This document shows positions 1 to 64,000 of a DNA stretch of 64,000 nucleotides, piece by piece. Position numbers and translations under genes: made by a program. How positions within the stretch are numbered: position 1 is the first letter of the stretch; every line of letters begins with the position of its first letter. Origin of the DNA: Bacteroidales bacterium (GTDB taxonomy: Bacteria > Bacteroidota > Bacteroidia > Bacteroidales > UBA1715); NCBI GenBank assembly GCA_045600045.1, contig JAZRXD010000044.1:5593-69592 (forward strand), written 5' to 3'. A model generated the notes under the pieces. The model had not been told where the DNA came from. It saw only the letters and a program-made list of their open reading frames with translations, and did no database searches.

Positions 1-1573
1 CTGGATTTTTCATAATCGCACGAGCAATGCAGAGTCGTTGACGTTGCCCGCCGGAAAGTTTATTTCCTTGATCTCCGATGTTCGTGTCGTAACCATTGTC
101 CATTTCCATGATGAAATCGTGTGCGTTTGCAAGTTTTGCTGCTTCAATCACTTTTTCTTTGTCGGGATTGTTGATACCAAACGCAATGTTATTGAAAACG
201 GTGTCGTTGAATAATAGAGATTCCTGTGTTACGATACCGATAAGTCCGCGTAGGTCGGCCAATTTATAATCGTTGATTGATAAGCCGTCGATTGTGATTT
301 CGCCTTGTTGTGGTTCGTAGAAGCGTGGAATCAAATTGGCGATTGTGGTTTTTCCCGAACCTGATTGCCCGACTAAGGCCACTGAAGTTCCTTTTGGAAT
401 TGAAAACGAAATGTTATTCAATATGGTTCGTTCGGAATTGTAGCCGAATGTTACGTTTTTGAATTCTATAGCATCGGAGAATGTTGTTATTGCTTTGGCA
501 TTTGGCTTTTCGTTGATTTTAGCATCGGCGTTGATAATCATTTCTATTCGGTCGATGCCGGCAGCACCTTGTTTTATATTGTAAAATGCTGCGGTGAACG
601 ATTTTGCCGGGCTTGCAACTTGCGTGAACGCAAGAATAAATGCAATGAATGCTTCGGCCGACATTCCTCCGTCTTTTGCGAGAACTAACGTACCGCCTAT
701 GTAGATTGCAACAGAAAGAATTATTACAATCAAAAAGTCGGTAAGTGGGTGAGCCAAGCTACTTTTTCGGTTTGCTCTGTTCATTTCGCGATAGTGCGCG
801 TCGCTTCTCGATTCGAATTTCGAACGCATTTGTTTTAATCCATTGAAGATTTTTACAACTTTCAGTCCCGAAAGTGTTTCGTCAATGTAAACCAATATAT
901 CGCCTTGCAATTGTTGTGTGCGGTTTGTCGATTTTTTTAGACTTTTTCCGATTTTTCCCGTTACAATTCCCATAAATGGCAACAAAATGAATACAATCAT
1001 TGTCATTTTGTAACTGATGATGACGATTCCGACAAAATATACCAATATGTACAATGGATTCTTGATTAGGTCGATGAACGAGTTCATACTAGTTCTCACA
1101 ATTGTGATATCGGAAGACATACGTGACATGATGTCGCCTTTTCGTTCGTTTGTGAAGAAAAATACAGGCAAATCAAGAATTTTGCGGTAAGCGATGTTGT
1201 AAATGTCGCGTGGAACGCCGTTTACAATAGGAATGTTGAAATATTTACCGAAATATTCGAAGAAATCTTTGAGGAATGTCACAATTATTAAAAATAGACA
1301 AATGAAAATTAAAGCAACAGATTTGTTCCATCGTTCAATTACAAGTGTCAAATAGTAGTTGAGATAAAGGAGCAGCGTGTCTTTGCTCATTACAAACGTT
1401 TCCGGCAATTCGTGTACTTGCTGCGTGTTGTCGAAAAGTACGTTTAAAAAAGGAATAATGGCAGCTATCATTCCAAAAGAAAAGATTGCACCAAAAAGAT
1501 TGAATATGAAAACTAATAAAAGATTCTTTTTATAATTTGATAGATATTTCCAGAGTTTTTTAAAATCGCTCAT
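1..1573 (-). CDS. MsbA-like ABC transporter, permease/ATP-binding protein (runs off the left edge)
   Basis: Read manually from ATG at 1573: MSDFKKLWKYLSNYKKNLLLVFIFNLFG..., several TM helices, Walker A ALVGQSGSGKTT, Q-loop GIVTQE, signature LSGGQRQRLCIARAI near the edge. Absent from the ORF track because no stop falls in the window. Confidence 0.93.
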   Translation of the reverse strand, partial: MSDFKKLWKYLSNYKKNLLLVFIFNLFGAIFSFGMIAAIIPFLNVLFDNTQQVHELPETFVMSKDTLLLYLNYYLTLVIERWNKSVALIFICLFLIIVTFLKDFFEYFGKYFNIPIVNGVPRDIYNIAYRKILDLPVFFFTNERKGDIMSRMSSDITIVRTSMNSFIDLIKNPLYILVYFVGIVIISYKMTMIVFILLPFMGIVTGKIGKSLKKSTNRTQQLQGDILVYIDETLSGLKVVKIFNGLKQMRSKFESRSDAHYREMNRANRKSSLAHPLTDFLIVIILSVAIYIGGTLVLAKDGGMSAEAFIAFILAFTQVASPAKSFTAAFYNIKQGAAGIDRIEMIINADAKINEKPNAKAITTFSDAIEFKNVTFGYNSERTILNNISFSIPKGTSVALVGQSGSGKTTIANLIPRFYEPQQGEITIDGLSINDYKLADLRGLIGIVTQESLLFNDTVFNNIAFGINNPDKEKVIEAAKLANAHDFIMEMDNGYDTNIGDQGNKLSGGQRQRLCIARAIMKNP

Positions 1574-1590
1574 TGTTAAAATAATTTTCG

Positions 1591-1598
1591 CAAAAATA
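1591..1598 (-). promoter_or_regulatory. Bacteroidota -7 promoter element (TATTTTTG) for the ABC transporter
   Basis: Matches TAnnTTTG, 18 nt upstream of the ATG. Confidence 0.55.
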
Positions 1599-1730
1599 CG
1601 ATTTTCCTTGTATTTACACTTCAGTTTGGCGGCCTAAATAATCATTAAGGTAATTGTTTGTAATTCGTTCATAATTTAAAAATGTCTTTTTCTTGTTTGC
1701 TTTTATATTAGCAAAAGAAAAATTAATGAA

Positions 1731-3452
1731 ATGATGCGTCGTAAAAAATCATTGCTTACGTTGCGTAAGTTGTTCGTTTTTATTGCTTTATCCGTTGTGA
1801 ATACGGTTGCTTTTTCACAAAGTTTTATATTTCCGATGGACTTGCGTCCAGTGTATTTGTCGGCAAATTTTGGAGAATTGCGTCCGAATCATTTTCATTC
1901 GGGAGTTGATATGAAAACAGATAAAGTAGAGGGAAAAATTGTCCGTGCTATTGATACAGGTTACGTTTCGCGAATTCAAATTTCACCTTGGGGCTACGGA
2001 CATGTGTTGTATGTGACGCATCCGAATGGTTATACTTCGGTTTATGCGCATTTGAAATCGTTCGAACCTTGCATTGATTCGGTTGTGAAAGCATATCAAT
2101 ACGAGAAAAAAGTGAATCAGTTTGATACACCAATAGAGGCTGGTAAATTGCCTGTTTCGCAAGGACAACAAATTGCTTTGTCAGGAAATACAGGCGGTTC
2201 GGGTGGGCCTCATCTCCATTTTGAAATTCGAAAAACCGAAAACCAGCACTCGTTGAATCCGATGATTTTTTATGATTTCCGTGATAATGTTTCTCCGAAA
2301 ATCCAGCGTATAGGCGTGTATCCAATGGATAGCAATAGTTTTGTGAACCACAAACAAAAAAAACAAATGTTTGACGTTGTTTCCAAAGGAAATGGCGTGT
2401 TTGTGATAAATTCTCCTGTTACGGTTTGGGGAAACATCGGTTTCTCTGTACAAGGTTACGATTATATGCCGGAAACAACGAACATTTATGGCTTTTATAC
2501 CGTTTCGTTGAGTTGCAATGGACAGACAATTTATTCGCGTACGATCGACGAAATTGATTTTGAAACAACTGCAGATATCAATAGCTTGATTGATTACGAA
2601 GAACGTTTGGCGACAAAACGTATGTATGAACGTTTGTTTGTTGACGAAAACAACGAACTAGACATTTATACGAAACTTGTGAATCGTGGAATTTACAAGA
2701 CAACCGATAGCGAATATGCAGAATGCGAAATTCGTGTGTCGGATTTTAAAAATAATATGGCTTCGGTTAAAATTAGTTTGAAACAGGATTTTGTTGATAC
2801 ACTTGATGTTAATAAATTGAAGTCGGAACAAAAATATAAATGTGCCGATTCGTTCGAATATTCAGCAGAAAAATTTCAATTTAAGGCAAAACCAAAGACT
2901 TTTTTCCGCGATTTCACGTTTAATGTGAATGTTGACACATCGAATGCGAAGAAACGATATTATTCGAACGTTTATTCGGTTGAAACTGACCAGGTTATAT
3001 TCAAAAAGGCGGCGGAAATAATTATTCCGTATTCTTTACCTGACAATTTGAAAGAAAAGGGTATAATTGAAAATTGTGTGAAACGTACTCCAATAACTAC
3101 AAAGTTTGATTCGGAAGGGTGCGCTCACGCATTTGTAAAAACGGGCGGAAAATTTGCTGTTGTGGTTGATACGGTTGCTCCAACAATAAAAATGACAATG
3201 GAAAACGGTGCGGATATGGGTGCAAAATCATATATTTTGTTTAAAATGGCGGATAATTATTCGGGGGTGGCAAAATATAATGCCTATATTGATGGACAAT
3301 GGAGCATATTGGATTTTGATGGAAAATCTGGCGCTGTATTCCTATGGTTCGATAACAATAAAATAGAAAAAGGAAAAACTCATACGTTGAAAATCGTGTT
3401 GGAGGATTTGTGCCACAATGTAACGGAGAAAGAATACTATTTTTATAGATAG
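1731..3452 (+). CDS. M23 family metallopeptidase, secreted
   Basis: HSGVD (HxxxD), YAHL, GNTGGSGGPHLHFEIR (HxH) motifs; signal peptide ending VAFS-Q. Confidence 0.92.
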   Translation: MMRRKKSLLTLRKLFVFIALSVVNTVAFSQSFIFPMDLRPVYLSANFGELRPNHFHSGVDMKTDKVEGKIVRAIDTGYVSRIQISPWGYGHVLYVTHPNGYTSVYAHLKSFEPCIDSVVKAYQYEKKVNQFDTPIEAGKLPVSQGQQIALSGNTGGSGGPHLHFEIRKTENQHSLNPMIFYDFRDNVSPKIQRIGVYPMDSNSFVNHKQKKQMFDVVSKGNGVFVINSPVTVWGNIGFSVQGYDYMPETTNIYGFYTVSLSCNGQTIYSRTIDEIDFETTADINSLIDYEERLATKRMYERLFVDENNELDIYTKLVNRGIYKTTDSEYAECEIRVSDFKNNMASVKISLKQDFVDTLDVNKLKSEQKYKCADSFEYSAEKFQFKAKPKTFFRDFTFNVNVDTSNAKKRYYSNVYSVETDQVIFKKAAEIIIPYSLPDNLKEKGIIENCVKRTPITTKFDSEGCAHAFVKTGGKFAVVVDTVAPTIKMTMENGADMGAKSYILFKMADNYSGVAKYNAYIDGQWSILDFDGKSGAVFLWFDNNKIEKGKTHTLKIVLEDLCHNVTEKEYYFYR

Positions 3453-3509
3453 GTTTTAGGGTTTATGGTTTAGAGTTATTTGTATTGTTTAATTAAAAAA
3501 TATTTTACT

Positions 3510-4217
3510 ATGGATAAATCAAGAATTTTAGCTGCACTTTTAATTATGTGCGGTTTCATTGGGTTGGGTTCGTTATTGAAAGCCGGAATTGAGAATTATG
3601 CTACAAAAGACAGTTTTGTTTCTGTAAAAGGTCTTTCGGAACGTGATGTTATGGCCGATAAAGTTGTGTGGCCAATTTCATTAAAAGATGCGGGCAACGA
3701 TTTGCTGGATTTGTATGAAAGTATGTCTACTAAAACTAACAAAGTTGTTGATTTCTTAAAACAAAATGGTATCGAACAGTCGGAAATAAGTCTTTCTGCA
3801 ACAACAGTTTACGATCGCCAAACAGAACGCTACGTTTCCGATAACATTCAAACTCGCTATCAAGTTTCAAAAGTGATTACGGTTACTTCGAATAAAGTTG
3901 ATTTGGTTCGTAATTTACTCTCTTCGCAAGAGCAATTGATGAAACAAGGAGTTGCCATAGCAGCAGGAGAGGCTTGGGAAGGAAATGCAATAAGTTATGA
4001 CTTCACTGGTTTGAATGAATTGAAACCCGAAATGGTTGAGGAAGCTACCCAAAACGCACGTGCGGTTGCTGAAAAATTTGCATTGGATTCAAAGTCGGAA
4101 TTGGGAAAAATTAAATATGCAAATCAAGGTCAATTTTCTGTTTACGATAGAGATTTCAACACACCATATATAAAGACGGTTCGTGTTGTTACAACTGTTG
4201 ATTACTATTTGAATTAA
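3510..4217 (+). CDS. SIMPL (DUF541) domain protein
   Basis: N-terminal TM helix, VSVKGLSERDVMAD, ATQNARAVAEKFA, ANQGQF, RVVTTVDY. Start moved to the ATG at 3510. Confidence 0.85.
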   Translation: MDKSRILAALLIMCGFIGLGSLLKAGIENYATKDSFVSVKGLSERDVMADKVVWPISLKDAGNDLLDLYESMSTKTNKVVDFLKQNGIEQSEISLSATTVYDRQTERYVSDNIQTRYQVSKVITVTSNKVDLVRNLLSSQEQLMKQGVAIAAGEAWEGNAISYDFTGLNELKPEMVEEATQNARAVAEKFALDSKSELGKIKYANQGQFSVYDRDFNTPYIKTVRVVTTVDYYLN

Positions 4218-4225
4218 GACTGTCA

Positions 4226-5125
4226 ATGTTTGATTTGACTCGTTGTGCACTTTGTCCACATAATTGTGGCGTTGACCGAAAATCGGGGAAAAAAGGTTTT
4301 TGTGGTTTAGATGCGGACTTGCATATTGCGAACATTAGTTTGCACAAAGGTGAAGAACCGATAGAAGGAAGCGAAAACGGTGTTTGTAATGTGTTTTTCT
4401 CGCATTGTAATTTGCGTTGTGCATATTGCCAGAATTTTCAAATTAGTCAGCCTGAAAAACCAATAAAACATGAGATTACCGATTATGAAGAGGCGGTGGC
4501 GAGAATCATTCAAATATTGGATAGGGATGTTCATTTTCTCGGTTTTGTCTCTCCAACAAGCCATATTCCGCATATGTTGGAGATTGTTGCACGGTTGCAT
4601 ACTCGCGGATATTTCCCCAAAATAATATACAACACAAATGGATACGAAAATGTTAACGTTCTCCGCAGGTTGGAATCGGTTGTGGATATTTATTTGCCTG
4701 ATTTTAAATATACTAACGATACGTTAGGTAAGACATTATCAGGTATAGAAAGGTATTCCGAGATTGCGATTTCGGCAATAAAGGAAATGTATCGCCAAAA
4801 ACGAAATGTTATTTCCGAAACCAATCCTGCATTGATTATTCGTCATTTAGTTTTGCCGAATAATGTGGAGAATAGTTTGCGTGCGTTGGAATTGATAGCA
4901 AACGAATGTTCCTCGGATGTGTATATCTCGTTAATGTCGCAATATTTTCCTGTGCATAAGGCGCTGAATGATAACACAATAAATCGTACGTTGACAAAAC
5001 AGGAATATGATTTAGTGCTGGATAAATTAGAAGATTGGGGTTTTGAAAACGGCTGGACACAATTGTTGGAAAGCAACGATTTTTATCAGCCAGATTTTGA
5101 TAAGGACAATCCGTTTGAAGGTTGA
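4226..5125 (+). CDS. Radical SAM protein (PflX-like)
   Basis: CNLRCAYC (CxxxCxxC), N-terminal CALCPHNC, HKGEEP, DIYLPDFKY, IIRHLVLP, SLMSQYFP. Confidence 0.88.
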   Translation: MFDLTRCALCPHNCGVDRKSGKKGFCGLDADLHIANISLHKGEEPIEGSENGVCNVFFSHCNLRCAYCQNFQISQPEKPIKHEITDYEEAVARIIQILDRDVHFLGFVSPTSHIPHMLEIVARLHTRGYFPKIIYNTNGYENVNVLRRLESVVDIYLPDFKYTNDTLGKTLSGIERYSEIAISAIKEMYRQKRNVISETNPALIIRHLVLPNNVENSLRALELIANECSSDVYISLMSQYFPVHKALNDNTINRTLTKQEYDLVLDKLEDWGFENGWTQLLESNDFYQPDFDKDNPFEG

Positions 5126-5131
5126 TATCAA

Positions 5132-5587
5132 TTAGAAACGACGTTTCGCACGATCCATGTCGCGTTTAGCGTCGCGTTCCTTCATGTCTTCGCGTTTGTC
5201 GAATTGTTTTTTACCTCGGGCGAGTGCTATGTCAACTTTTGCAAATCCGCGTTGATTGAGATACAAACTCAACACTATAATAGTAATTCCCTTGTCTTTC
5301 AGCTTTTCCTCCATTTTATTCAATTCGCGGCGATTGAGCAATAGTTTTCGCTCACGGTCGGGAATGTGGTTGTTGTAACTTCCGAAAGAATATTCCGAGA
5401 CGTGCATTCCTTTGCACCAAAGTTCATTGTTGTTGAAAAAGCAGAAAGCATCGGTTACGTTTGCTTTGCCGTCGCGGATTGATTTGATTTCCGTACCGGT
5501 TAAAACAATTCCAGCCGTATACGTTTGAATTGTTTCGTAGTCAAACGATGCCTTTTTGTTTTTTATGTAAATGTTTTTCTCTGCCAT
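5132..5587 (-). CDS. smpB: SsrA-binding protein
   Basis: [38 protein letters not shown]. Start at MAEK (5587). Confidence 0.97.
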
Positions 5588-5591
5588 TTTA

Positions 5592-5627
5592 TATCTTTGC
5601 AAAACGTTTGTTTGCGAGACAAAAATA
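5592..5627. promoter_or_regulatory. Divergent -7 elements for miaA (+, TATCTTTG 5592-5599) and smpB (-, TATTTTTG 5620-5627)
   Basis: Two TAnnTTTG matches in the 63-bp intergenic region. Confidence 0.5.
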
Positions 5628-5650
5628 GTATTTTTTCAGTTATTACAATA

Positions 5651-6586
5651 ATGTCTGACAATCTTCAAATTCTACCAGTGATAATTGGTCCTACGGCAAC
5701 AGGTAAGACTCGTCTTGCCGCTTTAGTTGCTGCTGAAATTAATGCGGAAGTGATTTGCGCCGATTCCCGTCAGGTATATCGTAATATGAATTTGGGAACG
5801 GGGAAGGATTATGAAGATTATCTTGTTGATGGTGAACAAGTTCCATATCATTTGATGGATATTGTCGATGCAGGAGAAAAATTTAATTTGTTTAAATTTT
5901 TCGATGCCTTCCAGGTCGTATATAAAGATATTGTAGAACGAGGAAAAAATCCATTAGTTTGTGGTGGAACGGGAATGTACGTTGAGTCAATCATCAAAAA
6001 TTATAATATGCACATGGTTCCCGAAGATGCGGAATTTAGAAAATCGTGCGAAATGCGTGATTTTGATGATTTAGTTGCCGAATTGAAAACGTACAAAGTT
6101 TTGCATAATACAACAGATTTTGATTCTAAAAAACGTTTGATTCGTGCATTGGAAATTGCTCGCCACGAAGCGGAACATCCTGCTGAATATCAGCAAAATA
6201 CGTGCGTATATAAACCTCTTACTATTGGTGTGTCTGTTTCTCGTGACGTAAGACGCAATCGTATTGCACAACGATTTAAAAAACGTTTGGAAGCTGGTAT
6301 GACAGACGAAGTGGAGCAATTATTGAAACAAGGTGTTCCTGCCGAAACTTTGATTTATTATGGTTTAGAATATAAATTTTTGACGTTATATGTAACAGGT
6401 CAAATATCCAAAGCTGAAATGGAGGAACAATTGCTAACAGCAATATGTCAGTTCGCAAAACGGCAGATGACTTGGTTTAGAGGAATGGAACGACGTGGAA
6501 TTGAAATAAAATGGATTGATGGTGAATTGCCAATGGAAGATAGGAAAGAAGCGGTTTTGGAGATTCTACGACAATATGGATTTTAA
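5651..6586 (+). CDS. miaA: tRNA dimethylallyltransferase
   Basis: GPTATGKT, DSRQVYR, GTGKD, CGGTGMY, FAKRQMTWFR. Start at MSDN (5651), since the upstream extension overlaps smpB. Confidence 0.95.
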   Translation: MSDNLQILPVIIGPTATGKTRLAALVAAEINAEVICADSRQVYRNMNLGTGKDYEDYLVDGEQVPYHLMDIVDAGEKFNLFKFFDAFQVVYKDIVERGKNPLVCGGTGMYVESIIKNYNMHMVPEDAEFRKSCEMRDFDDLVAELKTYKVLHNTTDFDSKKRLIRALEIARHEAEHPAEYQQNTCVYKPLTIGVSVSRDVRRNRIAQRFKKRLEAGMTDEVEQLLKQGVPAETLIYYGLEYKFLTLYVTGQISKAEMEEQLLTAICQFAKRQMTWFRGMERRGIEIKWIDGELPMEDRKEAVLEILRQYGF

Positions 6587-6597
6587 AATAGTTTGAT

Positions 6598-7491
6598 ATG
6601 ATTTACACGATAGGAGAAACGGTAATCGATATTATTTTTAAGAATATGCAACCGCAAGCGGCAAAAGTTGGCGGTTCTGCGTTGAATACATCGGTTAGTT
6701 TGGGACGATTGGGGAATGAAGTATCGTTTATTTCCGAAATAGGTAAGGATGAGTTGGGTGAGTGGTGTAAATCGTTTTTGCATGAAAACGGAATTGATAC
6801 AAGTCATTTAGTACAATATGTTGACAAAAAAACATCGTTGGCGTTGGCTTTCCTCAATGAAAAAAATGATGCGAATTATCAATTCTACAAGGAATTTACG
6901 GAGAATATGCAAGTTGATGATTTTTCGTTTTCTTCTTCTGATATTGTGCTATTTTCCTCTTCGTTTGCATTGAATGCCCGCGTTCGTAATAGTGTGGTGA
7001 ATTTGCTTAAAAAAGCTGAGACAGCAAGTGTTTTGGTTATGTACGATCCAAATATGAGAAAATCACTTGATCCAAAATCGCAGAAATATTTGTTTTTGAC
7101 TGAAAATTTGCATTTTGCCGATATTGTCCACATGTCTGACGAAGATGCTTCGGCAATTTTTGGAACATCCAATGTGGAGTCGGTTTATGCTGAATTAAAA
7201 AAATATGGCGTGCAGGTTTTGGTGTTCACTCAAAATAAGTTTGATGTGATTGTGAAAACTCCGCAATTTTCCGCTTCGTATCCTGTTCCTCAAATAAAAC
7301 CTGTAAGTACGATTGGCGCTGGGGACACATTTAATGCTGGCGTGTTGCATTGTTTTGCGAAAGCCAGTGTCGATAAAAATAATGTGGCGCAGTTGTCCGA
7401 AGATTTTTGGAATCAAACTATTCAGTTTGCCATTTCGTGTGCGGGAAAAGTTTGCCAGTCATTTGACAATTATTTGACAATAGAAAGGTGA
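6598..7491 (+). CDS. PfkB family carbohydrate kinase
   Basis: GETVID, GGSALN, YDPNMR, STIGAGDTFNAG. Confidence 0.9.
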   Translation: MIYTIGETVIDIIFKNMQPQAAKVGGSALNTSVSLGRLGNEVSFISEIGKDELGEWCKSFLHENGIDTSHLVQYVDKKTSLALAFLNEKNDANYQFYKEFTENMQVDDFSFSSSDIVLFSSSFALNARVRNSVVNLLKKAETASVLVMYDPNMRKSLDPKSQKYLFLTENLHFADIVHMSDEDASAIFGTSNVESVYAELKKYGVQVLVFTQNKFDVIVKTPQFSASYPVPQIKPVSTIGAGDTFNAGVLHCFAKASVDKNNVAQLSEDFWNQTIQFAISCAGKVCQSFDNYLTIER

Positions 7492-7515
7492 TAGTTGAAA
7501 ATTGACAATAGAAAA
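7474..7515 (+). repeat. Degenerate heptamer array (TTGACAA/TAGAAAG/GTGATAG/TTGAAAA/TTGACAA/TAGAAAA)
   Basis: 7-nt periodicity visible directly in the sequence. Confidence 0.55.
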
Positions 7516-7547
7516 AAAAGCGAATCAATTATTTGATTCGCTTTTTT
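7514..7547. terminator. Bidirectional intrinsic terminator between the pfkB gene and the LRR surface protein gene
   Basis: AAAAAAGCGAATCAA-TTAT-TTGATTCGCTTTTTT perfect hairpin between convergent genes. Confidence 0.85.
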
Positions 7548-7554
7548 ATAGCCC

Positions 7555-10155
7555 TTAATCACAAATCACGGTGTTTGTTTTGTTGCCAATTTTTACGAAA
7601 TAAATGCCTTTGCAAGGGATTGCGTACGACGCAGTGTTAGTCGTTTGTTGTTGTTTGGCAATCAGTTTTCCTGTTACGTTGTAAATGGCAACGGATTCGT
7701 CGTTGTCTAAACCAGAAACGATAATCTCGTTGTTGCAAACATATACGGAAATCGTGTTGTCGGCAATTGTATCAACGGCAGTGTTTGTATTTATGAAAAT
7801 GTTGTCGTTGCCTTTAATGTGTAAGCGTTGTACAACATTGTTGCGGACGATTATGCGAAGAACTGCATCGTCACGATTTTCTGCAGAGTAGAATTCTATG
7901 TCTTCTCCGGATTTTCTTATGATTAAATTGGTAAGTGGAGTTGTTTCGTCGTTTACGACAAGAGATTCAACACCATCAACGATAGTAAGTAATGCGGTTT
8001 CTTCGCCACATTGATATTCGCTTGCTATCATGTCCCAAACCGAAAGTTTCGAGAATACAATTTTATTGCTTGCGGTATCGGTCAATGTTACATTTTTAAT
8101 TGTGTCGTTTGGGATAGCGAATGAGAATGAATTACCGTCTTTGAAATCAAATTTGATAAGATTACTTGTTGTGTAGATTTTTTCAATATCGCTTATTGGA
8201 GTTTTGTGATTGATTTCGTCGTTGCCCATATAGATGTAATCGTCGTTGCTGAATTCAACATAGAAATCCTCCAGTTTCTCAATTTCCGATTCACCGTTTT
8301 TAGATTCAAAATAGTATGCGTTTTTGATTTTATCTAATACATTGCTGTAAGTGATAGGGTGGTAAACAATGTTTCCTTTCGATGTGAATTCTGTTAAAGA
8401 AACGGCAACATTGTTTTGGATTTGCACAACAAAGTATTTGTTGTTCCATATTTTGTTGCTGAATGTGTAATTGTCGCCGATTTTTGATATTCGTGGATTG
8501 GTTTCGCTGAATGTGTAGTAACTATCAACGTTATTCATTCCATCCGTGTTTGCGAATTGGTTAACCCACATAAAACTTGGCGTGTCTTTGCCGGTTTCGA
8601 AATTAGTCATTGGGATTAGTGAGATAACTGTTCCGTCTTCTGTGATATAAGAACCTTTGATTATGTCCCAAATGTCCTCAATGGTGATGTTTTCTACAAT
8701 CGTTTTGGTGCAAATGTACAATTGATCCTCTGCTTCGTTTTTCACAGTAAGCTTTTCGGCTGTTCCGTCTTCTCCAAGGGTGAAAGTGAATGTCGTGTTT
8801 TCGTTGTATGTTAAGTATATTTTGTCGTTCTTTTGGTGGATGTCGGTAAGAGCATTCGTCTTGATTTTCGTATATTCAGTTTTGCCAAAATATCCTAAAA
8901 CAATGGAATCTGTTCCGTAGAAATCGAAGAATAAATCTTTAGTAGGTTCGGTTTCTTTGTCACCTTGGTAATAGCTTAGGCAATACGTTCCTTCGATAAG
9001 ATTAAGAAGCATATCGTAATTACAAGAAGGGGCTAGAATTTTTTCTTTTCTATCGTAGTGTTTTTGTCCGTTAAAGTCAATAGCCACATAGTAGATGATT
9101 CTGCCGCTTTGTGTGCAAGTTGCGTTGGTTGTATCGGAAGTTATTTCAACAGCAAGAGTGTCGGCGTGGCTTTCATCGTCTGTACAAACCAATATAGCTG
9201 AACAAGATGAGAAATCATCAGCCCACAACCATTTGCTGAATTCAAAATTATGTGTATGGGTTGGAATTTCTGTCCATCCTTCAGGGAAAAAGGTAGTATA
9301 GTTTGTTGCTTCCTGTTCGTTGAGTGGCATGTAGTTGCCGGTTGCGGAAACTCCCGAAAGCCAGTTATTAAGATTTGAACTTGTCCAACTGGTTAGTCCT
9401 ATGCTTATTTTATTCAAATTTTTGCAATCTTTAAACATGTTTGTATAGCAGTTGGTGGTTGTTTGTGTTGCAGGAAGTTCAGGGGCTGTTGTTAAACTTG
9501 TACAGCCAGAGAACATGCCGTTATAACAAGCCGTTTCCAAAGTTGTTGCAGGAAGTTCAGGGGCTGTTGTTAAACTTGAACAACCGGAGAACATGCTCTG
9601 ATAACAATTTTCTGCTAAAGTTGTTGCAGGAAGTTTAGGGGCTGATGTTAAACTTGTACAACCGGAGAACATGCTCTGATAACAATCTTTTGTCAATGTA
9701 GAGGCTGGCAATTGTAAATCGCTTGCCGAAGTAAGTCCGGGGCAATTATAAAATAAACGACCAAAACAAGAAGAATTGTCGTTCATCGTTCCTAATGTAA
9801 TCATAGACATGACATTGCCGCTTGCCGAAACATCACCAGTTATTGAAAAATATAAACCATCTTCGCTAGATGTGGATCCAATATTATTGATATTTGGGGT
9901 TGTGTTTCGAAAATAGATTTTTTCATTTGTGTTGAGGGTGAATGCGTCCGACGAGTTTTTATGTTCAATTGTGATTTCATTCCAATTAGTTCCGTCGGTA
10001 CTATATGTAAATGTGTAATCTTCTGATGACCAATTGTTTACTAACTTTATTGTTGAACCGTCGATGTTTGAAGTGAAACAAATTGGTTCGTTGCCTTGTG
10101 CCGAAAGTTCAATAGCGCATACGAGCGCAGCAAAGAATACAAATGCTTTTTTCAT
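7555..10155 (-). CDS. T9SS-secreted surface protein with BspA-like leucine-rich repeats
   Basis: Signal peptide LSA-Q; 26-aa repeats PATTLxxxCYxxMFSGCxSLTTAPEL; C-terminal type A CTD-like AIYNVTGKLI...KGIYFVKIGNKTNTVI. Confidence 0.82.
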   Translation of the reverse strand: MKKAFVFFAALVCAIELSAQGNEPICFTSNIDGSTIKLVNNWSSEDYTFTYSTDGTNWNEITIEHKNSSDAFTLNTNEKIYFRNTTPNINNIGSTSSEDGLYFSITGDVSASGNVMSMITLGTMNDNSSCFGRLFYNCPGLTSASDLQLPASTLTKDCYQSMFSGCTSLTSAPKLPATTLAENCYQSMFSGCSSLTTAPELPATTLETACYNGMFSGCTSLTTAPELPATQTTTNCYTNMFKDCKNLNKISIGLTSWTSSNLNNWLSGVSATGNYMPLNEQEATNYTTFFPEGWTEIPTHTHNFEFSKWLWADDFSSCSAILVCTDDESHADTLAVEITSDTTNATCTQSGRIIYYVAIDFNGQKHYDRKEKILAPSCNYDMLLNLIEGTYCLSYYQGDKETEPTKDLFFDFYGTDSIVLGYFGKTEYTKIKTNALTDIHQKNDKIYLTYNENTTFTFTLGEDGTAEKLTVKNEAEDQLYICTKTIVENITIEDIWDIIKGSYITEDGTVISLIPMTNFETGKDTPSFMWVNQFANTDGMNNVDSYYTFSETNPRISKIGDNYTFSNKIWNNKYFVVQIQNNVAVSLTEFTSKGNIVYHPITYSNVLDKIKNAYYFESKNGESEIEKLEDFYVEFSNDDYIYMGNDEINHKTPISDIEKIYTTSNLIKFDFKDGNSFSFAIPNDTIKNVTLTDTASNKIVFSKLSVWDMIASEYQCGEETALLTIVDGVESLVVNDETTPLTNLIIRKSGEDIEFYSAENRDDAVLRIIVRNNVVQRLHIKGNDNIFINTNTAVDTIADNTISVYVCNNEIIVSGLDNDESVAIYNVTGKLIAKQQQTTNTASYAIPCKGIYFVKIGNKTNTVICD
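9440..9720 (-). repeat. 78-bp tandem repeats encoding the LRR units
   Basis: CAGGAAGTT recurs at 9471, 9549 and 9627; CCGGAGAACATGCTCTGATAACAAT is identical at 9584 and 9662. Confidence 0.85.
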
Positions 10156-10334
10156 AAAAATCTATTATCATTGATAAAACAAAGGTGTAAAAAAAACAAT
10201 AACAATGGGTTACGAAATCAAAAAAGTTATTAACAAAGAGATTGCTTTGGTTGTTGTTGGAAACAATCCGTTGGAATTTTCAGTTGTCAATTATCAAAAA
10301 TCAAATTCTTTCTAAACTCTAATCACTATTTTCT

Positions 10335-10342
10335 TATCTTTG
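10335..10342 (+). promoter_or_regulatory. -7 promoter element (TATCTTTG) for lysS
   Basis: TAnnTTTG match 20 nt upstream of the ATG. Confidence 0.6.
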
Positions 10343-10361
10343 CCGAAAATTTTTACGTAAA

Positions 10362-12083
10362 ATGCAACAATTGAGCGAACAAGAACAAATCCGTAGAAAT
10401 TGCCTACAAAAACTGCGCGATTTGGGTATCAATCCGTATCCGGAAGCAGAATATAAAGTTACTGCAAATTCACAAGAAATTCTTTCTACATTCAAACCTG
10501 AATCAGGTATGTTCCAAGACGTTACATTGGCAGGCCGTTTAATGGCGCGCCGTGTAATGGGAAAGGCTTCGTTTGCCGAACTGCAGGATTCTTTCGGAAG
10601 AATACAATTATATATCAGTCGCGACGAAATTTGTCCGGACGAAAACAAGGATTTATATAACGAAGTATTTAAAAAATTACTTGATATTGGTGATTTTATC
10701 GGCGTTTCTGGATATGCTTTCGTAACGCAGATGGGAGAGATTTCTATCCACGTAAAAACACTTACGGTGTTAAGTAAATCGCTACGTCCATTACCAATTG
10801 TTAAGGAAAAAGATGGAGTTGTGTATGATGCGTTTTCCGATCCTGAGCAACGTTACCGTCAGCGTTATGTTGATTTGATTGTGAATCATGGTGTTAAGGA
10901 TGTTTTTGTGAAACGTGCAAAAATCCTTGATACAATGCGCCAATTCTTCAATTCAAAAGGATATTTGGAAGTCGAAACTCCTATATTACAAGCAATTCCT
11001 GGTGGAGCAAGCGCGCGTCCATTTATTACTCACCACAATTCATTGGATATAGATTTGTATTGCCGTATTGCTACAGAATTGTATTTAAAACGATTGATTG
11101 TTGGTGGTTTTGAAGGTGTTTACGAAATCGGTAAGAATTTCCGTAACGAGGGTATGGATAAGTTCCACAATCCAGAATTTACGTGTATGGAAATTTATGT
11201 TTCTTACAAAGATTACAATTGGATGATGTCGTTTACGGAACAATTGCTCGAAACTATTTGTATTGTCGTAAATGGAACTACCGAATCGGTTTTCGACGGA
11301 AAGACCATCAGTTTCAAGGCTCCTTTCAAACGTATCACAATGCTTGATTCAATCAAGGAAAAAACTGGATATGATTTGGACGGAAAATCGGAAGATGAAA
11401 TCCGTGCAATTTGCCACGAATTAAAACTTGACCACGTTGATGAAACATTTGGAAAAGGTAAGATGATTGATGAAATTTTTGGTGAATTTTGTGAAGGAAC
11501 ATATATCCAACCAACATTCATTATTGATTATCCAATAGAAATGTCGCCATTGTGCAAGAAACACAGAAGTAATCCAAATTTGACCGAACGTTTCGAATTG
11601 ATGGTGAATGGTAAGGAGTTGTGTAATGCGTATTCAGAATTGAACGACCCAATTGACCAATACGAACGCTTCAAAGAACAACTTCGTTTGTCTGAAAAAG
11701 GTGATGACGAAGCAATGTTTATTGATCAGGATTTTGTTCGTGCTTTGGAATATGGAATGCCACCAACATCGGGAATGGGAATGGGTATAGACCGTTTGTG
11801 TATGTTGATGACAGGTGCTTCAACAATACAAGATGTGTTGTTCTTCCCGCAGATGAAACCAGAAAAGAAAGTGGCAAAAGACGATATTTCGGTGTATGTT
11901 GCTGCTGGAATTCCTCAGGAATGGGCAGAAGTCATTCAAGCATTAGGCTATATGAAACTTGCTGATGCTCAGAATGTTAAATTTACCAAACTTCACGCGG
12001 AAATGTGTGGTTTCAATAAGAAAAACAAATTGAATTTAGTGAATCCAAAACCAGAAGATGTTAAATCTTGGTTGAATCAATAA
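10362..12083 (+). CDS. lysS: Lysine--tRNA ligase (class II)
   Basis: [51 protein letters not shown]. Confidence 0.98.
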
Positions 12084-12087
12084 TAGT

Positions 12088-13083
12088 ATGGAATCAGCAA
12101 AGAAAATAGCGTTATTAGGTAGTGGAAGCTGGGCTTCGGCAATTGTGAAGATTCTTCATATCAGTCAGAAGTCTGTTGCTTGGTATATACGCGAACCAGA
12201 AATTTTGGAAGGTGTTCAAAATCTAAAACACAATCCAATGTATGTTTCTGATATTGAGTTTAATACGAATAAATTGAAATTGTATGGAGATATTAATGAG
12301 GCAGTAAAAAATGCTGATATCATTATTTTCTGTGTACCTTCAAAATTTATCGATTCACTTTGTGGTGGCATTACTGTGGATTTGTCGAAAAAACAGTTGG
12401 TTACGGCTGTAAAAGGTATGGAACCCGAAAAGGTTATGCTGGTTTCGGAATATTTGCAGCAGCGTTTTAGAGTAAGTGCAGACCAAATGGCTGTTATTTC
12501 AGGTCCGTGTCATGCCGAAGAAGTTGCATTGGAACGTATGTCGTATTTGACAATAGGTTCTTCTAATCAAGAATTGGCAAAAGAAGTTGCCGATATTATG
12601 TCGGTTGATTTTATTCATACTTGCGTGTCGAAAGATATGGAAGGTATTGAATATTCGGCAGTTATGAAAAATGTGATGGCTTTGGCAACGGGTATTGCTC
12701 ACGGACTTGGATATGGAGATAATTTTACTTCGGTGTTGATTACCAACGCAATTCAGGAAATGAAACGATTCTTGGATGTTGCAAAACCAATGAAACGCGA
12801 TATCAATGATTCAGTATATTTGGGCGATTTGTTGGTGACTGCTTATTCACAATTCAGTCGCAATCGTTCGTTTGGAATGATGATAGGCAAAGGTTATTCA
12901 GTAAAAGCTGCACAACTTGAAATGAATATGATTGCCGAAGGTTACAATGGTGTATATTGTATTGTTCATGCAAATGAAAAATATGGCGTGGAAATGCCAA
13001 TAACTCAAGCAGTTTACAGCATTTTATACGATCGTCATTCTGCTAAAAGAGAATTTAAAGCTTTGTCTGAAAAATTTAAATAA
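12088..13083 (+). CDS. gpsA: NAD(P)H-dependent glycerol-3-phosphate dehydrogenase
   Basis: LLGSGSWA, SGPCHAEEV, KNVMALA, GYGDN, LGDLLVTAYSQFSRNR, AEGY. Confidence 0.95.
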   Translation: MESAKKIALLGSGSWASAIVKILHISQKSVAWYIREPEILEGVQNLKHNPMYVSDIEFNTNKLKLYGDINEAVKNADIIIFCVPSKFIDSLCGGITVDLSKKQLVTAVKGMEPEKVMLVSEYLQQRFRVSADQMAVISGPCHAEEVALERMSYLTIGSSNQELAKEVADIMSVDFIHTCVSKDMEGIEYSAVMKNVMALATGIAHGLGYGDNFTSVLITNAIQEMKRFLDVAKPMKRDINDSVYLGDLLVTAYSQFSRNRSFGMMIGKGYSVKAAQLEMNMIAEGYNGVYCIVHANEKYGVEMPITQAVYSILYDRHSAKREFKALSEKFK

Positions 13084-13088
13084 ATCGT

Positions 13089-14102
13089 ATGGCTTCGACC
13101 ATTTTTATTCCCCAAAACTATTCTTCCTTATTGGATGCACAACAAACCGAGCATGCAATAAAGTTGATAAAAGATACATTCGAACACAATTTGTCTGTAG
13201 GATTGTGTTTGCGTCGCGTAACCGCACCTTTGTTTGTGCTTAAAGGAACTGGTATAAATGATGATTTGAACGGAACTGAACGTAAAGTTACATTTCCTGT
13301 GAAAGCGTTGAACGACCAGCAGGCGGAAGTTGTCAATTCGTTGGCGAAATGGAAGAGAATGGCGTTGGCTAAATATGAAATAAATCCAGGTTATGGTATT
13401 TTAACCGATATGAACGCAATTCGTCCTGATGAAGATTTGGACAATATCCATTCTTTGTATGTTGACCAATGGGACTGGGAACGCACGATTTCGGTTGAAG
13501 ATAGAAATATGTCGTTTCTTCGCTTGATAGTGAAGAGAATCTACGATGTGTTGAAACATACTGAATATGTTGTTTCGGAAGATTTTCCTCAAATAAAACC
13601 GATTTTACCAGAAAAAATCACATTTGTTACGACAGAAGAGTTGTTGCAGAAATATCCGGATCTGACACCGAAACAACGAGAAAATGCAGTCACAAAAGAA
13701 TTTGGCGCTGTCTTTTTAATTGGTATCGGCGATGAATTGTCTAATGGCGAAAAACACGATGGTCGTGCTCCTGATTATGATGATTGGAGTTTGAATGGCG
13801 ATATTTTGTTATGGAATCCGGTTTTGGAAAGCTCGTTCGAAATTTCATCAATGGGTATCCGTGTTGACGCAAAGGCAATGGAATATCAGTTGAAAAAAGC
13901 AAATGCTGAAGATAGAAAGAATTTGTTGTTCCATAAAAAATTGTTGAACAACGAGTTACCTCTTTCAATCGGTGGTGGAATAGGACAAAGTCGTTTATGT
14001 ATGTTTTTCTTGCGAAAAGCCCATATCGGAGAAGTTCAAAGCTCTTTGTGGGGCGACGAAATTATAGAAACGTGTAGAAAGAATAATATTCATTTAATCT
14101 AA
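13089..14102 (+). CDS. asnA: Aspartate--ammonia ligase
   Basis: SLAKWKR, HSLYVDQWDWE, HDGRAPDYDDW, SSMGIRV, GGGIGQSR, HIGEVQ. Confidence 0.97.
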   Translation: MASTIFIPQNYSSLLDAQQTEHAIKLIKDTFEHNLSVGLCLRRVTAPLFVLKGTGINDDLNGTERKVTFPVKALNDQQAEVVNSLAKWKRMALAKYEINPGYGILTDMNAIRPDEDLDNIHSLYVDQWDWERTISVEDRNMSFLRLIVKRIYDVLKHTEYVVSEDFPQIKPILPEKITFVTTEELLQKYPDLTPKQRENAVTKEFGAVFLIGIGDELSNGEKHDGRAPDYDDWSLNGDILLWNPVLESSFEISSMGIRVDAKAMEYQLKKANAEDRKNLLFHKKLLNNELPLSIGGGIGQSRLCMFFLRKAHIGEVQSSLWGDEIIETCRKNNIHLI

Positions 14103-14125
14103 AATAGATTCATATGTTTGATTTT

Positions 14126-14160
14126 GAAATCCGTTACAAATGTGACGGATTTCTTTTTCT
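14126..14160 (+). terminator. Intrinsic terminator after asnA
   Basis: GAAATCCGTTAC-AAAT-GTGACGGATTTC (one G-U pair) followed by TTTTTCT. Confidence 0.7.
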
Positions 14161-14161
14161 T

Positions 14162-15085
14162 ATGGCGGAAGTTAAAGAAACATATCGCGAAAAACAGATT
14201 TACAAAGTGACCATAATTGGATTTTTAGTCAATTTGTTTTTGTCTGTCGGAAAGTTGATTGCTGGCTTGCTCGGGAATAGTGGCGCTATGATTGCCGATG
14301 CGGTTCATTCCATTTCTGATTTCGTTACCGATGTGATTGTTCTTGTTTTTGTGAAAATTTCGGCAAAACCCAAAGATGAATGTCACGATTACGGTCATGG
14401 GAAATATGAAACGTTGGCAACTGTTTTAATTGGAGTTTTGTTGTTTTGCGTTGCTATTGGAATATTTTGGAATAGCATAGAAAAAATCATATTGGTTATT
14501 CGTGGCGAACAAATTTCTCAACCAACGGTAATAGCGTTGCTTGCGGCTGCCATTTCAATTGTTATAAAAGAAATTCTATATCAATATACTCGTGTCGTTG
14601 GAGAAAAAGTTTCGTCTTCGGTTGTGGTTGCAAATGCGTGGCATCATCGTTCGGATGCGTTTTCGTCAATTGGTACATTGATAGGTATAGCGGGAGCTTT
14701 TTTCTTGGGAGAGCGCTGGGTGATTTTAGATCCAATAGCAGCAGTGATTGTTTCAATTATGATTGGAAAAGTAGCTTATGATTTGATTTTACCAGGAATA
14801 CAAGAACTATTGGAGCGTTCATTGTCAAAAGATGTTGAAAATGAGATAGTTGCTATTGTCTGTAAAGATCCGTTGGTAACTAATCCACATAATTTGAAAA
14901 CACGAAAAATTGGAGCAAATATAGCAATAGAAATACATGTGCGAATGCCAGACGACACGACTATTGATGTTGCTCATCGCAAGACAGATTTAATTGAGCG
15001 GGATTTACGAGAGAAGTATGGCGAAAACACACAAATAAGTATTCACATAGAACCTTTATCACAACAAAAAATAAAGTCTTTTTGA
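14162..15085 (+). CDS. Cation diffusion facilitator (FieF-like) transporter
   Basis: ADAVHSISD, HDYGHGKYE, ANAWHHRSDA, C-terminal IHIEP. Start at MAEV (14162). Confidence 0.93.
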   Translation: MAEVKETYREKQIYKVTIIGFLVNLFLSVGKLIAGLLGNSGAMIADAVHSISDFVTDVIVLVFVKISAKPKDECHDYGHGKYETLATVLIGVLLFCVAIGIFWNSIEKIILVIRGEQISQPTVIALLAAAISIVIKEILYQYTRVVGEKVSSSVVVANAWHHRSDAFSSIGTLIGIAGAFFLGERWVILDPIAAVIVSIMIGKVAYDLILPGIQELLERSLSKDVENEIVAIVCKDPLVTNPHNLKTRKIGANIAIEIHVRMPDDTTIDVAHRKTDLIERDLREKYGENTQISIHIEPLSQQKIKSF

Positions 15086-15140
15086 TAAGTCGGTAATTGC
15101 ATAATATTTAGTACCTTCGCCCACAAATAAAAATATAACA

Positions 15141-17837
15141 ATGAGTTTACCTTCACAATACAATCCTTCGGATGTCGAAGCAAAATGGTATCAATATTGG
15201 ATTGATAACAAATTTTTTAGTTCAAAACCAGACAAACGTCAACCATATACAATAGTTATTCCGCCACCAAATGTAACGGGCGTTTTGCACATGGGGCACA
15301 TGTTGAACAACACGATTCAGGATATTTTGGTCCGTCGTGCCCGTATGACTGGTAAAAATGCGTGCTGGGTTCCGGGAACCGACCATGCTTCGATAGCAAC
15401 GGAGGCAAAAGTTGTGAATAAACTTGCAGAACAAGGTATTAAGAAGCTCGATCTTACTCGCGAACAATTCTTGGAACATGCTTGGAAATGGACTGACGAA
15501 CACGGTGGTATCATTTTAAAACAACTACGTAAACTTGGTGCATCGTGCGATTGGGACAGAACGGCGTTCACAATGGACGAAACTCGTTCGGAAAGTGTGA
15601 TGAAAGTCTTTGTTGACTTGTATAAAAAAGGCTTGATTTATCGTGGTCTTCGTATGGTAAACTGGGATCCGAAAGCTCAAACCGTACTTTCAACAGAAGA
15701 GGTTATTTATCGCGATGAAAAAAGTAAGTTGTACTATCTTCGCTACTATATCGCCGACGCCGATGTGAATCCTGTTGTTCCAACAAATGTAGAAGGCGAA
15801 GTTTTGCACAAAGATGCAAAAGGATATTACGCTGTTGTTGCAACTACTCGTCCGGAAACAATTATGGGCGATACTGCAATGTGTATCAATCCAAAAGATC
15901 CGAAAAATCAGTGGTTGCGTGGCCGCAAAGTGATTGTTCCGCTTGTGAATCGTGTGATTCCTGTTATTGAAGACCGTTACGTTGACATTGAATTTGGTAC
16001 TGGATGTTTGAAAGTTACTCCTGCTCACGATGTAAACGACTACAATTTGGGTAAAACTCATAATCTTGAAATTATCGACATTTTCAATCCTGACGGAACA
16101 ATTTCTGAAGAGGCTGGAATGTATGTTGGTCAAGACCGTATGGTTGTCCGTAAACAAATTGCAATTGATTTGCAGAATGCTGATTTGTTGGAAAAAATCG
16201 AGGATTATGAAAACAAGGTTGGCTATTCCGAAAGAAATCAGGATACAGCTGTTGAACCTCGTCTTTGTCGTCAATGGTTTTTGTCGATGAAGCATTTTGC
16301 TGACATAGCTTTGCCTCCAGTTCTTGAAGGAAAAATCAAATTTTATCCAACGAAATATGTAACGACATATCGCAATTGGTTGGAAAATATTCAAGATTGG
16401 TGTATCAGCCGTCAATTGTGGTGGGGACATAGAATTCCTGCGTATTTCTTGCCAACGGCTGAAGGCGAGGAGGAAAAGTTCGTTGTTGCTTTGACTCCAG
16501 AAGAAGCGCTTGCTGAGGCTAAGAAAATCAAAGGTTTTGAAAATATTATTATCGACCAGCTTTCACGTGACGAAGATGCGCTTGATACATGGTTCTCATC
16601 GTGGTTGTGGCCAGTTTCTTTGTTCAACGGAATCAACAATCCGGGCAACGAGGAAATAAAATATTATTATCCAACATCTGACTTGGTTACAGGTCCTGAT
16701 ATTATTTTCTTCTGGGTAGCCAGAATGATTATGGCAGGTGAGGAGTACATTAAAGATGTTCCTTTCCGTAGCGTATATTTTACTGGTATAGTTCGCGACA
16801 AACTTGGTCGTAAAATGAGCAAGAGTCTTGGTAACTCGCCAGATCCATTGATGTTGATTGAAAAATATGGCGCCGATGGCGTTCGTATGGGAATGATGCT
16901 TTCTGCTCCGGCAGGAAACGATATTTTGTTTGATGAGGCATTGTGCGAACAAGGACGTAATTTCAATAGTAAGATTTGGAATGCGCTTCGTTTGGTTAAA
17001 GGTTGGGAAGTTGCTGATATTGAACAACCTGCCTACGCAAAAATTGCTGTTGATTGGTTCAACGCAAAATTAAGCGCAACAATAGAGGAACTAGCCGATG
17101 ATTTTGAAAAATACCGTTTGTCGGAAGCTTTGATGACGGTTTACAAATTGTTCTGGGATGAATTCTCTGCTTGGTATTTGGAATTGGTGAAACCAGCCTA
17201 TGGTCAGCCAATCGACAAGACGACGTTGGAACAAACATTGGAATTCTTCGAAAAACTAATGCTGTTGCTTCATCCATTCATGCCATTCATTACCGAAGAA
17301 ATTTGGCAGGCAGTGAAAGAACGCAAACAAGGCGAAAGTATTATGGTTTCGCAAATGCCAAAAGTCGATTATAAAAATAATGCGTTAGTTGCTGATTTTG
17401 AGACGGTTAAACAAATTGTATCTTCAGTTCGTACGGTTCGTTTGGAACGTAATATCCCAAATAAAAATACGTTGAATTTGGTTGTTGCAAATGGTTTGCA
17501 CAATATGGCTTATGATGCGGTTTTGGTAAAAATTTGTAATCTTTCGTCAATTGCACAAGGTCAGAAAGATGCGACTTCGGCAACGTTCATGGTTGGTACG
17601 ACGGAATATGCGCTTCCTCTTGGAAATATGGTAAATGCGGCTGAAGAAATTGCCAAAATGGAAGAGGAAATCAAATATCTAGAAGGTTTCTTAAATTCGG
17701 TTATGAAAAAGTTGGGTAACGAAAAATTCGTTGCCAATGCGAAACCAGAAGTTGTTGAAAACGAACGTAAGAAAAAAGCCGATGCCGAGACTAAGATTAA
17801 AACGTTGCAAGAAGGTATCGCTGCATTAAAGAAATAA
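15141..17837 (+). CDS. valS: Valine--tRNA ligase
   Basis: [42 protein letters not shown]-terminal coiled coil. Confidence 0.99.
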
Positions 17838-17842
17838 TATTC

Positions 17843-17876
17843 GTATAGACGCTATTGATGGCGTCTATACTTTTTT
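17843..17876 (+). terminator. Hairpin after valS (terminator; REP-like palindrome)
   Basis: GTATAGACGC-TATTGATG-GCGTCTATAC followed by TTTTTT. Confidence 0.75.
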
Positions 17877-17882
17877 GAGTAT

Positions 17883-18911
17883 ATGTTCATGAAACGATAT
17901 TGTTTATTCTTTTTTGTCTTATTTTCTTTTTTTGCTTGTACAGAAAAGGGAAAACAATTTTCTGTAACATCTTCGTATAAAAAAACAATTTACAGCGGCG
18001 ATTCGTTATCTTTTGATATTTCTTCGAAAAAGGATAGAACTCCTGATTCTGTTGTTGTTTTGGTTGATGGAAAATCGTATTGCTTTTACAACACGAAACA
18101 ATGTATGTTTCAAACCGAAGGCTTGCAAATGGGCGAGAAAACGCTTACGTTTCAGGTTTATTACAAAGGTAAAAAAGAGACAAATCTTCGTTCTATTCGT
18201 ATCTTGTCAGACATAGAGCCTGCAAAACTGCAATATGAAGTTTTGGCTTCGTATCCTCACGATCGCGATGCGTACACGCAGGGGTTACAATACGAAAACG
18301 GATACTTGTACGAAAGTGCTGGTTTGTATGGTGAATCGTCGTTGCGCTATGTTGATTTAAAAACGGGAAAATCTATACGAAAGAAGGAAATTGATTCCAT
18401 GTATTTTGCCGAAGGATTGACAATTGTCGGCGATTCCTTGTTTCAATTGACTTGGCGTGAAAATATGGGCTTTGTATACAATAAAAACACATTTGAACAA
18501 GTTGGTGCATTTACTATTCCGACCGAAGGATGGGGAATGTGTTACGATGGCAAATTTTTGATTGTGAGCGACGGTTCGGAATATTTATATTTTTACGAAC
18601 CAAAATCTTTGACTTTACATCATAAAATAGCCGTGTTCGACAATTTGGGCGCAATTTCCCGTTTGAACGAATTGGAATATGTAGAGGGTTTTATTTATGC
18701 CAACATATACACAACAGATAAAATCATAAAAATCAATCCAAGCAACGGAAAAGTGGCAACGGAAATAGATTTTTCAGGATTGTTACCAGCACAATACAGT
18801 GAGGATGTTGATGTGCTGAATGGAATTGCTTGGAATCCAACCACCGACCACTTTTACATTACTGGAAAATTATGGCCTCGCTTGTACGAAGTGAGATTGT
18901 ATTTTGAATAA
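17883..18911 (+). CDS. Glutaminyl-peptide cyclotransferase (beta-propeller type), lipoprotein
   Basis: Lipobox FFAC; YPHDRDAYTQGL, ESAGLYG, FAEGL, EGWG, SDGS, LNELE, VLNGIA, TGKLWP. Confidence 0.92.
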   Translation: MFMKRYCLFFFVLFSFFACTEKGKQFSVTSSYKKTIYSGDSLSFDISSKKDRTPDSVVVLVDGKSYCFYNTKQCMFQTEGLQMGEKTLTFQVYYKGKKETNLRSIRILSDIEPAKLQYEVLASYPHDRDAYTQGLQYENGYLYESAGLYGESSLRYVDLKTGKSIRKKEIDSMYFAEGLTIVGDSLFQLTWRENMGFVYNKNTFEQVGAFTIPTEGWGMCYDGKFLIVSDGSEYLYFYEPKSLTLHHKIAVFDNLGAISRLNELEYVEGFIYANIYTTDKIIKINPSNGKVATEIDFSGLLPAQYSEDVDVLNGIAWNPTTDHFYITGKLWPRLYEVRLYFE

Positions 18912-18916
18912 ATCAG

Positions 18917-19219
18917 TTATTCAATAGTTTCAATAAGAAAACTTACGGGACGAAATCCATCGTTACAAGAAATCATGGCGGAGTATGGATTTTTCATCCA
19001 TCCATCATAAAAATTACAGCCGCCGTGGGAGAGTGTCATAACGAATGGAGCCATTGAACTCCAAGCACTTTCACAGAGCCCTTGAGGCTTTTGGCCGTCA
19101 ATAGAAATAAATGTTTGTCCTTCGGATAAATCGCACGTGTGTTCAATTGGATTTTCGTATTTTTCGGACAAATCAGTGTAGTTTGCTTTACGAATTACTG
19201 TGATTTTGCATTTTTTCAT
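18917..19219 (-). CDS. TIGR04076 family protein
   Basis: KPQGLCESAW, ISCNDGFRPVSF. Confidence 0.85.
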   Translation of the reverse strand: MKKCKITVIRKANYTDLSEKYENPIEHTCDLSEGQTFISIDGQKPQGLCESAWSSMAPFVMTLSHGGCNFYDGWMKNPYSAMISCNDGFRPVSFLIETIE

Positions 19220-19220
19220 T

Positions 19221-19592
19221 TTACGCTTTCCAAAAAACGAATACTACAGCTAAAATTAAACAGCCAAATGCTGCCAAATGGTTCCAGGCAATTTTTTCTC
19301 CTTGAAATAGAATATTTGCAATTACGCAAAATACAAAAATTGACAATGCTTCTTGAATGACTTTTAATTGTAGAAGTGAGTAGGGACCTCCGTTTTCTAT
19401 AAAACCCATTTTGTTGGCTGGAACTTGAAAACAATATTCCACAAAGGCAATTCCCCAACTAAATAATATAGTGGCTATTAATGGCCAGTTGGTAGAGATT
19501 CCCATTTGATTTAGTTTTAAATGACCATACCAAGCCAAGGTCATAAATACGTTTGCTAAAAGAAGAAGAAGAATGGGTAAAAGGTAATTCAT
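19221..19592 (-). CDS. DMT superfamily small membrane protein
   Basis: NVFMTLAWYGHLK, SWGIAFVEYCFQVPAN, QLKVIQE; four TM segments. Confidence 0.88.
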   Translation of the reverse strand: MNYLLPILLLLLANVFMTLAWYGHLKLNQMGISTNWPLIATILFSWGIAFVEYCFQVPANKMGFIENGGPYSLLQLKVIQEALSIFVFCVIANILFQGEKIAWNHLAAFGCLILAVVFVFWKA

Positions 19593-19606
19593 TGTTCTAA
19601 AAATAA

Positions 19607-19638
19607 AAACAGTTAAGGTTTTTACGCCTTAACTGTTT
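19607..19638 (-). terminator. Intrinsic terminator after the 1535-aa gene
   Basis: AAACAGTTAAGG-8 nt-CCTTAACTGTTT, with a T-rich tail on the minus strand. Confidence 0.75.
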
Positions 19639-19647
19639 GGTTAAAAA

Positions 19648-22600
19648 TTAATCTTCGTATTCGTCATATTCATCGAATTCCTCTTTTTGTTTCTTCGCTT
19701 TCGGAGATTGTGATTGTTCTTCCTCTTCATCGTAATTAGGAGCATAATCTTCGTAAGGTCTGTTTGCACGGAAACGTTCGTGATATTGACGTTTCAATGG
19801 TTCTCCGCCATCCTTATACATGTAAGGAGTTTCTTTCTTGCCGACATTCATAGTGCGTTTAGCTTCTTTCATATTGTGAACGGCTGTTACCATGTCAAAC
19901 ATACTTGCGTTTTTGTTTGTCGGGTCTTTTACATCCGATGTGACGAAGTACATTTCTCCGTGGTCGTAATGGAAGAAGATCCAGTTCTTTTTATCCAATT
20001 CGATGTAGCAAGTGAATTGGTCTCCGGAGTAAAGATTTGCATATTCAACAAAACCATTAACTGAACGGTTGACTTCGACATTGCCGATGCTGTAGATTCC
20101 AAGTTGTCCGACTGAACGATAGGCGTGTGCAGCTGAATCCCAAGCTAAATCAAGTTTCGAGAACGTGATTGTATGTTCTAGTTCTTTCGGTTTCTTTCTG
20201 ATAGTTCCATACATGTTGAGATCGGCTAAACATTCGTCTGCTTTCGCTTTTCCAAGCAATTCCGTAAGTCCTTTCTTGAAGGCTGGAGTGGTCATGCTTA
20301 CGCCTTTCAATGTTTGGCGTTTGTTCAATGTATCGGCAATTGCTTTTAGAATATTGTCGTCAAACATAAAGTCAACAGTGGTAACTGTTTCTAGAGTCAC
20401 ACGTCCCGAAGTGATGTTGTGCGTTACGGTTCCGTAAGTTCCAACTTTAACTTGTCCTAGGTCTAGTCCAAGATTGATAGAACCTTCGCCTTGTGTATTG
20501 CAATATTCGCGGTGGTACGTAATCAAGTTGCCGTCTTTCGTGTTGTCAAGAATTTTTTCTTTAGAACCAACTTTGTATTGACGAGTGGCTTTATCGTAGA
20601 ACAAGTATCCGTTCGCACTAATTAACGGTATGTCCTGAGGATAGCGTTTGTGCGATGTGAATGCCGTATAGATGCTTGTGTAACGAGAATCTGTGTACAT
20701 TGATGCACCAACAGCGACAGAATCCAAATCAAGCATATTGTCGCTTACAGGAATGAAGATTTCAAGAGGGTTGATGTCGCCTGCGAATTTGAACCACGTA
20801 GGTTTGATTTTAGCACATTCATTTGCAATCAATACATTACCGTTGAAGTTCAAATATTGGTGGTCAGACATCATTTTGTAATCGCCGTAATAGCTGAAAA
20901 CCGACGATAGTTTGAAGTTTTGTTCTTCTTCCAATGTTCCAATACCGTATGTGTGTAGTGCTGTGTCAACTTTGATTTTTGTCAAAGGTAGAGGATGTTT
21001 TGTACTTGTTTCGTCAACATAATCGTACATACCATGTCCGGAGAAGTTGTTGCGTCCTTTTACAAAGAACGTTGCGTCGTAAACAGTGTGGTATTTGTGG
21101 ATTCTGTCGGCGTATAATTTGGCATTACGAAGTGTGTCCATGAACGCTTCTTGGCGAATGGTTACTACGCTATCTTTGTTTGGTACTATTCGTGAGTCCG
21201 CAACGTCAATGTAAGGAACTTGTTCCGCACCAATGATATAGTTTTTCAAATCGTATGTAGCATAAGGTGATAGGAAGTTCAACGTATCTTGTTTTGGATG
21301 TACGGAATAGAAGTGAAGGTCACGTTTGTCGGTGTTCAAGTCTTTCGGATCACCCAAAGCGATTTGTTTCGTGTGTAAATCCCATGTGAATTTTGTCAAA
21401 TAGCAGACGTACATGTTCTTTGGCAATTGAACCAACGACAAAGAATCGTTTGTCACGAAGTTCGCTTTTTTCGATGTGAAGTCAATGTTTGCTTTCACGT
21501 TTTTAGTTTTGAATGCTAATTCATCCAAAGCACCTCCTTGACTTTGCAAATCAAAGTCGGCAGAGTCGGCGTTCACGATTTTTTCTTTGAAGTCGAATGC
21601 GTTGGATGTAAGTTTTGCTTCACTGAAAATGTATTTACCCCATCCGCCAAGACCTTTTGGTGTGTATATCAAACCGCCGGAAAGAGTTGTTGAATCACCG
21701 TACATTTTGAATGCTTTTCCTGTTTCAACAGCCATAAGTTTGTTTTCGTATGGTTCCCAGTGGATGTTGATGTTTTCGCCTGTTACGCTTGGAGATTCTG
21801 GTCCGGAACTCTTTTGCTTAATGTTGAAATTCGTTGCGAAACCATTTGTTGAATCAGGGAAGAATGTGAATCCGTTAGGTCCCGATTCCGAACGTGAACT
21901 AAGGTAGTCCAATTTTCCGAAACCTTTCAAACCTTTGAAACTTAAGTTGATAGTATCGGTGAAAGTTCCTTTGCCTTTATAGGTTGGATAACCCGAAGAA
22001 CCAGTAATTCTTGTGAAACCAAATGAATAATCAGGTTGAACAACAATGCGTTCGCGTATGTTTTCGAATATGTCGGCTGAAATTAATTCTCCTTCAAAGA
22101 ACAAAGCGTCGGTCGAGAAGTCGTTCACACTGTCGATAGTAAATGGGTCAACTTTATAGTAGAATTTGTTTCTGTCGTAAACACCATCGTAAATTTTAGG
22201 ATTGTCGTAGTAAACATACGAGATTTCCTTGCTGTTGAAAATAGGATATTGAGGGTAATCCTTGATACTTGATTTGTTGTTCGGATCGTCAATCAAAATG
22301 TCACCGGTTACGTGTTCTATAGAGTTCTTTATAGGAACGAATTCTTTCACACCATATTGATTTTCGGTGAAGCTTTTAACTTTGATTTTCAATGAATCGA
22401 CATTTTGCAAGTTGATTTTGAAGTTTTCGTAATTGAAGTCGAAGCCTCGTCCGTAGAATGTGAACAAACCAGTTTCTATAATTCCGTCGAATTCAAAGTT
22501 TCTGTTTTTCGACATGGTAAGTTGGCTACCGCGAGGATAGAATACAACGTTTTGTGAATCGGAAACTTGGATTTTCGAAACACCGACCATGTTTAATTCC

Positions 22601-24255
22601 AAATTTGTTAAATCCAACGTTGCGTTCGACATGCCTTTCATGTCGTGTTCTGATTCGAATTTAATAACATCGTAGTCGATTTTTCCTACAACAGCGTCAA
22701 GATATTCGTAGGTACGTTGCTTTATCGTCAGTTTGTTGTTTTTGGCGTCAAAAGTGATTAAACCTCTGAATGACAAATCCAAACAAAGGTGGATTGCGTC
22801 AGCTTCAGGCATTCTCATATAAGCTGCGTATTCCGATACGGTGAATGTTTCGGTTTGTTTTGCTTTGCTCATACGACGAAGGGCAACCAATGGGTGTATT
22901 TCGTTGAACATACCAATTTCGCGGTATCGTGATTCGCGGAAATAGTTCGATGATTCAAAAGTCGCTTTGCTCAACGTGGTTCCCGACATTCCGCCCATTT
23001 GCATTTCTGGATTGTCAATTTGCCAAGTTAATTGTTGGAAATCCATATCGAGCATGTGGTATGAGTCGAAATATGGGCTTCGTGACAAGTTTTCGGTGTC
23101 GCCGTCGCGGATTAAGTTTACTGTTCGTGTGGCAACATTATATTTGAACATAAGTCCTGGATGGTAGATAGAGTCTTGTTCAATGTAAATGCTGACAGCG
23201 GCGTTACGACTGACGATGCTTTCCTTTTGGAATGTGTATCCAACCGATGAAGTCTTGAATATTTTTTTACCGTTGTTCGTGAATTCAAGTGTTGCAGGTT
23301 CTTGAATGGAACCGGAACCAATAAATTTGGAGCCATTCATACTAAAACCACCACGGTAGTTGATTCCTGGGTAAATATCTTTTATCACAAAAATGTTTTG
23401 GTACGATTTGAAACGTGGGTAGGTTACGTCGGCAGGATCTTTTACCGAAATTGTTTTGTCTTCCAACGAACCGAAGATTTTTTCGGAATAATATGTGTCG
23501 TTTGTAAACCAGACTGAATCGGCTTTGTAACTGGATTTAGTCATGTCTATGTCGTATTTGCTCAATTCAGCGAAAACAGATTCACTATTAAAGTTTGAAC
23601 GTTCCCAAGTAACTTTTCCTCCGTCGCCAATCCATTTGTTGTCAAAAGGAAGGTAATAACCGCTTGCTTGGTAAATCACAAATGAATTGCCTGTTGACGT
23701 ACATTGAATATTTGTCGGTGGCATTGTGATTTTTGCAACATTGTTTTCGAATGTGTATGTGAATGATTTCACGCGAAGCAATGTCCAAGTAACTGACGAT
23801 GAAGCGAATATTTGATGTTCCTTAAGCAAGATGTATGCATTTTTACAGAATTTGTCTGAAAATGACAATGCTTTGGTTTTCAATAAATGGCGTAAGGCTT
23901 CGTCCCATGCATGATAGCTTGTCATTGAATGGTCGGTAGTGAAAAATGCTTCGGCTGTTTGCAAATAATTAAATAGGTTGGTTGCTTTTCCCGATTTTTT
24001 CAAAATAGCGTTCGCAGTTGCCACAATACGGCTTTTTTCTTCGCGGTCGATTGTTCCCGAATCCCAAGAATCTTTTTTGAATTGCTTCAAATATTTGATG
24101 TAGTCGGGACCTTGTGCAGATTTCGAGAATACTTCCTCCATTTGTTGTAGGAAAAGAACTTCATCGTCTGCAAATTGCTTTACCTGGGCGTTTGCCAGAA
24201 ATGCCGCACTTAGGAATGTGCACAAAAGAATGAGTTTCTTGAATCGTGTAACCAT
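19648..24255 (-). CDS. Large secreted beta-rich protein of unknown function (1535 aa)
   Basis: Long uninterrupted ORF, signal peptide ANA-Q, internal repeat, acidic C-terminal tail, no catalytic motif recognised. Confidence 0.85.
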   Translation of the reverse strand: MVTRFKKLILLCTFLSAAFLANAQVKQFADDEVLFLQQMEEVFSKSAQGPDYIKYLKQFKKDSWDSGTIDREEKSRIVATANAILKKSGKATNLFNYLQTAEAFFTTDHSMTSYHAWDEALRHLLKTKALSFSDKFCKNAYILLKEHQIFASSSVTWTLLRVKSFTYTFENNVAKITMPPTNIQCTSTGNSFVIYQASGYYLPFDNKWIGDGGKVTWERSNFNSESVFAELSKYDIDMTKSSYKADSVWFTNDTYYSEKIFGSLEDKTISVKDPADVTYPRFKSYQNIFVIKDIYPGINYRGGFSMNGSKFIGSGSIQEPATLEFTNNGKKIFKTSSVGYTFQKESIVSRNAAVSIYIEQDSIYHPGLMFKYNVATRTVNLIRDGDTENLSRSPYFDSYHMLDMDFQQLTWQIDNPEMQMGGMSGTTLSKATFESSNYFRESRYREIGMFNEIHPLVALRRMSKAKQTETFTVSEYAAYMRMPEADAIHLCLDLSFRGLITFDAKNNKLTIKQRTYEYLDAVVGKIDYDVIKFESEHDMKGMSNATLDLTNLELNMVGVSKIQVSDSQNVVFYPRGSQLTMSKNRNFEFDGIIETGLFTFYGRGFDFNYENFKINLQNVDSLKIKVKSFTENQYGVKEFVPIKNSIEHVTGDILIDDPNNKSSIKDYPQYPIFNSKEISYVYYDNPKIYDGVYDRNKFYYKVDPFTIDSVNDFSTDALFFEGELISADIFENIRERIVVQPDYSFGFTRITGSSGYPTYKGKGTFTDTINLSFKGLKGFGKLDYLSSRSESGPNGFTFFPDSTNGFATNFNIKQKSSGPESPSVTGENINIHWEPYENKLMAVETGKAFKMYGDSTTLSGGLIYTPKGLGGWGKYIFSEAKLTSNAFDFKEKIVNADSADFDLQSQGGALDELAFKTKNVKANIDFTSKKANFVTNDSLSLVQLPKNMYVCYLTKFTWDLHTKQIALGDPKDLNTDKRDLHFYSVHPKQDTLNFLSPYATYDLKNYIIGAEQVPYIDVADSRIVPNKDSVVTIRQEAFMDTLRNAKLYADRIHKYHTVYDATFFVKGRNNFSGHGMYDYVDETSTKHPLPLTKIKVDTALHTYGIGTLEEEQNFKLSSVFSYYGDYKMMSDHQYLNFNGNVLIANECAKIKPTWFKFAGDINPLEIFIPVSDNMLDLDSVAVGASMYTDSRYTSIYTAFTSHKRYPQDIPLISANGYLFYDKATRQYKVGSKEKILDNTKDGNLITYHREYCNTQGEGSINLGLDLGQVKVGTYGTVTHNITSGRVTLETVTTVDFMFDDNILKAIADTLNKRQTLKGVSMTTPAFKKGLTELLGKAKADECLADLNMYGTIRKKPKELEHTITFSKLDLAWDSAAHAYRSVGQLGIYSIGNVEVNRSVNGFVEYANLYSGDQFTCYIELDKKNWIFFHYDHGEMYFVTSDVKDPTNKNASMFDMVTAVHNMKEAKRTMNVGKKETPYMYKDGGEPLKRQYHERFRANRPYEDYAPNYDEEEEQSQSPKAKKQKEEFDEYDEYED

Positions 24256-24257
24256 AA

Positions 24258-25097
24258 TTATTTGTGTGTAAAAGTTATTATCGTCCAGTTGTTTTTTGAT
24301 TTTACTTCGTTGAGTCTCAAGCCGAATGATTTCGCAGCGTGTTCGATTGCCGGAACGTCTTCTTGGTAAAATCCGCTCATAATTGCTGTCCCGTTTTGAT
24401 TTACGGCTTGTGCTAAAAATTGCATATTGTCAATCAAAATGTTGCGATTTATGTTTGCAATCACGTAATCAAATGTTTTTCCTTGTAAGACATCGAGTTT
24501 CGCCAATTCTACGTGGAAATCCGTACATTCGTTTAGCTTGATGTTGGTATTTGTGTTTTCCACGCAACACGAATCGTAGTCGAATGCAAATATTGATTTT
24601 GCACCTAATTTCTTTGCGAAAATTCCCAAAATTCCTGTTCCGCATCCACAGTCAACCACCGTTTTGCCGCTGAAATCCAATGTAGCCATTGTTTGTAGAA
24701 TTTGCGAAGTCGTTTCGTGCGTTCCCGAACCAAACGACATTTGGGGAACTATTATGATTTCGTGTTGGTATTGTTTGGTAGGTTTGAAAGTTGGATTTCT
24801 TACAAGAATATCGTTGTTGATTTCAGCATATTCAAATGTTGATTCCCAAGTGCTGTTCCAATTTTGCGACGGCATTTCGCGAACAGAATAGGGGAATTTT
24901 CCTAATAGTGTTTCTGTGGTGGAAATCACTTTCTGCAAATTACTTGCATTGTATTGCTCTTTGGGAATATAAGCTTTGAAATCATTCTGTTCTTCAATAA
25001 AACTTTCGAATCCGCAATCGGCCAAGAATGCGGTTAAAAGTTCTTTCGCTTCGTTCGAAAGATAATTTGATTTACAGTTGAATTCGCAATAATCCAT
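24258..25097 (-). CDS. prmA: Ribosomal protein L11 methyltransferase
   Basis: NWNSTWE, PQMSFGSGTHETT, VDCGCGTGILG, ANINRNIL, SGFY. Confidence 0.95.
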   Translation of the reverse strand: MDYCEFNCKSNYLSNEAKELLTAFLADCGFESFIEEQNDFKAYIPKEQYNASNLQKVISTTETLLGKFPYSVREMPSQNWNSTWESTFEYAEINNDILVRNPTFKPTKQYQHEIIIVPQMSFGSGTHETTSQILQTMATLDFSGKTVVDCGCGTGILGIFAKKLGAKSIFAFDYDSCCVENTNTNIKLNECTDFHVELAKLDVLQGKTFDYVIANINRNILIDNMQFLAQAVNQNGTAIMSGFYQEDVPAIEHAAKSFGLRLNEVKSKNNWTIITFTHK

Positions 25098-25211
25098 ACA
25101 AACACTAAATTGTCCAAATTTCAGTTATTTTATTTTCTTTGAACAATTTAGAGTCTATGATTTATCAACAATTTTTCACGAAAAATAGGGTTGGGATTTT
25201 GTGGAAGATTG

Positions 25212-26147
25212 CTATTTCAGAAAAGATTCAACATTCTTGTAAGTTAGCTCCAGTAAGCTTTTCAAGGCTTTGTCGCTGACCCATGCAACGTGTGGAGTTA
25301 TTAACAATTTGTTTTGTATTGTTTTGTCGAGAAGTGGTGATTCGATTGGTAAAGGTTCTTTTTGCATTACGTCAATGCAAGCACCTGCCAAATAGTTTTC
25401 TTGTAACGCTTGTGCTAAATCGTTTTCGTTGATTATTCCTCCGCGTCCGACGTTTACGAGGTATGCTGATTGTTTCATCAATCGTAATTGTTTTACTCCA
25501 ATAAGATTTTTGGTCTGTTCGTTGAGTGGCGAATGTATGGAAACCACATCGGCTGTTCGTAAAAGTTCTTCTAACGAAACTTCCTGATAATCAGTTGTAT
25601 GATTGTTGCCTGACGTGGAATAATATATGACTTTGCATCCAAAAGCGGTTGCAACTTCGGCAACACGTCGGCCAATTGTGCCTAAACCAATAATTCCCCA
25701 CGTTCTGCCGTTAAGTTCCAAATAACCAGGTCCGATATGGGTAAATAGATTTTGTTTGGAATAGGTTTGCGACGAAACGTAGTTAGCGTAGTAGCTTGTA
25801 TGTTGCAAAAGTGATAATAATATTGCAAATGTATGTTGCACAACGCTTTCGGTGGAGTAGCCGGCAACGTTTTTCACCGTGATTCCTTTTTCTTTCGCAT
25901 ATTCCAAATCTACATTGTTTGTTCCTGTAGCTGTAATGCAGATGAGTTTCAAATTTTTGCAAGCGTTCATGATTTCTTTGTCAATAATCACTTTGTTTGT
26001 AATGATAATTGACGCATTGCCAATGTGTTGCAATCGTTCTGCATTGCTCGTCGTCGCGAATACGGTAAGTTTTCCGAATGTTTTGAAAGAATCGAAGATA
26101 GAATTTTCACCAATTGTGGCTGCATCGAGAACTACAAGATTTTCCAT
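25212..26147 (-). CDS. D-2-hydroxyacid dehydrogenase
   Basis: ATGTNNVD, GIIGLGTIG, NVGRG, TPHVAW. Start at MENL (26147). Confidence 0.92.
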   Translation of the reverse strand: MENLVVLDAATIGENSIFDSFKTFGKLTVFATTSNAERLQHIGNASIIITNKVIIDKEIMNACKNLKLICITATGTNNVDLEYAKEKGITVKNVAGYSTESVVQHTFAILLSLLQHTSYYANYVSSQTYSKQNLFTHIGPGYLELNGRTWGIIGLGTIGRRVAEVATAFGCKVIYYSTSGNNHTTDYQEVSLEELLRTADVVSIHSPLNEQTKNLIGVKQLRLMKQSAYLVNVGRGGIINENDLAQALQENYLAGACIDVMQKEPLPIESPLLDKTIQNKLLITPHVAWVSDKALKSLLELTYKNVESFLK

Positions 26148-26210
26148 TTTAAGAGTTGTCAAGTTTCAGTTGTAAGGTTTCATTTGTCAATGAAAACCTA
26201 AATCCTTTTA

Positions 26211-26271
26211 CAAAATTATAAGTTTTGTGTTCTCTGAATATCGTTATGTCATGGAAAAAATACTACTTTTG
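26211..26271. promoter_or_regulatory. Back-to-back -7 elements (TAATTTTG minus 26211-26218; TACTTTTG plus 26264-26271)
   Basis: Two TAnnTTTG matches between divergent genes. Confidence 0.5.
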
Positions 26272-26322
26272 CAAAAATTTATGGGTTGTTAATTGATGCA
26301 ACTCAAATTGAGTCGGTTAGAA

Positions 26323-27273
26323 ATGGATTTTCAAAAGAAATTTGAGCAGTTGAAACGGTTGGTGGGAAACACCCCGCTTATCAAAATAAATTATTGTTAC
26401 AAAGGCGAGGTAAAGTACGCGTACATTAAGGCTGAATGGTACAATTTGTCTGGTTCCATAAAGGATAGGGTTGCGTATTATATTTTGAAAAATGCATACG
26501 AAACTGGCACAATCAACGAAAAAACGCCGATTTGTGAAGTTACGAGCGGAAATATGGGAATTTCGATTGCTGCAATTTCACGGTATTTGGGTAATCCTTG
26601 CACAATTTGCATTCCTAAATTTATGTCGAAGGAACGTTTCAAATTGTTGAAATTGTATGGTGCTCACCTTGAATTGACGGAAGATTTTGAATCGGCTTTT
26701 AAAAAGGCGGAAGAATATAAAAAACAAGGCTATTATTTGACATATCAGTTTGAAAATGAGTATAATATGATTGCTCATTATGAAACAACAGCTCCTGAAA
26801 TTGAAGCAAAAATAAATGAATTTCCTTGTTTTATTGCTGGTGTTGGAACGGCTGGAACTTTACATGGCTGTGGCAAATATTTCAAAGACAAGCATAATGC
26901 GAAAATGTTTGCTTTGGAGCCGTTACAGTCATCAATTCTTACATTAGGTAAATCGCTTGGTCCACATAAAATTCAAGGTTTGTCTGATGAAATTATTCCG
27001 GGCTTGTATCCTGAAAAATTGGTTGACGATATTATCCGTGTTGACGATAACGATGCAATTGGCATGGCGCAACGACTTTGTAAAGAATTGTCGCTTGGTG
27101 TTGGTATTTCTGGCGGTGCAAATTTCTTAGGTTGTGTTTTATCTGGCTATAATGGTGCGATTTCGGTTTTTGCCGATGACAATAAAAAATATCTTTCTAC
27201 GGCATTGGCCGATGAATCAATTCATTCTCAATTAGTTGACGAAATTGATTTGTTGGGTTTCGAAGTGTTGTAG
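26323..27273 (+). CDS. PLP-dependent cysteine synthase family protein
   Basis: VGNTPL, NLSGSIKDRVA (PLP lysine), TSGNMG, GVGTAGT, HKIQG, GISGGAN. Start at MDFQ (26323). Confidence 0.9.
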   Translation: MDFQKKFEQLKRLVGNTPLIKINYCYKGEVKYAYIKAEWYNLSGSIKDRVAYYILKNAYETGTINEKTPICEVTSGNMGISIAAISRYLGNPCTICIPKFMSKERFKLLKLYGAHLELTEDFESAFKKAEEYKKQGYYLTYQFENEYNMIAHYETTAPEIEAKINEFPCFIAGVGTAGTLHGCGKYFKDKHNAKMFALEPLQSSILTLGKSLGPHKIQGLSDEIIPGLYPEKLVDDIIRVDDNDAIGMAQRLCKELSLGVGISGGANFLGCVLSGYNGAISVFADDNKKYLSTALADESIHSQLVDEIDLLGFEVL

Positions 27274-27276
27274 AGT

Positions 27277-27939
27277 ATGGACGTTCCGCCAAAGCAATCA
27301 TTGTTAGTTCCTAAAATAGACGTTTCGGCAGTTAATGTTATTGAGGTTCCGATAACAATGCAAGAAAGTTGCATTAAGTATCATTCAATTGAAAAAGTTA
27401 ATTGGAATGACTATCCGTACTGCCCACAAACGCAATTCGCTATTGCATATACGTTAGATTCGGTGCTGCTTCATTTTAAGATTAAAGAAGCGGATGTACG
27501 TGGATTTGTTGTTCAGGATTTGGGGCCTGTTAGCAGCGATTCGTGTGTGGAATTTTTTGCGTGTATGGGGGGCGACGATGTTTACTATAATATTGAATGT
27601 AATTGTCTTGGTTTCATTTCGATGGGAGCGCGGAAAACACGCAATGAAAAAGAACATGCTTCGCCCGAAATTTTGCAGCAAATCAAGCGATGGACTACAT
27701 TTGGCTCTATTCCGATAGGAGAAATTCGTAGGCAAACCGAATGGCAGTGTGCGCTTGTGATTCCGTTTACGGCATTTTTCAAGCATTCAATACAAGATTT
27801 ATCGGGAAAAAATATCCGTGCAAATTTCTACAAATGTGGTGGCTCCGATGAATATAAGCATTATGTTTCGTGGAATCCAATCAAATCAGATAAACCTGAT
27901 TTTCATAGACCGGAATGTTTCGGACTGATTTCGTTTTGA
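27277..27939 (+). CDS. Carbohydrate-binding family 9-like protein
   Basis: DSCVEFF, YYNIECNCLG, ANFYKCG, PDFHRPECFG. Confidence 0.82.
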   Translation: MDVPPKQSLLVPKIDVSAVNVIEVPITMQESCIKYHSIEKVNWNDYPYCPQTQFAIAYTLDSVLLHFKIKEADVRGFVVQDLGPVSSDSCVEFFACMGGDDVYYNIECNCLGFISMGARKTRNEKEHASPEILQQIKRWTTFGSIPIGEIRRQTEWQCALVIPFTAFFKHSIQDLSGKNIRANFYKCGGSDEYKHYVSWNPIKSDKPDFHRPECFGLISF

Positions 27940-28072
27940 ATACGTTGGTGAAATAATTGGACAAATTTCCGCAAAAATAAAAATTGTTTTTTTTGAGCTG
28001 ATTTTTTTATTCTAAGAACAACTAGAAAGACTTGTTCTTTTTTTCTAATATTTATTTTTTTTCGGAAATCTC

Positions 28073-28105
28073 TTGACTCGTCCCCAAGGTCATAGACTAA
28101 CTTTG
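28073..28105 (+). promoter_or_regulatory. MerR-type promoter: TTGACT-19 nt-TAACTT, overlapping a Bacteroidota TAACTTTG element
   Basis: Spacer counted as 19 nt; TAnnTTTG at 28098-28105; lies directly upstream of the MerR gene. Confidence 0.6.
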
Positions 28106-28127
28106 CCTCGAATTCAGAAATAACGTT

Positions 28128-28952
28128 ATGGAGAATAAAGGTAATAAGTTAAAAATCAAGGAGTTTTCGTTGCTCTGCGGGGTTACGGTGAAAACGTTGC
28201 GGTATTATGAAAAAATTGGTTTATTGAAACCTTGTGAAATTGATGAAAGTACGGGCTATCGGTATTATTTGGTAAAACAAATGCAGACTATGGCGAATAT
28301 TCGTACGCTCAAAGAGGTTGGCTTTTCATTGGAAGAAATTATTGATTTGTTTGAATCAGGAAGTATAAAGCCGACAATTCAGTCACTAGAACACAAAATT
28401 CGTAGCACCGAACATGAACTTGCCATACTTCAGCGTCGTTGCCAAATGCTTCGTGCAATGATTGACTCTCAAAACAAAATTAAAAACATGGAAAATATTA
28501 GTATTCAGTCTCTTCCAGAGATTATTGTCGCATCGCATCGCGAAGTTATTAAATCGTACAGCGAGATTGGTCGTCTGTGTTACGAAGTTATCGGTCCTGA
28601 AATGGCTCGTCTTGGCTGTAAATGTCCGGCGCCAGGTTATTGTTACACAATTGAGCATAACGAATATCGTCCTGAAAACATCGATATTGAGTATTGCGAA
28701 CAAGTGGAAGAAATGGGAGAGGATTCAAAAATTATTCAATTCAAGAAGATACCAGCGGTTCCCAAAGCTGTTTGTATGAAACATTATGGTAGATATGAAA
28801 AGTTGTATGATAGTTATGTGGAAATCTTCAAATATATAGAAAAGCAAGGTTTCAAGGTTTGTGGTGTGCCACGGGCAAATTATGTTGATGGTATTTGGAA
28901 TCAGGAAGATCCAGAAAAGTGGCTTACGATAATTCAAGTTCCGGTAGAATAG
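28128..28952 (+). CDS. MerR family transcriptional regulator with GyrI-like effector domain
   Basis: KIKEFSLLCGVTVKTLRYYEKIGLLKP...TGYRYY HTH, coiled coil, C-terminal HYGRY...WLTIIQVPV. Confidence 0.92.
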   Translation: MENKGNKLKIKEFSLLCGVTVKTLRYYEKIGLLKPCEIDESTGYRYYLVKQMQTMANIRTLKEVGFSLEEIIDLFESGSIKPTIQSLEHKIRSTEHELAILQRRCQMLRAMIDSQNKIKNMENISIQSLPEIIVASHREVIKSYSEIGRLCYEVIGPEMARLGCKCPAPGYCYTIEHNEYRPENIDIEYCEQVEEMGEDSKIIQFKKIPAVPKAVCMKHYGRYEKLYDSYVEIFKYIEKQGFKVCGVPRANYVDGIWNQEDPEKWLTIIQVPVE

Positions 28953-28974
28953 AAGTTGGATTGTTTGTAAATAA

Positions 28975-29005
28975 AAAAGGTCGGCTCGTTTTGAGTCGAC
29001 CTTTT
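28975..29005. terminator. Bidirectional terminator between the MerR gene and ferredoxin
   Basis: AAAAGGTCGGCTC-GTTTT-GAGTCGACCTTTT. Confidence 0.8.
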
Positions 29006-29023
29006 ATTTTTAAGAAGAGTAGA

Positions 29024-29194
29024 TTATTCTTCTGGTTTGATTGCACCAGTTGGGCAAACTTCTTCGCATGATCCGCAGTCTGTACAAGCATCTGCGTTTA
29101 CTTTGAAAATATCTCCTTCTTCGATAGCACCTGCTGGGCATTCGCCTTGGCAAGCTCCACAAGCTATACAATCTTCTGAAATTTTGTGTGCCAT
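29024..29194 (-). CDS. 2[4Fe-4S] ferredoxin (56 aa, below the ORF track cutoff)
   Basis: MAHKISEDCIACGACQGECPAGAIEEGDIFKVNADACTDCGSCEEVCPTGAIKPEE: two CxxCxxCxxxCP motifs. Confidence 0.96.
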   Translation of the reverse strand: MAHKISEDCIACGACQGECPAGAIEEGDIFKVNADACTDCGSCEEVCPTGAIKPEE

Positions 29195-29315
29195 AATGTT
29201 TAATTTTTAAATGTTTATAAATCTATATGCAATAATACAAATTTTATCGCTAAAAGCAAAGATAGATAACTCGTTTTAAGAAATAAAACTATTTATAATT
29301 TGAATAATCTACTAA

Positions 29316-31100
29316 TCACTTGTTATGCACCAATATGCCGTTGGCAAAGTACGTGTGTTTTGTGGTTGTTATATTATAAACTTCCTTATTTTCTGTCGAT
29401 ATACGTAAATCAGTTATTGTTACTGGTTGCAACGCATTGCTTTTCCCATCGTGTACATACAATATGTCGTTTTTGCGCAATTCATCGGCTCGAAGCCATT
29501 GAGATTTGCACCAAAATGGATGATTGTTCGTACATTGTATGCTTGTCCCATTCGATAGCGAAAGCGTGACAATAGGATAGGTATCCACCGTATGTTTCAT
29601 AACTCGTAACACAAGTGCCGTGTCAATCTTGTGTGTTTCGGTATCATACGCCATTATCACATCGTTTTCTTTAACATCTGCAATGCGTTTGTTTCGTAAA
29701 TCCTGTAATTCAACCAGAGTGTTTTTGTCAAAACAGGTACTGTACATTTGAATTAACGTATTAGGCAACTCTTTGTTAAATCTATCGTGATAATATTTAA
29801 GTTGATCCTGACATACAATGAGCGATTTCAGATTATTTAATTGAAAAATGCCATCGGGAAGAATTTGCATTTCTTTTTGGATACATTGACCGTAATTTCC
29901 TAAATATAAGGCATCCAGTTGTTGTAATAAATGCATATTCGATGGTAATTCGTTAAAACATTCATAAAGAGCCAATTCTTTCAAGTTTTTAAGATTTGAC
30001 AATAGTTTGATTGTTGCTTGTGGATTGGAAATCTTTGTAGAACGAATTATAATGTTTGTAAGATTTTGTAATTGCAATAATTCATTTGGCAAAGATTGAA
30101 TAGGTTGTATGTCATTTATGAAAAGTTGCGTAACATTTTTACATAAAAAAATTTCAGATGGTATATTCTTAAATCCTCGACCACTAATAGTTATGGAACG
30201 TAATCTTGGTAATTGTGTTATTTTATGAATGTGTTTATTCATTATTGATCTATAGACACTATCTTCTTCATCATTATTATTGATTGACAAAGATTCTAGA
30301 TTTATATATTGGTCAAGGTTACTGAAGATTGAATCAACTTGTGAGTAGTTTTTCTGTTTCCAACGGCAATCAATTTGTAGTTCATAGGTCGTTTCGTATG
30401 AGGAATTCTCAATTTTTCTTTCAGAAATCAAATTCCCTTGTTTGTAATATTCAACTTTTAGTGTATCGCCATTTTTGTTGATATAAACTGCATTCCCTTC
30501 AAGTTCATCGTCTTTATAATTACAAGTTACTTGTATGGTGTTGCGTCGTGTCCAATACGTAGTTTCTCCTTGTTTTAACCCATTTTTATAATGAAAAGTT
30601 CCATTTTTACCATCCAACCAATAATATGGATTGTCGTCATAAATCCAATTCGTAGTATAGTCACCATCAAGTTTATTGTGTACGTAATTGGTTTCAAGAT
30701 ATTTATGGCCATTTTTATTATATGAAATCCACGGGCCGTTCAATTCTCCGTTTTTATATACACACGATGTACGTAGTTGATGATTGTCATAGTAAGACTT
30801 CCATTCGCCAGAAAACTCGCCATTTACCACAGTACATTCCGCAGCCAATAGGGTAAAATCTGGATCGGCATAGATTTTAAATGTACCGTCTTTTTTCAGA
30901 AACGCATTTTCAACAATGGCATCCCAATAGTCAAATATGTCACCATAATGAACAACCCAACTTAAATCAGAAGGATTCAAACCATATCTTGATTTGGATA
31001 TGTCAAAATATGCGGTATCGTAAAAATTGATTTTTTTTGTTTGCCCAAAAATGTTTACGGTACAAAACAAAAATAGAATGTAGAGTAGTGCTTTTTTCAT
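29316..31100 (-). CDS. Secreted MORN-repeat/LRR protein with C-terminal Hint (intein-like) domain
   Basis: Signal peptide IFG-Q; MORN-like GEWKSYYDN, YKNGELNGPW; LRRs LPRLRSITI, LQNLTNIII, LKNLKELAL; Hint CFDKNT...TNNHPF...VYNI...FANGILVHNK-stop. Confidence 0.88.
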   Translation of the reverse strand: MKKALLYILFLFCTVNIFGQTKKINFYDTAYFDISKSRYGLNPSDLSWVVHYGDIFDYWDAIVENAFLKKDGTFKIYADPDFTLLAAECTVVNGEFSGEWKSYYDNHQLRTSCVYKNGELNGPWISYNKNGHKYLETNYVHNKLDGDYTTNWIYDDNPYYWLDGKNGTFHYKNGLKQGETTYWTRRNTIQVTCNYKDDELEGNAVYINKNGDTLKVEYYKQGNLISERKIENSSYETTYELQIDCRWKQKNYSQVDSIFSNLDQYINLESLSINNNDEEDSVYRSIMNKHIHKITQLPRLRSITISGRGFKNIPSEIFLCKNVTQLFINDIQPIQSLPNELLQLQNLTNIIIRSTKISNPQATIKLLSNLKNLKELALYECFNELPSNMHLLQQLDALYLGNYGQCIQKEMQILPDGIFQLNNLKSLIVCQDQLKYYHDRFNKELPNTLIQMYSTCFDKNTLVELQDLRNKRIADVKENDVIMAYDTETHKIDTALVLRVMKHTVDTYPIVTLSLSNGTSIQCTNNHPFWCKSQWLRADELRKNDILYVHDGKSNALQPVTITDLRISTENKEVYNITTTKHTYFANGILVHNK

Positions 31101-31147
31101 TTTTTTGTGTAGAATTACAACCTAAATGATTGAATAATAACTAAACA

Positions 31148-31171
31148 AGACGCAAGACCTCGCGTCTCTAT
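31148..31171. repeat. REP-like palindrome AGACGC-AAGACCTC-GCGTCT(CTAT)
   Basis: Shares the AGACGC/GCGTCT arms and the 8-nt centre with the hairpin at 17843. Confidence 0.45.
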
Positions 31172-31174
31172 TAA

Positions 31175-32257
31175 TTACTTTTCCTTGTATTTCTTGAATT
31201 TAAGTGCTTTCATCAACCACATTGGAAGCGGTTTCTTTGGATCGCGTCCTTTCATCGATAATGAATAGAATGGAAGAATAGGCAACTTGTATGTTTCTGT
31301 AAATTCAATTAATGTTCCACCCATATCTTCAATGTAGGCGAACATTCCAGCTGCGTCACCCATATCGAAATTGCCACCATTTAATAGTTCCAATGTGTCA
31401 ACGGTGAACGGACAACCTTTTTCTTTACATACGTTACGTAATACGTCAACTCCTTGAACATCAAAACATAAGTGAATGAATCCACGATCGCCCCAGAAAC
31501 GTCCTTCGAACATTTTCTTTGGTTCACGGTCAGTTACTTCTACAAGTTCAATTTCGCTTGGTCCGAAGATTTTACCAAATCCACCAATGCGTTCTTCTGA
31601 ATGACGAAGCAATAAACGTTTGAATGAATTTTGTCCGCCTGGTACGAAACCAAAATCATCGCAAACTTTTGATTCTGTGTTATATACTTCAATATCGTAA
31701 CCAAGAATTTCTTTGTATAAACCTTTGGCTTTTTCTATATCTGGAACGCCAATAACGGCACCAGCAGAAAGTCCAGTAATTTTTCCTTCATCTTTAAATT
31801 TGTAGGCATCAAGAATTACTTGGAAATAGTTGCCAAATGGGTCTTGTAACCAATAATATTTGTCGCCTTTGGGGTCGGTGCAAAAATCAGAAACCTTAGT
31901 TCCATCGGTTTTTGCTTTGAAAAAAGCTTGAGATTTTTCTAAATTGTCGGTGCGGATTTTTCCTGCGTAGATACCTAAATCACCTAATTGTATGTCGAAC
32001 AATGGTTTAGTTGATTCATGCGATTTGTATTGCCAAATTTCAAAACCGCCGCCACCTTGCAAACTAATTGTTAAAATAGCGTGACGACGATGAGGAACGC
32101 CACCAGTGTAACGTAACATATATTTTGCTTCGGAGTCGTCGTCAAGAATTTTTACATCGGCACCGAAATTTTCGCGGTACCATTTCCAAGCAGCGTGAAC
32201 ATCAGTTACTCCGATGCCAAGTTGCTCCATTCCGTGTATGTAATAGTTGTTTTCCAT
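31175..32257 (-). CDS. VOC (glyoxalase-like) family protein
   Basis: QLGIGV, FEIWQ, DPFGNYFQ, EIELVE, IHLCFDV, GTLIEFTE; paired VOC modules. Confidence 0.82.
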   Translation of the reverse strand: MENNYYIHGMEQLGIGVTDVHAAWKWYRENFGADVKILDDDSEAKYMLRYTGGVPHRRHAILTISLQGGGGFEIWQYKSHESTKPLFDIQLGDLGIYAGKIRTDNLEKSQAFFKAKTDGTKVSDFCTDPKGDKYYWLQDPFGNYFQVILDAYKFKDEGKITGLSAGAVIGVPDIEKAKGLYKEILGYDIEVYNTESKVCDDFGFVPGGQNSFKRLLLRHSEERIGGFGKIFGPSEIELVEVTDREPKKMFEGRFWGDRGFIHLCFDVQGVDVLRNVCKEKGCPFTVDTLELLNGGNFDMGDAAGMFAYIEDMGGTLIEFTETYKLPILPFYSLSMKGRDPKKPLPMWLMKALKFKKYKEK

Positions 32258-33070
32258 TTATGTTGGATTTATTTTAGTTGCTATTTTATGAAATAGGCGA
32301 GGGAACTTTCTGTAAATGTGAACCATAATTAGTTCGCCCTTGCCAACCAATAATTCGTGTTTTTTCTTTGCTACGCCTTTCAAAATTCGTTCGGCACAAA
32401 TGGTTGCGTCCAAACCTTTTGCTTGTCCAGGATCCATTTCTCCGTGTGGCGTTCCGTCTTTCGTAAGTGCCGACAAAGAAATGTCGGTATTGATTCGTCC
32501 TGGTGAAACAATCGTCACAGCAATGTTTTGGGAACGCATTTCAATGTCCAAAGCTTCGTAAAATCCGTAAATGGCGTGTTTGGCCGCACAGTAAGCGGAG
32601 CGTTGCGGGAAGCCGAAACAACCTGATATACTGCTTGTTACTACAATATGTCCGAATCCGTTTTGAATCATTTGCGGAAGAACAGCTTTGGTAATTATAA
32701 TAGAACTGAAATAGTCGATTTCCATAATTTTTCTATCGTTTGCGATAGGAGTTTCTATGGTAAGGGAACGTTGGCTGATGCCTCCATTGTTGACTAAAAC
32801 GTCAATTCTTCCCAATAGAGCAATTGCTTCTTTTGACTTCGCTTCAAGAGTTTCGGTTTGTTCCAAATCAAGCGGGAAGACTTTGCATTTTGCGCCGTTT
32901 TGCTTGCATTCATGGGCGACAGATTCCAATTTTTCGATTCTTCGAGCCGATAAAATGAGTGAAATACCTTCTATTTTAGAAAAAGCCAAGGCGATGTGTT
33001 TCCCTATACCGCTCGAAGCTCCAGTAATCCAGACAATTTTATTCTTGAAATATGTTGCTGTGTTTGCCAT
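32258..33070 (-). CDS. SDR family oxidoreductase
   Basis: TGASSGIG, NNGG, catalytic S...YCAAK, PGRINT. Confidence 0.93.
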   Translation of the reverse strand: MANTATYFKNKIVWITGASSGIGKHIALAFSKIEGISLILSARRIEKLESVAHECKQNGAKCKVFPLDLEQTETLEAKSKEAIALLGRIDVLVNNGGISQRSLTIETPIANDRKIMEIDYFSSIIITKAVLPQMIQNGFGHIVVTSSISGCFGFPQRSAYCAAKHAIYGFYEALDIEMRSQNIAVTIVSPGRINTDISLSALTKDGTPHGEMDPGQAKGLDATICAERILKGVAKKKHELLVGKGELIMVHIYRKFPRLFHKIATKINPT

Positions 33071-34512
33071 TAATAGTTGTTGTAAATCATTTCAAGCATT
33101 TTAGCTTGTTTTTCCTTCATTTTATAATCGCTGTCGAAAAATCCGTTTAGCATGATACAGAAAGAAACTGTTTTCCCTGATTTAGTTTCCATATAACCAG
33201 CCATATTTCTAACGCCCGACATCGAACCTGTTTTCGCATGGATTTTGTCAATCAAATTAGAATTGAACGGGAAGGAACGAAGCGTTCCTGTACGGCCTGA
33301 GGTTGGCAAACTTTTATAGAATGCAGAATTTTTTCCGCCAACGTTGTTGTATTCTTTAACCAAAAATTCAGACATGTGATTTGCGTTGATAAGGTCTGTT
33401 CTTGACAAACCGCTACCGTCGTACAAAGCTGCGCCACCGCATTTCATTCCTAATTTTTTGAAATATGACATAACGGTCAATGCACCGTCAGAGAATGTTC
33501 CTGAACCTTTTTCTGAATGTCCCAAATATTTTACTAAATGTTCAGCATAGTTGTTGCTACTGTAATAGTTCATTATTGCAACAATGTATTGAAGCTGAGG
33601 AGAATAAATCTCTTTTATAACTTTTGCATTGACATTTTTCTTGGAGATTCTATATTCATGAGTGTATTGAACGAATCCTTTTTTGAAGAAAATTTGGTGT
33701 AATTCCATGCCGAGAACATCAGGAGGAGAAGGCATTGCACTACGAACCACATATTCATTGCGGTTCGGTGGAATATAGCCGGTGATTTTCACTAATTGGT
33801 CGTCGGCATTTGAATGAAGCAACAATGTTGAATCACCAATAGTTCCGTCTTCAATTGAAACGCCAGTGTTTTCTGTGCTGTCGGTTAATTCAGGTTTTGT
33901 ACCTGTTTCTCCGGTTTTAATACTGATTTGGAAAATGTTGTCTTGATAGGAAATAGGGAATACGCCGGCAGCGTAATCTTTTCCGTAATCATCGAATAAC
34001 CAAGTTTTGGGAATAGATTCTTGTTCGTCTTTATATAATGAACAATCAATAACAACACGTCCTTTGATTTTTACGATTCCTGCATCGGAAACGGCTTTTA
34101 CGATTGTGTCGATGAAAGATTTTGTTGAAGGAAAGAATTTAGATCCTGTTGTAGGGTCGCCACCACCTTTTATTACAATGTCACCGTTTAATATTCCGTT
34201 TTTGTCGATTGATCCAGTATAGCCAATTGTTGTTTTGAATTGGAAATCGTCGCCTAAAAATGCAAGAGCTGCGGCAGATGTGTACAATTTCACAATGGAT
34301 GCCGGTGTCATGGAGTGGTCGCCGTTGTACGAAGCAATGACTTTTTCCGATTGAATGTCACGTACGCTCACCGCAACATTGGTGTAGAAGAAGTTTTTCT
34401 CATTCGTGCAATACGCATCTATTTCCTTTTGCATGGCGTTTTGAGCCAACGAAGTGAACGCACATTGAATAATCAATGTGAAGCCGAGTGCGATTTTAAT
34501 AGTGTTTCTCAT
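33070..34512 (-). CDS. dacB: D-Ala-D-Ala carboxypeptidase/endopeptidase (PBP4, peptidase S13)
   Basis: PASIVK (SxxK), GGGDPT, SNN, DGSGLSR, KTGSM. Confidence 0.93.
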   Translation of the reverse strand: MRNTIKIALGFTLIIQCAFTSLAQNAMQKEIDAYCTNEKNFFYTNVAVSVRDIQSEKVIASYNGDHSMTPASIVKLYTSAAALAFLGDDFQFKTTIGYTGSIDKNGILNGDIVIKGGGDPTTGSKFFPSTKSFIDTIVKAVSDAGIVKIKGRVVIDCSLYKDEQESIPKTWLFDDYGKDYAAGVFPISYQDNIFQISIKTGETGTKPELTDSTENTGVSIEDGTIGDSTLLLHSNADDQLVKITGYIPPNRNEYVVRSAMPSPPDVLGMELHQIFFKKGFVQYTHEYRISKKNVNAKVIKEIYSPQLQYIVAIMNYYSSNNYAEHLVKYLGHSEKGSGTFSDGALTVMSYFKKLGMKCGGAALYDGSGLSRTDLINANHMSEFLVKEYNNVGGKNSAFYKSLPTSGRTGTLRSFPFNSNLIDKIHAKTGSMSGVRNMAGYMETKSGKTVSFCIMLNGFFDSDYKMKEKQAKMLEMIYNNY

Positions 34513-34515
34513 GGA

Positions 34516-35751
34516 CTAAAAGGTATATGATAAACTATATTCAACAAAATCCGCTTGACCACAATTGGTTTGTACAAATAAACCCATTGCTAATCTTTGC
34601 GAAGCAAAAGAATTCCAAACAGGGTAGAATTTAAATCCGATTCTTGGGGCGAAAACAGCTTTGTACCAAAGCGAGCCGTCTTTTTCAAGGAAATAAGAAC
34701 GATAGAACGGATCGATTACTTTGATGCCCAAATCGGTTACGAATCCAAATCGGTTGATTAAGAATTCGTGTGCAACGTGCAACGACCAAACTGTCGATGC
34801 AAGATATTGAAAATGATTGTAATAGTCTGTTAAATGAATGAACGTGTGAAAACTTTCGTAGTAAGCTGCAGAAATGCCAAATTGTATTTCGTTAATGTTT
34901 GTGAGTGTTTTTGACACACCCGCATAGATTTTGTAAATATTGTAACTTGGACCGTCGGTCGGATACGTGGAATAGGCAAGTTCGTGACGACCTAAAGAAA
35001 TAGCGATAGATTTCTTCCAACTTGTGTCAACGCTTGGAAGATGTTTTGTTTTTGTTGTAGTTCCTTGTAATGTTCCTGGAGAATAGATAACTCCAATTTT
35101 TGCAGTTATGTCGTTCAAGCCGATATTGGGAATTGCCATATGTCCGTTTGAGAAATGTAGGAATGACGAACCTGCTTCGATTTTCCATTGTGGTAAAAAT
35201 TTAAACCACACGTCAAGACCGATTTCCGTTGCGTTTGTCAAATGGGAACCAATCAATGTGTTTTGAGTGTTGTCGAATTTATCGTAAGGTTTTGAAAACC
35301 ATGCAAATCCAGTTCCAAGTTTTATGTTCAATCCAATTGATTTTTCGTTGAACAACGAATAATTCCAAGTAGGATAGAATGCATACACGTTACCAAGAAT
35401 GTCTTTTTGACCTAAAAATCCGACAAGTCCGGTGAATCCGACTTGTGGTTTGCGATACCAATTGAAAAAACTTCCAGATTGAGTACCTGTGTTTGTGGTA
35501 AACGAGAGTTGAATATAGTTTGAACCATTTTTGTCGGGAATGTCGTTTGCTTTGATTACGGAACCGTGAAGATAGTCAAGTGAAAAATGTGGCGTAATTA
35601 ATCCTTGTTCCGAACCTTTGATTTCGTTGTTTAAATTATAATAAGTTTGAGATTGTGAAGAGTATTGCGTGCTATCGGAATTCTCACTTTGTTGAGCCAT
35701 AGTGGAAGTCGTGATAATCAATGAAATAAAAATATAAAAAGCCTTCTTCAC
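34516..35751 (-). CDS. Acyloxyacyl hydrolase / PagL-like outer-membrane beta-barrel
   Basis: HFSNGHMAIPNIGLN matches the PagL-type HxSN motif; NTLIGSHL; C-terminal YTF. Probable GTG start at 35751 followed by a signal peptide. Confidence 0.72.
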   Translation of the reverse strand: MKKAFYIFISLIITTSTMAQQSENSDSTQYSSQSQTYYNLNNEIKGSEQGLITPHFSLDYLHGSVIKANDIPDKNGSNYIQLSFTTNTGTQSGSFFNWYRKPQVGFTGLVGFLGQKDILGNVYAFYPTWNYSLFNEKSIGLNIKLGTGFAWFSKPYDKFDNTQNTLIGSHLTNATEIGLDVWFKFLPQWKIEAGSSFLHFSNGHMAIPNIGLNDITAKIGVIYSPGTLQGTTTKTKHLPSVDTSWKKSIAISLGRHELAYSTYPTDGPSYNIYKIYAGVSKTLTNINEIQFGISAAYYESFHTFIHLTDYYNHFQYLASTVWSLHVAHEFLINRFGFVTDLGIKVIDPFYRSYFLEKDGSLWYKAVFAPRIGFKFYPVWNSFASQRLAMGLFVQTNCGQADFVEYSLSYTF

Positions 35752-35826
35752 TTTGTTAAAATTTTGGCTAATATACAGAAAAAAATCCAACCCTAAACGA
35801 TAATATTTCAACGTATTATACACAAA

Positions 35827-36450
35827 TTAGAATTGTTCGGGGAAACGCATTTTTAGATAGCTGATAATGAATTCGATGGTTTTCTCTTCGCCTAATTTTG
35901 ATACGTCTATCGATAGATTGTAGGTTGCTGAATTTCCCCAAATCTTGTTTGAATAAAAATTGTAGTAGGCTGCACGCTTTTTATCTTCCATAATTATTTT
36001 TTCTATCGCTTCGTTTTGGGAAATATTCAAGCCTTCGCAGATACGTTTGATTCGCTCTTCTTCCGATGAGTGGAGGAAAATGCTGACGCAGTTTGGATTG
36101 TTCCTCAAAATGTAATCGGAACAACGTCCGACAATTATGCAGGATTTTTCCGCTGCTAATTTTTCTATTGTGTCGGCTTGCATTTTGAAAAGCGAATCGG
36201 CCGAAAGTACGCTGCCTTGTTCTGCGTTCGATATGTTGTTTTCGAACCATTGAATTGCTTTTTCAAATATGTTCATGGAACGCTCGTCGTTTGTTTCGAA
36301 AAACTCGGGGGCTATGCCGTTTTCTTTAGCTGCCAAAATCATTAATTCTTTGTCGAAGTAATCGAAACCTAGACGTTTGGAAAGTGCCATACCTATGGAA
36401 CGGCCGCCACTTCCGTATTGTCTTCCGATGCTGATTATAATGTTTTCCAT
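35827..36450 (-). CDS. Cytidylate kinase-like family protein
   Basis: ISIGRQYGSGG, IVGRCSDYIL, DKKRAAYYNFY. Confidence 0.88.
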   Translation of the reverse strand: MENIIISIGRQYGSGGRSIGMALSKRLGFDYFDKELMILAAKENGIAPEFFETNDERSMNIFEKAIQWFENNISNAEQGSVLSADSLFKMQADTIEKLAAEKSCIIVGRCSDYILRNNPNCVSIFLHSSEEERIKRICEGLNISQNEAIEKIIMEDKKRAAYYNFYSNKIWGNSATYNLSIDVSKLGEEKTIEFIISYLKMRFPEQF

Positions 36451-36463
36451 AGCTCTTAATGTT

Positions 36464-37828
36464 CTATTCTGTTAATGTGAATGGCTTGTCTTCTAATTTG
36501 TTGAATTTCTTCATTTCTCGTTTGAGTAGGAAGAATGCCAAAATGGTTGACAATCCGTCGGAAATTGGCATTGAAATCCATACGCCAAGTGTGCCAAAAT
36601 AGTTTGGTAGAATTGCAAGTAATGGAATCAATATCAATAATTGTCGCGAAGCCGATAACAATACTGCCATAGGTGCTTTACCGATGGATTGGAAGAAGTT
36701 TGACGCAACCATTTGAAATCCGACAACAGGGAATATGATTACCATTATTCTAAGTCCGATAATTGATTGGGATATTAATTCGGGTTCGTCAGTAAAGATT
36801 TTCACCATCAATCCAGGAATACATTCTCCAACTATAAATGCGATTGTCATTACGCTTGTGGCGAAGAGTATGGTGAGTCGTAAAACTTTCTTTACTCGTG
36901 AATAAATTTGTGCTCCGTAATTAAATCCCGCAATTGGCTGCATTCCTTGGTTCAAGCCCATCACAATGGTTGCGAAGAGCATGATTAGTCTGTTTACAAT
37001 GCCGTATGCGCCGATCGCCATGTCGCCTCCGTATTTGGCTAATTGGTTGTTTATGAGAATAACTATGACGCACGAACAAGAGTGTAGGGTGAACGGTGCC
37101 ATACCTATGGATAGTATGCCTCCAGTTATGCGCTTGTCAACTTTGAACGTTCCTCGTTTGAAGTGTAGGAAATTTTCTTTCTTACTTAAGTGGACCAACA
37201 CGATAATTAAAGCAACTGTTTGTGCCGTGACTGTTGCCAATGCAGCTCCTCGTATTCCCCAATTGAAAACAAAGATGAAAATAGGTGCCAAAGCAGCATT
37301 TATAACAACAGTCAACAATGTGATGCGCATTGCTTTTTGAGGGTAACCCGAAGCTCTGATTTCGTTGTTTAATCCAAGATATAAATGGGTTATTGGATTT
37401 CCGAGCAATATGATTTGCATGAAGTCGCGGGCGTAAGGTAGGGTTTCTTCGCTTGCACCAAACAAATCAAGAAGTTCGTCGATGAAATAAAGCCCGAAAA
37501 ACATTAAACTGAAACCAAGAATGACATTCAGTGAAACGACGTTTCCTAAAACTTTTGTCGCTGAATCGTAATCTTGCTGTCCCATTTTGATTGACGTGAG
37601 CGTCGCTCCTCCGGCTCCGACCATAGCACCGAACGCCGCCGAAAGGTTCATGATCGGCATTGTGATTGCAAGTCCGTCGAGTGCCAGCGCACCAACGCCT
37701 CGTCCAATGAATATGCTGTCGATGATGTTGTAGATTGACGATGCCATCATCGCCAAAATTGCTGGCCCTGAATATGCAATAAGCAGGTCTCGTAAATTTC
37801 CTCTTCCTAAAACAGCTGGTGATGCCAT
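36464..37828 (-). CDS. MATE family efflux transporter (MepA-like)
   Basis: YNIIDSIFIG, about 12 TM segments, GMQPIAGFNYGA, FFQSIGK. Confidence 0.93.
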   Translation of the reverse strand: MASPAVLGRGNLRDLLIAYSGPAILAMMASSIYNIIDSIFIGRGVGALALDGLAITMPIMNLSAAFGAMVGAGGATLTSIKMGQQDYDSATKVLGNVVSLNVILGFSLMFFGLYFIDELLDLFGASEETLPYARDFMQIILLGNPITHLYLGLNNEIRASGYPQKAMRITLLTVVINAALAPIFIFVFNWGIRGAALATVTAQTVALIIVLVHLSKKENFLHFKRGTFKVDKRITGGILSIGMAPFTLHSCSCVIVILINNQLAKYGGDMAIGAYGIVNRLIMLFATIVMGLNQGMQPIAGFNYGAQIYSRVKKVLRLTILFATSVMTIAFIVGECIPGLMVKIFTDEPELISQSIIGLRIMVIIFPVVGFQMVASNFFQSIGKAPMAVLLSASRQLLILIPLLAILPNYFGTLGVWISMPISDGLSTILAFFLLKREMKKFNKLEDKPFTLTE

Positions 37829-37846
37829 ATTATATGTGTGGTTATT

Positions 37847-40051
37847 TTATTTATTTTGAATGTATGGAGTCTTTTTTCTTGTAAATGTTGATTTGTCGTA
37901 TTCAATAATGAAACAAGAAGTGTTTACAGTAGAACCATCTTTTCTATAGAAATTGAAATCATCGTAAAGTCCGTCTTTGTCTTCTATGGCAGGCAATTCA
38001 ACGAAAAAGTCGTTGCTCGTTGCGTAATGTTTTATGAAGAATAACATTTGATCAAATCCTTGAAAACTGAATTTTGTTGGTTCCGTGTTGTATTTTTCAC
38101 GATATATAGTGATGAATTGGTTTACGAGTGGCGATGTATAGTCAACTTCGCCGCTTGTAACAAGTTTAAAGTTCAAGTCAAACAAAAAGTCTAATTCTAG
38201 ATTTTCGTAAAGTTCCCATTGTGGCATTCCCCAAAGTTCAATTGTGTGTGTTTTTGAACTTTGATAGATTTTTGTCACAATATTATTTGCAAATGCTTGT
38301 TGTTTTGAAAGTACGATGAAAATAGTCTTTTCTTTCTTTGACATTGCACGTTCCATGCCTGCCGAACCAGCGCTTGGGTAGAATAGTTCCTCAATTGTGA
38401 TATGTTTTGAATCCATTTTGCTTTTTAGCTCGGTAAATGCAGCTTTGCAAAGATTTACGTTTTTCTTTTCCAATGATTCTGAATTGTAAATTATACAAAC
38501 GTGGCAGTTTTCGTTGTTTGTTATAATGTGGTCGGCCATAGCTTTGAAACGATATTTCTGTGGTGTGTTCATTTGCACTACAAATGGGTTGAGCGAATTC
38601 GTTTCTTCTGTTGAAAGAGGCGAGATAATAGGAATGCTTCTACGTTTTGCGAATGCTGCGGCAGCAGGGAAAGTCTTTGGGAAAACAGGACCGATTATGA
38701 GATTTGTAGTTGTTTTGATTTTATTGATGTTGGTTGAAGCGGAATCGTTGTTTGATTCAATTACGTCTAAGGTGATGTTCAATCCTAGTTTTTTTAGAGA
38801 ATCAAGAGCTAACAATGCTCCTTCGTAATATTCAAGGAATTGATAGGTGTGTTCGTATATTTCTTTGGGTTTGTTGATGATTCCGTCTTCGTTTTGCTGA
38901 TTGTTCCTGTCAAGGAAAAACGGCAAGAGTAGAGTGGCGTGTATGTTTTGTCTTTTTATGTCAAGATTTTGGGTGTATTCGGTTTGCGTTGTTTGTTGCG
39001 GAATATATTCATAGAAATAATCCTGATACGGAATTCTAAGCACGCATCCAGTGGCCATGTTCATCATGTCTATTTTTATATTGTTGGCAACCAACAGGCT
39101 TTCTTCAACATGATATTTGTGTGCAATGCTATATTGTGTTTCGCCTTGTTGCACAACGTGATATACGAATTTATGTTCGTTGATTTGGTCTTGTGCAAAG
39201 TTTTTGTTTTCGTTGTTTATTGGAACTAAAATAAAAGATCCTTCGTCGAAATGCACAATGCCGTAAGAATTGTAGTGCAACAAGTCTTTGGTGGTGACAT
39301 GGTATTTTTCGGCGATTTCGCTCAACGACGTATTCTCGCTAGAGCAGAAATAGAATTCTTTTGTAAGATAAGTTACGTTTAAAGGAATTGTTATTTCGTG
39401 TCCTGGTTCAATTTTATTTGGTATTTCTGGATTTAAATTTCGGATTACTTCTATCGGAACGTGTGTTTCTTTTGAAATATCTTCAATTCCTAATTCATCA
39501 ACAAATGTGATTGTGCCGATATGTGCATTTTTGTTTAAATCAGTAGTTGCAGTTTCTTGTTTAATAGTTTCAACCTTTGGTTGAGGCTGGTTTACCGTTC
39601 CTGAAAAAGGAATGAAAAGTTGTTGACCGATTGAAATTTGTGAATTACTGATTGATGGATTCGCGTTTATGATTTGTCCGGCAGATGTGTTGTATGTTCT
39701 GGCAAGAGCGTAAATGGTTTCGCCAGGTTGCACATTGTGCACAAGGAATGATTGCCCGTTTTTTACAATCAGTTGTCCGTCGTCGTATTTTGATTCCTCT
39801 GCGGATTCTAATACGGGAATTCTAATATCTTGCCCGATTGACAATGCCTCCAAATTGTTGTTACTTTGTTTTATGTCGTCAATAGAAACACCGTAAAGTT
39901 TGCTTAACCCGTAAAAAGTTTCTTTTGCTTGAACAGTGTGTATATAGTATTTTCCCGAATTGTCACTTTCTATTTTTGAACTTTTTGTTTGTGCGTAAAT
40001 CGTTGTGCACCAAATTATTGATAGAAAGGATAGAAGAATGGTTCGTCTCAT
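37847..40051 (-). CDS. LysM-repeat protein with C-terminal periplasmic-binding-protein-like domain
   Basis: HTVQAKETFYGLSK, HNVQPGETIYALAR, HVVQQGETQYSIAH; LLLPF, YYEGALLA, IIGP. Confidence 0.87.
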   Translation of the reverse strand: MRRTILLSFLSIIWCTTIYAQTKSSKIESDNSGKYYIHTVQAKETFYGLSKLYGVSIDDIKQSNNNLEALSIGQDIRIPVLESAEESKYDDGQLIVKNGQSFLVHNVQPGETIYALARTYNTSAGQIINANPSISNSQISIGQQLFIPFSGTVNQPQPKVETIKQETATTDLNKNAHIGTITFVDELGIEDISKETHVPIEVIRNLNPEIPNKIEPGHEITIPLNVTYLTKEFYFCSSENTSLSEIAEKYHVTTKDLLHYNSYGIVHFDEGSFILVPINNENKNFAQDQINEHKFVYHVVQQGETQYSIAHKYHVEESLLVANNIKIDMMNMATGCVLRIPYQDYFYEYIPQQTTQTEYTQNLDIKRQNIHATLLLPFFLDRNNQQNEDGIINKPKEIYEHTYQFLEYYEGALLALDSLKKLGLNITLDVIESNNDSASTNINKIKTTTNLIIGPVFPKTFPAAAAFAKRRSIPIISPLSTEETNSLNPFVVQMNTPQKYRFKAMADHIITNNENCHVCIIYNSESLEKKNVNLCKAAFTELKSKMDSKHITIEELFYPSAGSAGMERAMSKKEKTIFIVLSKQQAFANNIVTKIYQSSKTHTIELWGMPQWELYENLELDFLFDLNFKLVTSGEVDYTSPLVNQFITIYREKYNTEPTKFSFQGFDQMLFFIKHYATSNDFFVELPAIEDKDGLYDDFNFYRKDGSTVNTSCFIIEYDKSTFTRKKTPYIQNK

Positions 40052-40108
40052 ATTTCAAAATTTTTTCAAGCAAACATACAAAATCGGGAGGATAAAAAAA
40101 TAGATTTT

Positions 40109-40132
40109 ATAACTTGGTTATCACCAAGTTAT
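40109..40132 (-). terminator. Hairpin downstream of batE
   Basis: ATAACTTGGT-TATC-ACCAAGTTAT perfect inverted repeat; the U-tract is offset from the stem. Confidence 0.45.
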
Positions 40133-40159
40133 CCACTAATTTGATGATGTAGCGGCTTA

Positions 40160-40912
40160 TTAGATTTCTTCGACGAAATCTCTAATGATCCAACCTTCTT
40201 TGCCGTTGCCAAGCTCGACTTTGTACCATCCGAAAGCTTCATCAATAATTTTTACTTTAATTCCGCCGTGGATTGTAGCCAAGTCCATTGCCGTTGTCAT
40301 TGGTTCGGTTTTTATGCTTGTGGTTGGCTCAATAACAATTGCGTATTCGTGTTTTGTGAGTTCGCTGTAGCGTGATTCTGCGCAGCAAATTGCAATTGTT
40401 CCCAAAAATAATCCGCAAAGCAACGTGGTTAATGCAATCTTTTTGTGTATGATTTCTTGGGTAAATAAAAATATGCAGATAGAAACACAAAAAATAATCA
40501 AGAAAATTATTCCTAAAATGGCCCAAACATCAACTGCACAAAGGCGATAGAGTTTTTGGTAGAGTTGTGGCAAAAAGCCCAACGAAAGATGCTCTATGTT
40601 GTCGGGTTGTTGGCTGTTTGCAAATGCCAAATTGTATTGAATGTCTTTGTCGTTTGGCGACAATAAAAGGGCTTTTTCGTAGTACAAAATTGCTTTTGGT
40701 AATTCGTTCGATTTGAAATAGGCGTTTCCTAAGTTGTAATATAATTCCGATGATTCTTTGTCGTCATTTAAAATATTCAAATATCCTTCGATTGCTTTTT
40801 CATACATCTGACTTTTATAGTAATCATCTGGCAAAATTGTATCTTGTTCTTGTGCAAAAGCATTGCAAATAACTGATATTGAAATAAATATTGTAAAAAT
40901 AAAACGCGTCAT
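40160..40912 (-). CDS. batE: BatE (TPR + TM + SH3)
   Basis: LYYNLGNAYFK TPR, two TM helices, C-terminal SH3 WYKVELGNGKEGWI; position in the Bat cluster. Confidence 0.88.
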   Translation of the reverse strand: MTRFIFTIFISISVICNAFAQEQDTILPDDYYKSQMYEKAIEGYLNILNDDKESSELYYNLGNAYFKSNELPKAILYYEKALLLSPNDKDIQYNLAFANSQQPDNIEHLSLGFLPQLYQKLYRLCAVDVWAILGIIFLIIFCVSICIFLFTQEIIHKKIALTTLLCGLFLGTIAICCAESRYSELTKHEYAIVIEPTTSIKTEPMTTAMDLATIHGGIKVKIIDEAFGWYKVELGNGKEGWIIRDFVEEI

Positions 40913-40934
40913 ACTTTGTAGTTTTTTTGTTTGT

Positions 40935-40942
40935 CAAAGGTA
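40935..40942 (-). promoter_or_regulatory. -7 element (TACCTTTG) giving batE its own promoter
   Basis: TAnnTTTG match 23 nt upstream of the batE ATG. Confidence 0.5.
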
Positions 40943-41002
40943 CGTGTTTTTATTATTTTGCAATCGTTAAATAGAGATTTTCACATTGATTTATGAAGTA
41001 AT

Positions 41003-41677
41003 ATGAAAGAGGTGCAAAAACGTTTGTTTGATTTACGGGATTCTGTTTATGCGGATTTTCAGGCGAAACTTACGCCAACAGTTCCTGCTGATTTGTTTAT
41101 TGGTGTTCGTGTGCCAAAAGTAAGGGCTTTTGCGAAAGAGTTTGGTAAAGAGCCCTTGCATAAGGATTTTTTGAATGAGTTGCCGCATACATATTACGAT
41201 GAGAATATGTTGCACGGATTGCTGATTTCCGATATGAAAGACTTTACGTCGTGTGTGGAGGAAACAGATAAATTTCTGCCATATGTTGATAATTGGGCGG
41301 TTTGCGATATTATGTCACCCAAAGTTTTTAAAAAACATAAACCGGAACTTTTGACGAAAATCCGTGAATGGGCCGCGTCGGACAAAACGTACACCTGTCG
41401 TTTTGGTATTGAAATGTTGATGAGTCATTTTCTTGATGAAGATTTCAAACCTGAATACTTACAGATTCCGGCAGTTGTGAAAAGCGAGGAGTATTATGTG
41501 AATATGATGATTGCGTGGTTTTTTGCTACAGCATTGGCAAAACAATGGGATGCAACAATAGGATATATCGAGAAGAAAAAGCTTTCGCCGTGGGTTCATA
41601 ATAAAACCATTCAAAAAGCTTGCGAAAGTTTTCGTATTACCGAGGAACAAAAAACATATTTAAAAAATTTAAAATAA
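41003..41677 (+). CDS. DNA alkylation repair protein (AlkD-like HEAT repeat)
   Basis: IGVRVP, PYVDNWAVCD, YYVNMMIAWFFATAL, NKTIQKACES. Confidence 0.88.
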   Translation: MKEVQKRLFDLRDSVYADFQAKLTPTVPADLFIGVRVPKVRAFAKEFGKEPLHKDFLNELPHTYYDENMLHGLLISDMKDFTSCVEETDKFLPYVDNWAVCDIMSPKVFKKHKPELLTKIREWAASDKTYTCRFGIEMLMSHFLDEDFKPEYLQIPAVVKSEEYYVNMMIAWFFATALAKQWDATIGYIEKKKLSPWVHNKTIQKACESFRITEEQKTYLKNLK

Positions 41678-41752
41678 AAGAATTATTCCGTTGTTGCAAC
41701 TTGCAAATCGTTTGTATTGTGTTTCGGCATAATTTTGATGTGCCAGAGTATT

Positions 41753-43582
41753 TTATTTATTCAATTCTTGAATAATATTGCTGGCTTCTTCAAATAATTC
41801 GTCTTTGCCTTTTGTGTCGGCCGAAGGTGCAAAGCGGGCGAATTCGCAGCGTTGCAAGATTTGAATGAGTTTGTCGATTGATTCTTCACTGATTTTTCTT
41901 TCCAGTAATTTTTCCTTGATTTTGTCGGTGGTTAAATCAACTTGGGCTATTGTGAATTTGTCGGCAACAAAGCCCCACAAGGCTTTTGCTATTTCTTCGT
42001 AGAATAGGGCGTCTTCGTTGCTTTGCATATATTTTAACGCTGTTTTCAGGCGTTTTTTCGATTCTTTGTTTGCTCCGCGCTGCTTCATTCCTGAAATATC
42101 GTTACGAAGTTCGATTTGTTTACGTTTTACGATAACAAATCCAATAGTAGCCACGAAACATAGTAGGAATATTATCCAAAATGCAGTGGAACGGAAGAAA
42201 TGTGTTCCCGTTTTTGCAATGTGCAAATCGCCAGTTTTTATGAAATGAATGTCGTTGCCAAACTGTACATCTTCTTTGTTTGCTGCTGTATAGTTTGAAA
42301 CTACATTTGCGTTTCCTGTTCCTTTTGTGACGGTTATGTCAATTGGTTCGGTTGTAAGAACTTTGTATGTTTTGCTAGCGATGTCAAAGTATTGCAGATT
42401 GATTGCGGGAATGGAGAAATTGCCTTCTCGTCGAGGCAGAATAACGTATTCAAACGTTTTAGAACCTTTATCGCCGGTTGATGTCGCTGTAAAATTATCG
42501 ATTACTTTCGGATCGTACACTTCAAAATCTTGCGGGAACGTAATGTTGGGTTTTGTCATCAACGAGAAGTTTCCTTCGCCTTTCACGATGACTTTCAATG
42601 AAAATGCTTCGTTAGCAGGGATAGTTGTGACGTCGGTTTTTGCGTCCATTGAGAATTTGCCGACAGCTCCCGAAAAATCAGCGGATTTTCCTGCAGGAAA
42701 TGGTTTTACGTTGATTACGACGTTCTTGCTTTCAATGATTTTTCTTTCGATTTGTCGTTGTGGAAAACCGAACCAACCGCCCGATGTATAGCCGGTAACG
42801 GCATTACAATCAAGTTTGAATGGCGAAATTGTTAATTTTCCGTCTTTTTGAGGATAAATCACCAAACGTTGGAACAAAATTGTGTAATATGTTTTCCCGT
42901 CGATTGTCTCTTGTTTGTATTCGAGTGTTTGTGGTTGTTCTAAAACTCGTTTGTAAAAACCGTTGAAATCGGGTAGTGTGTGGTCGTTGATTCCTTGTAT
43001 GTTTTGTTCTGTAGTAAATACTTTTATTGTTGCAAGAATTGGCTCTCCAATGTATGCTGATGTTTTGTTTACCAATACTCTCGCAAATAAATCTCCGCTT
43101 GCGTTGTCGGGTTTCGGTTCGTTTTGGTATGATTGGTTATAGCCATTTTGTTGCCGTGCTTGCTGTTGTGTTTGTGCTGCTGCGTTTGCTGCTGTTGTGT
43201 TGTCAACTACTTCTATTGTTTGGCTTTGGCTTTTGTATGTTTTTCCGTCAATTTTCACGCTGGCTACAGGTAAAGGGAATGTTCCTTTTTTCGTGGCACG
43301 GAATTGACGGGTTTCGGTATATGTGTAATTTTTCGATACATTTCCGTTGACAATGCTTATGCTGCTGCTTGAGCCGGTTTGTGGCCGTCCAGAAGCTTGG
43401 ATTTCGTTGCATGTTTCAACCGAAAACATATTGCCAGGATCCGTGTTGATAGAGTAGCGGACGTGGAACAGTGTGCCTTCTTCTACAATTTTCGGCGCAC
43501 TTACGCTGATGGAAATATCTTGCGCTAAAGCGTTGAAAATGATTGAAATAGTGAAAAATATGATTGTGACTAATCTTTTCAT
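41753..43582 (-). CDS. batD: BatD
   Basis: Signal ALA-Q, SSSISIVNG, FSGAVG, FEVYDPK, late TM helix, CEFARFAP. Confidence 0.9.
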   Translation of the reverse strand: MKRLVTIIFFTISIIFNALAQDISISVSAPKIVEEGTLFHVRYSINTDPGNMFSVETCNEIQASGRPQTGSSSSISIVNGNVSKNYTYTETRQFRATKKGTFPLPVASVKIDGKTYKSQSQTIEVVDNTTAANAAAQTQQQARQQNGYNQSYQNEPKPDNASGDLFARVLVNKTSAYIGEPILATIKVFTTEQNIQGINDHTLPDFNGFYKRVLEQPQTLEYKQETIDGKTYYTILFQRLVIYPQKDGKLTISPFKLDCNAVTGYTSGGWFGFPQRQIERKIIESKNVVINVKPFPAGKSADFSGAVGKFSMDAKTDVTTIPANEAFSLKVIVKGEGNFSLMTKPNITFPQDFEVYDPKVIDNFTATSTGDKGSKTFEYVILPRREGNFSIPAINLQYFDIASKTYKVLTTEPIDITVTKGTGNANVVSNYTAANKEDVQFGNDIHFIKTGDLHIAKTGTHFFRSTAFWIIFLLCFVATIGFVIVKRKQIELRNDISGMKQRGANKESKKRLKTALKYMQSNEDALFYEEIAKALWGFVADKFTIAQVDLTTDKIKEKLLERKISEESIDKLIQILQRCEFARFAPSADTKGKDELFEEASNIIQELNK

Positions 43583-43605
43583 TGACAAATTCTAAATATC
43601 GAATG

Positions 43606-43613
43606 CAAAATTA
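43606..43613 (-). promoter_or_regulatory. -7 element (TAATTTTG) upstream of batD
   Basis: TAnnTTTG match 24 nt upstream of the ATG. Confidence 0.45.
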
Positions 43614-43707
43614 TAAAAATGAAACCATAATTTAAAAATATTAAGAGTACGGAGTCGAGAATTAGGATAGTGCGTAATGCTCATTTTTTCTGTTAATTAC
43701 TTATTCC

Positions 43708-44292
43708 TTACCAGTTCTTTTCTATTCTATTGTTGTTTTTCTTGTTTTGTTTTTGCATCATAAGTCGCTGTTGTATTGCTTTGTCGTCTTGGTCGATTGC
43801 ATCAAGCATCATTTCTGCTTGCCTTTTGGAAATTTGACCTTTTTTGTCTTCGTCTTGTTGTTCTCCTTGTTGGCCATGTTCGTCTTTGTCGCTTTCCTGA
43901 CCTTGTTGTTGCTGTTGTTGATTTTGTTGCTGTTGATCGCTTTTTTGTTGCGATTCTTGATTCCCTTGTTGATTTTGTTGGTCGTTTTGTTGTCCTGATT
44001 GACCTTGTCCCTGACCATCTTGATTTTGTTGGTCTGGATTATTTTGATTTTTGTTTTGCTGATTTTGTTGATTTTGTTGATTGTGTTCTTCTTCAATCAA
44101 TCGTTTTAATTGAGCGAGGGAGGAATCGGATTCAAAAAGTTCGCAACCACGCGAAACGGTGTATAATGCAGCGTCCTGTTGCTTTTCGGCATAGAGTCGT
44201 GCGGAAACATTGAAATATTCCTGTGCCGTTTTTTGCCCGTAAACGGTTGCGTATGTGCTGAGAATCAGTAATATGGCAAGAATTTTTTTCAT
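43708..44292 (-). CDS. BatC C-terminal-like protein (signal peptide, Q-rich linker, EKNW terminus)
   Basis: ISKRQAEMMLDAI...EKNW resembles the BatC C-terminus; own signal peptide VYG-Q. Confidence 0.72.
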   Translation of the reverse strand: MKKILAILLILSTYATVYGQKTAQEYFNVSARLYAEKQQDAALYTVSRGCELFESDSSLAQLKRLIEEEHNQQNQQNQQNKNQNNPDQQNQDGQGQGQSGQQNDQQNQQGNQESQQKSDQQQQNQQQQQQGQESDKDEHGQQGEQQDEDKKGQISKRQAEMMLDAIDQDDKAIQQRLMMQKQNKKNNNRIEKNW

Positions 44293-44963
44293 TCTTTGTT
44301 GTTGTTTATAATGGTTACGATTCCTTCAAGTTTTTTCGTAAAGTCATTTAATAATTGAACGGTCTTGTCTTTTTCTGCACCGTCACTCATAACTTTCAAT
44401 GCTTCATCGAATTTGTATTGCTTAACGAGTTCCATTGCTTTTTGGAAACATTCTTCGGCAAATTTTGAAGGTTTCTGTTGTTCATGTTCCTTTTTCTTTT
44501 GTTTTTCTAATTCTTCCAGTTGTTTTTTGATTTCTAATTTCTTTTGAGCAAAAGCAAGATTGTAGCGGGTGTCGTCATCTTTGGGATTCAAAATCAATGA
44601 TTGTTTGTAGAGCTTTATAGCTTCTTCGTATTTGCCTTGCTCGCAAGTAATATTTCCGACGTTGTGTAAGATATTTGCTTTCAGCGTTTTGTCGTTCGTT
44701 AGCTTTAATGCTTTGTCGTAAGCTTCGGTTGCTAAAATATATTTTTTCGTTTGACATAATGCATTCCCGAAATTGTACCATGCGTCAAACGATAGTGTGT
44801 CGAGCTGACAAGCGTGTTTATATTGTACTGCAGCATTTTTGTAATCTTCTTTGTTGTAGAACGAGTTTCCTTTTTCTATAATCGGACGAACATCGGTTTG
44901 TGAAAGTCCGTAAAGACAACAAAAACAACAAATTATGAGTAATATGTTTCGTTTGAGGTTCAT
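44289..44963 (-). CDS. batC: BatC N-terminal-like TPR protein
   Basis: GNSFYNKEDY, WYNFGNAL, HNVGN, YKQSLILNPKDDDTRYNLAFAQKKL. Confidence 0.75.
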   Translation of the reverse strand: MNLKRNILLIICCFCCLYGLSQTDVRPIIEKGNSFYNKEDYKNAAVQYKHACQLDTLSFDAWYNFGNALCQTKKYILATEAYDKALKLTNDKTLKANILHNVGNITCEQGKYEEAIKLYKQSLILNPKDDDTRYNLAFAQKKLEIKKQLEELEKQKKKEHEQQKPSKFAEECFQKAMELVKQYKFDEALKVMSDGAEKDKTVQLLNDFTKKLEGIVTIINNNKE

Positions 44964-46006
44964 TTCTTTTCGCCAATCTTAATGTTCAAAATGTCAATAT
45001 TTTTCAGAAATTTATTCTTTCTGTCAAGTATGCAGAATTCCAGAACCAAGCAGATAAGTCCAAGAATTAAAAATATCTGGAAACGTTCGTTGTAAACATT
45101 GAATTCCTGTGATTCAAAGTCTGTTTTTTCAAGTTCGTCAAGTGCTTTAAGGATAGGGGAAAAGTCTTCGCGGGAGTACACGCCACCGCCCGCAGCGGCA
45201 ATTTCTTGCAACATTTGCTCGTTAAGTTTTGTCGTGACAGGACTTCCGTTTCTATCCATCATAAAATTTGTCTGTCCATATTGATTTCTTATCGGAATTG
45301 GCACTCCTGATGTCGTTCCCATACCAACTGTGTGGATTACGACGCCTTTTTCTTTGGCTTGTTGTGCCATTCCAACTGCGTCATCTTCGTGGTTTTCTCC
45401 ATCGCTGATGATAATGATGGTTTTTGCTGTTTTTTCGTTTCCTGAAAACGAACGCAAACACTTAGAAATCGCTGCGCCAATTGCTGTTCCTTGTTTGTCG
45501 ATGCTATTCGTGTTTATGTTTTGTAGGAACAATTTAGATGCACCTACATCGGTTGTCATTGGTAGTTGAATATACGCTTCGCCGGCAAATGTTATGATAC
45601 TTATCTTGTTTTGTTCCAGTTTGTTAATGATTCTTTGAATTGAAAATTTTGCTTTTTCAATACGGTTTGGTTTAATGTCTTCGGCAAGCATACTGTTTGA
45701 AACATCAAGTGCGATGGCTATTTCAACACCTTTTTTCTTTACGTTTTGCTTTTTGACACCGTATTGTGGCTGTGCCCAGGCAACAATCAAGAAAATTGCA
45801 GCAAGAACAAGCAAAATGAACTTGAGATTCTTTCTAAAAGGAGAGTAGTCGGGAATAATAACAGACAATAATTCTTTATCTGCCAATTGTTCCAGTTTTC
45901 GTTTTGTAAATAGTTTGTACAGAACAAAAATGACAATGCAAACACCAACGCCTATAAGGGCGTAAAGATGGTCGGGATATGCAAATCTAAAGTTACTTTC
46001 GTTCAT
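44960..46006 (-). CDS. batB: BatB (vWA domain)
   Basis: MIDAS DVSNS, FAGEAYIQLP, GTAIG, SDGENH; ATG overlaps the batA stop (TAATG). Confidence 0.9.
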   Translation of the reverse strand: MNESNFRFAYPDHLYALIGVGVCIVIFVLYKLFTKRKLEQLADKELLSVIIPDYSPFRKNLKFILLVLAAIFLIVAWAQPQYGVKKQNVKKKGVEIAIALDVSNSMLAEDIKPNRIEKAKFSIQRIINKLEQNKISIITFAGEAYIQLPMTTDVGASKLFLQNINTNSIDKQGTAIGAAISKCLRSFSGNEKTAKTIIIISDGENHEDDAVGMAQQAKEKGVVIHTVGMGTTSGVPIPIRNQYGQTNFMMDRNGSPVTTKLNEQMLQEIAAAGGGVYSREDFSPILKALDELEKTDFESQEFNVYNERFQIFLILGLICLVLEFCILDRKNKFLKNIDILNIKIGEKK

Positions 46007-47007
46007 TACGGGAATCTTTTGCAAATAGTTTGTGACAACAAAAATTCTATGCCGAGCATCAGTATTGCCCATAGAGCAAATGGTGCGAATTCTTCTTTTT
46101 TCTGAGTGAATTTATAGTCTTCGATTTTTGTTTTTTCGAGCGAATCGATTGTGTTATAGATTTTTACGAGTTCGTTTTTGTTTGTTGCACGGAAATATTG
46201 GCCGTTTGTCATTTTTGCAATTTTCATCAGCGTGGATTCGTCAAAACTGTTCTGAACCATTTGGGTTCCGTATGGTGTAGGATACGGAACTTCGCCTTTT
46301 CGTCCAACGCCGATGGTGTAAACTCTAATACCAAATTTAGATGCAAGTTCGGCTGCGGTAATCGGATCAATATCGCCACTGTTGTTATCGCCATCGGTGA
46401 GAAGAACGATAACTTTACTGATTGCTTTACTGTCGCGAAGTCGGTTTACGGCAAGTGCCAAACCCATTCCTATAGCGGTTCCATCGGTAATCATTCCACA
46501 TTCAAGGTCGTTCAAGAGATTGAGAAGCGTGACGTGGTCGGTTGTGAGCGGACATTGCGTAAAGCATTCGGAAGCAAAAACAACTAATCCCATTCTGTCG
46601 TACGGACGATTGTTTATGAAGTTTGCAGCAACATCTTTGGCAGCTTCCATTCTGTCCGGTTTCAAATCCATAGCGAGCATACTTGTCGATACGTCCATGG
46701 AAAGAACAATATCAACGCCGTAAGTTGTTGAATCTGAATACGTGTCAACAGAAACAGGACGACAAAGTGCCACGATTAAAAACGATAGAGCCAATAGTCT
46801 GAATACAAATGGGAAATGTATCAGAAAACGTTTGGGCGAGGCTGGAATGTCTTCAATGTCTTGTAACGATGCGGTACGTATGTGGGCAAATAGATTGGTG
46901 TGCTTCCAAATATACCAAGCAATGATAGGAATCAGCAGTAAAAACAACCAGAAGTATTCCGGGTTTTCGAAAGTAAAAAATCTGATATTTTTTAATGCCT
47001 CAATCAT
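46006..47007 (-). CDS. batA: BatA (vWA domain)
   Basis: FENPEYFWL, MIDAS DVSTS, PLTTDH, GTAIGMG, LTDGDNN, YTIGVG, YFRAT. Confidence 0.92.
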   Translation of the reverse strand: MIEALKNIRFFTFENPEYFWLFLLLIPIIAWYIWKHTNLFAHIRTASLQDIEDIPASPKRFLIHFPFVFRLLALSFLIVALCRPVSVDTYSDSTTYGVDIVLSMDVSTSMLAMDLKPDRMEAAKDVAANFINNRPYDRMGLVVFASECFTQCPLTTDHVTLLNLLNDLECGMITDGTAIGMGLALAVNRLRDSKAISKVIVLLTDGDNNSGDIDPITAAELASKFGIRVYTIGVGRKGEVPYPTPYGTQMVQNSFDESTLMKIAKMTNGQYFRATNKNELVKIYNTIDSLEKTKIEDYKFTQKKEEFAPFALWAILMLGIEFLLSQTICKRFP

Positions 47008-47954
47008 TGATTTACAGTTTCTTCCGTTTGATTAACTAAATGTTTACTTTCATTTATGCAAAATAGCGATAAACCATAGTGCATGTTGCTTGTTTCAATT
47101 GTTGGTTTATGTTTTGCAAATTTCACATAATCGGCTTCTTTCAGTATTATTTGCAAGTTTTGAATTACCGATAATGGTAGTTTTCCTGTTGAAATAACTT
47201 CCTGAATGATTTCGTCTGAGGTTTTTTCAAATGTGTCAATGTCGAGTACTTCTCCAAAATACGCACGAAGAATGTCTGTTAATTCCGTGTAATAGTTTTT
47301 AAACTCATCTTTTTCGCAGAGGTTGAGTGATTTAAGTTCTTCAAGTTCTCGTAAAGCTTTAATATCAGCTTTTTCTTTCTTGACTGCTTTTTTAGGAAGA
47401 ATAACAGATTTTTTCTTCTTCCATATATACCATCCGCCAAAGGCCAATAGAGCAAGAAGCAATACAATTCCAACGATGGTTAAAATCTTTGGCAGATAAT
47501 CTTTAAAAGAATACTCTGGAACACGGATTGGTTTAATTGGCTTTATAACGTCCGTAGAATCCAAAACTACCGTTTGAACCGATAATTGTACTGGTGAAGA
47601 CCAAATCGTGTCGTTGCCGTACAAAAACGGGCCAATTTCAAACGAGTATTCTCCTGCGTCGAAACAGGTTATCGGCATTTTTGTCTCTATTTTCCTGAAT
47701 TCTTTGTCGTTTGCTTTGGTGGTGTCAAAAGAGAATCCGTCAACGAATAAAATGTTGTGTGACAATTCTTTACTGAATTGAGGAAGAATAAGCGTTTTGT
47801 CAGCTTTGTATTCAATTGAAAGTGAAATGTTTTGTTGCTCTCCAATCAACATCTGATTTGTGTCGGGAACGGCTTCAATGGTAACGTCTGCACCAAATGT
47901 GTGTCCGCAAAGCAGTAAACCGCAAATCAATGTGATATATCGAGAGTGCTTCAT
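47004..47954 (-). CDS. Bat-cluster membrane protein
   Basis: Signal peptide, Ig-like region, TM helix, YYTELTDILRAY, ADYVKFAK; conserved position between DUF58 and batA. Confidence 0.8.
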   Translation of the reverse strand: MKHSRYITLICGLLLCGHTFGADVTIEAVPDTNQMLIGEQQNISLSIEYKADKTLILPQFSKELSHNILFVDGFSFDTTKANDKEFRKIETKMPITCFDAGEYSFEIGPFLYGNDTIWSSPVQLSVQTVVLDSTDVIKPIKPIRVPEYSFKDYLPKILTIVGIVLLLALLAFGGWYIWKKKKSVILPKKAVKKEKADIKALRELEELKSLNLCEKDEFKNYYTELTDILRAYFGEVLDIDTFEKTSDEIIQEVISTGKLPLSVIQNLQIILKEADYVKFAKHKPTIETSNMHYGLSLFCINESKHLVNQTEETVNQ

Positions 47955-47956
47955 TT

Positions 47957-48823
47957 CTATCGTTTTTTGAATAATGTCATCAGTGGTTTCACGTAATCTT
48001 CGTTGCTTTTGATGTGAACGTGTTCCACACCGGATTTTGTAAATGCGTCTTCCAAGTCGAGCATACGATTCATGTGGTTTTCTTCGAATGCCTGTCGTGT
48101 TGCTTTGCTGCTGGTGTCAAGCCATTGTTCGCGACCAGTTTCCGCGTCGGCAATGCGTACAAGGCCGATATTTGGCAGTTTTGATTCCAATTGGTCGTAC
48201 ACGCGTATTGCAACTAAATCGTGTTTCTTGTTAGCTATGGAAAGCGCGTCTTTCAAAGGGTGTTTGTCGTTAAAGTCGGAGATGAGGAACGCTGTGCAAT
48301 GGCGTTTAATCATATTTGTGAAATATTCCAATGCCAACGGAATGTCGGTTCCTTTGCTTTCTGGCTCAAATTCAAGAAGTTCGCGTATGATTCGCAGAAT
48401 ATGTTTACGACCTTTTTGTGGCAAAATGAATTTTTCAATCTTGTCGGAAAACAGCAAAACTCCAATTTTATCGTTGTTTTGTATTGCCGAAAACGACAAT
48501 GTTGCAGCCAGTTCCGTAATCATTTCTCGTTTGATTCTGGTACGTGAACCAATACCTTGCGATGCACTTAAATCAATGAGTAACATTACCGTAAGTTCTC
48601 GTTCTTCTTCGAAAACTTTAACATATGGTTTGTTCAATCGGGCAGTTACGTTCCAATCTATATCGCGAATTGCATCGCCGTAATGATAATCGCGAACTTC
48701 ACTGAAAGCCATACCATGTCCTTTGAAAGAACTATGGTATTCTCCGGCAAAAATATTGCGGGAGAGACCACGCGTTTTGATCTCAATCTTACGGACTTTT
48801 TTTATTAATTCGCTGGCTTCCAA
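47957..48823 (-). CDS. DUF58 domain protein (MoxR-associated)
   Basis: GEYHSSFKGHGMAFSEVRDY, IDWNVTAR, EEERE, ISDF; TTG start. Confidence 0.93.
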   Translation of the reverse strand: MEASELIKKVRKIEIKTRGLSRNIFAGEYHSSFKGHGMAFSEVRDYHYGDAIRDIDWNVTARLNKPYVKVFEEERELTVMLLIDLSASQGIGSRTRIKREMITELAATLSFSAIQNNDKIGVLLFSDKIEKFILPQKGRKHILRIIRELLEFEPESKGTDIPLALEYFTNMIKRHCTAFLISDFNDKHPLKDALSIANKKHDLVAIRVYDQLESKLPNIGLVRIADAETGREQWLDTSSKATRQAFEENHMNRMLDLEDAFTKSGVEHVHIKSNEDYVKPLMTLFKKR

Positions 48824-48826
48824 AAT

Positions 48827-48853
48827 ATTAGTGATTAGTGATTAGTGATTAGT
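48827..48853. repeat. Tandem heptamer (ATTAGTG)3 + ATTAGT
   Basis: Perfect repeat 4 nt upstream of the DUF58 start codon. Confidence 0.9.
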
Positions 48854-48879
48854 TTTTGGAAAAACGTAATCATTATATC

Positions 48880-49899
48880 TTATGGCACATCAACTGCATT
48901 GACAATCTTAGTAATAATGTCTTCGGTTGAAACATTTTCGGCTTCAGCTTCGTATGTTAATCCAATTCTGTGACGAAGAACCGAATGGCAAACTGCACGT
49001 ATGTCTTCTGGAATTACATATCCACGACGTTTGATGAATGCGTATGCTTTCGCGGCTTTTGCCAAGCAAATTCCCGCACGTGGAGAGCAACCAAAGCTGA
49101 TTAATGGCTTTAAATCTTCCAATTTGTATTGTTCTGGAAAACGAGTCGCAAAAACTATGTCAACAATGTATTTTTCAATTTTCTCGTCCATATATACTTC
49201 GGAAACAATTTCGCGTGCTTTGATGATTGCATCTGTCGAAATTACTTGATTTGCGACAGGGAAAATTTTCTGCAAATTTTGACGAATAATTGTTTGTTCT
49301 TCCTCTTTTTTAGGATACCCAACCACAATCTTCAACATAAAACGGTCAACTTGAGCTTCAGGAAGAGGATATGTACCTTCCTGTTCAATAGGGTTTTGTG
49401 TTGCCATTACAAGGAATGGTTCTTCCAATTTGTATGTATTTGGACCAATTGTTACTTGCCGTTCTTGCATTGCTTCCAAAAGAGCACTTTGCACTTTCGA
49501 TGGCGCACGGTTGATTTCGTCGGCCAAGATAAAGTTGGCGAAAATAGGACCTTTTTTCACAACAAAATCTTCGTTTTTCTGACTGTAAATCATTGTTCCC
49601 AACAAGTCGGCTGGAAGTAAGTCGGGGGTGAACTGAATACGACTGAACGATGCTGCGATTGTCTTTGCCAATGTGTTGATTGCCAATGTTTTTGCCAGTC
49701 CGGGAACACCTTCAAGAAGAATGTTGCCGTTAGAGAGCAAACCGATTAGCAAACCTTCAATCAAATCTTTCTGACCAACTATAACTTTCTGCATTTCGTG
49801 TGAAATCAAGTCAACGAAAGCACTTTCTTGCTGAATACGGCTGTTTAATTCCATAATGTCAACGTGGGAATTGCCGTTCAAAGCTGAATTATTGTCCAT
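48880..49899 (-). CDS. moxR: MoxR family AAA+ ATPase
   Basis: GVPGLAKT, RIQFTPDLLPAD, LADEINRA, ATQNPIEQEGTYPLPEAQVDRF. Confidence 0.95.
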   Translation of the reverse strand: MDNNSALNGNSHVDIMELNSRIQQESAFVDLISHEMQKVIVGQKDLIEGLLIGLLSNGNILLEGVPGLAKTLAINTLAKTIAASFSRIQFTPDLLPADLLGTMIYSQKNEDFVVKKGPIFANFILADEINRAPSKVQSALLEAMQERQVTIGPNTYKLEEPFLVMATQNPIEQEGTYPLPEAQVDRFMLKIVVGYPKKEEEQTIIRQNLQKIFPVANQVISTDAIIKAREIVSEVYMDEKIEKYIVDIVFATRFPEQYKLEDLKPLISFGCSPRAGICLAKAAKAYAFIKRRGYVIPEDIRAVCHSVLRHRIGLTYEAEAENVSTEDIITKIVNAVDVP

Positions 49900-50136
49900 A
49901 GAGTATGTTTTTATCATTTTCGAAAACCGAGCGAAATTACAAAATCAAAACATTTGTTGAATCGAAAAAAAATAAAAATTATTGTGTTGTTGATAAGTCG
50001 GAATGAAATGTGAAAAACAACGGTTGATGAGAATATCATATTAAAGACTACGGCGTTTTTATTTGTAACAAATCGTTTTTTGTGTATTTTTGTCTCAACA
50101 AAAAATGGTCATTGAGTTATGGATCGCAAGATTAGT

Positions 50137-51084
50137 ATGATTGGAAGGCATCTGATACGAATTAAAGTCCTTCAAACATTGTATGCGTACAAAAAAGCGG
50201 AAAATCCCGATTTTAAAGTTTCTTACAAAGAATTGGAATTTAGTTTAAAAAAATCATACGAACAATATCTTACGTTTTTGTTAATCCTTTCAGAATTACG
50301 AAGTTTTGCTGAACGCAGAATCGCTCAAATCCAAGAACGACAAATAAAAGATGATGCTGCATGGCAACGTTTGCAGAAATTGGCAAACAATCGTGTGCTG
50401 TTTCAGTTGGAAAACAACCCTGATTTTATTTCTATCATTACAAACGAAAAATTATCGTTGGAAAATTACAAAGTGGCTTTTAAAGAAATTTTCAACACTG
50501 TAATTTCCGCAGAATTGTACGATGATTATTTGAAAGCAGAAGATTCGTACGAAACCGACAAAAATTTCGTAAAAACTGTTTTGAACAATGTGGTTGCCGA
50601 AACAGAATCGTTGTTCGATTCTTTCGAAGAACATTCAATTTACTGGAATGACGATGTGGACAATGTGGTTTCGATGGTGGAAAAGACAATTAAAGGTTTT
50701 TGCGAAAAGAACGAAAATGGTGGCAAAATCTTCCCGATGTTTGCCGATGCCGAAACTCACGATTTTGGCTATACTTTATTTACAAAAGCTGTTAAATTGT
50801 GGGACGAAATCAATCTATACATCGATAAAAATCTAAAAAACTGGAAACAGGAGCGTGTTGCCGAAATGGACATTATAATAATGCAGTTGGGAATCACCGA
50901 AATGATGACTTTCAACGAAATTCCAATTCCTGTTTCTATGAACGAATATATTGAATTGGCAAAATGGTACAGTACTGAAAATAGCGGTCAGTTTGTGAAC
51001 GGCGTGATGTACAAAGTAGCTGACGAACTCAAGCAAGAAGGAAAAATCAAAAAAGTTGGTCGTGGTTTAATTGAAAAGCTATGA
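50137..51084 (+). CDS. nusB: Transcription antitermination factor NusB (long Bacteroidota form)
   Basis: RIKVLQTLYAY, WKQERVAEMD, VSMNEYIELAKWYS, FVNGV. Alternative start at 50119. Confidence 0.9.
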   Translation: MIGRHLIRIKVLQTLYAYKKAENPDFKVSYKELEFSLKKSYEQYLTFLLILSELRSFAERRIAQIQERQIKDDAAWQRLQKLANNRVLFQLENNPDFISIITNEKLSLENYKVAFKEIFNTVISAELYDDYLKAEDSYETDKNFVKTVLNNVVAETESLFDSFEEHSIYWNDDVDNVVSMVEKTIKGFCEKNENGGKIFPMFADAETHDFGYTLFTKAVKLWDEINLYIDKNLKNWKQERVAEMDIIIMQLGITEMMTFNEIPIPVSMNEYIELAKWYSTENSGQFVNGVMYKVADELKQEGKIKKVGRGLIEKL

Positions 51085-51497
51085 AAAAGTTTAGTTTGTT
51101 CATGTCGTTAGCGTTGCTATTCGCTTGTTCGTGCAATTCCGGCAATTCAAAATCTGAAGTCGAAACAGCGACGGACACCATCACTTCGATTGAATTTGAA
51201 AGTAAAACGTATGCTTTTGGTGAAGTTGTGAAAGGTGAAGTTGTGGAACATACATATATTTTCACAAACACGGGAAATATCGATTTGATTATTGACGAAG
51301 TTGATCCTTCGTGTGGTTGTACAACTCCGGAATGGACGAAAGAACCTGTAAAACCAGGTGAAAAAGGCAAAATTCGTGTTAAATTCGATACTCAGCACCA
51401 AAGTCTTGGAAATAAGACAAAGCAAGTCGCTGTTTATTCAAACACGAAGCCTTCGCGCAATTTGTTGCAGTTTTCTGCTCAAGTGGTGGAACAATAA
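51081..51497 (+). CDS. DUF1573 domain lipoprotein
   Basis: Lipobox FACSC, FTNTG, SCGCT, PVKPGEKG. Confidence 0.88.
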   Translation: MKKFSLFMSLALLFACSCNSGNSKSEVETATDTITSIEFESKTYAFGEVVKGEVVEHTYIFTNTGNIDLIIDEVDPSCGCTTPEWTKEPVKPGEKGKIRVKFDTQHQSLGNKTKQVAVYSNTKPSRNLLQFSAQVVEQ

Positions 51498-51579
51498 AAC
51501 CATTTCGGTTACTAATTCGATAGGGAAAATTGTGGAATGGGAATTTAGTGTATTTTTGTAAAAAATAATTTTAGATACT

Positions 51580-51900
51580 ATGTTACAAATTTTATTACAG
51601 GCAGATCCTGCAGCACAAGGTGGCGGAGCCGGAAGTTTATTACTTTTAGTCGGAATCATGGTTATTTTCTTTATTTTCATGATTCGTCCACAAATGAAGA
51701 AACAAAAAGAGGAACAAAAATTCCGCGAAGGTTTACAAAAAGGTGATTCGGTTGTTACAATCGGTGGAATCAGCGGAAAAATCGTTGAAATTAAAGGTGA
51801 CAATACAGTAATGTTGGAAATTGCGAAAGATGTTGTTATTAAAATCAGCAAATCCGCATTGTTGAAAGACCAATCTGCTTTGGCTGAACAATCAAAGTAG
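51580..51900 (+). CDS. yajC: Preprotein translocase subunit YajC
   Basis: FMIRPQMKKQK, GDSVVTIGGISG. Confidence 0.95.
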   Translation: MLQILLQADPAAQGGGAGSLLLLVGIMVIFFIFMIRPQMKKQKEEQKFREGLQKGDSVVTIGGISGKIVEIKGDNTVMLEIAKDVVIKISKSALLKDQSALAEQSK

Positions 51901-51929
51901 TTTTGGATAAATCCTTCAATAAAAACACG

Positions 51930-51960
51930 AAAGGTTGATGAATATTCGTCAACCTTTTTT
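51930..51960 (+). terminator. Intrinsic terminator after yajC
   Basis: AAAGGTTGATGAA-TA-TTCGTCAACCTTT followed by a T-run. Confidence 0.75.
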
Positions 51961-51971
51961 ATTTTTACCAA

Positions 51972-52940
51972 GTGGAAATAACGAAAAAATATAGTCGTCG
52001 TCAGATTGCGTTTAGGAAATGGCTAAGAAAATATACGCCGTTTCTTGTCTGTATTTTCATTGCGTTTGTGCTTTGGTTCACGCGTGAAATGGGAAAAACA
52101 TACGAAGAGCAACTTACCATTCCTGTAGTATACGAAAATATTCCCAAGTCGTTGGTTTTGGTTTCTGAAGTCCCCGATAAATTGTCGATTTCGGTGGAAA
52201 GTTCAGGCTGGGGCATATTGTCGCATTATGTTTTTGACGATAAAACAATTACCGTAAACGTTGCTGAAGTTATGACGTCGGATTATTCCCACGTTAGCAC
52301 AAAAGATGCGCGCATATTGGCTTCGTTGGGCAGTCAGCTCAAGGTGATTGACGTTTATCCGTTTGAAATTACGTTCACGTTTGAAAATGTGAATTCTAAA
52401 CGAGTTCCTGTTTCTGCTGATGTCGCTTTGTCGTTCGAACAGCAATACGAAATGGATGGCGATGTAGTGATTATTCCCGATACTATTTCTATTTATGGTG
52501 CTAAAAATGTACTTGATAAAATCACAGAAGTTCGTGCAAAGCCGTTTTCTTTGAAAAAACTTAATTCTTCATTCTCCGAAAAAGTGGCATTGGAACCGAT
52601 TAAAAATGTTGATTTTAGTACAGAACAGGTTACGGTTGCTGGTACAGTTGAAAAATTTACTGAACAATCAGTTTCCGTTCCGATAAAATTGTTGAATATT
52701 CCTGGTGGTATTACATTCGATTTGATGACAGACCGTGTGACGATTACATTTTTGATTGGAATGAGTAAAGTTCAACAATATTATCCGTCTGATTTTGAGG
52801 CAATTGCCGATTTTGAAAAACGTATGCCGAATGGTACAATTCCAGTGGAAATTGTACGTTTTCCGCAGTTTGTGAGAATTATCAATCAAAATCCTGTGAA
52901 TGACGGAATAATCACCAATATTTCTGATTCAAATGAATAG
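51972..52940 (+). CDS. YbbR-like (CdaR family) protein
   Basis: N-terminal TM helix, SKRVPV, PDTISIYG, VEKFTE; located between yajC and coaE. Confidence 0.78.
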   Translation: MEITKKYSRRQIAFRKWLRKYTPFLVCIFIAFVLWFTREMGKTYEEQLTIPVVYENIPKSLVLVSEVPDKLSISVESSGWGILSHYVFDDKTITVNVAEVMTSDYSHVSTKDARILASLGSQLKVIDVYPFEITFTFENVNSKRVPVSADVALSFEQQYEMDGDVVIIPDTISIYGAKNVLDKITEVRAKPFSLKKLNSSFSEKVALEPIKNVDFSTEQVTVAGTVEKFTEQSVSVPIKLLNIPGGITFDLMTDRVTITFLIGMSKVQQYYPSDFEAIADFEKRMPNGTIPVEIVRFPQFVRIINQNPVNDGIITNISDSNE

Positions 52941-53514
52941 ATACGTTGCTTTGACTGGTGGAATTGGCTGTGGGAAAAGCGTGGTGTCGAAGATTTTTTC
53001 TTGTATGGATATTCCTGTATACGACAGCGACAGTCGTGCGAAAAATCTTATGAATACAGATTCGGAAATAGTTTCGTCAATGGTAAAATTGTTGGGTGAA
53101 CAGATTTATAAAGATTCTGTTTTACAGAAAAATATCGTAGCGCAAATGATTTTCACAAACAGAGATTTGTGCCGCAAAGTCAATGAAATTGTGCATCCTC
53201 GTGTTTGGAACGATTACAAGATTTGGAGCGACAAGCAAAAAGCACCGTTTACGGTAATGGAAACAGCATTGTTGTACGAAACAGATTTGTATAAGAATTT
53301 TGATAAATCAATTTTTGTGAACGCTTCGGACGAAATTCGTATTCAGCGAGTTATGAGGCGTGACAATTGCGATAGAAATGCGGTACTTAATCGAATAAAA
53401 AATCAATCGTCGATTGAAAATGCGTTGCAAAAAGCTGATTTTATTATTGAAAATAGTGATACTTTTGTAGTCAATCAAGTGGTTGATATTTATAATAAGT
53501 TGATGCAGGAATAA
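52933..53514 (+). CDS. coaE: Dephospho-CoA kinase
   Basis: [27 protein letters not shown]. Confidence 0.94.
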
Positions 53515-54254
53515 TGGCACGTTTAGGAAGAATAATAGGAGCGGGAATTGGTTTTGCCACTGGCGGAATCATAGGAGCTTTGATTGGCGGTGCCATTGGT
53601 TCTCTGTTCGACAATGTCGGGCAAACGTCAAAAACGACAATCGAAAATCCATTCATGCAACAACAACGAATGTCGCAAAACGATTTTTATAGTTCGTTGC
53701 TCGTGTTGATTGCCGCAGTGATGAAAGCCGACGGCATTGTGAAAAAATCCGAATTGGATTATGTGAAAGGTTATTTGTTGCGTTCGTTTGGTGAAACAAA
53801 AGCTACGCAAATGTTGCATGCTTTGCGCGATATTTTGCAGAAAGAAATACCGTTGCAACAAGTTTGCACACAGATACGTCAGAACATGCAACACGCATCA
53901 CGCTTGGAGTTGCTGCATTTGTTGTATTCGGTTGCAAAGAGCGACGGTTCGATAGATCCTTCGGAATTGAGGTTGATTGATTCCATTGCAGGAATGTTGG
54001 GGATTTCGGCGGCAGACAATCAATCAATCAAATCAACATTCTACGATGATTTGGAAAGTGCCTACAAAGTGCTTGAAATTGATTCTTCTGCAACCGACGA
54101 GGAAGTTAAGAAAGCCTATAAGAAAATGGCTGTGAAATATCATCCTGACAAAGTAAGTCATTTAGGTGAGGATGTACAAAAAACAGCCACGGAAAAGTTC
54201 AAAAAAATCAACGAGGCATACGAAAAAATCAAAAAACAAAGAAATCTCAATTAA
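53514..54254 (+). CDS. DjlA-like co-chaperone (TerB + DnaJ domain)
   Basis: Gly-rich TM anchor, VMKADG, J-domain with YHPDK. Confidence 0.9.
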
Positions 54255-54276
54255 TTCATTATAAACAATTTATAGT

Positions 54277-54825
54277 ATGTTAAAAGACATTTTATCAATT
54301 TCGGGACATTCAGGTTTGTTTAAACTTGTTGCTCAATCATCGAAAAGTATTATTGTTGAATCGTTGGAAACACATCAGAAAATGCCGGTGTATTTCACTT
54401 CTAAAGTAAGTGCATTGGAAGACATTGCAATTTACACTGATGAAGAGGAAATTCCATTGTCTCAGATTTTTGAGAAAATCTACAAAATGGAAAATAAAGG
54501 TCAAACTTCTGTTTCTTCAAAATCTTCGAACGACGATATTAAGGATTATTTCGGCGATATTTTACCAGATTATGACAAAGAACGTGTGTACGTTTCGGAT
54601 ATGAAAAAAGTGTTGAATTGGTACAATATTTTGTTGTCGCAAAATATGTTGAATTTCGACGAAGAGAAAAAAGAAGCTAAAAAAGCAGTAAAAAGCGAAG
54701 AGGCTAAAGAAGTAAAAGAAGCAAAACCAAAAATTGCCAAAAAATCGGAAAAAACAGTAGAACCAAAAGCTGAAGCAAAACCGAAAAAAGCAAAAACTAC
54801 AAAGTCAGCAAAGAAAGATGAGTAG
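54277..54825 (+). CDS. DUF5606 domain protein with Lys/Ala/Glu-rich tail
   Basis: ILSISGHSGLFKL, LEDIAIYT, PDYDKERVYVSDMKKVLNWYN. Confidence 0.8.
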   Translation: MLKDILSISGHSGLFKLVAQSSKSIIVESLETHQKMPVYFTSKVSALEDIAIYTDEEEIPLSQIFEKIYKMENKGQTSVSSKSSNDDIKDYFGDILPDYDKERVYVSDMKKVLNWYNILLSQNMLNFDEEKKEAKKAVKSEEAKEVKEAKPKIAKKSEKTVEPKAEAKPKKAKTTKSAKKDE

Positions 54826-56536
54826 TTTGTTGGAACAAGCAAAACAAAAACGAACATTCGTAGCTTCGGATTTACAAATTAAGTCTTGGAACGACGTTCG
54901 TCCGTATTTTGAACAATTATTGGCGTTTGAAATTGATTCCGACGCGGCAATGAAACAGTTTCTGGCAAACAGAAGCGAGTTGGAGGCCGCATTGGAAGAG
55001 GATATGTCGTGGCGTTATATAAAAATGACGTGCAATACGACCGACGAAGCTTTGCGTGAATCTTTCAATACATTTGCGACGGAGATTGATCCCGAAGTTC
55101 AGAAATATTCGAATTTGCTGGACAAAAAATGTCTTTCATGTGAATATTTCCAAAAATTGGCCGGCGACTATCATATAATGAAACGTGCCATGCAACAACG
55201 TGAGGCGTTGTTCCGTGAGGAAAATGTTTCGTTGATTGCGGAATTGCAGACGATGGAGCAGGAATATGGAAATATTACTTCTCAAATGACTGTTGATTAT
55301 GAAGGGAAAAAAACTTTGCAACAAGCGTCTGTCTATTTGAAGAAAAACGACAGAAACGTACGCGAAACTGTTTTTATGAAAATTCAGAATCGACGTGTAC
55401 AAGATGAAAAGGCACTAAATGACAATCTGTCTGCTATGATAGAAAAACGCAATTTGGTTGCATTAAATGCGGGCTTCCAAAATTTCCGTGATTATAAGTT
55501 CAAAAGTTTGTGTCGTTTTGATTATACAAAAGACGATTGTTTTGCTTTCCATTCTGCTATTCAGAAATCGGTTCCGCCAATCTTGTCGGAATTGAATAAA
55601 GAGCGTAAATCAAAGTTGGGGTATGGTACATTGCGTCCGTGGGATATGGACGTTGATCCAGACCAGCAGCCACCGTTGATTCCGTTTAAAAATGTTGATG
55701 ATTTTGTTGCGAAAGCTATTACTTGTTTTTCCGAAATAAAACCGTTTTATGGTGATTGTCTGAAATTGTTGTCGGATAATGGATATTGGGATTTGGAATC
55801 AAGAATAGGTAAAGCACCGGGTGGATATAATAATCCGTTGTACGAAAGTAATGTCCCGTTCATTTTCATGAACGCTGCAGGTACTTTGCACGATGTGGAG
55901 ACTATTGTACACGAAGGAGGGCACGCAATACATTCAATCATTTCTGCGGATTTGCCGTTGGTTGATTTTAAGGATTTGCCGTCGGAAGTTGCCGAATTGG
56001 CTTCAATGAGCATGGAATTGATTTCTATGGAACATTGGCATGTTTTTTTCGAAGACGAAAATGATTTGAAACGTGCAAAAAAATCTCAGTTGGAAGGCGT
56101 TTTAAGCGTTCTTCCGTGGATTGCAATTGTCGATAAATTCCAACATTGGTTATACGAAAATCCTACGCATAGCATACAAGAGCGAGAAACTGCGTGGCTT
56201 ACGATTTTGAAAGAGTTTTCGAGCGAAGTAGATGCCGATTGGTCTGGCTTGGAACGATATAGAAAATGTTCTTGGCAAAAACAATTACATATTTTCGAAG
56301 TTCCGTTTTACTACATTGAGTATGGTTTTGCACAATTGGGTGCCATTGCAATGTGGAAACAGTACAAAGAAAATCCACATAAGGCATTGGAACACTACGA
56401 AGCGTTTATGAAGTTGGGCTACACTAAATCCATTCCAGAAATCTACAAAGCTGCGGGAATTGAATTTTCGTTTTCGTACGAATATGTTAAGACTTTGGCT
56501 GATTTTGTGTATAGCGAAATCAAGAAATTGAATTAG
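54818..56536 (+). CDS. M3 family oligoendopeptidase (PepF-like)
   Basis: HEGGHAIH (HExxH), EVAELASMSME, HIFEVPFYYIEY. Confidence 0.93.
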   Translation: MSSLLEQAKQKRTFVASDLQIKSWNDVRPYFEQLLAFEIDSDAAMKQFLANRSELEAALEEDMSWRYIKMTCNTTDEALRESFNTFATEIDPEVQKYSNLLDKKCLSCEYFQKLAGDYHIMKRAMQQREALFREENVSLIAELQTMEQEYGNITSQMTVDYEGKKTLQQASVYLKKNDRNVRETVFMKIQNRRVQDEKALNDNLSAMIEKRNLVALNAGFQNFRDYKFKSLCRFDYTKDDCFAFHSAIQKSVPPILSELNKERKSKLGYGTLRPWDMDVDPDQQPPLIPFKNVDDFVAKAITCFSEIKPFYGDCLKLLSDNGYWDLESRIGKAPGGYNNPLYESNVPFIFMNAAGTLHDVETIVHEGGHAIHSIISADLPLVDFKDLPSEVAELASMSMELISMEHWHVFFEDENDLKRAKKSQLEGVLSVLPWIAIVDKFQHWLYENPTHSIQERETAWLTILKEFSSEVDADWSGLERYRKCSWQKQLHIFEVPFYYIEYGFAQLGAIAMWKQYKENPHKALEHYEAFMKLGYTKSIPEIYKAAGIEFSFSYEYVKTLADFVYSEIKKLN

Positions 56537-56633
56537 TCGATTCCGTTTGCAAATTGTTAATTAAAGCAACGGATTTTTGAAGTGTAAAGCTGTCGGTTTT
56601 CGTACTTTTGAACCAATATAAAAGAGTAAAACA

Positions 56634-59246
56634 GTGGCGAAAACTTCGGAAACTCCAATGATGAAGCAATATTATCAGATGAAGGAAAAACATCCTGATG
56701 CGATATTGCTATATAGAGTTGGCGATTTCTACGAAACATATTCGAGTGATGCTGTAAAAGCAGCTAGAATTTTGGGAATAACATTAACCCGTCGTTCGGC
56801 TGGTACGCCAAATGAAACGGAAATGGCAGGTTTCCCATATCATGCATTGGACACGTATCTTCCAAAACTTGTTCGTGCAGGAATGCGCGTTGCAATATGC
56901 GAGCAGTTAGAAGATCCGTCGAAGACGAAAACCTTGGTGAAACGTGGAATCATTGAATTGGTGACTCCGGGTGTCTCGTTGAGTGAAACTATCCTTGAAA
57001 ATCGTGAAAATAATTTCCTTGCCGCTATTCATAGTCTGCAATCCGTTGTTGGTGTTGCATTTTTGGATATTTCCACAGGAGAATTTTTGGTGGCACAGGG
57101 AACCGTTGACTATGTTGAAAAGTTATTGAACAGTTTCCAGCCGAAAGAATTATTGTACGACCGTACTCAAGAGCAATGGTATAAAGAAAACTTGTATCGC
57201 GAAAATGTCTGCACGTCAAAGTTGGACGACTGGATTTTTACTTCCGAAGCTGCACGCGACAAATTGTTGGCACAATTCGAAACTTCGTCGCTAAAAGGCT
57301 TTGGTATAGAAGAAATGCCACAGGCAATTATCGCCGCAGGCGCTATTTTGCATTATCTTGATATTACCGAACATAAATTAACTAGCCACATAAGAAATAT
57401 CGCACGGATTGATAAGGAAACTTACGTGTGGTTGGATAAGTTTACTATTCGAAATCTTGAATTGTTTGGTTCCGACAGCCATGATGCAAAAACATTGCTT
57501 TCGGTACTCGACAATACGCAAACTTCAATGGGGGCAAGGTTGCTACATCGTTGGGCAGCACTTCCGTTGCGTAAAATTTCCGATATCAATGCTCGATTGA
57601 ATGTTGTTCAGTCTTTTGTGGAACAACCGGACGTGATTGACGAATTGTCGGTTTTACTAAAATCGATGTGCGATTTGGAGAGAATTATTGCCCGTGTTGC
57701 TACAAACCGAATTTTGCCACGTGAACTTCTGCAGTTGCAAAAGACCTTGGAAGGAATTGTTCCGTTGAAAAACTTGTGCGAGAATTCGGCAAACGAAACA
57801 TTACAGGCTTTCGCGCATCAGTTGAATTCCTGCGACGCTTTGCGGGAACGGATTATTCGCGAAATTCAGCCAGAGGCAAACAATACAATTAACAAAGGGA
57901 ATATCATCAATTCCGGTGTGAATGCGGAACTCGACGAATTACGTGAAATTGCATACAATGGCAAGGATTATTTGTTAAAAATGCAGGAACGCGAGGAGCA
58001 ACGTACGGGAATTCCTAAAATTAAGGTCGCATTTAATAATGTGTTCGGCTATTATATAGAAGTTCGCAACACACATAAGGAAAAGGTTCCCGAAGATTGG
58101 ATCCGAAAACAAACACTGGTAGGTGCCGAGCGATACATTACTCAGGAATTAAAGGAATATGAAGAGAAAATTCTTGGTGCAGAAACTCGTATTCTTGAAA
58201 TTGAACAAGAAGTGTATAACGCTCTCGTTCAATATGTTACACAATATACAGAAACAATCCAGCTTGATGCGAGTATAATTGCTCAAATTGATTGTTTGTT
58301 CTCGTTTGCTGTTTTGGCGGTCAATAATAATTATGTCCGTCCCGAAGTGAACGATTCAATGATTTTGGACATTAAAAATGGACGACATCCGGTGATTGAG
58401 ACAGAAATGGCTCCAGGCGAGGAATATATTGGCAACGATGTTTATTTGGACAATGAAAAACAACAAATTATTATTATCACAGGTCCGAATATGGCCGGAA
58501 AATCGGCGTTGTTGCGACAAACGGCTTTGATTGTCTTGATGGCACAAATGGGTTGTTTCGTACCAGCTGATTCAGCAACTTTGGGTATTGTTGATAAAGT
58601 TTTCACGCGTGTTGGTGCGTCTGACAACATTTCCCAAGGCGAATCGACATTTATGGTTGAAATGAATGAAGCCGCCAATATATTGAACAACATGACGGAC
58701 AGAAGTCTTGTGCTGTTTGATGAATTGGGACGTGGAACGAGTACGTACGATGGAATTTCCATAGCGTGGGCTATTGTTGAATATTTGCATGAATGTCCGA
58801 CGGCAAAGCCGAAAACGCTTTTCGCAACGCATTACCACGAATTGAACGAATTGGAGAACTCATTTAATAGAGTGAAGAATTTCAACGTTTCGGTGCGCGA
58901 ACAAAATCAAAAGGTTATTTTCTTGAGAAAACTTGTTCCTGGCGGAAGTGAGCATAGTTTTGGTATTCACGTGGCAAAAATGGCAGGTATGCCGAAATCA
59001 GTAGTGAAACGCGCCGACGAAATTCTAAAGGAATTGGAGGGAGGAAATGGAAATTCCCAAGTGTTAACAAAACCATTAAAGGAAATTGAACAAACCCGCG
59101 AAGGTTATCAGTTAAGCATATTCCAACTTGACGATCCTGTTTTGTCGCAAATCCGCGATGAATTGCTGGGTATAGAAATTAATAATTTAACGCCAATAGA
59201 GGCTTTAAATAAATTAAACGACATTAAGAAATTTTTAGAGAAATGA
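56634..59246 (+). CDS. mutS: DNA mismatch repair protein MutS
   Basis: [49 protein letters not shown]. Confidence 0.98.
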
Positions 59247-61600
59247 TGAAAGAAAAAATCATTACTTGGCTCGGTATAATTTGGCAATGCATAAAATCGT
59301 TTTTCTGTTGGTTTATAGGAAAAGGGAAGCCTTTTTATGTGAAAATATTACGAGGATTTTTATTCTTTCTTTTTTTTATATTCGTTTACGTTGTTTCTGT
59401 TGAAGTAAATCTTTTCAATCTATTTGGATATTCACCGTCGATTCGTGAATTGAAAAATCCAGAGCAATGTGTGGCTTCTGAAATTTATGCAGAAGATGGA
59501 CGTATGCTTGGAAAGTTTTTCTATGAAAATAGAACGCCGATAGAGTACGAAGATTTGTCTCCGCTGTTGATTCAAACGCTCGTCGCAACCGAAGATGCCC
59601 GTTTTTATCAGCACCATGGCATTGATTTCAAAGCTTTGTTGCCGGTTTTGAAAGATATGATGCAAGGAAATCCTCGTGGAGGCAGTACAATCACACAGCA
59701 ATTGGTTAAAAATTTATTCAAAACGAGAAAACAAGACCATGGTTTGCTTGGAAAAATCCCGGGCGTTAAGATGTTTGTGATAAAATCGAAAGAGTGGATT
59801 TCGGCAGTGAGAATAGAAATGAATTTCGATAAACAAGAATTGCTTACATTGTATTTCAACACAGTCGATTTTGGTAGTAATTCATACGGAATCAAAGCTG
59901 CTGCAAAAACATTTTATAATAAAGCACCGAGAGATTTGGATGCAAATGAATGTGCGGTTTTAATCGGAATGTTGAAAGCACCGACAGCGTATAGTCCGGT
60001 TTTGAATCCTGATCGTTCGTTAGGTCGTAGAAATGTTGTGTTGGGAATTATGAAACGCGATGGTGTTATTTCCGAAGAAGAATACGAAACGATTTTGAAA
60101 GAACCGATAAAGTTGCAATACAAGGTTGAATCGCCGATTGAAGGAATTGCCAATTATTTCCGTCAAGCGGTTTATGCATATTTGAAACCATGGCTAAAGG
60201 AAAATGATTACGATATTTTTTCAGATGGTTTGAAGATTTATACCACGTTGAATTATGACATGCAGGTTTATGCAGAAGAAGCCATGACGCAAAATATGAA
60301 ACGTATTCAGCGTCAGTTCGATGCACATTGGAAAAATCAGAATCCATGGATTGACGGTAATAAAAATGAAATTCCTAAATTCATTGAAAATGTTGTGAAA
60401 AAATCGTGGTATTACAGTCGTTTGAGTGCGAAATTCCATGGAAATCAAGATTCTATAGATTATTATATCAATGAAAGACGTCCGCAAAAATTATTTTCGT
60501 GGAATGGCGATATCGACACGGTTTGCAGTTTTGTTGAGGCTACGAATTATTTGAAACGTATTTTGCATTCTGGTATGGTGGCGATTGAACCGGAAACAGG
60601 AGCAATCAAAGCGTATGTTGGTGGTTTGGATTACAATCATTTTAAATATGACAATGTACGTTCTATGCGTCAACCAGGATCTTCGTTCAAAACGTTTGTG
60701 TACACGGCTGCAATGGCTAATGGCTGGTCGCCGTGTGATAGTTTGTACGATATGCCAATCACGATAAATTATGTTGAAAAAGGCGAGAAAAAATCTTGGG
60801 TTCCACGAAATGCCGATAGATCGTATGTTGGTGGTAATGTCGGTTTGAAATATGCATTTGCCCATTCTTTGAATACGATTAGTGTTCAGTTGACGCAAAA
60901 TATAGGTGTTGAAACAGTGATAAACCAAGCACATGAAATGGGTGTGAAATCGCCTCTTGACACGGTACCGTCAATTTGTTTGGGTTCGAGCGATGTGACA
61001 TTGTTGGAGTTGACAGATGCCTATTGTCCGTTGTTGAACGATGGCTATCGTGTTGAACCAATGTTTGTTACGCGGATAGAAGACAAAGATGGAAATGTTA
61101 TAAAGACATTCGAACCAGAAAAGGAAAAAGTTTTGGATTCGGTTACGATTTTCTTGATGCAACAAATGTTTATAGCTTCGTTGCGTGAACCATACGGAAC
61201 GACACAAAATTTGTTCAGTTACAAGTTGTTTAACCATGAAACGGATTTTGGAGGAAAAACGGGAACATCTTCGAATTATTCCGATGGTTGGTTTGTTGGT
61301 GTTACGCCTCATTTAGTTGTTGGTTCTTGGGTTGGAGCAGAAGAACGTTGCGTTCATTTTAGAACGTCGTCGTTGGGCGAAGGTGGAAAAACCGCGCTTC
61401 CGATGTATGGTTTGTTTATGGAGAAGGTTATAAATGACGACCGATTTGTTCAATACCGCGGCCGTTTCCCTCGTCATATGAAAGGTTTGAAAAATCGTCC
61501 GTATTCATGTTATACCGTATATGTTCCGAAAAACGACACAACGGCTGTCGATTCATTGGGACATACCGATGGCGTGGATGAAGATATTTCTATAGAATAA
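59243..61600 (+). CDS. Class A penicillin-binding protein (PBP1A)
   Basis: Transglycosylase [20 protein letters not shown]; transpeptidase SSFK, SLN, KTGT. Confidence 0.94.
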
Positions 61601-61606
61601 TAGTAG

Positions 61607-64000
61607 ATGAAAAGGATTGCAACCATATTTTCGGTTTTGTTTTTTATGGTAAACGTAACCGTTGCTCAAGATTCGTATTATAGTCTTTACAAGTTGAATG
61701 AATGGGAAAAACTTGAGAAAAAGGTTGTCCCTAGTTTGCAAAAACAGCCGCATGATGTCGTTCTTAATCATGTTGCGGGCAAAATGTATTCAAACGAGGC
61801 TTATCCGAAACATAGTTACGACAAGGCATATTCGTATTTCCTTACTACAAAAAGCGAGTTAAGTAAACTTTCGCCGGCAGAACGAGAGAAAATTTCTAAA
61901 TATGTGACGCCCAAAAAGGTTCAAGCAGATTTGGATTCGGTTTGCCAAAAGTTATTTAACAATGCTATTCATTCCAATTCAATTGAAACCTGTAATATAT
62001 TCTTAAAAAAGTACAAAAAAGCGTCGGAAACGTTGCGCGAAACAGTTCTAACCTATAGAAATACGTTGGCGTTTACCGAAGCTCAACAAAAAAATACAAT
62101 AGAAGCATATCAAGATTTTATTTCATTGTATCCCGATGCAAGCGAAGCACCTTTGGCAACGAAACGTTGCGATAAATTGGCTTATGATGAAACGCTTAGT
62201 AAAAATTCGTGTGATGCCTATATGAATTTTTTAAAGAATTATCCGAACAGCGAATTTGTTCCGGAAATTCAACAAAAATATGTTGACAAGATTTTTTCCG
62301 AAAAGTCGAATAGTGGAAGTTACAAGGATTACGAACAATTTGTGATTGCAAATCCCAATAGTAAGTTGGCGGTTCCTGCAATTCGAAAAATGCTTGCTAT
62401 TGCAAAACAACAAAAGGATTTGCCCTTGATGCAGAAAGCGGTAGAATATAGCCGCGAAATAGATTTTGAATATGCTTTGTATGAGTTTTATAAGGAATTT
62501 ACGCAAGATGGCGAGGCGTACACGCTTTATACGTTTGTCGATATGTATCCGCGCACGTTTCTCGACACATTGATTGCAAAGGATTTTAAAATTGCGGGAA
62601 AAGGCGATGCATTGGAATTGGTCGAACCATTTGATTCGGCAAAATCTTACCATTTGTTCACGGAATATATAAAAATGGCAGCACCGAAAGAAAAAGCTTT
62701 TGTGGTTTTGCAGAAATTGATGTCGGAAGATATCGCAGCAAAAAATTGGAAGAAAGCTCTTAAAACTGTAGAAACATTTAAACCGTATTTTGGTCAGAAT
62801 GACAAACGAATCAATGATTTGATAAAGATTCTAAATGCTCCGTTCGACAAAACAATTGTCGTACAGGATTTTACAGAAAAAATTAACACAAAAGAAGGTG
62901 GAGAATATTCTCCGATAATTACAGCCGACAATCAATATCTTTATTTCTGTGGAAAAAATCGTCCGGATAATATCGGAAAGACCGAAGATATTTTTGTTTC
63001 GAAATGGACGAATGGTGATTGGGGAGAACCGAAATTGGTTCGTGAATTATCAACGCCGACGACAAATGAGGCTGTTATTAGCGTCAGTACCGATGGAACC
63101 CAAATGTTGTATTTCAAGGAAGGTGTAATTTATTCTTCGGTAAAAGGGTATTATGGTTGGGAAGAAGGTGTGAATGTTTCCGACGAAATCAATAATGCAA
63201 AATGGTCGGCCGATGCAATGATTACCAGCGACGGAAACGCTATCATATTTGCTTCGGTACGTGACGAGGGTTATAATTTGTTTACTCGTCAAAATGCGAG
63301 TTTAGGCGTGTATCATGGAGCTGTTCACCATCAATCGGACATTTATGTTTCGTTGAAAACCGATAAAGGTTGGAGCAAGCCAATTAATTTAGGTCCGACA
63401 ATCAACACAATGTATGTGGATAGAAGTCCGTATTTGCACCACGATATGAAAACGTTGTATTTTAGTTCCGATGGTCATGGTGGTTTGGGAAATTTGGATG
63501 TGTTTGTTTCAACTCGTTTAGCCGATACTTGTTGGGATTGCTGGACTGAGCCGATCAATCTCGGAAAAGAAATCAATTCGTCGGAAGAGGATTGGGGCTA
63601 TCGAATAGCTCCGAATGGAAAGGATTTTTATTATGCGGCATGCGAAACTGGTACCAAACAAAATGATTTGTATTCTATAAAAATTCCAGAACGTTTCTGT
63701 CCCGAAGCTGTGGTGAATGTGATGGGAAAAATCACCGACAAACAAGGAAAAATGGTTGAAACACAAATAGTTTGGGAAGATTTGTCGTCGGGCGATGTGA
63801 TTGAAAAATCAAAATCAAATCCGGTTGATGGTAAGTATTTCACTGTTCTTCCAAATGGCAGAATGTATGGCTATTATGTTGATGACGAACGCTATTATCC
63901 TCAATCACAGAATATTGACTTGACCGAAGGAAAAACGGCACAAACAGTTGCCAAAGATATTGTTGTTACGTCGTACAAAGAAATGAAGGAAGAAAAAGCC
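61607..64000 (+). CDS. Secreted TPR-like/PD40 beta-propeller protein, probably OmpA family (runs off the right edge)
   Basis: Read manually: MKRIATIFSVLFFMVNVTVA-QDSYY..., helical N-terminal region, PD40 repeats INTKEGGEYSPIITADNQYLYF and NLGPTINTMYVDRSPYLHHDMKTLYFSSDGHGGLGNLDVF. Any OmpA domain would lie outside the window. Confidence 0.85.
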   Translation, partial: MKRIATIFSVLFFMVNVTVAQDSYYSLYKLNEWEKLEKKVVPSLQKQPHDVVLNHVAGKMYSNEAYPKHSYDKAYSYFLTTKSELSKLSPAEREKISKYVTPKKVQADLDSVCQKLFNNAIHSNSIETCNIFLKKYKKASETLRETVLTYRNTLAFTEAQQKNTIEAYQDFISLYPDASEAPLATKRCDKLAYDETLSKNSCDAYMNFLKNYPNSEFVPEIQQKYVDKIFSEKSNSGSYKDYEQFVIANPNSKLAVPAIRKMLAIAKQQKDLPLMQKAVEYSREIDFEYALYEFYKEFTQDGEAYTLYTFVDMYPRTFLDTLIAKDFKIAGKGDALELVEPFDSAKSYHLFTEYIKMAAPKEKAFVVLQKLMSEDIAAKNWKKALKTVETFKPYFGQNDKRINDLIKILNAPFDKTIVVQDFTEKINTKEGGEYSPIITADNQYLYFCGKNRPDNIGKTEDIFVSKWTNGDWGEPKLVRELSTPTTNEAVISVSTDGTQMLYFKEGVIYSSVKGYYGWEEGVNVSDEINNAKWSADAMITSDGNAIIFASVRDEGYNLFTRQNASLGVYHGAVHHQSDIYVSLKTDKGWSKPINLGPTINTMYVDRSPYLHHDMKTLYFSSDGHGGLGNLDVFVSTRLADTCWDCWTEPINLGKEINSSEEDWGYRIAPNGKDFYYAACETGTKQNDLYSIKIPERFCPEAVVNVMGKITDKQGKMVETQIVWEDLSSGDVIEKSKSNPVDGKYFTVLPNGRMYGYYVDDERYYPQSQNIDLTEGKTAQTVAKDIVVTSYKEMKEEKA

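Follow-up and report, generated by a model that had tools for sequence, protein, structure and literature searches.

A leader-bearing LRR protein of Bacteroidales with a conserved C-terminal Hint domain probably sheds its binding part or attaches it anew

Introduction

What can a complete Hint domain do when it closes a bacterial protein and a single residue follows it? The question is raised by a gene in a 64,000-nt stretch of Bacteroidales DNA (the window, here the whole stretch analysed), whose 594-aa product had been described in an earlier note as a secreted MORN-LRR protein ending in a Hint domain. The note proposed a Thr455-Cys456 thioester that would either release the MORN-LRR module or couple it to an envelope lipid, to an amine or to a partner protein, the latter amounting to a new anchoring route. 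Hints that end in His-Asn and lack a +1 nucleophile are already known as type A BILs, a named class (Amitai 2003; Dassa 2004; as summarised in PMC4031507 and PMC7765530), and it is the extreme C-terminal position that is unusual here. The natural roles in bacteria of Hints without a +1 nucleophile are poorly understood, and we found nothing on LRR-Hint proteins of Bacteroidota in the open-access literature searched. In this study, we examined the modules of the protein, its family and its genomic surroundings, and weighed what the terminal Hint might do.

Results

Leader and repeat modules

The 594-aa ORF product was aligned with five full-length homologs of 590-594 aa. From the N- to the C-terminus it consists of a Sec-type leader, MORN_2-like repeats, about seven LRRs and a 139-aa Hint domain starting at Cys456 (Table 1).

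Table 1. Positions in the window of the LRR-Hint gene, its modules and its key motifs.
Feature	Position	Strand	Basis
Whole gene, 594 codons and stop	29316..31100	-	ORF list
Probable Sec/SPI leader, residues 1-19, cut before Gln20	31044..31100	-	Read by eye
MORN_2-like beta-hairpin repeats, about residues 69-245	30366..30896	-	Profiles and low-confidence model
LRR region, about 7 repeats, about residues 253-447	29760..30344	-	Profiles, PDB matches and low-confidence model
Predicted scissile junction Thr455-Cys456 (Cys1 of Hint)	29733..29738	-	Codons and family alignment
Hint domain, residues 456-593, mini-intein size	29322..29735	-	Pfam, NCBIfam, AF2 and Foldseek
Block B T524-N-N-H527 (TNNH)	29520..29531	-	Codon read and alignment
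Block G end His592-Asn593	29322..29327	-	Codon read and alignment
Single +1 residue Lys594 and stop codon	29316..29321	-	Codon read and alignment

The leader, read by eye as a Sec leader in agreement with the signal peptide previously claimed, has its predicted cut between MKKALLYILFLFCTVNIFG and Q. An alignment of the family, also judged by eye, has [G/C/A/S]-Q after the hydrophobic stretch in 16 of 21 members; the Q-rule is described as a Bacteroidetes leader pattern with cleavage before Gln (PMC5837995, PMC10653852). By eye, no lipobox was found in the leader, in which Cys13 is preceded by L-F-L-F, and Cys13 is missing from distant family members such as P0070 and P0117. Pfam and NCBIfam profiles gave no match to a T9SS CTD (Por_Secre_tail) in the 594-aa protein; elsewhere the host genome has 59 T9SS CTD matches above cut-off.

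The MORN_2 match was sub-threshold in Pfam (20 bits vs 29.6), and MORN_2 was matched at E<=0.01 in 8 of the 21 family members, while in a word-index search the family profile matched MORN_2 proteins at E 4.5e-49. The NCBIfam model LIC20035 adhesin spans residues 69-222 with E 9e-7, far under its cut-off, and strand pairs are visible across the MORN_2-like part in the low-confidence full-length model. LRR_14 scored 31.6 bits, under its cut-off of 40, and was matched by 20 of the 21 members; PDB sequence matches included Leptospira LRR proteins (E down to 1e-10), and the sequence and the low-confidence model, in which strands recur about every 24 residues, give some seven repeats. The full-length AF2 model was built from five sequences (pLDDT 51.6) and served repeat counting only. 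Together with Hint profiles above cut-off, these matches bear out the MORN-LRR-Hint architecture first read from the letters, the MORN_2 part by the family profile.

The Hint domain

The Hint domain is real, complete and under selection. Three Pfam models, which together span residues 453-593, scored above their cut-offs: PT-HINT (46.7 bits vs 27.7), Intein_splicing (44.0 vs 35.8) and Hint (32.3 vs 29.7). PT-HINT was matched by all 21 family members, and NCBIfam intein_Cterm covered residues 573-593 with 22.8 bits against a cut-off of 15.6. The C-terminal domain is predicted to adopt the horseshoe beta-fold of the Hint superfamily: its AF2 model from a deep alignment reached pLDDT 93.7 and pTM 0.87, and Foldseek with this model returned 70 PDB chains at E<=0.001, ranks 1-48 among the matches listed being all inteins, BIL domains or Hedgehog. 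The best match was BIL2 (6y75, E 6.6e-12, TM 0.82), which was also found by PDB sequence search (E 1e-5). The TM score was 0.83 for the Ssp DnaB intein, 0.81 for both Hedgehog 1at0 and the C. thermocellum BIL 2lwy, and 0.80-0.83 overall for BIL2, mini-inteins and Hedgehog. The structure prediction that had been named as a check on the Hint assignment thus gave a confident Hint fold.

The Cys456 start, the TNNH of block B, the His-Asn of block G and the one-residue end were all recovered when the codons were read: S-T-C lies at 29741-29733 (-) and H-N-K-stop at 29327-29316 (-). The domain carries the residue set of class 1 inteins (C456, T524..H527, H592-N593), and its 139 aa leave no room for an endonuclease insert.

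Family conservation and distribution

The LRR-Hint layout is common to 20 other proteins, 20-63% identical, making a family of 21. C456, T524, H527, H592, N593 and K594 are among the residues invariant throughout the alignment, and in every member the stop follows directly after the Lys. Homologs continuing into a toxin had been named as a refutation, and the same 21 of 21 endings dispose of them. Pro446 is invariant and the length of the linker from Pro446 to Cys456 is constant, while the residue at -1 to Hint Cys1 differs among members. The Hint is the most conserved part of the protein: in the 55-63% homologs its identity is 69-71%, the N-terminal parts reaching 47-60%, and in the 17 distant members the values are 35% and 18-23%.

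A full-length match was found in 1 of 401 sampled Bacteroidota genomes, and the family, one of gut Bacteroidales, is rare and patchy. The word-index search with the whole protein as query yielded four true relatives. With the 21-row profile, scoring was confined to the 8000 candidates with the most words in common, and generic LRR/MORN_2 proteins swamped the result, so that it provides neither a family census nor a test for Hint-less cargo. In a FastTree of Hint domains, 19 of 20 family Hints fall in one 32-tip clade (support 0.94) in which 22 tips have the HNK-stop ending, and the nearest single-domain Hint relatives by identity likewise end in HNK-stop. The most recent common ancestor of all 20 family Hints subtends a 108-tip clade with support 0.49 (midpoint-rooted, 327 domains); the tree, built on a domain of 140 aa, has little resolution, and we draw from it no direction of gain or loss of the terminal position. 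A +1 Lys is a trait of the wider Hint clade, present in 215 of 313 HN-ending domains from 152 phmmer-derived proteins, internal and tandem domains included; this count was confined to the phmmer-derived proteins because the Hint loci from genome contigs had been retrieved with an HNK-containing pattern and are biased.

The gene shows 8 and 16 differences in all from its 98-99% homologs, too few for a usable pN/pS. Metagenome contigs, from mixed strains at low depth, gave 7 synonymous and 15 non-synonymous SNPs in the gene, none of them at the catalytic residues or the stop; no indels occurred among the contigs aligned to the gene, and no difference is listed at the Lys594 and stop bases in two that span them. 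RNA-derived contigs came from one library, were short and covered only 30103-30608; they were not counted as evidence of expression, since DNA carry-over is possible.

Genomic surroundings

The upstream gene is glyoxalase-like, and the downstream gene, at 29024-29194, encodes a 56-aa 2x[4Fe-4S] ferredoxin. No minus-strand ORF of at least 50 aa lies between the LRR-Hint stop and the ferredoxin gene, and the 121 bases after that stop hold neither an ORF nor traces of former coding sequence. Families of toxins, pretoxins or immunity proteins were found neither in the gene nor adjacent to it, its neighbours being of housekeeping types. With the profiles, the size of the domain and Lys594, this agrees with the earlier statement that toxin, immunity gene, endonuclease and +1 nucleophile are all absent. 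In the 63%-identical homologs the gene adjoins toxin-antitoxin modules and AAA ATPases, a context differing from that of the present locus, and no neighbouring gene is conserved across the three genomic contexts examined.

The GC content is 0.330 for the gene and 0.377 for the window, with 0.285 in the LRR part and 0.386 in the Hint part. The AT-richness remarked on in the earlier note is thus present, but modest and located in the LRR part, and the accessory status suggested there is favoured by the patchy distribution, not by composition. Terminator-like hairpins lie at 31168-31147 (-), after the upstream gene, and at 28975-29005, between the MerR and ferredoxin genes. The REP-like palindrome reported beside the gene was rejected, as each of the two palindromes resembles a terminator, stands singly at the end of a gene and is not a repeated element.

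Discussion

Cleavage as the main outcome

The LRR-Hint protein probably sheds its binding part or attaches it anew, since the terminal Hint and the single Lys are kept across the whole family. The reading we prefer, with a probability of about 0.5, is a Sec-exported MORN-LRR binding protein that carries a type A BIL-like Hint as a self-removing module and mainly cleaves. After export and folding, Cys456 would attack the Thr455 carbonyl (N-to-S acyl shift) with the assistance of block-B Thr524 and His527, and the Thr455 thioester would be resolved mainly by hydrolysis or by a small thiol, so that mature MORN-LRR, spanning about residues 20-455, comes free of the 139-aa Hint; Lys594 might also be clipped off by Asn593 cyclisation. 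As the Hint is complete, its catalytic set invariant and its fold confident, a Thr455-Cys456 thioester and release of MORN-LRR are the natural reading, and this part of the mechanism put forward earlier stands. Type A BILs, with their HN end and no +1 nucleophile, are described in PMC4031507 as giving mostly cleavage products, and no residues beyond Lys594 form a region that could recruit a specific adduct. We infer that the chemistry occurs at all, the compartment in which it would do so and cleavage rather than ligation as its main outcome. On the other hand, it is difficult to see why selection would keep a C-terminal domain that is removed and does nothing more, and the strict conservation of His-Asn-Lys, which simple N-terminal cleavage does not need, suggests that the C-terminal reaction or the Lys itself may matter. 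The cysteine nucleophile, moreover, would have to remain reduced outside the cytoplasm.

Alternatives to simple cleavage

The conservation of His592, Asn593 and Lys594 in 21 of 21 members despite a one-residue C-flank also speaks for a less likely alternative, in which the chemistry is the same and the thioester is captured by an amine. This might be Lys594, attacking either with its alpha-amine once Asn593 has cyclised, as on the type A BIL route, or with its epsilon-amine, in a "micro-splice" that would yield MORN-LRR-Lys and free Hint; or it might be an outside nucleophile, such as a lysine on a partner protein, an amine in a peptidoglycan stem peptide or an amino lipid, which would leave the LRR module covalently anchored, as proposed in the earlier note. 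In the mechanism proposed for type A BILs in PMC4031507, the C-flank amine, once freed, attacks the thioester, and BIL2, the best structural match, is reported to form isopeptides with the Lys epsilon-amine and, needing no ATP, to join its N-flank to several substrates (PMC8616854). The LRR-Hint protein carries a leader but no T9SS CTD and no lipobox, and its host genome contains 59 CTD matches. However, the +1 Lys is clade-wide (215 of 313 HN-ending domains) and may thus be an inherited trait with no particular tie to the terminal position, a lone free Lys would tend to diffuse off, no conserved neighbour in the three contexts suggests a partner, and no lipid-binding region follows the Hint, unlike in Hedgehog. 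On these last two grounds the coupling to a lipid, amine or partner found no backing, and neither did the new anchoring route built on it. Covalent ligation can still be entertained because the reaction reported for BIL2 links the N-flank of that domain to the side chains of lysines (PMC8616854), and in its strongest form the terminal Hint would be a self-contained ATP-independent ligase, passing the Thr455 thioester to Lys594 or to an envelope amine (lysine, peptidoglycan or amino-lipid) and so fixing the LRR module covalently outside the cytoplasm, which we consider quite unlikely.

Could the Hint instead have ceased to cleave, and serve the intact 594-aa protein as a structural or docking domain, for example in oligomerisation or in binding an envelope component? 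Nothing speaks for this directly, though some intein-like elements are reported to be inactive until mutated, such as a Magnetospirillum BIL that spliced only after its Tyr+1 was changed to Cys (PMC4031507), and the constant Pro446-Cys456 linker could reflect packing of the Hint on the LRR cap. We hold it unlikely, since the positions that remain invariant at 20-35% identity coincide exactly with the catalytic residues (Cys1, Thr and His of block B, terminal His-Asn), which a purely structural domain would not need. Highly improbable is a remnant, either a polymorphic toxin minus its toxin or a decaying selfish intein stranded at the end of a gene. In its favour, PT-HINT is the best Pfam match, toxin-antitoxin modules and AAA ATPases adjoin the gene in the 63%-identical homologs, and the family is rare and patchy. 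Yet every member and the nearest single-domain relatives end in HN-K-stop, no toxin, pretoxin or immunity family occurs in or beside the gene and no remnant in the 121 bases after it, and the Hint is the best conserved part, with no indels in metagenome contigs. A truncated toxin was rejected, as the 20 other LRR-Hint proteins also stop right after HN-K.

Comparison with known Hint systems

As read from its residues, the Hint has the two features stated for type A BILs in PMC4031507, the HN end and the want of a +1 nucleophile. It shares with them the Hint fold, Cys1, a block-B TxxH, a terminal His-Asn with no Cys, Ser or Thr at +1, non-conserved secreted-type bacterial hosts and predicted N- and C-terminal self-cleavage, and its setting is of the same kind (leader-like N-terminus, 1 of 401 genomes, context varying in the 63% homologs). 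It differs in its place at the extreme C-terminus, its one-residue C-flank, which leaves essentially nothing to splice on, its MORN-LRR cargo and its Bacteroidota host. BIL2, from the polyubiquitin-like BUBL1 locus of Tetrahymena thermophila (PDB 6Y75/6TMM), resembles it most closely in structure (TM 0.82), and a lysine is the acyl acceptor in the reaction reported for BIL2 (PMC8616854). In contrast, BIL2 lies between two ubiquitin-like domains in a eukaryote and is 22-23% identical to this Hint, and it uses an acceptor lysine located in a folded C-flank domain or in other proteins, whereas a lone terminal residue is present here.

Class 1 mini-inteins (Ssp/Npu DnaB, the Mtu RecA splicing domain) are alike in size, in fold (TM 0.82-0.83) and in canonical-looking blocks A, B, F and G (VYNI...HTYFANGILVHN), but here Lys594 occupies +1 (21 of 21), there is no C-extein to ligate, and the domain is not inserted at a conserved site of a housekeeping protein. 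Hedgehog/Hog is likewise secreted and has a C-terminal Hint that forms a thioester at the end of an N-terminal module for signalling or binding, after which the Hint is shed (fold TM 0.81; 1at0, 6tyy); Hog, however, carries a sterol-recognition region after the Hint, where one residue only stands here, and is without the terminal Asn reaction, while this Hint ends HN-K-stop. PT-HINT (PF07591), the best-scoring Pfam model and likewise of bacterial secreted context, is described by Zhang et al. 2011 (PMC3113570) as always lying between pretoxin domains and a C-terminal toxin and as associated with neighbourhoods encoding immunity proteins, unlike the present locus, with no pretoxin domain, toxin or immunity gene. 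A precedent for a terminal Hint in bacteria is the group of secreted proteins from Myxococcus, Photorhabdus, Yersinia and others described by Burglin 2008 (PMC2362128), which similarly have a signal peptide, a variable N-terminal region and a C-terminal Hint-like domain. By description, that subgroup is divergent, with only motifs A and B clear, whereas full blocks F and G and HN-K are found here.

Significance

The proteins form a small coherent family in which a complete mini-intein-like domain closes a secreted LRR protein, the catalytic set and the His-Asn-Lys-stop ending being conserved at identities as low as about 20%. With a single cargo, a single junction and a single C-flank residue, they offer a tidy natural system for study, which could show cleavage alone, addition of a residue or ligation of the cargo. 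If cleavage is all that occurs, the family would be an ordinary though tidy BIL variant. Engineered C-terminal intein fusions serve to make protein thioesters, and the 139-aa domain would be their natural analogue if ligation were true. Ligation would also mean a new covalent attachment of proteins to the envelope in diderm bacteria; were the Hint a ligase, it would give Bacteroidota a means of anchoring without sortase, T9SS or lipobox, and would parallel, in bacteria, Hedgehog lipidation or the ubiquitin-like conjugation reported for BIL2.

Domain layout and Hint fold

The ORF at 29316-31100 on the minus strand encodes a 594-residue protein, the features of which are collected in the table.

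Features of the 594-residue LRR-Hint protein
Feature	Location or sequence	Strand	Basis
Putative Sec/SPI leader, then Gln	N-terminus, MKKALLYILFLFCTVNIFG|Q	(-)	resembles Bacteroidetes Q-rule pattern
Beta-hairpin repeats, MORN_2-like	residues ~69-245	(-)	Pfam MORN_2 sub-threshold; family profile
~7 LRRs	residues ~253-447	(-)	LRR_14 sub-threshold; PDB matches to Leptospira LRR proteins
Hint domain	Cys456-Asn593	(-)	Pfam and TIGR01443 matches above cut-off
Key codons	junction S-T-C; block B TNNH; end H-N-K-stop	(-)	codon readout

A leader followed by Gln is the pattern that PMC5837995 and PMC10653852 name the Bacteroidetes Q-rule. Pfam MORN_2 scored 20 bits on the repeats (cut-off 29.6), and the family profile matched MORN_2 proteins at E 4.5e-49; LRR_14 reached 31.6 bits (cut-off 40), and Leptospira LRR proteins in the PDB were matched down to E 1e-10. 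In the HMM check proposed by the earlier note, three Pfam models exceeded their cut-offs on the Hint (PT-HINT, the Hint of polymorphic toxins, 46.7 bits; Intein_splicing 44.0; Hint 32.3), as did TIGR01443 intein_Cterm on the protein. Sequence features, domain scores and codon readout therefore bear out in all details its description of leader, repeats, LRRs, Hint, junction, block B and HNK-stop.

An AF2 model of the Hint, built from a 49-sequence alignment of Hint domains, had a pLDDT of 93.7 and a pTM of 0.87, and Foldseek matched it to 70 PDB chains at E<=0.001, ranks 1-48 being exclusively inteins, bacterial intein-like (BIL) domains or Hedgehog. The best were BIL2 of the Tetrahymena BUBL1 locus (E 6.6e-12, TM 0.82), the Ssp and Npu DnaB mini-inteins (TM 0.83), Hedgehog 1at0 and 6tyy (TM 0.81) and the C. 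thermocellum BIL 2lwy (TM 0.81). Model and Foldseek together exclude the lack of a Hint fold, which would have undone the earlier proposal.

A family ending in His-Asn-Lys

Four close homologs (98, 63, 56 and 55% identity; 590-594 aa) each terminate in VLVHNK-stop. An exhaustive phmmer search of 1.84 billion representatives with residues 446-594 gave 6820 matches at E<=1e-3, and among the best 150 of these, 37 end within 5 residues of His-Asn, 25 exactly in HNK-stop. Pfam was run on 36 of the 37, omitting P0003, a known family member, and the layout of LRR plus terminal Hint was found in 16 (462-698 aa). These were aligned with the close homologs and with P0041, which has 793 aa, ends alike and gave no LRR match; of the columns in the resulting 21 rows, 16 are invariant, among them Cys456, Thr524, His527, His592, Asn593 and Lys594; at E<=0.01, PT-HINT matched 21, LRR_14 20 and MORN_2 8 of the 21 rows. 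Judged by identity per region, the Hint is the most conserved part of the protein, with 69-71% in the 55-63% homologs against 47-60% in their N-terminal parts; for 17 distant members the corresponding values are 35% and 18-23%. A tree of 327 Hint domains, poorly resolved elsewhere, places 19 of 20 family Hints within one 32-tip clade (support 0.94), 22 tips of which end in HNK-stop.

No toxin or immunity family was found within the gene or the adjoining genes, as had been claimed from the sequence, nor any coding remnant in the 121 bases 3' of the stop, and the homologs, instead of continuing past HN into a toxin, share the HNK-stop ending across the 21 rows. Given these results and the conservation of the Hint, we rejected the truncated-toxin reading.

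Lys directly follows Asn in 215 of 313 near-complete His-Asn-ending Hint domains from 152 proteins of the unbiased phmmer search. It occupies this position in 38 of 41 terminal domains, 105 of 134 with another Hint next and 72 of the 138 remaining internal ones, thus HN-K is, on this sequence count, a trait of the Hint clade that terminal copies share with the others. Where Hints stand in tandem, the following one begins after K or K-G.

Several other Hint proteins were met. Tandem Hints linked solely by Lys-Gly (HNK-G-CFLP...) occur in long ORFs of ~700-1000 aa (loci L082, L085, L088, L090-L094, L096, L098-L101, L103, L104 and others) from Planctomycetota, Verrucomicrobiota, Lentisphaerae, Nitrospirota, Legionella and other genomes; in many, a signal peptide with GGGGC behind it opens the protein (e.g. 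P0010, P0012, P0015), and we know of no function proposed for them. P0039, P0042, P0061, P0077, P0108, P0134, P0138 and P0150 form one family of ~750-900 aa, starting MKGTLFSADF...RLLE(I/L)NT. Their N-terminal ~460 aa match no Pfam family and show no obvious leader; at the C-terminus stand two or three tandem Hints ending in HNK or HNKL/F. In P0055, P0058, P0091, P0098, P0104, P0111, P0127 and P0075, from the same Hint clade, HNK abuts Cys-Leu of a second Hint-like domain, thus a single Lys is +1 of one Hint and -1 of the next; the second domain lacks terminal His-Asn in at least P0055, P0058 and P0091. Near-terminal Hints are common on big surface-type proteins too, since very large Flavobacteriia ORFs (L081, L086, L117, L124, L135, L143, L144, L146, L149; ~1300-1850 aa, some truncated at contig ends) end in a Hint with just 3-11 residues past HNK.

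Genomic context and distribution

The neighbours in the window are housekeeping genes, upstream a glyoxalase-like protein, an SDR and an S13 carboxypeptidase, downstream a ferredoxin and a MerR regulator, and the 98-99% homologs have the same context. The 63% homologs have AbiE or HipA toxin-antitoxin modules and an ATPase of the AAA_14/DUF4143 type beside them, the neighbours differ again in a distant member from a peat Bacteroidetes MAG, and across these contexts no conserved partner gene was found. At two loci of 63% homologs (L005, L006) the gene is followed by the ATPase and by a conserved ORF of 283 aa that no Pfam family matches, surroundings that look like a variable or defence-type region. 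In the MAG that carries the 63% homolog L078, an ORF of 174 aa lying where a contig ends (L079:92-613) matches residues 421-594 only, at 67% identity, and likewise ends in HNK-stop; it could be either an assembly fragment or part of a second copy.

Full-length homologs among species genomes came from six Bacteroidales MAGs, most with ruminant labels. Across 401 evenly sampled Bacteroidota genomes, the window's own gave the only full-length match, the rest covering the LRR part or the Hint part alone, and its one PT-HINT match is this gene. Cluster members are named "hypothetical", "YwqK antitoxin" or "LRR protein" in their source annotations. In metagenome contigs of several studies the gene is free of indels, with no listed difference in the HN-K-stop bases. 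Its GC is 0.330 vs 0.377 for the window, a deficit located in the LRR part (0.285; Hint part 0.386). The REP-like palindrome previously placed beside it did not hold up: both palindromes lie at gene ends and are hairpins of terminator-like form.

Por_Secre_tail, the T9SS C-terminal domain (CTD), was matched 60 times in the 2.5-Mb genome, 59 of them above cut-off, thus the organism's reliance on T9SS is heavy; Pfam and NCBIfam found no CTD in the 594-residue protein. One CTD match, at window 7570-7728 (-) (C44:13162-13320 on the contig), closes a frame of 868 aa. For a 1535-aa ORF at window 19648-24255 (-), Pfam gave no family at E<=1e-5.

Discussion

Of the class 1 intein steps, the Hint has the residues required for the N-to-S acyl shift (step 1) and for Asn cyclisation (step 3); a C-extein is absent, as is the +1 Cys/Ser/Thr on which step 2 depends. 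The codon readout gives Lys at +1, in agreement with the earlier claim of no +1 nucleophile. In passages of the Mills et al. review this combination without +1 nucleophile defines the type A BIL (PMC4031507; also PMC7765530), in which cleavage products predominate and any ligation is by the freed C-flank amine attacking the thioester (PMC4031507). The Hint agrees with both criteria given there, a His-Asn end and the lack of a +1 nucleophile, by which the class is assigned here, and is predicted to work like a type A BIL domain. In contrast, it differs from an intein in the +1 nucleophile and C-extein, and the protein from a polymorphic toxin in toxin domain and immunity gene, and from Hedgehog in the adduct-recognition region.

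The most economical reading, with a probability of about 0.5, is a predicted self-removing C-terminal module: the Hint would form a Thr455-Cys456 thioester, then resolved via hydrolysis or thiolysis, and the MORN-LRR module would thereby be released. The invariance of His-Asn-Lys suggests that the C-terminal reaction or the lysine still counts, which keeps alive a variant with amine capture, in which Thr455 receives Lys594 or the thioester is attacked by an amine from outside. BIL2, the nearest solved structure, reportedly makes isopeptides with Lys and joins its N-flank to several substrates (PMC8616854, section 2.4), and we regard such capture as possible, if doubtful, here. A non-catalytic docking role of the Hint is at odds with the identity of the conserved residues and seems unlikely, and a remnant of a toxin or intein, hard to square with an ending kept family-wide, is very improbable.

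We found no description of LRR-Hint proteins of Bacteroidota or of the HN-K-stop ending in the open-access literature; a 2008 study (PMC2362128) notes secreted bacterial proteins with a Hint-like domain at the C-terminus, of a different, more divergent subgroup. Besides the self-removal favoured here, ligation may be a candidate outcome. The class of chemistry is already known, and the layout, clean and conserved, lends itself to direct tests.
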